Source: Promethearchaeia archaeon (lineage in GTDB: Archaea > Asgardarchaeota > Lokiarchaeia > Sigyniarchaeales > SOKP01). Taken from it: a stretch of 32,000 nt of DNA. Below are positions 1-32,000 of this stretch, piece by piece. Below the pieces are notes generated by a model that had not been told where the DNA came from, ran no database searches, and worked only from the letters and a program-made list of their open reading frames with translations. The translations under genes and the position numbers were made by a program. The stretch is from assembly GCA_046497275.1 (NCBI GenBank), contig JAWOFX010000053.1, positions 1 to 32,000 of the forward strand. The letters are read 5' to 3'. How positions within the stretch are numbered: the first letter of the stretch is position 1; each line of letters starts with the position of its first letter.

Positions 1-662
1 ATTAAGGCAAATTTTTCAAATGATAATCGTAAATTACTTCCTCTATAAGGAATATAATGAGTAATTGAAGGGATTGTAGCGCGCAAACCTCCAGTATATA
101 TAAGTTCATGATATTTTAATCTCTCAAGATCAGTTTTTCCTTTTGTATCAGGTAAGGATTTAAAAATTGGAATAAGATCAATAGTAGTAGAACCTGCATC
201 TATTAATATGCAATTAGGTTCGAAATAACCAAGATAAAGTGCAGTTGAAACCCAGTTTGCTGCTGCTAATGAGTAAGGATTCTGATTAGCCCTACTTGAT
301 TGAATAAACTCATTTTCTAATGTAATAAAATGAAGCTTCTTATCGATAAAAACACTAGAGAGGGCATTAATAATAGAAAGAATTCCTTCATCTTTGGTTT
401 GGAATGCATCTGATAATTCTGCGGTCATCGAAATCGCAATATGATCAATATCTTCTTTATTAAGCCCATTTTCGACGATAATTTTTGATATTATGCGTTG
501 AAATAAGATTTTTATATGTTCCTTCGTTTTTTCCCAAAATGGGAAATATTCAATATAGGAAAAAGAGGATATAAGATTTTTCTCCTTAAATTTAAGTAAT
601 GCTGCTTTAGTATTAGCACCTCCTATATCCAATCCTAATATTAAAGTTTGTCTTGTTTTCAT
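1..662 (-). CDS. mfnF: Hydantoinase/oxoprolinase-family, H4MPT-linked C1 pathway protein (MfnF-like methanofuran biosynthesis enzyme); partial, C-terminus runs off the window start
   Basis: Not in the ORF track; translated by hand from ATG at 662: MKTRQTLILGLDIGGANTKAALL...IAISMTAELSDAFQTKDEGI...LAAANWVSTA...ILIDAGSTTIDLIP...ELIYTGGLRAT. The GLDIGGANTK, MTAELxDxF, AAANW and DxGSTT motifs fit the MfnF/MJ0840 family. The start overlaps the upstream TGA stop (ATGA at 659-662). Confidence 0.85.
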   Translation of the reverse strand, partial: MKTRQTLILGLDIGGANTKAALLKFKEKNLISSFSYIEYFPFWEKTKEHIKILFQRIISKIIVENGLNKEDIDHIAISMTAELSDAFQTKDEGILSIINALSSVFIDKKLHFITLENEFIQSSRANQNPYSLAAANWVSTALYLGYFEPNCILIDAGSTTIDLIPIFKSLPDTKGKTDLERLKYHELIYTGGLRATIPSITHYIPYRGSNLRLSFEKFAL

Positions 663-1711
663 TTTATTTCTTGATAATCCTCAACAAATTTAGCTCTAAG
701 TTGATGAAGAATCTCCTCTAAATTTTCTCCAGATAAAGCATTCGTTAATATATAATCTTTCTCTTCTATTTCCAATCTCTCTTGAAGATAGCATATTTCG
801 GATTGACTTGCTAAATCTTTTTTATTGAAAATAGGAATAATGTCTAAATCTTCAAATTTTATAAATTCGTTTTTCACTTCATTAAACAAATTGATTTGGG
901 ACTCAATATCATATCCACATGCCGGAGTAGGATCGAAGATGAATAGGATTAAATCAGAAATTAATCGTAAAGCTAATATTGCCTGTTTTTCAATATTATT
1001 TCTTTCTGAAATAGGTCTATCTAATATTCCTGGACTATCCATAATTTGGATTTGTATTGTGTCAAACCTTCGTTCAAGTTTTATATGTCCTAAAATTAGC
1101 TTCTTTGTCGTAAAAGGATATTCTTGAACTTCAATATTTTTTTTAGAAGAGATTTTTTTTACTATACTACTCTTTCCTACGTTTGGTGCTCCTGCGCATA
1201 CTACACATGGTACAGCATAATCAATTGAAGGGATTTCTCTCAATTTTCCTCTTATAGAATTTAAATATTTTAGGTTATTTTCTTGCTTTTTGATAATAGA
1301 GGAGACTCTACCAAATGCTCCTCGTCTCAATCTATCTCCTTCTTTTGGTTCGCTAATTCGTTTTAAACTTCTTAAATAATCTCTTTCAATTTTACTTAAC
1401 ACCGGTAATATTCCATTCAATTTACCGAGAGTTAATCTAAGTTTATCTGTATCCACTACAAGAGATGCTAATTCTTTGTAAAAGTCCGGTAAATCTTCTA
1501 TGATAGGCACCATTTTTATGATTTTTAAAATTCTATCGATGAGTTCTTCAATCGCGACTTTTATTCGCTTTGATTCCTTTTTTTTTGCCTTTATCAGAAT
1601 GGGTGCATTCTTAGAAACACTTGCCGAAGTTTTCATGGCTCTCCTAAAAGCAATGTCTAGGAGTTCTTGTGCACTTAGTACTCTATAAAAATTTAGAAAT
1701 GGATTTCTCAT
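659..1711 (-). CDS. NOG1-family (Obg/HflX-like) GTP-binding protein, ribosome biogenesis
   Basis: N-terminal helical NOG1 region (LLDIAFRRA...IEDLPDFYKEL), G1 GAPNVGKSS, G2 YPFTTK, G3 DSPGILDRP..ERNNIE, G4 FNKKD. Confidence 0.92.
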   Translation of the reverse strand: MRNPFLNFYRVLSAQELLDIAFRRAMKTSASVSKNAPILIKAKKKESKRIKVAIEELIDRILKIIKMVPIIEDLPDFYKELASLVVDTDKLRLTLGKLNGILPVLSKIERDYLRSLKRISEPKEGDRLRRGAFGRVSSIIKKQENNLKYLNSIRGKLREIPSIDYAVPCVVCAGAPNVGKSSIVKKISSKKNIEVQEYPFTTKKLILGHIKLERRFDTIQIQIMDSPGILDRPISERNNIEKQAILALRLISDLILFIFDPTPACGYDIESQINLFNEVKNEFIKFEDLDIIPIFNKKDLASQSEICYLQERLEIEEKDYILTNALSGENLEEILHQLRAKFVEDYQEIK

Positions 1712-1756
1712 ATTGTTATTGAATAATATTTATATATAAGAATGAGTGAAAAAATT

Positions 1757-3112
1757 TTAGATTTTTGATTTTAGATCATTTAATTTGGTTTTAATATCTT
1801 TGATCTCTTGAGATAAATCAATTTTTTCAGAAGGCATAGACTCATATAGTTCCAATATAATTTCATATCTGCCAATCGCTCTTCCGATCTTTCCCATACT
1901 CTCCTCTTTTTCGGCTTTTTTATAGAGCAAATTCGCTTTTTTGATCTTTCTTTTATTCTCTTCAGAGAGAGAACTCATTCTTTCAAATTCTATCTGTTCT
2001 CTCTTCTCTTTCTTTCTTTTTAATTCTTCGATTCTCTTTTGAAACATTTCATCTTCTTTCTCTTTTTGGAGAATGGTTTGCTTTTGTTTCTTTAAGAAAT
2101 CAAGTTTATATTTTTCTAAATTTTTTATCTCCGCATATATCTTATTCACTTCATTAAACCACCCAAGATCTTTAAATTTTTTTATAGCTTGGCAATAAAA
2201 TTCCTTTGCTTCATCATATTGATGGTTCTTTATCCTTCCTTTTGCTTGATCTAAAAAGAGTTCGGCCTCTTTCAATAATTTTTCTTCTTGGTCTTTCTTA
2301 TCTTGAATTTTTTTGTGCAATTCAAGTCGTTTATGGTTTTTAGTTTGTATTTTATTGTCTCTTTGTCTAATTTTTACTCCACTTTTTGTTACATCTTCGA
2401 CTTCGTTTATACTACGATCCACCCTCTCTCTAATTTCTCGTCTTCTCTTTTCTGCCCATGTTAAATCAGCTGATTGGGTTTTTACAACATGATTGATACT
2501 TTTTTCTTGTAATTTAGATGGTTCTTTTTCAAGAGGATAGGAGATTGTATTATCAATTTTTTTCTTTTGGGATTCCTTATTGAATCTATTTTCATAAAAA
2601 TCAATATTTTCTCTTTCTTTTTCTAATATCTGAACTTGTCGTGACCAGCCAAGTTCTTTAAAAATTTCAATTGATTCATCATAACATTTTTTAGCATTTT
2701 GATAATCGTGTTCATTAATACATTTATTACCTCTGTCTAAAATTGCTTCTGCTTTTTTGACTCTTTCTTTTTGCTTTCTTTTTTCTATATCAGCGGGAGT
2801 TTCTATAATCTTCTTAGAGACGCGCTGATTCTTAGCGGATTGATGAGAATCGACAGAAATTTCATTTTTTTCTATTCTTTCAAAAGTAGGAGTATATTCA
2901 GATTCTAATGGTGTCTCATACAAAATTAATCTTTTTGTTCGCTGGATCCTTTTATCAATCATATTACCTTTTCCATGAAATCCCAATTCTTGATTAATCA
3001 CTTTCGCTTTCTCGAACAATTCTATAGCAGAATGATAATTTTTTTTTGATAATTCATCCTTTGCCTCTCTCTCTAATTGATCAGCTTCTTTTTCTTTTGA
3101 TTCTTTAGACAT
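1757..3112 (-). CDS. Charged helical protein with four dispersed TPR/MIT-like three-helix repeats
   Basis: 451 aa. Four segments share the pattern A..L...A......Y..A...Y..A...F.ELG(W/F), separated by K/E/R-rich linkers. Confidence 0.75.
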   Translation of the reverse strand: MSKESKEKEADQLEREAKDELSKKNYHSAIELFEKAKVINQELGFHGKGNMIDKRIQRTKRLILYETPLESEYTPTFERIEKNEISVDSHQSAKNQRVSKKIIETPADIEKRKQKERVKKAEAILDRGNKCINEHDYQNAKKCYDESIEIFKELGWSRQVQILEKERENIDFYENRFNKESQKKKIDNTISYPLEKEPSKLQEKSINHVVKTQSADLTWAEKRRREIRERVDRSINEVEDVTKSGVKIRQRDNKIQTKNHKRLELHKKIQDKKDQEEKLLKEAELFLDQAKGRIKNHQYDEAKEFYCQAIKKFKDLGWFNEVNKIYAEIKNLEKYKLDFLKKQKQTILQKEKEDEMFQKRIEELKRKKEKREQIEFERMSSLSEENKRKIKKANLLYKKAEKEESMGKIGRAIGRYEIILELYESMPSEKIDLSQEIKDIKTKLNDLKSKI

Positions 3113-3237
3113 ATATATACAAAATAAAAATTGTCCTATTAAAGAATTTTCAAAATGTCGAAAATTTAAATTTAAAAAGTAATAAAATTATAAAATTTTA
3201 GAGTATTAATTCATAAAAATTTTAAAAAGGAAAAAAA

Positions 3238-4326
3238 ATGGAAAAATTAAAAATCGGAATTTTAGGCGCCACAGGTATAGTTGGCCAGAATTATATTAAA
3301 TTACTGCAAGGACATCCATGGTTTGAGGTGGCTGATATTGCCGCATCTCCACGTTCGGCCGGTAAGACCTATGAAAATGCGGCTGGTCCAAAATGGCAGA
3401 TGTCTGTTCCGATTCCAGAAAATATAAAAGATTTAATTGTCCGTGATGTTCAAGATTTTGATAGTATCCCTGACAATTTGAGTTTTGTATTTTCTGCGAT
3501 AAATATGCCTACTAAAGATCTAATAAGAGAAGTTGAATTTATGTATGCGAAAAATGATATACCTGTTGTGAGTAATAATTCAGCTCATCGTTGGACACCA
3601 GATGTACCCATGATAATAGGAGAAGTAAATAATGAACATTCCGAAGTAATTCCTATTCAACAAAAAAGAAGAGGTTTTTCTAAAGGATTTGTTGCTGTTA
3701 AGCCTAATTGCTCAATTCAAAGTTATGTAACTCCTATTTTCGCACTCGAACAAGCAAGCTATAAGATTGAAAAAATAATCGCAACAACTCTGCAAGCAGT
3801 ATCAGGAGCAGGTTACCCTGGAGTTCCCTCTCTGGATATGATTGATAATATAGTTCCTTATATTGGAGGAGAAGAAGAAAAATCAGAGAAAGAGCCGTTG
3901 AAAATATTCGGAAAAGTTACTGAAGAGGGTATTATAAATGATGATTCAATCGAGATAAGTGCTACATGCACAAGAGTTCCCGTCACGGATGGGCATACAG
4001 CGTCTCTCAACGTCAAATTCAAAGATAAAGTACCTAAAATAGATGAAATTATAGATATATGGACAACTTTCACATCTCTACCTCAGGAATTAGATCTTCC
4101 ATTCGCACCAAAACAACCAATAATATATCTCTATGATGATGAGAGACCTCAACCAAAAAAAGATAGGGATAATGATAAAGGAATGGCAGTTACTGTAGGA
4201 AGATTAAGAGAGGATAATGTCTTCGATATAAAATTCGTTGCACTTAGTCATAATACAATTAGAGGGGCAGCTGGTGGAGCTATTTTAAATGCTGAATTAT
4301 TAAGAACTAAAGGATTTATTAATTAA
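3238..4326 (+). CDS. asd: Aspartate-semialdehyde dehydrogenase
   Basis: Rossmann motif ILGATGIVGQ, SNNSAHR, catalytic KPNCS, QAVSGAGYPG, CTRVPVTDGH, SHNTIRGAAG. Confidence 0.97.
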   Translation: MEKLKIGILGATGIVGQNYIKLLQGHPWFEVADIAASPRSAGKTYENAAGPKWQMSVPIPENIKDLIVRDVQDFDSIPDNLSFVFSAINMPTKDLIREVEFMYAKNDIPVVSNNSAHRWTPDVPMIIGEVNNEHSEVIPIQQKRRGFSKGFVAVKPNCSIQSYVTPIFALEQASYKIEKIIATTLQAVSGAGYPGVPSLDMIDNIVPYIGGEEEKSEKEPLKIFGKVTEEGIINDDSIEISATCTRVPVTDGHTASLNVKFKDKVPKIDEIIDIWTTFTSLPQELDLPFAPKQPIIYLYDDERPQPKKDRDNDKGMAVTVGRLREDNVFDIKFVALSHNTIRGAAGGAILNAELLRTKGFIN

Positions 4327-4345
4327 TGTACCTTAGTTTTTCCAA

Positions 4346-5917
4346 TTAGAAAATATGCTTATCTATAAAAATGGTTAAGATCTTCTTTATAAGAGAAATC
4401 GTCCCTGTCTTCTTCAGATATAGGTATTCTGGTTTTTTAGGATAAACATCAAAATAAAGTTGTTTCTTCAATTTTTTAAGAGTTTTCACTTTTGAGATTA
4501 TATTGAAGTTATTGAAACTCATTATAAAATTATGGAGTAATTTAGATATTAACGAGATATCTACAGATAATGCTAAATCAATGTACCCAAAATTTTCCAT
4601 CAGTTTCCTTCTAACACCGTTTAAGCCAAGATTTTTGATCTCATTTACTTTATTAGATATCGGTATTATTTTAGTTAATTTTCTATTTTCTGTTTCTATT
4701 AAAATGGCTTTATTAAATCCTATCTCTATTGGATTTTCTAATTCACCTAAATCAATATTTTTATGTTGCAGTAGGTTTGTGAAAAGGATCAAAATTCTAT
4801 TTTTCAATCCCAACCTATTATAAAACAAACTAAACAGAAATTCTGGTATTTCCCAGTGCGACAACTTTTTAAGATAAATATTAAAACCAAGAAGTTTTAA
4901 AAAATATCTCAAAATTGGATTATAACTTATAGGCTTTGGATATTTAAACCAATATGTTTCATAAGACCTAAGTCCAAACAAAAATTTTTGGAAAAGTAAT
5001 TTTATTTTATCTAGCCCAATTGGATGCTGGAGTTCAAATATATTAGATAATAAGGTTAAAATGTGTTTGAGCTCGAAAAGAAAAATAAAGTCAACCTTTA
5101 ATTGAAGATATAATGATTTTAATAAATCAATCTCATTATCTCCGCTAAAATCAATATTAAATAATTCTGCGGGGAATATTTGGAGATCTAATTTGTTTTC
5201 TGAACTTTTCTTCTCTTTGTTTTCGATTCTTAGTATAAAAGAAGATTTGCCAGATCGTATTAAAAAAGCGTAATTAAATGGGGGGAGTATTTGTTTGATG
5301 AATTTAAATCCATTTGATAGAAAATTATGATCTGAAATCTGCGTTAATTCTTCAAAAAAGTTAATAACATTCGTTTTGGGAAATATGAAGAATAGCTGAT
5401 TTCTGATTATCTTTTCAATTATAGAGAAAATATTAGTTAGAGAATCTTCAAGAGATCTTTGTTCAATATCTTTTACATATAGGTTTAGTATCTCAATGGC
5501 TTTTTTTTTAAAAACGCGCATATGAGATACTCTAATTCTATGCTTTTTAAAAATTTCTTCTTGTAATTTGTTGAAAAATGCTCTTGTTTCTTTTAAAGGA
5601 TATTTCTTCAACTTTAAAATATCATTTTCTAAAATTTTATATGATTTGTGAATACCTGGCTCTTCTGTTTCATATAGAACAATTTGTTCTAATATTTCTT
5701 CATCATCTGAGATAATAATATCTACAACATTTTGTTGATCATTGATAAATTTTGGATATAAAATTCCAAATAGAGAATTTAATAATTTTGGGTTAATCTT
5801 AATAGAAGTGAGAGGGATTCTAACAGCTTCTTCTGGCTCATTTTCCCCTTTACGAAGTTCTTTTTTATTATTTTTGATAATTTTCATCCAGTTATCATAA
5901 AAATTACGATGAATCAT
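4346..5917 (-). CDS. Hypothetical protein (~523 aa), no recognisable family
   Basis: Long open frame. I prefer the ATG at 5917 (MIHRNF) over the track's TTG at 5938 because it lies 2 nt after the DUF362 stop and has GGAGG (5931-5935, minus strand) upstream. Confidence 0.75.
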   Translation of the reverse strand: MIHRNFYDNWMKIIKNNKKELRKGENEPEEAVRIPLTSIKINPKLLNSLFGILYPKFINDQQNVVDIIISDDEEILEQIVLYETEEPGIHKSYKILENDILKLKKYPLKETRAFFNKLQEEIFKKHRIRVSHMRVFKKKAIEILNLYVKDIEQRSLEDSLTNIFSIIEKIIRNQLFFIFPKTNVINFFEELTQISDHNFLSNGFKFIKQILPPFNYAFLIRSGKSSFILRIENKEKKSSENKLDLQIFPAELFNIDFSGDNEIDLLKSLYLQLKVDFIFLFELKHILTLLSNIFELQHPIGLDKIKLLFQKFLFGLRSYETYWFKYPKPISYNPILRYFLKLLGFNIYLKKLSHWEIPEFLFSLFYNRLGLKNRILILFTNLLQHKNIDLGELENPIEIGFNKAILIETENRKLTKIIPISNKVNEIKNLGLNGVRRKLMENFGYIDLALSVDISLISKLLHNFIMSFNNFNIISKVKTLKKLKKQLYFDVYPKKPEYLYLKKTGTISLIKKILTIFIDKHIF

Positions 5918-5919
5918 TT

Positions 5920-7338
5920 TTATTCTATTTCCTCCCAATTTTTCAGTTCTTTCCTTGAATTAAGAAAACCAGTTTTTTTATATAAAGAAATGAAGTAATT
6001 TAGATTCGGCATATCACCCTTACCAAAAAAATCTTTAATTTGATAAAAGCAATCCCATAAATTTGGAGGGCATCCTGGGAGCTCTAAGATGTGTTTATTG
6101 GTCACTTTTTTATCCTTTTTGCGGATTAACGTTTTTTTAGTTATTTTTCGGAAAGCATAATCTCTGGTAGTTTCAATAGCACAATCTCCAAATAAAATGA
6201 TGGGGTCCTCTGGGGAGATATCTGGTGGATTCACTCCAACTAAAAGATTATTTTGTCTAATATATTTCAGATCTTTAACTAAATAGGATTTGAAAATATT
6301 TAATAAATGATATGCTTTCAAAAAACAACCTGAACACATACTTCCAGTAAAAGGGTGAATATTCTGAATTCTAATATTGGATAATTTTGTTTTACAAAGA
6401 TTAATTTCAAAGGTGCTATCTTGTAGCGTTTCTCCAATAATTTCTATATCGGAAAGTAATTTTGGACCAACTCCTCGATTCACAGCTTCTACAATTATTT
6501 TATTATTTGAAGTGTTAAGATTCATTAACATAAGAGTAATTGTATCAACTGCGATAGAATCAGTTCCCACTATTAAAAAATTTGAAGTTTTTAAATTCGA
6601 ATCTTTGTAAATATACGGTCCTGCCCCTTCTAAAATATAAAACAGGTCATTTATCGTTAGGATTGGTTTCTTAATTAGATATGCGTCAATAATTCTTTTA
6701 CTGAGCTCTTCTTGATATTTATCATTTTTAACTATATCTTTTTTATTCTCCTCTGTGTAATGTATCTCTCTATATTTTTTTGGTAATATTGAGAATTGAT
6801 TATCTAATGATAAAGTACATTGGTTAATTGGTGATACATTTACTTGATTTAGATTAATAAATTTGTCTGACTTCAATAAAATCTTAGGAATTTCTATAAT
6901 GGAATTATTTATATTAATCTTTTCTTGATTTTGACTCTTTAAATCTTTTAAATTGCTAGACTCATTGATTTTTTCGTTATATAAATCACTATTATCGAGG
7001 AAGACAAATTCCGCTCCGAGAGCTTTGAAATATGCCTTTAATTCAAATATTTCATCAACAAATTTAATTGTAATTCTTTCCGTAAGAAAAGAGCCCACGT
7101 ATATTTTCTTTGGATTTGCATCCTTACATAATGATATTAATTTTTTCACTAAATTTAGATTACTATGAGAGGGAAACCCAGAAGTAGATCTTAAACTGAT
7201 TTTAATGAATATTATATCTCCTTCTTGAATGAATTCGCTAATACCTCCGAGCTTTTCCAATCCCTCAGAAAGAGCTTTCTCAGGGCTTTCTGATCTAACT
7301 ATAGCCACTCGTGGCTTTAAACGTGTTTCTTGATTCAT
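5920..7338 (-). CDS. DUF362-family protein with a C-terminal Fe-S-binding module
   Basis: N-terminus VAIVRSE...LEKLGGISEFIQEGDIIFIK and the later LTINDLFYILEGAGP...GTDSIAVD are DUF362-like. The C-terminus has CSGC, FGDCA and LPGCPP cysteine motifs. Confidence 0.75.
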   Translation of the reverse strand: MNQETRLKPRVAIVRSESPEKALSEGLEKLGGISEFIQEGDIIFIKISLRSTSGFPSHSNLNLVKKLISLCKDANPKKIYVGSFLTERITIKFVDEIFELKAYFKALGAEFVFLDNSDLYNEKINESSNLKDLKSQNQEKININNSIIEIPKILLKSDKFINLNQVNVSPINQCTLSLDNQFSILPKKYREIHYTEENKKDIVKNDKYQEELSKRIIDAYLIKKPILTINDLFYILEGAGPYIYKDSNLKTSNFLIVGTDSIAVDTITLMLMNLNTSNNKIIVEAVNRGVGPKLLSDIEIIGETLQDSTFEINLCKTKLSNIRIQNIHPFTGSMCSGCFLKAYHLLNIFKSYLVKDLKYIRQNNLLVGVNPPDISPEDPIILFGDCAIETTRDYAFRKITKKTLIRKKDKKVTNKHILELPGCPPNLWDCFYQIKDFFGKGDMPNLNYFISLYKKTGFLNSRKELKNWEEIE

Positions 7339-7447
7339 TTTGATTAATATAAGAAGGAAATCAATTAATTATTATTTTAAGAATAAATTAATAAGATAAT
7401 TGAACTATTTAATTTTAATTTAAGTGAACTATTAAGTGTAGTTTCTT

Positions 7448-8518
7448 CTATTCTAAATAATAATTATCCCCAACTTGAGTTATCTTTGAAGATTTTGAAA
7501 GAAATTCTTTTAAAATTTGTATTTCCTTATCGTGACCTTTTTCAGGAATAATTATATTGAATGAATATTCCTGTTCATTATTTATTTTTATCCAATGAAG
7601 CTTTTCAAAAAATTTCAGTTGTTTCAGCACAGTATTATTCAAAATTCCATTGGATTGAGAATTAAAAACCATATTATTTATTATTTCTATGATCTCGTCG
7701 AAATTTTTAAAACTAATATAAATATCCTTATCCATTGCTAGTTTTGTCCATAAATAAAGATCATCCTCCTCTAAAATAGAAGAGAGATTTATTATCCTTT
7801 TCAAATTTTGCTCTGCTAAGATTCTTCTTTCTGCTCTAAGGGACTTAGGATTAAAAAACAAATCCGTAGTTTCAACCTCCATCCTTGAATATATTCCATC
7901 CTTAGAAATTTCAACTTTATTAACTTTTGCCCCTAGATACCCAAAAAAGACTGCATTGTATTTTATGTTTTCGAAGCAAATATTTTTGTAGTAAATTGAC
8001 ATTTCAAAAACATATTTAATATTTCTTTTTTGTTTCTCAGTTTTAATGTCAATTTTAAAATTTTTTACTAACTCTTTATTTTTAAAATGACTTTTAAGTT
8101 TTTCAAAGAATTCTTTAAATTGTGTTAGATTATATGGATCAAAATTTTTAACATAAAGATTTCTTGTTGATAAGAGAAAATAGGATAAGTTTAAAATTGA
8201 ATCTTCGTATCTATTAGGTTCTAGGAACTCTTCAAAAATAGGGGCAAAGCTTTTATAAGAAAATTTATCGTAAAAACTATCTAAGCTACTGTCTCTTGAA
8301 TTGTATAAATCAGTCAAGTCTCCCCCTTCTTCAAGATATGCTAAAAATTCATTCATAACATACGTATAAAAGGATGATATACTTTTATAAGCTGGATCAT
8401 TGGAATTTTCTCTCGCCCTTTGTTGACAAAATTCTGAAATCTCTTTTTTTAATTCAGGAGAAATTGAAATTGTTTGCTTTTTAGTCTTTTTATTTGATAA
8501 ATATCTTTTAGGTGTCAT
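7448..8518 (-). CDS. Putative transcription regulator: N-terminal ribbon-helix-helix-like domain plus unknown ~280 aa C-terminal region (paralog A)
   Basis: KQTISISPELKKEISEF...YKSISSFYTYVMNEFL fits a beta-strand/helix/helix pattern. Colinear with 8536..9609 along its full length. Confidence 0.65.
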   Translation of the reverse strand: MTPKRYLSNKKTKKQTISISPELKKEISEFCQQRARENSNDPAYKSISSFYTYVMNEFLAYLEEGGDLTDLYNSRDSSLDSFYDKFSYKSFAPIFEEFLEPNRYEDSILNLSYFLLSTRNLYVKNFDPYNLTQFKEFFEKLKSHFKNKELVKNFKIDIKTEKQKRNIKYVFEMSIYYKNICFENIKYNAVFFGYLGAKVNKVEISKDGIYSRMEVETTDLFFNPKSLRAERRILAEQNLKRIINLSSILEEDDLYLWTKLAMDKDIYISFKNFDEIIEIINNMVFNSQSNGILNNTVLKQLKFFEKLHWIKINNEQEYSFNIIIPEKGHDKEIQILKEFLSKSSKITQVGDNYYLE

Positions 8519-8535
8519 AATGTCTAAACCTATTC

Positions 8536-9609
8536 TTAAATGTTCGTTCTTTTTTTTAAACTAAAATTCCCCTCATCTTGGACAATTTGAGCGTATTTCA
8601 ATATAATTTCCTTAAAAAATGTAATTTCCTCTTTATTTTGTTTTTTTTCAAGAACAAATTTGAATTTTAAATCGTTTTTGTTGTCAGCTTTAATCCAATG
8701 AATTTTTTCAAAAAATTCTAATAATTTTGAAACTATATCTCCCTCCATTTCTAAAAACTCCAAATCTTGCTCAATTTTTTTAATCCAATTATCTAATACT
8801 TTTATATTAATAAATCTTAGAAATGCATTATCATAGGAAGACATCTCCATCCAAAAATAGGGATCAAAATCATTTAAAAGTCGAGAGTAGTCTTTAAAAA
8901 AATCAAGATTTTTTTGAACTAATTTAATTCTTCTATTTCTAATTATTTTTTTAGAGAAAAAAAGTTGAGTTGTGATATAACTCAATTGAGCAAAAGAATC
9001 CTTCTCAGAGTAGAAGAAATCGATTAATTTAACCCCTAAAAATCCTAAAATTATAGATAAAAATTTTAGATTTTCATACTGCAAATTTTTATATGCTCCA
9101 ACATGTTCGCAAGTTAATTTTATATCTTCCAGTTTTCTTGACTTTGTTAAATGATAACTAAGATTCTTGCTTATCTCCTCTGGGACCGCCAAATCAATAC
9201 ATTTTTCAAAAATTTCTTCTAAATCACTAAAGTTATAAAAGTTTTTGTCTTTTATTAGTGATTTTCTTATTGTAATCAGAAGGGGGACTTTTCTCCTGAT
9301 ATCGATACCTCTATATCTATTCATTTTAAGCCATTCTTCATGTAATGAAAGTATTGCCCTAAAAGTAAGACCGTCCAAATAATCAGCTTTAGATTCTTTT
9401 TCTTGTTTATTTAAATCCCCGAAATTTTTACCAGTTTTTAAAAATTTTAATGCACATTCTAAAATGTAATTGTAAAACGCTGATACGCTTCTATATTTCT
9501 CACTGTCTGGATTTTCATTATGTTTTTTTTGAACGAACCTCTCAATCCAATCCTTAAGAGCTGGAGAAATCGAGATGGTTTGTTTCTCCGTTCTTTTTCT
9601 TTCAAGCAT
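8536..9609 (-). CDS. Putative transcription regulator: N-terminal RHH-like domain plus unknown C-terminal region (paralog B)
   Basis: KQTISISPALKDWIERF...YRSVSAFYNYILECAL. Shares NRY, YKN...EN.K, G.LG.K, TT.LFF, D.Y.W and L.FFEK.HWIK with paralog A. Confidence 0.65.
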   Translation of the reverse strand: MLERKRTEKQTISISPALKDWIERFVQKKHNENPDSEKYRSVSAFYNYILECALKFLKTGKNFGDLNKQEKESKADYLDGLTFRAILSLHEEWLKMNRYRGIDIRRKVPLLITIRKSLIKDKNFYNFSDLEEIFEKCIDLAVPEEISKNLSYHLTKSRKLEDIKLTCEHVGAYKNLQYENLKFLSIILGFLGVKLIDFFYSEKDSFAQLSYITTQLFFSKKIIRNRRIKLVQKNLDFFKDYSRLLNDFDPYFWMEMSSYDNAFLRFINIKVLDNWIKKIEQDLEFLEMEGDIVSKLLEFFEKIHWIKADNKNDLKFKFVLEKKQNKEEITFFKEIILKYAQIVQDEGNFSLKKRTNI

Positions 9610-9908
9610 ATTTTTTGGAATTTTTTTATAAATTTAAAAATATTTTTCTTATATACAAATTCCTTAATTATTCTTACGCTGAAATTTTATTTAAATTTTA
9701 TTAAATTTTATGAAAGTTTTAGGAATACAATTTGCTCAAAAGTTTTCAAAATTTAATAAGAAAGATTAAAGAAGAGAGTTTATCCTTTTCATGGAATTTT
9801 AGAAAAAAGTTATGTAATACTAGAATTTAAATGTATAAGTGCGTTACTAATTATGTCCTTAAAAGACAAAAGAATTGAGAAGGGAGGGGTAAGAGGGCTT
9901 TTTAAAAT

Positions 9909-9945
9909 AGAAATCGGATGCGGCCTCCCGCATCCTTCAAATTCT
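9909..9945 (-). other. GC-rich RNA hairpin with K-turn/SECIS-like core (function unknown)
   Basis: Minus strand reads AGAA-UUU-GAA-GGAUGCGG-GAGG-CCGCAUCC-GA-UUUCU. It has a perfect 8-bp stem (9916-9923/9928-9935) in an otherwise very AT-rich intergenic region. Confidence 0.45.
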
Positions 9946-10164
9946 TTATTAAATTAATACTGAAATATTATTTTAAGAATATATGTGCCACATTTGGAGA
10001 TTTCTAATCATTGAATTCATATATTCTCTTAGAAACACTATAAATGGGCACAATTATAATAATTTCGACCAAAAAATAAAATTTTCCTTATCCTCTTATT
10101 GCATATTTTAATATATCTTATAGAAATATGATTGTTTCTGAATGAAGAAGAAATAAAAAATAAT

Positions 10165-10806
10165 CTATGTTGATTCTGAATGATGTTGTAATAAATCTTC
10201 GTTAGTTTTTCCGAGTTTTATTGCTAATTCGGCTATAATTGCGTCTAAATACATAAAAGCAGCTGCCTCAAACTGAGTACCTTCAGGTGTTAATGCTGCA
10301 TGATTGGTCTCATCTCGTTCTCGCTTCGTTCGTCCTAATATTTTTATGGTGACATCACCTACTCGTCCAATCATTGTTTCTGGATGGGATGTGATGCATA
10401 TGATTGCATGAGGTTTTATTGTATTAACATAATTCTTCAAAAGACTTACCACAATACTCGTGGTTCCAGAACCAGATAATACTATTAAAACGTCCTTTTT
10501 CCTTATAGCAGGGATGCTCGCCAAATTCGTGACCATATATACTTCTGCTCCTAAATGTACAAGTCGTGTAGCAAAACACTGTAATATAAAAGCACTTCGT
10601 CCCGAAGCCAGAAGAAAAAATCGTCTATTATTCATTAATCCATCATGAACAATATTAACGAATTTTTGTGTATATTTAAAATTAAGATCCAAATGTTCCA
10701 TATTCTCTTTCAAGTTTTTCATGATAAGATCCATTGCTTGAAAAAGAATCCGCTTAGTTTTTCCCCCGTTTACATCCTGAAGTTCGGATTTAGCCTCATC
10801 AGCCAT
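10165..10806 (-). CDS. hxlB: 6-phospho-3-hexuloisomerase (SIS domain, RuMP pathway)
   Basis: LASGRSAFILQCFATRLVHLG, DVLIVLSGSGTT, ITSHPET.IG, LTPEGTQFEAAA. Confidence 0.85.
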   Translation of the reverse strand: MADEAKSELQDVNGGKTKRILFQAMDLIMKNLKENMEHLDLNFKYTQKFVNIVHDGLMNNRRFFLLASGRSAFILQCFATRLVHLGAEVYMVTNLASIPAIRKKDVLIVLSGSGTTSIVVSLLKNYVNTIKPHAIICITSHPETMIGRVGDVTIKILGRTKRERDETNHAALTPEGTQFEAAAFMYLDAIIAELAIKLGKTNEDLLQHHSEST

Positions 10807-10993
10807 TTAAAACACATGGAATATTTTTTAGTTTATATTTAATGTTGTGAGACAAATAAAAAAAAGATATTTATCAATTTAAATTTTTAATCAAGATATT
10901 TAAAATCCATTATTAATGAGGTATTTTAAAAAAGTTCTGATAAATTAATAATTATATATTTTTTTTTAATTAAGGAATTTCGAGAGATTTTCT

Positions 10994-11881
10994 CTATATT
11001 TCATTTAAAGGCCAATCAAGTAATGATTTGATAAGATTTGCAGTAGATAAATCTCCATCAGTTAATTTCCCAATAATAGTCTCTCTTTTAAAAATTCTTT
11101 TTAGCACTTTTCGTAGTAATTTTTCTTCTTCATCATAACTTTTTGATTCTTCTTCATAAATTTGATGTACTTTTTTATGTAAGTTACCAATTTCATCCAT
11201 TTTTTTCTTTATGAAATCTCTCCCCTCATAGAGTCCAGGACCGCTAAGAAAAATTTTTAAATTATTCATCCCTTCGGTATATTTATATAAATTCTTTATA
11301 GATTGGTAAATAACAGATATATCCTCTTGAATATCACTTGCCGCTCCAAATAACATTTTATATTTTGGCTGAATGGCATCAGCGGCGAAAACCCATTGTT
11401 TTTCCCTTTCGATGAGAATAATTTGTTCGGGAGCATGACCAGGCATAGGGAAGATTTCAAAAGTATATTTTCCTGAATTAGATATGATCCACTTAGGAAT
11501 TTCTTTAGCATTCACAGGTAATCGCTTCTGACCCCATGTTATTTGTCTATACTCTGGATATGTGCTTTCCTTTTTTAAATCCTTGAGGACGCCACTTGGG
11601 GCGTAAATAGGAATATTAAACTCTTGTTGGAGGATATAAGCACCTCCGCAATGATCCTCATGAGAGTGGGTGATCACGCATAATTTAATCTCTGATGTTT
11701 TTAATAAGGATTTGATGAATTCTCTAAAATCATCCGCACCAGCAGGAGGTCCAGCATCAATTAAAATTCCATCAATGAAAAAGAGGGAAGTAAAAAACGG
11801 ATTTGGAATCAAATCATGATCAGAAGCCCATTTCCATTCAAGAATTTTTCCATCTTCGTAATTAACGATTTTCTCAACCAT
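10994..11881 (-). CDS. MBL-fold metallo-hydrolase
   Basis: ILIDAGP, THSHEDHCGG (HxHxDH), MPGHAPE, VFAADA. The probable start is the ATG at 11881 (MVEKIV); the 41-aa extension in the track (from 12004) looks non-coding. Confidence 0.88.
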   Translation of the reverse strand: MVEKIVNYEDGKILEWKWASDHDLIPNPFFTSLFFIDGILIDAGPPAGADDFREFIKSLLKTSEIKLCVITHSHEDHCGGAYILQQEFNIPIYAPSGVLKDLKKESTYPEYRQITWGQKRLPVNAKEIPKWIISNSGKYTFEIFPMPGHAPEQIILIEREKQWVFAADAIQPKYKMLFGAASDIQEDISVIYQSIKNLYKYTEGMNNLKIFLSGPGLYEGRDFIKKKMDEIGNLHKKVHQIYEEESKSYDEEEKLLRKVLKRIFKRETIIGKLTDGDLSTANLIKSLLDWPLNEI

Positions 11882-12074
11882 TATGGGACTAATTCCTAAT
11901 TTTAATTTTGATCTTTTATCTATTAAAGAAAAATGAAAAAACATTCTTAGAATTTGGTATTTGATTAAATCTTGCCAAAGACTACTAATTCTAATTTTAT
12001 ACAAGAAATAATATAATTTTGATCTATATCCTATAATCTTAAACTTTATTCAATTTCAATTCTATTCATTTTAT

Positions 12075-13067
12075 ATGAAGTTGATTTTTTCGAGATTTGA
12101 TCCCACTAAAAAGATAATTCTGGTGTATTCTATTCCTGATCAAAATATCTCATCAGAGATACAAACAAATTTAGAGAAGTTCTATGATAAATATAGTGAA
12201 GAAAATCCAGAGGAAAGACTCGATCACTATGATATTGGACCATATCTCTCTTATATTTTCAAAGTTGAATCTGCATGGTATCCTGATGAGGAGGAAATAC
12301 TTATGCTCACCCTATATTTTGAGGAACATGAAAATACTCATTTTTTCAGACCAATCATGGAACAAACAATTTCAAATTTAAAAGAAATTCCCAATCTCAC
12401 TAAAATCTTGTATGTAAATACACCGCACGCAGATAATGAATCTTTTAAAATTTTCGGGAAAATCATTAGGATTTTAACGGATTGCTTCTTCGAATCTTCA
12501 AAATTACACTCCACCTATAATTTAGGCTTGTCGGAAGTGTTACTCTTGGGAGATAAAGGGAGTGGAAAAACATCAATAGTTGACTATCTTATTCATGGTA
12601 AATTTATTCCACAAACGTCTCCAACACTTACACCCCAAGTTTTTCGACTTGTTTATGATAAAGTTGATTTTCGTGTGTTAGATATTTGTTGTGAAGAACA
12701 TTTAAAAGAGGTTTTTGAAGATCATCCCTTGGAGTCAGGAAAATTACCCCAAGCGGTTGTATATGTGATTGATGCTACTCAAAATGAAAATGAATTGCAA
12801 AATTCGGTAAAGGATTTTAACGAATGGATAAAATTTCTGCGCAAAAAATATCCTAAATCTGTTTTTAATACACTTCCGTTCCTAATACTCTTTAATAAAA
12901 GTGATTTAATTCCAAATTTTAATTTTGAAAGATATAAAAAGCTTTTTAGTCCAAAAGATTTTGATTTGAATTTAAAATATTCAATGAGTTCAGTGAAAAC
13001 AGGGGAAGGATTAAATGAGAATTTTTCCTGGGTTGTAAACCATATAAAAGTAACAGAAAAATATTAA
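12075..13067 (+). CDS. Fusion of an N-terminal longin/uDENN-like domain and a C-terminal Arf/Rab-like small GTPase with atypical G3
   Basis: GTPase: G1 GDKGSGKT, G2 SPTLT, G3 position DICCE, VVYVIDAT, G4 FNKSD, G5 SVKTGEGL. The N-terminal ~140 aa (LIFSRFDP..IILVYSIP...YLSYIFKVESAW...EEILMLTLYF) resemble Asgard uDENN/longin modules; that part is judged by eye. Confidence 0.8.
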   Translation: MKLIFSRFDPTKKIILVYSIPDQNISSEIQTNLEKFYDKYSEENPEERLDHYDIGPYLSYIFKVESAWYPDEEEILMLTLYFEEHENTHFFRPIMEQTISNLKEIPNLTKILYVNTPHADNESFKIFGKIIRILTDCFFESSKLHSTYNLGLSEVLLLGDKGSGKTSIVDYLIHGKFIPQTSPTLTPQVFRLVYDKVDFRVLDICCEEHLKEVFEDHPLESGKLPQAVVYVIDATQNENELQNSVKDFNEWIKFLRKKYPKSVFNTLPFLILFNKSDLIPNFNFERYKKLFSPKDFDLNLKYSMSSVKTGEGLNENFSWVVNHIKVTEKY

Positions 13068-13132
13068 AAAATAGATTGGTACAAATTTATTAGAAAAAGA
13101 AAAAAAATAAAAAAGATTAGAGATTGAGCCCT

Positions 13133-13351
13133 TTATTGGTATTTAATTGCCAATAATAGATCATTCTTGGTAATTTTCTTCCTGTTTGCATGCATTGTGA
13201 ATTGTTTTGCTTGTTCAGTTAAGTTTCGAGCAGTCTTTTCTAAATGATCAATTAATAAATCGACTGCATCTCGAGCGACAATGCTCGCACCTTGTTGTTT
13301 CATTAATCTCCTGATTGGGCTCCATGCGAAAGTATGTTTCTTTTTAGCCAT
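13133..13351 (-). CDS. Archaeal histone (HMf-like fold)
   Basis: 72 aa: SPIRRLMKQQGASIVARDAVDLLIDHLE...HANRKKITKNDLLLA; GGAGG ribosome-binding site upstream. Confidence 0.93.
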   Translation of the reverse strand: MAKKKHTFAWSPIRRLMKQQGASIVARDAVDLLIDHLEKTARNLTEQAKQFTMHANRKKITKNDLLLAIKYQ

Positions 13352-13361
13352 TTTTAATTTT

Positions 13362-13470
13362 CCTCCACTTAGTTATTAGAAATTGTTAAAATTTCTATTT
13401 TTAATTTTTTTTTGATTTATTTTTTGAAGTTCTTAGATAATAATATATCTGAAGAGATATTTAAACTTAT
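13362..13470 (-). promoter_or_regulatory. Putative histone-gene promoter (BRE/TATA) and Shine-Dalgarno site
   Basis: Minus strand has caataag-TTTAAATA (TATA at 13458-13465) and GGAGG at 13362-13366, 10 nt before the ATG. This implies a leader of roughly 80 nt. Confidence 0.5.
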
Positions 13471-14018
13471 TGAAAAATTGGGCAGATAGTGGTAAGGTAG
13501 CAAAAAAAAAATTACGACAAAAATTTTTTGAATTCAATCTATAAAGTAAAATTTCAATAGCTATTATGTAGGATCATATTATGGATATGAGTTGAATTTG
13601 TTAAAATCACTATTCTTGAATGGAGAATATTGAAAACATTTGTTTTTACCTTAATAAAATAATTATGATTTTAGATATGAAAAAAAGATTGATAAAGTTA
13701 CTTACTACGGATCGAATGAGATAGAAGAATTTGTATGGATATGTATCTATCATAAGTATTTAATTTTATACTAAAAATAAGATGCAAATTGAAGATGATA
13801 AAATCAAATTTTCATAAAAACAAAACTTCTACACCAATAAAATAGTATAAATAAATGGTAAAAGATTTTATAGCTGGGAGAAAAGAATTATAAAATCAAT
13901 ATGAAAATATGTTATAAATTCTATATAAAACATACAAATTTTAGAAATAATTTTGGAAATAGATCTATAGAGGGTGATTAAGGGATGTGCTTCGAAATAA
14001 AAAAAAAATTATATATCG

Positions 14019-14852
14019 TTAAATATATTTTAAAAAATTTTTCTTTCTGTATTTTATCCCTATTATCGTTATAATTGCGAGAGCTGAGATCCCAAGAAAA
14101 AGATATAGATCATAACCAGGGATTCCATCTTGTTCTTCCGGTAGCAAATAGACTATTACATTTTCAAATAAATTAAGACCGTTGAATGTCATATCATCAG
14201 GGCCATTATAAAAACCCCATAAGATATAATCATCAGCTTCTTGAATTAAAGGGGAATAGAGAGATCCTTCCGAATCTGTAGCTAATACAGTAATATTCTC
14301 AGGAGCAGAATCAGTATAAATACTCCTTTTACTGGTTGAACTCGTATATATTTGTAGCGTTCCATTACTTATCGAATTAGGTTTTTGAAAAATTGATAGT
14401 GGGGTATCTGGAACATATAAACTATCTCCGCTACCAGTCGCTCCATATGGATATCCGATAAAAAATCCTAATTCTCCGAAAAATCCATATCCTCCTGTAC
14501 TTAATCCTATAATTGGTTTATTTGCACTCTTTATTGCATTTACTGTAGTAGTATTGCCCCAACTATTAAAAGCTCCACTCAAAGGATCAATTATTATGAG
14601 ATCATAATTTGAAAAACTCGTTGTTGGTATATCATTAATAGGTATTAAATCAACATCATAACTATCAGCTGTAAGAAATGATTGATATTGTGAAGCAATA
14701 GTATCATCAGTGTCATAAATAATAACTATGTTATTAGTAGTAGCATTAGATGTAATAGAGTAGGCGTTTATATTCCATGCTAGACTCACAAAGCAAAGAA
14801 AACATAAAATTGGTAATAAAACAAGAAAGGGTTTAATATTGTTTTTTTTCAT
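14019..14852 (-). CDS. Secreted/cell-surface protein with signal peptide and C-terminal Loki-CTERM-like sorting signal
   Basis: N-terminal MKKNNIK plus hydrophobic stretch; Thr/Ser/Asn-rich Rossmann/GATase-like core (YDLIIID, KPIIGLSTGGY); C-terminal DGIPGYDLYLFLGISALAIITIIGIKYRKK (IPGY, TM helix, basic tail). Confidence 0.8.
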   Translation of the reverse strand: MKKNNIKPFLVLLPILCFLCFVSLAWNINAYSITSNATTNNIVIIYDTDDTIASQYQSFLTADSYDVDLIPINDIPTTSFSNYDLIIIDPLSGAFNSWGNTTTVNAIKSANKPIIGLSTGGYGFFGELGFFIGYPYGATGSGDSLYVPDTPLSIFQKPNSISNGTLQIYTSSTSKRSIYTDSAPENITVLATDSEGSLYSPLIQEADDYILWGFYNGPDDMTFNGLNLFENVIVYLLPEEQDGIPGYDLYLFLGISALAIITIIGIKYRKKNFLKYI

Positions 14853-15107
14853 TTTAAATTAAATAGAGAAAAATTGTAATTTAGAATTATGAAATATATT
14901 ATTGGATAAATATTAAATATTTTCAGTATGAATTTTGTCCCGAAATAATTTCATAAAAAACCTCAATAAATTTGAGAACTTCAATTAACCCAATGGCAAA
15001 AAAATATGGTTTTATAAAATAAAAACTTAAAATTTTAATTGCTTTAAGAACTTAAAGAATCATAATTCTAAAAAAAAGCTAAATTCAAACTAAAGGTAAG
15101 AAGAATA

Positions 15108-15725
15108 ATGTCTCAAGAGATTATGGTCCCAGGAGCATGTGGCGTCGCGATTAAATGTAAGGATGGCGTAGTTTTAGGAAATGACAGGCGTGCGATATGG
15201 GGGTACACCGTAACTAATAAATCTACCAAGAAAGTATTCAAATTAACAGAATTTATTGGTATGGCGGCATATGGTCTTATAGGAGATTATCAGATGCTTA
15301 CAAAAATTCTTCACGCGCAAGCAAACCTATATAAATTAGACACACGTGAGCGAATATCGACAAAAAGCCTTGCTAAACTTCTTTCGAATTATTTATATTC
15401 ACATAAGATGGCTCCTCTCTACACAAATTTAGTGGTCGCAGGTATTGATAAAGATGGTCCTAAATTATTTACGCTTGATGCTATTGGATCATTAATTCCA
15501 GAAGATTATGGTACCACAGGCACAGGAATGCTTTTATCAATGGGAATTTTGGAAGCAGAATATGATCCAGAAATCAATGTTAAGGATGGGGAAAAATTAG
15601 TCGAAAAAGTAATTAGAAGCGCTATTAAACGAGATGCCATGTCAGGCAATGGAATTGATATTTTAACGATTACTAAGGACGGAGCGCAAGAAAAATTTAT
15701 TGAAATAGAAGAATTAGGAGAATAA
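15108..15725 (+). CDS. psmB: 20S proteasome beta subunit, probably non-catalytic (Ala at the Thr1 position)
   Basis: VAIKCKDGVVLGNDRRA, KKVFKLTEFIG, AGIDKDGPKLFTLDAIGS, RDAMSGNGID. The N-terminus is VPG-ACGV rather than G-TTT. Confidence 0.93.
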   Translation: MSQEIMVPGACGVAIKCKDGVVLGNDRRAIWGYTVTNKSTKKVFKLTEFIGMAAYGLIGDYQMLTKILHAQANLYKLDTRERISTKSLAKLLSNYLYSHKMAPLYTNLVVAGIDKDGPKLFTLDAIGSLIPEDYGTTGTGMLLSMGILEAEYDPEINVKDGEKLVEKVIRSAIKRDAMSGNGIDILTITKDGAQEKFIEIEELGE

Positions 15726-15884
15726 TTTTTATAATTTCTTTTTCTCTAAAATTAATAATATTTTAGTTAGACTTAAACATAGCGGATGAACTATTATTAT
15801 TAAAAATCATTAGTTATAATAATCAGAAATATATTCGTATTTCTAATTATAATTATCCAAATCAGAAATAATTGTAGATTCCTT

Positions 15885-16178
15885 ATGAATATACACCTAG
15901 ATGAAGAGACCAAAAAAAAAATCATTAAGATTTTAAATAAACATGGAATAAAAAAGGCTTTTTTATTTGGTTCCTATGCGCGTGGTGAAGGGACACCAGA
16001 AAGTGATTTAGATCTTATTGTAGAATTTCCTGAAGGAACTAGCTTATTTGATCACATATCTATCGAAAATGAATTATCAGAAACTTTAGATATAAAAGTA
16101 GATCTTCTTTCTAAAAATGGAATAAGTCCTTACTTTAAAGATGAGATTATGAAAGATGCGGTTGTGATATTTGGATGA
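15885..16178 (+). CDS. mntA: MNT (minimal nucleotidyltransferase) antitoxin
   Basis: LFGSYARGEGTPESDLDLIV (GSx10DxD) and KVDLL; 97 aa. Confidence 0.9.
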   Translation: MNIHLDEETKKKIIKILNKHGIKKAFLFGSYARGEGTPESDLDLIVEFPEGTSLFDHISIENELSETLDIKVDLLSKNGISPYFKDEIMKDAVVIFG

Positions 16179-16533
16179 AGAAAGAAAGAGATTATTTATT
16201 TTTAACCACATCTTTGATGCTTATTCCCAAATATCTAAATATTTGGAAAATATAGATTATGATAATTTTCAAAAAAATCGCTTACTCCAAGATTCTGTAA
16301 TGAGGGAACTTGAAATTAATGGAGAAGCAAGTAAAAATCTTTTAGAAGATTTTAGAAATAAATTTCCAGATATTCCTTGGAGATTGATAGCAGGTATGAG
16401 AGATAAATTAATACATGGATACTTTTCTATAGATATTATTGAAGTTTGGAATATCGCTAAACGAGATATTTTAGACTTAAAAAAGAAATTAGAATTGGTT
16501 TTTAATAAACTAAAGAACAAGTTGCAGAAATAA
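16171..16533 (+). CDS. hepT: HEPN/DUF86 RNase toxin (HepT-like)
   Basis: RELEINGEASK, FPDIPW..IAGMRDKLIHGY (Rx4HxY). TTG start overlaps the MNT stop. Confidence 0.9.
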   Translation: MDEERKRLFIFNHIFDAYSQISKYLENIDYDNFQKNRLLQDSVMRELEINGEASKNLLEDFRNKFPDIPWRLIAGMRDKLIHGYFSIDIIEVWNIAKRDILDLKKKLELVFNKLKNKLQK

Positions 16534-16808
16534 TATATTATTTAATGAATTTTTAAAATAATTAAAAAGATTTAGATATGAATATAATCTCCGATTATTT
16601 CGGGTAGATCTTAAATGAGAATTATCAAAAATTATTTAAAATCCTCGATTAAATCGAATTTAAACTTATAATTGTTTTTAAAAGAATTGCATTTAATATT
16701 TGGAGGAAAATTCTCCTATTAAAGAACTTAATTCTAAAAAGTGTTCAATAAAGATATATGTATGCTTTCATTTTTATAATCAAATTAGTTATTTTAACGT
16801 GAGTAGAA

Positions 16809-18863
16809 GTGAAGTTAATTCATAATACATTTGATGAGAAAAGAGAAATCGCTGGATTTTCTAAAGACGAGTTAATAGAGATTAAAAAAAAGATCTCAGA
16901 GTTTAAATCTAACAAAATTGATCAATCAGAATTTATGGAGATACTCCAGAGTAAGTTTTCAGAGGAATTATTGGAAGGGCACTCAAAATATATTGAAAAT
17001 ATGGTCAAATTTATAGAATTATATTTCTCAAAATTTTTAACAAGTGCAGAAGAGCATCAATATAATTTTTACTACCTGAAATCGGGGTTATTAGAAGAAT
17101 TAGAATTAATTTATAAAAATCTTTTAAATTTGAAATTGAATGCTCAAAATACGAAGAGATTTTTAAAAGATAATACATATCTAAAATCATATATTACCCA
17201 AATTAATAATATTTCTGAACTCAATAAGGATCTTCAATTAAAGTTAAAAAAGAAGGGAAATGCTCCAATAGAATATGAGGATATTTCTCATATATGGCTT
17301 GAGATAAATAGAATTAAGAACCTCCTTTATAAAATTATCGATACAGAAGAATTAGAAACTTGGGAAGAATTGTCAAATGTATTTAAGTTTTTAAAGAAAA
17401 AGGGGGAGAAAGAAGTAAAAGGTGGCCTTTTTAGTAAGAAAGAAGCGGAAGTAATTTTTGAATTTAAAATATTAAATGATTATATCTCCAGCTCACAACA
17501 AGAGAACTTCAATTTCTATTGCGATTTATATTATCTCCTATATTTAAACGAAATATTAACTGAATTAAAAGAGCAAGAGTTTTCAAACATACTTGAACGT
17601 AAAGAAGTTAAAGTCCAACTAAGAAATTATATGCGTTCTATTATAAAAGATCTGATTTTTATAAAATTAGATAACTTCATTCAAGAGATAAAATCTTTTA
17701 AAGAGGGGGCTGAATATGATAAAGAAGATATTAAAGCAGACATCGATAATTTAAAAAATGAGAAGATTAAAATTTTATTGCCAAAATTAGTTGATCTTTA
17801 TTTTATTGGGTTAGAAAATCATTATCAATTATTAACTACAAATATACAGGATACTCAAAAATTTGATGAGATAATAGATGAATATTCAGAAAAAATTGAT
17901 AGGTTTTATGATATAATTGAGAAAATAAAAGATTATACATCAAACTATGACACATTTTTGAAACCATATGAAGAGATGCTGATTTCTTTACGTAAAATCT
18001 TCTCAAATCTTTTAGAAGACATATATAGACGTAAGGGAGAATTTAACTATTACTTAGAAGCTATTAAAAAAGAGAGAATGAAAGAAGATATAAGATCATT
18101 TACTTCAGAAAAAATTAAAGAATTAAACTCTCTGATTGAAAAATATCGAGATGAAATAGCTATATTATTAAAAGAGAAAATGCCCCAGTTAGAGAGTGTC
18201 GAAGAAATTATAATTACTTACAAAGATCAAATAAATAAGATTAAAGATGATTTATATCACAAGTTAAGAGAGCATGAGAAAAAAGATTTAGATCAATATC
18301 AGATTATCAAACAATGGGAAGAAAATTATAAAAGAAGTAAAGAGCAAATAGGTTTTTTATTATCACAGTATTTGACGAATCTTTATAAAGATTTTGAAGG
18401 AATAATCGAAAAAGAAGAGGCACTTTTCGAAAGAGTTAAGGAAATTACAAAATATAGCGGAGATCAAGAAGAATTACCCTTGAATTATGCCTTTTCCACA
18501 TTTTTATCAGATAAACTAACAGAAGAGGAATTACGGGAAAGAATGGTGGAATTGAAAGCAAAGCTTAATAAATTAAGACACCTCGAGAGATTGTATGAGG
18601 ATGAATTATCACAATTAAAAGACAATTTAGAAACTAAGGTCAAAATTAGAGAGGGGATTTCAACTTCAAATGTAGAATGTTCTGTTTGTAGGAAAAAGAT
18701 TAATTTCGCAAAAGATAAAATAATTAAATGCCCTTTCTGTGGAGCTATTTATCATTATCTTTGTGTAGCATTTTGGCTTTCAAAATATAATAGTTGTCCC
18801 TCTTGTCAGAATGTTTTCTTAGATCCAAACCAAAATATTTATGAAACACAACCAGAAGAATAA
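16809..18863 (+). CDS. Large helical/coiled-coil protein with C-terminal C4HC3 RING-variant finger (putative E3 ligase)
   Basis: aa 624-666 read CSVC-x13-CPFC-x4-HYLC-x3-W-x6-CPSC; the preceding ~600 aa are K/E/L/I-rich and helical. GTG start. Confidence 0.8.
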   Translation: MKLIHNTFDEKREIAGFSKDELIEIKKKISEFKSNKIDQSEFMEILQSKFSEELLEGHSKYIENMVKFIELYFSKFLTSAEEHQYNFYYLKSGLLEELELIYKNLLNLKLNAQNTKRFLKDNTYLKSYITQINNISELNKDLQLKLKKKGNAPIEYEDISHIWLEINRIKNLLYKIIDTEELETWEELSNVFKFLKKKGEKEVKGGLFSKKEAEVIFEFKILNDYISSSQQENFNFYCDLYYLLYLNEILTELKEQEFSNILERKEVKVQLRNYMRSIIKDLIFIKLDNFIQEIKSFKEGAEYDKEDIKADIDNLKNEKIKILLPKLVDLYFIGLENHYQLLTTNIQDTQKFDEIIDEYSEKIDRFYDIIEKIKDYTSNYDTFLKPYEEMLISLRKIFSNLLEDIYRRKGEFNYYLEAIKKERMKEDIRSFTSEKIKELNSLIEKYRDEIAILLKEKMPQLESVEEIIITYKDQINKIKDDLYHKLREHEKKDLDQYQIIKQWEENYKRSKEQIGFLLSQYLTNLYKDFEGIIEKEEALFERVKEITKYSGDQEELPLNYAFSTFLSDKLTEEELRERMVELKAKLNKLRHLERLYEDELSQLKDNLETKVKIREGISTSNVECSVCRKKINFAKDKIIKCPFCGAIYHYLCVAFWLSKYNSCPSCQNVFLDPNQNIYETQPEE

Positions 18864-18879
18864 ATAACATATAAAGTTA

Positions 18880-19128
18880 TTATTTTTGGATTTTTAAAAA
18901 TTCAGATACTTCTGTTGCCCTTACTGAAAAGTTAGAATCAATATACATTGTTATTGCATGAAAATGTCCTCCATTATGAGAATGGCAATGTGTATATTTA
19001 ACAGGCCAGTGTGAGATTTTACTTAAATCTATAGTATTTATGTCAATATCTTTTCCATAAATTGGCTTCTTACAAATAGGGCAAATTGCGAGCAATTTTT
19101 TCATAAGGAGGGCTCTAGAATTAGACAT
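18880..19128 (-). CDS. Small putative Zn-binding protein (CxxC plus His cluster)
   Basis: CPICKKPI...HCHSH...HFHAITMYIDSNFSVRATE; 82 aa, convergent with the RING gene. Confidence 0.7.
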   Translation of the reverse strand: MSNSRALLMKKLLAICPICKKPIYGKDIDINTIDLSKISHWPVKYTHCHSHNGGHFHAITMYIDSNFSVRATEVSEFLKIQK

Positions 19129-19282
19129 TGTTTTTCAACTTTCTTGAGTTTAGGAAAAAAAGATAATAAAGCTTAAAATAATTTAATAATATTCAGATCA
19201 TATTTATTTCCGAATATAGATGGGAGTAAATTCTTATTATTAAATTCTATAGATTTGAAACTAAGTATTTATAATATTTATT

Positions 19283-19960
19283 TTAGAAAATAAAAAATAG
19301 ATTAAACTCTGGAAAAAATATTATTTTTAGAGATAAGTATGTCCCGAAAAAAATCATAAAAGCACCACAGATTATTAAAACCCATCGATATATCTTGGGG
19401 TTTAATGATTTTCCTCCTATATACACAATGATAGAAATTGGCCAAAACCAAATCAGATCCCCCATTTCATGTCCCAAATAAAACATTAATAATCCAAGCG
19501 GATCTTGAAAACTTATATTCAAACTAATCATCAAACCTAATCCGATACCAGCCCACCAAAGAGTCCAAAATGGGTTAGATAAACTTACTATAATTCCTCC
19601 CAAAAAACTATTTCCGGTAAATCCTTTAATATCTTCTTCTTTTATTTCAGCAAGATCAATATCAATTGGTTTATTGTATATATCTTTTATAACCATAAGT
19701 CCGAAAACAATCAGTAAAATCCCACCAACAATTCCAATGGTTGTATATACAATTACATTTTGTAGAAAGAGCGAGGCCCCTAATAATAATGCGATGATTA
19801 ACCCAAATTCTAAACTTGCATGGCCTAAGGTAATAAATAAACCTGCAAGATATCCTCTTTCACCTTTAAGCGAACGATAAATAGTAAATGTGAGGACTGG
19901 ACCAGGAGATAATGCTCCGGTGAGGGCTACTAAAAAAGAAACTATGAAAATATTAATCAT
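19283..19960 (-). CDS. LysE-family amino-acid exporter
   Basis: ALSPGP, G...GL.ITLGH, FLGGIIVSLSNPFWTLWW; multiple TM helices. Confidence 0.92.
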   Translation of the reverse strand: MINIFIVSFLVALTGALSPGPVLTFTIYRSLKGERGYLAGLFITLGHASLEFGLIIALLLGASLFLQNVIVYTTIGIVGGILLIVFGLMVIKDIYNKPIDIDLAEIKEEDIKGFTGNSFLGGIIVSLSNPFWTLWWAGIGLGLMISLNISFQDPLGLLMFYLGHEMGDLIWFWPISIIVYIGGKSLNPKIYRWVLIICGAFMIFFGTYLSLKIIFFPEFNLFFIF

Positions 19961-19989
19961 AAAAATATGAATATTAAGTTTAATTTGAA

Positions 19990-21246
19990 TTATTCTCTTA
20001 TCTGACCATTTCCATAAATTATATATTTAGTTGAAGTTAATTGATTCACTCCCATTGGACCGCGAGCATGTAATTTCTGCGTTGAGATTCCTATCTCAGC
20101 CCCTAATCCAAATACGCCCCCATCAGTTAGTCGAGTTGCTGCGTTAACATAAACTGCTGCAGCATCTACCCGATAGAGAAATTCTCTTCCATGATCATAA
20201 TTCTGAGTTATAATTGTCTCTGTATGCTTTGAATCATATTTGGTAATGATTTCAATTGCCTCATTGATATCCTTAACAGTTCTTATACAAATTTTTAACG
20301 AAAGATATTCTGCACTCCAATCATCTTCTGTAGCGGGAATTATATCAGAAACTAATCTTTGTGTCTCTTGATCTCCCCTAACTTCAACCCCATTTTCCCG
20401 TAGTAATTTAACAATTCTAGGAATATATTGTTCTTTAATATCTTCATGTATTAGTAATTTATCTAAAGCATTACATACAGCGGGGTAAGAACACTTTGAA
20501 TTAATTATTATCTTATCTGCCATATCAAAATCGGCATCATAATTAACAAATATACTAACGATTCCTATCCCTGTTTCGATGGTAGGAACTAAAGAATTTG
20601 TTATTACTTTTTGAATGAGAGTTTCTCCTCCTCGAGGGATAATCACATCAATGTAATCTTTTAACTTGAGCATTTCATCCACATATACTCTATCTGTATC
20701 TCTTACAATTTGGATACAATTATCAGGTAAGCCTTCTGTTATAGCAGCATTGTTTAATATATCTGCAATCGCTATATTTGAATTAATCGCTTCACTTCCC
20801 CCTCTTAAGATGATTGCATTACCAGATTTTATACATAATCCAGCAGCATCTGCGGTTACATTAGGTCTCGATTCATATATAATTCCCACGATTCCTAATG
20901 GTACTCTTATTTTTCCTATATCCATTCCATTTGGCCTCCTCCACATTGAGATTACCTCGTTGATAGGATCCGGAAATGTAGCAATTTCTCTAAGACCCTC
21001 AGCAATTTTATGAATCTTCTCTTGATTTAAAATCAATCGATCTATTTTAGATTGCTCTAAGTTATTCATCTTTGCATTTTGGAGGTCTAAGGCGTTTGCT
21101 TTGATGATAGATTCCGAGTTTTTTTCTAAATCATCAGCCATTCGCATTAATGCGTTATCTTTCAAGGCGGTGGAAATATTTTTCAAATCAAATGCTGCAT
21201 TTTTAGCTTTTGCACCCATATCTTTCATTTTATTTTCAATAGACAT
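19990..21246 (-). CDS. proA: Gamma-glutamyl phosphate reductase
   Basis: RVPLGIVGIIYESRPNVT, LRGGSEA, IPRGGE, catalytic AVCNALD, GAEIGISTQKLHARGPMG. Confidence 0.97.
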   Translation of the reverse strand: MSIENKMKDMGAKAKNAAFDLKNISTALKDNALMRMADDLEKNSESIIKANALDLQNAKMNNLEQSKIDRLILNQEKIHKIAEGLREIATFPDPINEVISMWRRPNGMDIGKIRVPLGIVGIIYESRPNVTADAAGLCIKSGNAIILRGGSEAINSNIAIADILNNAAITEGLPDNCIQIVRDTDRVYVDEMLKLKDYIDVIIPRGGETLIQKVITNSLVPTIETGIGIVSIFVNYDADFDMADKIIINSKCSYPAVCNALDKLLIHEDIKEQYIPRIVKLLRENGVEVRGDQETQRLVSDIIPATEDDWSAEYLSLKICIRTVKDINEAIEIITKYDSKHTETIITQNYDHGREFLYRVDAAAVYVNAATRLTDGGVFGLGAEIGISTQKLHARGPMGVNQLTSTKYIIYGNGQIRE

Positions 21247-21330
21247 TATACTCTCACCAATTTGATTATTCCAATAATGGTTAAATTACAAAAAGTTAAG
21301 TAATTTTCTCTTTATGGTCATAAAAAATTT

Positions 21331-22128
21331 TTATTTTTGAGGAATAAAATAAGTACCAATTTCTTTTCCCATCAAAATATCTTTTAATGAAATTCCATCA
21401 TAACTTGTTATTATCACAGGAATACCAATATTGGTTAATTTTTTGATGGCATTAATTTTACTACGCATACCTCCAAAAGTAATACCTCCATCAATATCTT
21501 CAACTATTTTTTCGATTTCATCATTTATTTCTTCGATAGAAGTTATGATTTCAGCATCATCATGAATATTCGGATTTTTATTACATAATCCCTTTACATC
21601 AGTTAAAATTATGAGTAAATCTACAAATAATAATATAGAAACTAATCCTGAAAGTTTATCATTATCTCCATAGCTCAATTCTTCAATAGCTACCGAATCA
21701 TTTTCATTAATTATCGGTACTATATCCTTCTTAAGCAGAACTTCCAATGTATTTCTAGTATTAGCTCTTCGGGTTGAATCCTTCATATCATCCGAAGATA
21801 ATAAAACTTGGCCTATGTGTAATCCATATTTATTAAATTCTTGTTGATATATTTTCATGAGATAAATTTGTCCGACAGAAGCAAGTGCCTGTAATTCTTT
21901 ATACTCCGAGGGTCTTTTTTGCAGGCCTAACTTTGCCAATCCGCATCCAATTGCTCCACTACTAACTATAATAATTTCATATCCTTCTTTTTTTAATTGT
22001 GCTATTTCTTTGACAAATGATTCTATCTTATCGCAATATATCTCAGCTACACCATCAGTAATCATTTGCGTACTTACTTTTATAACGATTCTTCTGATTT
22101 TTGAAGGAAAGGACCTAATATTTATCAA
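21331..22128 (-). CDS. proB: Glutamate 5-kinase (short form, no PUA domain)
   Basis: IIIVSSGAIGCG, QALASVGQ, PIINENDSV, GDNDKLS, LTDVKGL, GGMRSKI. TTG start. Confidence 0.95.
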   Translation of the reverse strand: MINIRSFPSKIRRIVIKVSTQMITDGVAEIYCDKIESFVKEIAQLKKEGYEIIIVSSGAIGCGLAKLGLQKRPSEYKELQALASVGQIYLMKIYQQEFNKYGLHIGQVLLSSDDMKDSTRRANTRNTLEVLLKKDIVPIINENDSVAIEELSYGDNDKLSGLVSILLFVDLLIILTDVKGLCNKNPNIHDDAEIITSIEEINDEIEKIVEDIDGGITFGGMRSKINAIKKLTNIGIPVIITSYDGISLKDILMGKEIGTYFIPQK

Positions 22129-22408
22129 CCAATAAAGAAATAATTACTATCTATAGGTTATGTAGAAAATTATAAAATTTAGAGTTTTAGATTTTTATTC
22201 TCTTGATATATTTTTATAGCATTGTAAAAAATCTAAATTTTTCACACTTTTTGAGAGGATTAATTGAAATCTTTTCAACTGAAATAAGGAGATCTATAAT
22301 AATTTTTCATTGTAATATGGGGATCATCATCATTTCTATTAATTAAAAAAAAATTTAAAATAGAATCGTTCAATATTCAAGTTAGAAAAATAGAGAGAAT
22401 TTAAAAAA

Positions 22409-23797
22409 ATGGAATTTAATATACTAGAAAAGACACCATTATACGACACTTTTTCTCATTTGGGAAAACGGATTTTCTTGCCTGATGGAATATTCTATTG
22501 GTCGAAAAGAGCTAAAAAAGAGGCTGAGCTCATTGGGACGATTGGTTCAGCATTTTCTTATGACTATGATATTGTGAATGGTGGTTCTGATGAATGGGTT
22601 CCTTGTTATTTGGAAGAAATCAAAAAGTATACAAATTTAAACATAAAAGATATAGTGCCTTACGCATCTATAGGAGGCTTATCGGAATTAAGATCTATTT
22701 GGAAAGAGTGGATAATCTATAAATCAAATATAAATCCTAACACACAAGAAGATGAATTATCTCATCTTAGAAACTTTATTACAGAACCAATTGTTACAGC
22801 AGGGGTTACTAATGGAATATATATGGCGTCCTTATTATTTCTGAATCCAGAAGAATGTATAATCTGTCCAAATAAAAGATGGGGAAATTATGATAATATC
22901 ATTGTGAAAAATCTTGGTGCTCGAATTAAATCGTTTGATTTTTTTAAAGATCAAAAAATCAATTTAGAGGGTCTGAAAAACTCGATTATTCAAGTTTCAG
23001 AATCCCAAGATAAAGTCATCATATTGCTTAATTTTCCCAATAATCCCACCGGATATGTCCCTACTCTCAACGAGGCAAATCAACTGATAGAATTATTAAA
23101 AAATACACAATCAAAATTAAAGATTCCATTTATAATATTTATTGATGATGCCTATGAACCTTATGTATATTCTGAGGGAAGAGAAATATTGGAAAGATCA
23201 TTTTTTTATGAACTCCAACAACTCCCAGAGGATATTATACCTGTTAAATTAGATGGAATTACAAAAGAACTCTTGTTTTATGGAGGGAGAATTGGATTTA
23301 TCACCATCGGTTTGAAAGCAAGTTGGGTAAGACATGATGAGGATTTGAATAAATTAAAGACCCAGATTAATAATAAGTTAGAAGGAGTCAACAGAAGCAC
23401 AATATCGAATGCAAATCACTTTTATCAGAAAGTTGCTATTAATATGTTCCAAGATTTTGGGATGGAAAAAATAGTTAGATCTCGAAATAAAGTAAAAGAG
23501 ATTCTTAGAGAGCGATTTGAGATAATAAATCAAGAACTAACTAAGATAAAGTCGCGTGATATTTCCATCGATCCGAACTCGGGAGGGTTCTTTTTATTTA
23601 TGAATCTTAATAGCAAAAAGATAAAAGCTAAAGAGTTTGCTGATTATCTACTGAAAAAATATAAGGTGGGAGTAATTCCAATTGAAAATCCAAATGAAAA
23701 TATTAATGGAATTCGGATAGCATATTGTTCTATTCACAAGGATCATATAGCAGAGTTTATCAACCGTATCAAAAAAGCGTTGAAGGATATGGATTAA
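22409..23797 (+). CDS. PLP-dependent aminotransferase, class I/II fold
   Basis: LNFPNNPTGY, IDDAYE, Schiff-base Lys in LDGITKE, GGRIGF, GIRIAYCS. Confidence 0.9.
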   Translation: MEFNILEKTPLYDTFSHLGKRIFLPDGIFYWSKRAKKEAELIGTIGSAFSYDYDIVNGGSDEWVPCYLEEIKKYTNLNIKDIVPYASIGGLSELRSIWKEWIIYKSNINPNTQEDELSHLRNFITEPIVTAGVTNGIYMASLLFLNPEECIICPNKRWGNYDNIIVKNLGARIKSFDFFKDQKINLEGLKNSIIQVSESQDKVIILLNFPNNPTGYVPTLNEANQLIELLKNTQSKLKIPFIIFIDDAYEPYVYSEGREILERSFFYELQQLPEDIIPVKLDGITKELLFYGGRIGFITIGLKASWVRHDEDLNKLKTQINNKLEGVNRSTISNANHFYQKVAINMFQDFGMEKIVRSRNKVKEILRERFEIINQELTKIKSRDISIDPNSGGFFLFMNLNSKKIKAKEFADYLLKKYKVGVIPIENPNENINGIRIAYCSIHKDHIAEFINRIKKALKDMD

Positions 23798-23991
23798 TTC
23801 AAAATTTAATCTTTTTGTCGCAAACATTCTTTTATTTTATTTATTATCATTTTTCTTATTCAAAATAAATAATATACTTCAATAAAATTCTCTTTTTTTT
23901 AACACGAAATTTTTGATAACTCAATATTTTTATAACGGTTTATTTATATTTATAATAATTATATAAGTAAAATTTGTGTTGAGGAATTAAT

Positions 23992-25005
23992 ATGAAACTT
24001 TACCTAGTAGATAAAGGTGAACTGAAAGAAATCAATAAACCAGTGTTTTCAACTGGAGATGTGTATATCTTAGACAATAATCATACAATTTATGTTTGGA
24101 TTGGAAGTAAATGTAGTGTTGATGAAAAGACTTCTGGAGCAGCTCAAGCACGAACATTGGATCAAGAACGCGGGGGTGCTGCCAAAATAATTACTATAGA
24201 TCAAGGACAAGAAACAGATGATTTCCTTAAATTAATAGCTGATATGGGAGCGATGAAGATCGTAAACAAAAACATCGCAAAAACTATGTTAAAGGATGTA
24301 TACACTGGAGATTTTGCTGGATTTACTGAACATAAAAATGTTCTCTATCGTGTTAGCTCCGAAGAATTTGAAGATATTAACACGATGAAGATGGTACAAG
24401 TTCCTTACTCTGAGGACTCTCTGGATTCCGAAGATTGTTTTGTTATGGATTTAGGAACAAAAGTTTATGTATGGCAAGGAAATGCATGTAATGTTAAGGA
24501 AAAGGTGAAAGCGGGACAATGGGCAAGAAAGATAGATGTTGATAGAGCAGGATCTCAAAATGAAGAGATTTTTGAGGAAGGAGATGATATGCGATTCATT
24601 GAAGCTCTGAAAAAAGGAACAGATTATAAAGAATCTGATGCGGTTCAGTTAGAAGCTGAATCAGTGATGGAAGAAGAACCTCCTGAACAAAAAATCGAGC
24701 GTGAACATAAATCAGAGATTCGAGATGCAGAACCAGAAGAAAGAGTGTCTATAAAGCCAGAAGCACCTAAGATTAAGGAATCTGCTGCTTCAAAAGCCAG
24801 TCCTGGAATACCTGGTCGACGGGATGATTCCATCCTAACTATAGAAAAGACAGAGGGTAGGAGAGTATGTCCTAACTGTGGAGAAGAGAACCCGCATATG
24901 TTACATGAGAGCATCGATAAAAGCAATGTTATAATGGATTATCCACGCGTGTATGGAAAGAAGTATAAGTGTGGCTCTTGTGGAACCGAATGGCGTGAAA
25001 AGTAA
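23992..25005 (+). CDS. Two-domain gelsolin-like actin regulator with acidic linker and C-terminal Zn ribbon
   Basis: Domain 1: FSTGDVYILD..IYVWIGSKCSVDEK. Domain 2: LDSEDCFVMDLGTKVYVWQGNACNVKEK. C-terminal CPNCG...CGSCG. Confidence 0.9.
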   Translation: MKLYLVDKGELKEINKPVFSTGDVYILDNNHTIYVWIGSKCSVDEKTSGAAQARTLDQERGGAAKIITIDQGQETDDFLKLIADMGAMKIVNKNIAKTMLKDVYTGDFAGFTEHKNVLYRVSSEEFEDINTMKMVQVPYSEDSLDSEDCFVMDLGTKVYVWQGNACNVKEKVKAGQWARKIDVDRAGSQNEEIFEEGDDMRFIEALKKGTDYKESDAVQLEAESVMEEEPPEQKIEREHKSEIRDAEPEERVSIKPEAPKIKESAASKASPGIPGRRDDSILTIEKTEGRRVCPNCGEENPHMLHESIDKSNVIMDYPRVYGKKYKCGSCGTEWREK

Positions 25006-25147
25006 ACCTAATTTATTTTTTTAATTTTTTTGTTTTTCTAATTCTTATAAATTTTCAAATCTCGTCTTAGAAAGTTTATTCGTCTATATTTTTTATCCTT
25101 TATTTTTTTAAATTAGTTATTGATATTTTTTAGTCTTTAATGGATTC

Positions 25148-25642
25148 TTATAATTTAGATAGGAAATCTTCAATATCCTTAATAAATTTCAAAGTTCCTT
25201 GTTCAATCTCCTTCGTAAGGTTATCTAAATCGCGAAAATTAGGGTTTTTAACTAAAATATACTCGACTATAGAATCAATTCCCTTTATATTCGAAGGAAT
25301 GGTATATTTATTCAAATTACTTTCTTTAAATAAGTTCCAGTATTCTTCTTGAACAGTTTTATTAACGCCTACTAACCACACATCAAATCTGAACGCTTCG
25401 TAAAGGAAGACTATGGCAATTTTCAATTTTCGGGATTTTAATGTGGGTGTAAAGATGGCAAAATATGACATATCCATATAGCCTTGATATAAATTTCCGG
25501 ATATGGTATATTCACGATAAGTGTTCATAAAATAGGTTCTTAAGGTCCTTAAGTATTCCATCAATCCTCTATATGCTTCAATGATGATGCCCTTGTCCAG
25601 CTGTTTTTTATATTCCATCATGTTTTCATGAAAAGAGTCCAT
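25148..25642 (-). CDS. Conserved hypothetical protein (resembles the DUF7000-type family of bacteria and methanogens)
   Basis: YQGYMDMSYF...LKIAIVF....RFDVWLVGVNK.VQ..YW motif recalled from a widespread uncharacterised family; not searched. Confidence 0.6.
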   Translation of the reverse strand: MDSFHENMMEYKKQLDKGIIIEAYRGLMEYLRTLRTYFMNTYREYTISGNLYQGYMDMSYFAIFTPTLKSRKLKIAIVFLYEAFRFDVWLVGVNKTVQEEYWNLFKESNLNKYTIPSNIKGIDSIVEYILVKNPNFRDLDNLTKEIEQGTLKFIKDIEDFLSKL

Positions 25643-25751
25643 TTTTAATTCTCAACCAAAATCACTATTTATGTTGGATACCAAAAAGAAATAGAATTAA
25701 AATAATTATGTAATTTTTAAAGATCCTAGTTAATTAAAAAAGAGATTGATA

Positions 25752-26915
25752 TTAAGATTTTAACGTTTCTCTTCGTAAGATTTTGATTCTTTTCTTTAAA
25801 TCTATAATTTCTTTGTCCTTTTTTTCTACTTCAGATTCGAATTTTAGTTTTTCATCTTTTAATGTTTGAAGATCGGTAAGAATTTTATCTTCAATCTGTT
25901 CGGCTTCTGATATTTTATCCTGAAATTCTTTTTGTTTCTCTATTAACTCCTTAATGCGATTATCTTTTTCCTTTAACCTATATTGCATATTTGAATATTC
26001 TAATTCAAATTTTCCCGTTAATTCACCTGATTTATGCTGAGTCTGCTCGAGTTTATCTTCAAAGCGAGTTATTATTTCTTGATTTGTGATATCTTTCTGT
26101 TTTAACTTTTCGATTTCCAAGACCAGTGATTCGATGCGTTCTTCTTTTTTTTCTAAATCTTTTTTTACTAGACTAAATGTTTCCATTTGCTGCTCTAATT
26201 CATTAATTTCTTTCTGAGCGTCTGAGAGAGAATTTTTCAATTCAAAAATGTCCTTTTCTTTTTGGGTAATTAGTTCATCTTTTTTTTCAACCAACACTTC
26301 TAATTTATCAAACTTCGATTTCGGTATAGTATCATTCTGTAAATATTGTAATTGTTCATTTAACTCTTTTATCTTCTCATCCTTTTCTTTTATTTTTTCT
26401 GAAAGATCACTTGTTTCAGCTGTTCCAGACCTTAATTCTTCAACAGTGTCTTCTAAACTATTGAGTTCATCTTGAATGTCGGTTATTTTATCTGTTTGAT
26501 CCTGTATTATTCTTTCTTTTTCTTTTAGCCTTTCTTCTAAGGAGTCAATTATTTGATCTTTCTCTTCAATGGTGAGACTTAATTCTTCAAAATCCTCTAC
26601 TTGAGATTCTTCCAATTCGGTGTGTTTCTCCAACTCTGCAATTTTTTCGACTAATTCTTGGTTATGAGTGGATAAGTTTTGAATCTTTGAGTGCAAATTT
26701 TCTTTTTCTTCTTTTAATTCAATTACTCTTTGATTTAGTTCAGCATTTTGTTCTCGAAAAAGATTTATTTGTTCCATAAACTCTTCTTCATCTGATTCAA
26801 TCTCTGGCTCTTCATCACTCTCTTCGACCCAACCAAGTGATGAAAGTGCATCCACAATCGGTTGATCCTCATCCTCCTCAGGGTCGTTCTTATCTTTATT
26901 ATTTGGATTTTGCAT
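25752..26915 (-). CDS. Long coiled-coil protein with acidic N-terminus
   Basis: ~320 aa of near-continuous heptads with recurring (E/K)KD..I..L units; N-terminal DPEEDEDQPIVDALSSLGWVEESDEEPEIESDEEEF; basic C-terminal tip. Confidence 0.8.
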   Translation of the reverse strand: MQNPNNKDKNDPEEDEDQPIVDALSSLGWVEESDEEPEIESDEEEFMEQINLFREQNAELNQRVIELKEEKENLHSKIQNLSTHNQELVEKIAELEKHTELEESQVEDFEELSLTIEEKDQIIDSLEERLKEKERIIQDQTDKITDIQDELNSLEDTVEELRSGTAETSDLSEKIKEKDEKIKELNEQLQYLQNDTIPKSKFDKLEVLVEKKDELITQKEKDIFELKNSLSDAQKEINELEQQMETFSLVKKDLEKKEERIESLVLEIEKLKQKDITNQEIITRFEDKLEQTQHKSGELTGKFELEYSNMQYRLKEKDNRIKELIEKQKEFQDKISEAEQIEDKILTDLQTLKDEKLKFESEVEKKDKEIIDLKKRIKILRRETLKS

Positions 26916-26997
26916 GGTTAAGGGAATTGTTATTTATAATATAACTAAAATATTTTCTTGTTTTTAAAGTAATATTAGGAACTTTCTCTAATAATCT

Positions 26998-27483
26998 TTA
27001 CTCATTATAACTAGTAAAAACATATTTTCGATCAAGGAAAAATTTGGTGATATATCCAATAGAGAGAGCAACGATTAAACTTATTTCTAAGGGAGCAAAA
27101 AAGAAATTTGTCAATAGGAATTGGATTCCAATATTTTCAATGGTGGTAATAATCGCAAATCCAAAGTATTTCAAAAATTCCATTGAAGTTTCCTTGACTT
27201 TTACTTCTTTTTTTTGAAATACAAAAAATTTATCTAGAATATATTTAATAATATACGTGATTGCTACAGCAAAAATAGAACCTACTAATTCTCTCATGTT
27301 ATAAGGTGAGAAAGCGCAATAAAAAGTATATATAAATCCTAAAGTACCAAAATTTGCGCAAATCCAAGGAGCTAAGACGATTTGGTTTAATTTTTGAATT
27401 AAATAATTTAAGAGAATCATTAATAAAGCAAAAAATAGATACAGCGTTATTTGAGTTTTAATGTTATTATTGACTTCCTTCAT
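26998..27483 (-). CDS. GtrA-family membrane protein
   Basis: Four TM helices; twice-repeated KY(F)xLDKxFVF motif (IKYILDKFFVF, TKFFLDRKYVF); EFLKYFGF. Confidence 0.82.
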   Translation of the reverse strand: MKEVNNNIKTQITLYLFFALLMILLNYLIQKLNQIVLAPWICANFGTLGFIYTFYCAFSPYNMRELVGSIFAVAITYIIKYILDKFFVFQKKEVKVKETSMEFLKYFGFAIITTIENIGIQFLLTNFFFAPLEISLIVALSIGYITKFFLDRKYVFTSYNE

Positions 27484-27496
27484 TCAATACTCCTTC

Positions 27497-27823
27497 TTAA
27501 AATCGTTTTTGTAATTTTGCCCCACAATTGGGACAATAATTTAAATTTGGATATTTTATTAATTCTCCACAATTAGGACAAGAATCATATAGTTTATTCT
27601 TTTCCGAAATATTTTCTCTCCTGAGATTTTTATCTTCGTTTCTAGAATCAAATAAAGATTGTTCTTGCTCATTTTCCTGAGAATTAGCATTATTGGATCG
27701 ACATACTGAAGGTAGTACACAAAATAGAGGAACCAGGAAAAGCTCCCCGAAGAAAAGGCTCAAAATAATACTAATTAAGGCGATAATTATCCCAATAATA
27801 ATAGAAAGTATATTCCATTTCAT
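27497..27823 (-). CDS. Small membrane protein with C-terminal double CPxCG zinc ribbon
   Basis: Hydrophobic N-terminal ~40 aa; CPNCGELIKYPNLNYCPNCGAKL. Confidence 0.75.
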   Translation of the reverse strand: MKWNILSIIIGIIIALISIILSLFFGELFLVPLFCVLPSVCRSNNANSQENEQEQSLFDSRNEDKNLRRENISEKNKLYDSCPNCGELIKYPNLNYCPNCGAKLQKRF

Positions 27824-27887
27824 TATAATGATTAGTTAAGAGTTATTTAAAATAAAAAAATTTTGCTAGTCTTATTGGTTTAAGACT

Positions 27888-28523
27888 TTATAAATCCAAT
27901 TTATCTTTCCAATTATCTTTCTTTTCTAATTTCTTAGTTTTAGTCCCTTCTTCGGGATAGTTTTTTGTTGAGCCTATATTTTCAGGTCTACTTGCTGTTG
28001 AATAATCCATAATCTCTGAACTTGTGTCTTGATTTGGCGATAACATCTGCATCATGCCTCCAGTTAAGCTGGATTTTTGCTTGCCGGTAGCTTTTCTATA
28101 AATATATTTAGATACAAAATATATAACTGAAAAGCTTAATGAAAATAAGAGATAAACAGCTACCCATCCATCTCCGAATAGAGGTACTTTAAAAGGTAAA
28201 ATTCCCGAATTATATGGAGCATAAATTAAACCTAATAAAGCAAATATACCAAGAAATATCACGCATCTAACACATAAAGGAACCATTTGCTTTTTCATCA
28301 TATCCTTAGTTAATTCCATTGATTCTGATTGGATCTGTTGCATCATTTGGGGATCTCCAATGAGTTGAGCGTTTTTCATTCTTTCTTGAATATTTCTCGC
28401 TTTTTCTTGTAGTTTACTCATCTCTTCTCTGTTTAATCCAAAGAAATGATTGAATAATAAGCCAATAAGAAACATTCCTAATGTTATAAAAAAGATTTGA
28501 AGTATAATTCCACCGACTGCCAT
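27888..28523 (-). CDS. DUF106 / EMC3-TMCO1-Get1 (Oxa1 superfamily) membrane insertase-like protein
   Basis: TM1, then a Met/Gln-rich cytosolic coiled coil (MSKLQEKARNIQERMK...MMQQIQSESMELTKDMMKKQMVP), TM2, and TM3 with GWVAVYLLFS. Confidence 0.8.
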   Translation of the reverse strand: MAVGGIILQIFFITLGMFLIGLLFNHFFGLNREEMSKLQEKARNIQERMKNAQLIGDPQMMQQIQSESMELTKDMMKKQMVPLCVRCVIFLGIFALLGLIYAPYNSGILPFKVPLFGDGWVAVYLLFSLSFSVIYFVSKYIYRKATGKQKSSLTGGMMQMLSPNQDTSSEIMDYSTASRPENIGSTKNYPEEGTKTKKLEKKDNWKDKLDL

Positions 28524-28626
28524 ATAATATCACTATCTAATTAAATTCTGAATCAAAATTAAAATTTGCTATTATTTTAATTACATCTAACAATTTAAAC
28601 TGAAAGGAATTTAAAATAATGAGAAT

Positions 28627-29706
28627 TTATCGTAAATTACCTCTAAAAATAGATTTAATATACTTCTCATAAATACTCGGCCATCTCGCAGTTAACGAGG
28701 CTACGATTGAACATCCTAATCGACAATGATCACAGAAATCGTAAGAGTCGTGTTCGTTCATAATTTCAATCACTTTTTCTGACCTATAGATATCGGATAA
28801 AGGATATTTTAACGCATCAAAACTAATAATCGGATGTATTTTGCATGGAAAATCGATAAAACCGTTATGCCGTATGAAAAGATAGGCTTCCGCCACATGG
28901 CATCGAATTTTGTCTTGATATTTTGGATTTTGCCCAAATCCGCCTAGCTCAATTGCCTCAATACTAAAAAGATCTGTGAGCACATTTTTATAATCCTTTC
29001 GTAGAGCTTTCACCAACTCTGCCCATAGATGAAGATCGGGGATTAAATCGTTCACCCCATTAGCCCGAAATTCCTTTCCATCATAATTTCTTATGATATC
29101 TTCACATGGATATAATTCAATTGAACAATCCAATTTTTCGGCTAATTCACAGATTTCGGGGAGATATTTTAGATTCGATTTCATAACATTAGTGCTAATT
29201 ATCACATTGATATTATGCTTATGGGCCAATGCTATCGATTCTATAACTTTTTCAAATACGTTCAAACCTCTCATTCTATCATGATGTTTCGCATCAGGAA
29301 AATCTAAAGATAGTAAGATATAATCTAATCCCGTTAGAGAATTATGTTTAAATAAAGTTGGAAGATGATATCCATTAGTTGCTAATCCCGTTGTTAAATT
29401 ATTACGATATCCCGCATATCTTATTAATTCTGGAAGATCCTCTCTAAGAGTAGGTTCCCCTCCCGTAAAGGAAAGTGCTACAACTCCTAAATCAACGATC
29501 TTATCTATTATAGATTTTACTTGATTTGTATTCATTTCTGGATTTTTTAAAGACTTCGGGATTGAAGGGATGGCACAGAATTTACAATTTGCCATGCATT
29601 GTAAAGTTAATTCTATTTGAGCAGAGTAAGGCGTTTTAATATCAGAAAAGTAATTTACAATAAAGTTCTTCAAATAAGAAAGGCCTTTAAATTTCCAGAA
29701 TTGCAT
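28627..29706 (-). CDS. Radical SAM enzyme with C-terminal SPASM/twitch-like cysteines
   Basis: CMANCKFC (Cx3Cx2C), SFTGGEPTLR, ATNG; C-terminal RCH...FPCKIH...CDHCRLGC. Confidence 0.9.
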   Translation of the reverse strand: MQFWKFKGLSYLKNFIVNYFSDIKTPYSAQIELTLQCMANCKFCAIPSIPKSLKNPEMNTNQVKSIIDKIVDLGVVALSFTGGEPTLREDLPELIRYAGYRNNLTTGLATNGYHLPTLFKHNSLTGLDYILLSLDFPDAKHHDRMRGLNVFEKVIESIALAHKHNINVIISTNVMKSNLKYLPEICELAEKLDCSIELYPCEDIIRNYDGKEFRANGVNDLIPDLHLWAELVKALRKDYKNVLTDLFSIEAIELGGFGQNPKYQDKIRCHVAEAYLFIRHNGFIDFPCKIHPIISFDALKYPLSDIYRSEKVIEIMNEHDSYDFCDHCRLGCSIVASLTARWPSIYEKYIKSIFRGNLR

Positions 29707-29844
29707 GATTTAGAGAATATTTAGATTAATAACTAAAATAACTTTAAATTTCAATTAAGATAGCTTTTTTGATTAATTTATACTATTGAGAGTATCGTTG
29801 GTTTTTAATAAAATTATTTTTTTATGAAGTACTTTAGAGATTAA

Positions 29845-31656
29845 ATGATAAAACAAGCGAGAGAAGAGTTCTTTAAAAGAAGAGAACGGTTTTTATCTCA
29901 TGAATATAAATCCAGTTTAAGATTAGTATTGAGTTATTTGTGGGATTACAAATATCATTTCATTTTAGTTGTGTTCTTGGGAATAATCCAATCTATATTA
30001 TTTTTATCCCTTCCCGTACTTGTTGGACCAGCATTAGATATATTGGTTGATCCATCTAGCTTGATTAGCAATGTTTTACCTTTGTTCCTCTTAATGATAA
30101 GTTTGCAAATTAGTGTGGGATTTGTTTTCGCCATTCGAATTTGGACGAATAGATGGGTTGGTACGAATATTATTTATAAATTAAGAAACGATTTATTTTC
30201 AACTATCCAATTAATGAGTTTTTCCTGGCTTGATGAGCATAAAACGGGAGATTTGCTTTCAAGAACTACGAGCGATGTAAATTTACTAAAGGAATTTTTG
30301 GGTAATAATTTGCAGCTATTCTTCAGACAAGCATTTACATTTATACTCAGTTTTTTAATTTTATTTCTAATAAATGTTGAATTGGCCTTATATATTATAG
30401 GCGTCTCTCCAGCGCTATTTTATGTATTATTTAAATTTCGTAAGAAGATGAGACCAGTCTTTAAAAAATCAAGGGAGACTTATTCAGATTTGACTCATAA
30501 AATTCAAGAAAATGTTCAGGGTATTAAGGTGGTGAAATCATTTTCGAGAGAAGACCATGAAATCAAAGAATTCACTAAAATTAATGATGATTACTATGAA
30601 GATTCTATGAATATAATTACCCTACAAGCAACTTTCGATCCTATAATCTATTTAATTGATAATATTGCATTCTTGTTGGTCATTCTTGTTGGAGGAACTC
30701 TAGTTCTAAGAGGAAGAATGACATTTGGAGAATTATTTTCGTTCATATTAGTTATGAATTTTTCTGTTGAACCACTTTATTTTGTAGCTAGGTTTTTAGC
30801 AAATATGCCCCAAATTAGCGAAACAAGTGAGAGAGTTGCTCATATTTTGAAATCTGAAATCGATGTTAAAGAAAGTCTCGCAAAGAAGGAAATGCCTCCA
30901 ATTAAAGGCAAGGTTGAGTTTAATAATGTGTCATTTTCTTATGATTCAGATGGCAAGCAAAGAGTCTTAAAAGATGTTAATATTGCAGTTAATCCAGGTG
31001 AAACCATTGCAATTTTAGGCGCAACTGGATCTGGAAAATCTACATTGATTAAATTAATCCCTCGTTTTTATGAGGTGACAGAGGGAGAAATTTTGATCGA
31101 TGGAGTTAATATCAAAGATGTATCTTTCAAATCATTACGAAAACAAATTGGCTATGTGTCTCAAGATCGTATCCTATTTTCTCGGAGTATTAAAGAGAAT
31201 ATTGCGTTTGGAAAAAGAGATATTAATGAAAGAGCAATAAAAAATGCGGCTAAAATTGCTCATATTGATGAATTTATTGAAGATGAATTACCTAAAAAAT
31301 ATGAAACCAAAGTAGGAGAACGAGGAATGACATTAAGTGGAGGGCAAAAACAGCGTGTTGCTATTGCGAGAGCTCTTGCGGTTAAGCCACGCATACTTCT
31401 TTTGGACGATTGCTTCAGTTCAGTTGACGTTGACACGGAGTATGAGATTCAGAGATTATTAAAAGATGTAATTGAAGATACCACTACATTCTTAATTACA
31501 CAACGCCTAAGCACAGTAAGACATGCAGATAGAATTATGGTTATGGAAAATGGAAGAATTTCACAGTTAGGAAGTCATCAAGATTTAATGAACCAAGAAA
31601 ATGGGATATACAAAAAGCTTTATTTAACCTTAAAGGTGGAGGAAAGATCTCAATGA
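29845..31656 (+). CDS. ABC exporter TMD-NBD subunit with degenerate catalytic residues (TM287-like half of a heterodimer)
   Basis: GDLLSRTTSDV, Walker A GATGSGKS, signature LSGGQKQR, Walker B LLLDD (Asp in place of catalytic Glu), ITQRLST (Gln in place of switch His). Confidence 0.93.
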   Translation: MIKQAREEFFKRRERFLSHEYKSSLRLVLSYLWDYKYHFILVVFLGIIQSILFLSLPVLVGPALDILVDPSSLISNVLPLFLLMISLQISVGFVFAIRIWTNRWVGTNIIYKLRNDLFSTIQLMSFSWLDEHKTGDLLSRTTSDVNLLKEFLGNNLQLFFRQAFTFILSFLILFLINVELALYIIGVSPALFYVLFKFRKKMRPVFKKSRETYSDLTHKIQENVQGIKVVKSFSREDHEIKEFTKINDDYYEDSMNIITLQATFDPIIYLIDNIAFLLVILVGGTLVLRGRMTFGELFSFILVMNFSVEPLYFVARFLANMPQISETSERVAHILKSEIDVKESLAKKEMPPIKGKVEFNNVSFSYDSDGKQRVLKDVNIAVNPGETIAILGATGSGKSTLIKLIPRFYEVTEGEILIDGVNIKDVSFKSLRKQIGYVSQDRILFSRSIKENIAFGKRDINERAIKNAAKIAHIDEFIEDELPKKYETKVGERGMTLSGGQKQRVAIARALAVKPRILLLDDCFSSVDVDTEYEIQRLLKDVIEDTTTFLITQRLSTVRHADRIMVMENGRISQLGSHQDLMNQENGIYKKLYLTLKVEERSQ

Positions 31657-32000
31657 GTCCAGATCAATCTAATCAAGAAAATGAAAAATATAATATTAAG
31701 ACTCTCTACATAATAAAGCGTTTGTTTAAATATATAGGATCTAAAAATCGAAAATATATTTTGCCGTTAGTTATAATCATTATTTTGAATATTTTGTTTA
31801 ATTGGTTCTCTCCTCTCATCTTTCGATATTTGATTGATGAGGGATTGGGTGGATATTTTGGAACGGGAAGTGGTGGAGAAATAGAAATCATTATCACCGC
31901 AGGAGTGCTTTATTCTGTTGTCACGATTTTAAGCGTGTTAACGAGAATCGCACAAGGATTTATAATACAAAAATTAGCAACAATTACAATGTTTAACTTA
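31653..32000 (+). CDS. Second ABC exporter subunit, N-terminal TMD fragment (partial)
   Basis: Not in the track. ATG overlaps the upstream TGA (ATGA 31653-31656) and the frame is open to the window end: MSPDQSNQENEKYNIKTLYIIKRLFKYIG...LPLVIIIILNILFNWFSPLIFRYLIDEGL... Confidence 0.85.
   Translation, partial: MSPDQSNQENEKYNIKTLYIIKRLFKYIGSKNRKYILPLVIIIILNILFNWFSPLIFRYLIDEGLGGYFGTGSGGEIEIIITAGVLYSVVTILSVLTRIAQGFIIQKLATITMFNL

What the first reader, a model, noticed from the sequence alone, without database searches (positions are those of the whole stretch)
12075..13067. Longin/uDENN-like domain fused to a small GTPase with a Cys-Cys switch II (DICCE)
Seen: G1, G2-Thr, G4 and G5 are intact, but G3 at 12681-12695 encodes D203-I-C-C-E207 where Arf/Rab proteins have DxGGQ/DTAGQ. 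The invariant gamma-phosphate-sensing Gly is Cys and the catalytic Gln is Glu. The N-terminal 140 aa look like an Asgard longin/uDENN module. Known: DENN and longin domains form GEFs for Rab-type GTPases in eukaryotes, and the G3 Gly drives the nucleotide switch. Inference: a regulator-GTPase fusion that binds nucleotide but switches poorly (pseudo-GTPase), or one gated by thiol redox or metal at CCEEH. This bears on the origin of GEF-GTPase pairs.
Basis: partly seen in the sequence, partly recalled or inferred. Interest (0 to 1): 0.7.

Follow-up and report, generated by a model that had tools for sequence, protein, structure and literature searches.

The report
Asgard Arf pseudo-GTPase with Cys/His switch
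A small group of Loki-type Asgard archaea carries a fused regulator-plus-Arf-GTPase protein that has lost both its switch-off arginine and its normal GTP-sensing motif and gained a strictly conserved cysteine/histidine cluster there, so it probably binds GTP without cycling and may hold a metal; the fusion is already catalogued, but this variant has not been described.

Summary
D203-I-C-C-E207 lies at 12681-12695 in an intact 330-aa gene under purifying selection. C205, C206, H209 and H217 are invariant in 45/45 relatives; E207 is not conserved. The N-domain folds as a longin, but its closest matches are the GAP-type longins FLCN and NPRL2, not DENN GEFs. The parent Asgard family carries the GAP hallmarks (GP 44/49, arginine-finger RG 55/59) plus DxGGQ. 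This clade has lost all three and sits inside an arginine-less branch whose other members mostly keep DxxG. Best reading (0.6): a derived, GTP-binding but non-cycling ArfR pseudo-GTPase whose switch II became a fixed surface, possibly pinned by a zinc-type ion at C205/C206/H209 (about even odds). The GEF-origin reading is not supported. The orthologue in cultured Promethearchaeum syntrophicum is already listed as a longin-GTPase and as ArfR; the papers read do not remark on the Cys/His switch. It was found in 8 of 161 Lokiarchaeia genomes. The scan noted this family before on another genome. New variant of a known kind; no biochemistry yet.

The parts
12075..13067 (+). Gene for a 330-aa longin-ArfR fusion; apparently stand-alone, with no conserved operon
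   Evidence: neighbours differ among distant orthologues and are shared only with close relatives
12075..12521 (+). Longin domain (aa 1-149), FLCN/NPRL2/SMCR8 lineage, without GAP motifs
   Evidence: AF2 pLDDT 91, beta-beta-alpha-beta-beta-beta-alpha-alpha-alpha; VIA Z 12.1 lysosomal folliculin complex chain H, 11.7 GATOR1 chain B, 11.6 Loki longin 8yqg; Foldseek
12099..12113 (+). beta1-beta2 loop (DPTKK), where the parent family has FDxxxGP; GP lost
   Evidence: GP 0/29 in clade, 44/49 in parent family
12270..12290 (+). beta4-beta5 loop (SAWYPDE), where the parent family has SxWARG; arginine finger lost
   Evidence: RG 0/30 in clade, 55/59 in parent family; this loop carries SMCR8 R147 / FLCN R164
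12528..13052 (+). Arf-related (ArfR) small GTPase domain, aa 152-326
   Evidence: Pfam Arf; fold hits Arl1, HodArfR1, Arf6; MK-D1 orthologue classed ArfR by tree
12549..12572 (+). G1 P-loop GDKGSGKT, with a clade-specific Lys161 at the Ras-G12 position
   Evidence: G1 30/30; K161 28/30 in clade, 3% outside
12624..12626 (+). G2 Thr184, retained
   Evidence: 29/30
12681..12701 (+). Altered G3/switch II start, D203-x-C205-C206-x-x-H209; candidate metal half-site
   Evidence: 45/45 invariant; three side chains can reach one point with helix intact
12723..12749 (+). Clade-specific insertion H217-P218-x-x-x-G222-x-L224-P225 at the end of switch II
   Evidence: absent from paralogues; H217 and P218 invariant; low pLDDT at 217-221
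12825..12866 (+). Clade-specific conserved residues on helix 3 (W251, L255, Y259, F264), which lies beside switch II in the G fold
   Evidence: the packing role is inference
12894..12905 (+). G4 NKSD, intact
   Evidence: 30/30
12990..12998 (+). G5 SVK, intact
   Evidence: S306 invariant

Best explanation
A derived, GTP-binding but non-cycling pseudo-GTPase. The ancestor was a longin-ArfR fusion carrying its own FLCN/SMCR8-type GAP module (GP motif, arginine finger) and a normal DxGGQ switch. One branch first lost the GAP motifs. A sub-branch then replaced GGQ by C-C-x, gained H209, H217 and a four-residue insertion, and put Lys at the Ras-G12 position. The protein should still bind guanine nucleotide and Mg (G1, G2, G3-Asp, G4 and G5 kept) but hydrolyse slowly and not toggle switch II. 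Switch II has been repurposed as a fixed surface, about as likely as not pinned by a zinc-type ion on C205/C206/H209 with a fourth ligand from H217, solvent or a partner. It would work as a constitutive scaffold or non-catalytic partner subunit, as FNIP/NPRL3 do among longins and RGK proteins do among GTPases. Shown: fold, motif losses, conservation, tree position. Inferred: nucleotide binding, loss of hydrolysis, metal, scaffold role.
For: GP, RG, G3-Gly and G3-Gln are 0 in the clade against 44/49, 55/59, 52/59 and 48/59 in the parent family. With the diagnostic columns masked, the clade (SH-aLRT 100) nests in an arginine-less branch (100), and its nearest sisters already have decayed G3 (DVSGS, DLSGD, DICGH, DVDEE). 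Ras G60A is stuck in state 1 with drastically impaired intrinsic GTPase activity (PMC4867591). G1 and G4 are 30/30 and G2 29/30. Switch II is constrained, not decaying: 5 of 14 clade-specific invariant sites are Cys/His against 12/330 residues (Fisher p 4e-5, post hoc). A tandem duplicate at 46% identity lost the G2 Thr but kept C,C,H,H. C205, C206 and H209 can reach one metal on an intact helix.
Against: No biochemistry. Strict retention of the G2 Thr and the new K161 could serve real hydrolysis. H217 cannot share the site unless residues 212-217 unwind (gap 2.8 A with the helix fixed, 0.2 A if freed; crude reach test without sterics). AF2 models the switch regions and the domain orientation poorly (pTM 0.54). 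Cys and His are often conserved for other reasons. No partner or conserved gene neighbour was found. The tree is a quick search and unrooted; polarity rests on eukaryotic GAP longins and Arfs having the arginine and GGQ.
Confidence: 0.6

Rival explanations
1. An active but non-canonical GTPase. Lys161 in the P-loop acts in cis (or across a dimer) in place of the lost arginine finger, and the Cys/His cluster or a bound metal positions the water in place of Gln, so the protein still cycles without a GAP.
For: K161 is 28/30 in the clade and 3% outside; the G2 Thr is kept in 29/30. Its gain coincides with the new switch II.
Against: The residue at the Gln position is free (E/D/K/N/T). K161 is not invariant (A and E occur). 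Bulky residues at the Ras-12 position usually impair hydrolysis (own knowledge). Loss of the G3 Gly impairs hydrolysis in Ras.
Confidence: 0.17
2. A metal- or thiol-gated switch: metal occupancy (or oxidation or persulfidation) of C205/C206/H209/H217 folds or unfolds the end of switch II, so the protein reports metal or redox state instead of, or coupled to, the gamma-phosphate.
For: Four invariant Cys/His lie in the switch itself. All four can meet only if the helix end rearranges, which would be a conformational change. HypB has a metal-binding Cys inside G3/switch II with proposed gating (PMC11672702).
Against: No metal-related gene neighbourhood in the orthologue loci read. HypB and COG0523 are SIMIBI-class proteins and keep the G3 Gly. 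A disulfide switch is unlikely in the cytoplasm of an anaerobe (own knowledge).
Confidence: 0.13
3. One reading: a uDENN/longin GEF fused to its Rab-type substrate, a relic of how GEF-GTPase pairs arose.
For: The N-domain is a longin and weakly resembles DENND1A (Z 8.2), DENND10 (7.6), TRAPP (9.1-9.9) and Mon1-Ccz1 (8.5). A longin that has lost GAP motifs could in principle promote exchange.
Against: GAP longins score higher. The parent family has GP and RG, and GP is absent from DENND, TRAPP and adaptin longins (PMC12290439). There is no cDENN/dDENN region in 330 aa. The G domain is ArfR. The clade is derived and narrow.
Confidence: 0.05
4. Sequencing error, private mutation or a decaying gene.
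For: Patchy distribution (8/161 genomes); several other lineages of the family also have degenerate G3.
Against: 45/45 conservation with synonymous Cys codon changes; dN/dS about 0.1; present in a closed genome.
Confidence: 0.01

Closest known systems
Asgard longin-GTPase ('LG') fusions and ArfR/AArf: Tran et al. 2024 (PMC10933270), Vargova et al. (10.1101/2024.02.28.582541), Zhu et al. 2025 (PMC11914678)
   Same: Same architecture. The MK-D1 orthologue WP_162306576.1 (53% identical) is in Tran's Suppl. Fig. 6b as 'LG' and in Vargova's Table S3 as ArfR by tree. Zhu notes N-terminal longins on AArfs.
   Different: The passages read do not remark on the DxCC-x2-H-x7-H switch, the loss of GP/RG or the order of loss. 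No N-terminal amphipathic helix; a longin takes its place.
Longin GAP subunits FLCN, NPRL2, SMCR8 and their Asgard homologues with GP motif and arginine finger (PMC12290439; PMC8213707)
   Same: Same fold and best structural matches. The parent family has both motifs in the same loops. SMCR8 is an Arf GAP.
   Different: This clade lacks GP and the arginine, so it resembles the non-catalytic partners FNIP/NPRL3 in motif content; it is fused to the GTPase and has no DENN region.
RGK proteins (Rad, Gem, Rem; G3 = DxWE) and other pseudo-GTPases (PMC4081519; PMC12490416)
   Same: G3 glycine replaced while G1, G4 and G5 are conserved; thought to deviate from the GDP/GTP switch.
   Different: Unrelated origin (Ras branch). 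RGKs have a poorly conserved G2, whereas this clade keeps the Thr. No Cys/His cluster or longin.
G3E metallochaperone GTPases HypB, UreG, COG0523 (PMC11672702)
   Same: Cys/His ligands in or near the switch regions; HypB has a Cys within G3/switch II.
   Different: SIMIBI class, not Ras superfamily; metal binding proven there, only inferred here; no client gene nearby.

Membership tests
Longin domain | Five-stranded antiparallel sheet with beta-beta-alpha-beta-beta-beta-alpha-alpha order | tested here: met
   AF2 model pLDDT 91; the top rows of both fold searches are longins, best Z 12.1, rmsd 2.8 over 133 residues
GAP-type longin (FLCN/NPRL2/SMCR8) | Arginine finger in the beta4-beta5 loop | tested here: not met
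   Loop reads SAWYPDE; RG 0/30 in clade, 55/59 in parent family. Loop equivalence rests on secondary-structure position, not a residue-level superposition
GAP-type longin (FLCN/NPRL2/SMCR8) | GP motif before beta2 | tested here: not met
   0/29 in clade, 44/49 in parent family
DENN-module GEF | uDENN longin followed by cDENN and dDENN lobes | tested here: not met
   The longin (1-149) runs straight into the G domain (152-326); no room for DENN lobes and no DENN Pfam hit
DENN-module GEF | Nucleotide-exchange activity | not testable with these tools
   needs a mant-GDP assay
Ras-superfamily small GTPase | G fold with G1, G2, G4, G5 | tested here: met
Ras-superfamily small GTPase | G3 DxxG with catalytic Gln | tested here: not met
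   DxCC in 45/45; Gln position variable
Asgard ArfR | Phylogenetic placement of the G domain with ArfR/Arf | tested here: inconclusive
   No superfamily tree was built here. Best Pfam, PDB and fold hits are Arf/Arl and HodArfR1, though a Loki Rag-like structure ties by Z. The orthologue is published as ArfR by tree and among Rag/Arf-like 'LG' proteins by Tran
Classical Arf | N-terminal amphipathic helix | tested here: not met
   The N-terminus is a longin; the G domain is preceded by its last helix
Pseudo-GTPase | No or negligible GTP hydrolysis or binding | not testable with these tools
   predicted from motif loss only
Metal-binding GTPase | Three or four Cys/His ligands converge on one ion | tested here: inconclusive
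   C205/C206/H209 can converge; H217 only if the helix end unwinds; no metal measured

The most novel reading that the evidence does not exclude
A Ras-superfamily (Arf-related) protein in which gamma-phosphate sensing has been replaced by a Cys2His2 metal site built into switch II, so that metal occupancy or thiol state sets the switch conformation; it evolved from a self-inactivating GAP-GTPase fusion and is present in the cultured archaeon Promethearchaeum syntrophicum.
Probability: 0.13. Interest if true: 0.75.

Novelty: new variant of a known kind. Interest (0 to 1): 0.45.

Why it matters
It gives a traceable case of how a pseudo-GTPase arises: loss of the tethered arginine finger, then decay of G3, then fixation of a new Cys/His switch II. 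All three stages exist as natural proteins that can be expressed and compared. The parent family (GP + RG longin fused to a DxGGQ Arf-like domain) is a ready test of whether Asgard FLCN/SMCR8-type longins are Arf GAPs, a question raised in PMC12290439, and this clade is its natural dead control. The orthologue is one of two ArfR rows seen for cultured MK-D1 in the part of the published table that was read. It says little about eukaryote origins directly, because it is a late, narrow Lokiarchaeia offshoot.

Tried and rejected
Homodimer prediction with Zn and GTP riding along gave no verdict (score 0.41, mark 0.42; no contacts returned); it is not used for or against binding. Sequence searches of the N-domain against Pfam and PDB found nothing significant; one of 36 parent-family longins hit Pfam Folliculin weakly (E 0.004) and was not identified. 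Fold searches with the whole model were filled by the G domain, so the N-domain was folded alone. The first whole-protein genome search under-counted because only 8 candidates per genome were scored; domain-focused searches replaced it. No conserved operon or partner gene. The sigma-70 promoter scan was at chance level and does not suit archaea. The careful bootstrap tree did not finish; the quick tree was used. A first geometry script timed out. No paper was found for 'LokiRag' or for the orthologue's accession in main texts; Zhu's supplements are not held. A heme c motif (CxxCH) was rejected: the spacing is CCxxH. Fused or longer forms were not searched with lengths='longer'.

Full report
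Observation. The ORF 12075-13067 (+) encodes 330 aa with no internal stop. Bases 12681-12695 give D203-I-C-C-E207. HMMER aligns this to DVGGQ of Arf1, so both glycines are Cys and the catalytic Gln position is Glu. G1 (GDKGSGKT), G2 (T184), G4 (NKSD) and G5 (SVK) are intact, and Pfam Arf is the best family (E 5e-15). Homologues with names come from Lokiarchaeota/Promethearchaeota. Among the 60 G-domain hits in the window's own genome this is the only DxCC protein; most have DxxG.

Not an error. All 27 homologues from the first search have DxCC. Pooling later searches gives 45 distinct segments, picked by the upstream DFRV[LI]D motif, and all 45 have C205, C206, H209 and H217. Both Cys codons occur at each cysteine. 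Clade identity spans 34-90%, and dN/dS against three orthologues is about 0.09-0.15, with dS near saturation. The clade is narrow: one copy in each of 8 of 161 Lokiarchaeia genomes, in two families, and it was not found in the other Asgard classes among 400 genomes searched. Many of these genomes are incomplete.

The N-domain. Sequence searches name nothing. Folded alone it gives a confident model (pLDDT 91) with longin topology. The best structural matches are a subunit of the lysosomal folliculin complex (6nzd_H, Z 12.1, rmsd 2.8, 133 aligned), a GATOR1 subunit (8fw5_B, 11.7), a Loki longin (8yqg, 11.6), Lst4 (10.6) and C9orf72-SMCR8 (10.2, 9.2); I read the first two chains as FLCN and NPRL2 from their ranges (own knowledge). 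TRAPP (9.1-9.9), Mon1-Ccz1 (8.5) and DENND1A (8.2) score lower; Foldseek agrees. The top three are tied within 1 Z unit, and the gap to DENN is about 4.

The parent family changes the reading. A profile search over 1.8 billion representatives returned about 70 more distant proteins of the same architecture. Most have YFDxxxGP in the beta1-beta2 loop, SxWARG in the beta4-beta5 loop and an Arf-like DxGGQ. [quoted passage not shown] The finger of SMCR8 (R147) and FLCN (R164) lies in the betaL4-betaL5 loop (10.1101/2020.04.16.045708), and SMCR8 uses it on Arf1 (PMC8213707). Counts for the DxCC clade, its 11 nearest relatives and the other 59 are: GP 0/29, 1/11, 44/49; RG 0/30, 0/11, 55/59; G3 Gly 0/30, 10/11, 52/59; G3 Gln 0/30, 7/11, 48/59; G2 Thr 29/30, 10/11, 51/59. 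So the module is a disabled GAP-type longin, not a GEF.

Order of events. In a tree built without the diagnostic columns, DxCC proteins form one group (SH-aLRT 100) inside an arginine-less group (100). The basal members of that group keep DxGGQ or DxAGQ, and the nearest sisters have decayed motifs (DVSGS, DLSGD, DICGH, DVDEE; supports 87-99). The simplest path is loss of the GAP motifs, then decay of G3, then fixation of CC-x2-H-x7-H. This is a quick, unrooted tree. The direction rests on the arginine and GGQ being shared with eukaryotic GAP longins and Arfs.

Switch II was rebuilt, not abandoned. Forty columns are invariant in the clade and 14 of these are specific to it; five of the 14 are Cys or His (H85, C205, C206, H209, H217) against 12 of 330 residues (Fisher p 4e-5, chosen after the fact). 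H118, H145 and H174 are 29/30. The clade also has a four-residue insertion starting at H217-P218, new conserved residues on helix 3 (W251, L255, Y259, F264) and the linker (H145-G151, E154), and Lys at the Ras-G12 position (28/30 against 3%). A tandem duplicate only 46% identical to its neighbour lost the G2 Thr and the C-terminus yet kept all four Cys/His, which is mild evidence that they serve something other than the phosphate cycle. An ideal-geometry reach test shows that C205, C206 and H209 can meet on one ion with the 207-215 helix intact, while H217 joins only if 212-217 unwind. The test ignores sterics and angles. AF2 is weak in the switches (pLDDT below 50 at 185-196 and 217-221; pTM 0.54).

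Mechanism. Nucleotide binding is expected because G1, G4, G5, the G2 Thr and the G3 Asp are kept (inference). Cycling is expected to be poor: the G3 Gly bonds the gamma-phosphate, and Ras G60A stays in the inactive state 1 with drastically impaired hydrolysis (PMC4867591); the Gln is gone; the tethered arginine finger is gone. I therefore read it as a nucleotide-loaded, non-toggling scaffold or non-catalytic partner (0.6), with a structural metal at C205/C206/H209 about as likely as not within that reading. Rivals are a non-canonical active GTPase using K161 (0.17), true metal or thiol gating (0.13) and a GEF fusion (0.05). The genome also encodes arginine-finger longins (C46:14102-14980, C69:17628-18950, C65:19763-20827) that could be partners, but nothing here links them. 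Gene neighbours are not conserved beyond close relatives.

What is known. Longin-GTPase fusions in MK-D1 are published (PMC10933270), and the orthologue WP_162306576.1 appears there as 'LG'. Vargova et al. class it as ArfR by tree. Zhu et al. note longins on Asgard Arfs. Asgard longins with GP and arginine finger are described. Loss of the G3 Gly is known in RGK proteins, and a metal-binding Cys in G3/switch II is known in HypB. In the passages I could read, none mentions this motif, the paired loss of GAP motifs or the order of loss. Earlier scan notes saw the same family in another genome and related longin-ArfR fusions.

Verdict. Real, conserved and a new variant of a known kind. It works like a pseudo-GTPase with a non-catalytic longin. 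It fails the membership tests for GAP longin, DENN GEF, classical Arf and canonical G3. Interest 0.45; it would be about 0.75 if metal gating were shown.

Noticed in passing
window 13133-13351 (-): 72-aa archaeal histone-fold gene (Pfam CBFD_NFYB_HMF, E 2e-11), convergent with the finding; the same neighbour occurs in two close relatives.
   Followed up: partly
G000 C65:19763-20827 (-): 355-aa longin with GP and ARG motifs fused to a degenerate GTPase (P-loop GAENAGKS, G3 region read as DCIDKQ): intact finger on a dead G domain, the mirror image of the arginine-less DxGGQ sisters.
   Followed up: partly
G000 C46:14102-14980 (+) and C69:17628-18950 (-): Longins with GP and SDWARG motifs but no GTPase domain; candidate trans-acting GAPs.
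   Followed up: no
P0038, P0071, P0091, P0097, P0124, P0141, P0161: Several other lineages of the longin-ArfR family have independently degenerate G3 motifs (DVDEE, DMEDQ, DIPGK, DIPPK, DLDPN, NFSEK, DMPIK).
   Followed up: partly
P0029 and P0189 (Logan SRR28370465 contig, 2639-3571 and 3847-4854): Tandem pair of DxCC genes at 46% identity; the first lacks the G2 Thr and ends just after G4.
   Followed up: partly
P0099, P0122, P0140, P0143, P0148, P0151, P0152, P0159: Longin-ArfR modules at the N-terminus of much longer proteins (700-2300 aa); the C-terminal parts were not examined.
   Followed up: no
window 15885-16533 (+): Minimal nucleotidyltransferase plus HepT-like ribonuclease pair (MNT-HEPN toxin-antitoxin type) after the proteasome subunit gene.
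   Followed up: no
window 7448-8518 and 8536-9609 (-): Two tandem 356/357-aa genes with similar N-termini (KQTISISP) and no Pfam match; the pair is kept in relatives.
   Followed up: no
window 16809-18863 (+): 684-aa coiled-coil-like protein with a C-terminal RING-type Cys/His domain (weak Pfam zf-RING_2).
   Followed up: no
window 23992-25005 (+): Two-repeat gelsolin-domain protein, a known Asgard eukaryotic signature protein.
   Followed up: no
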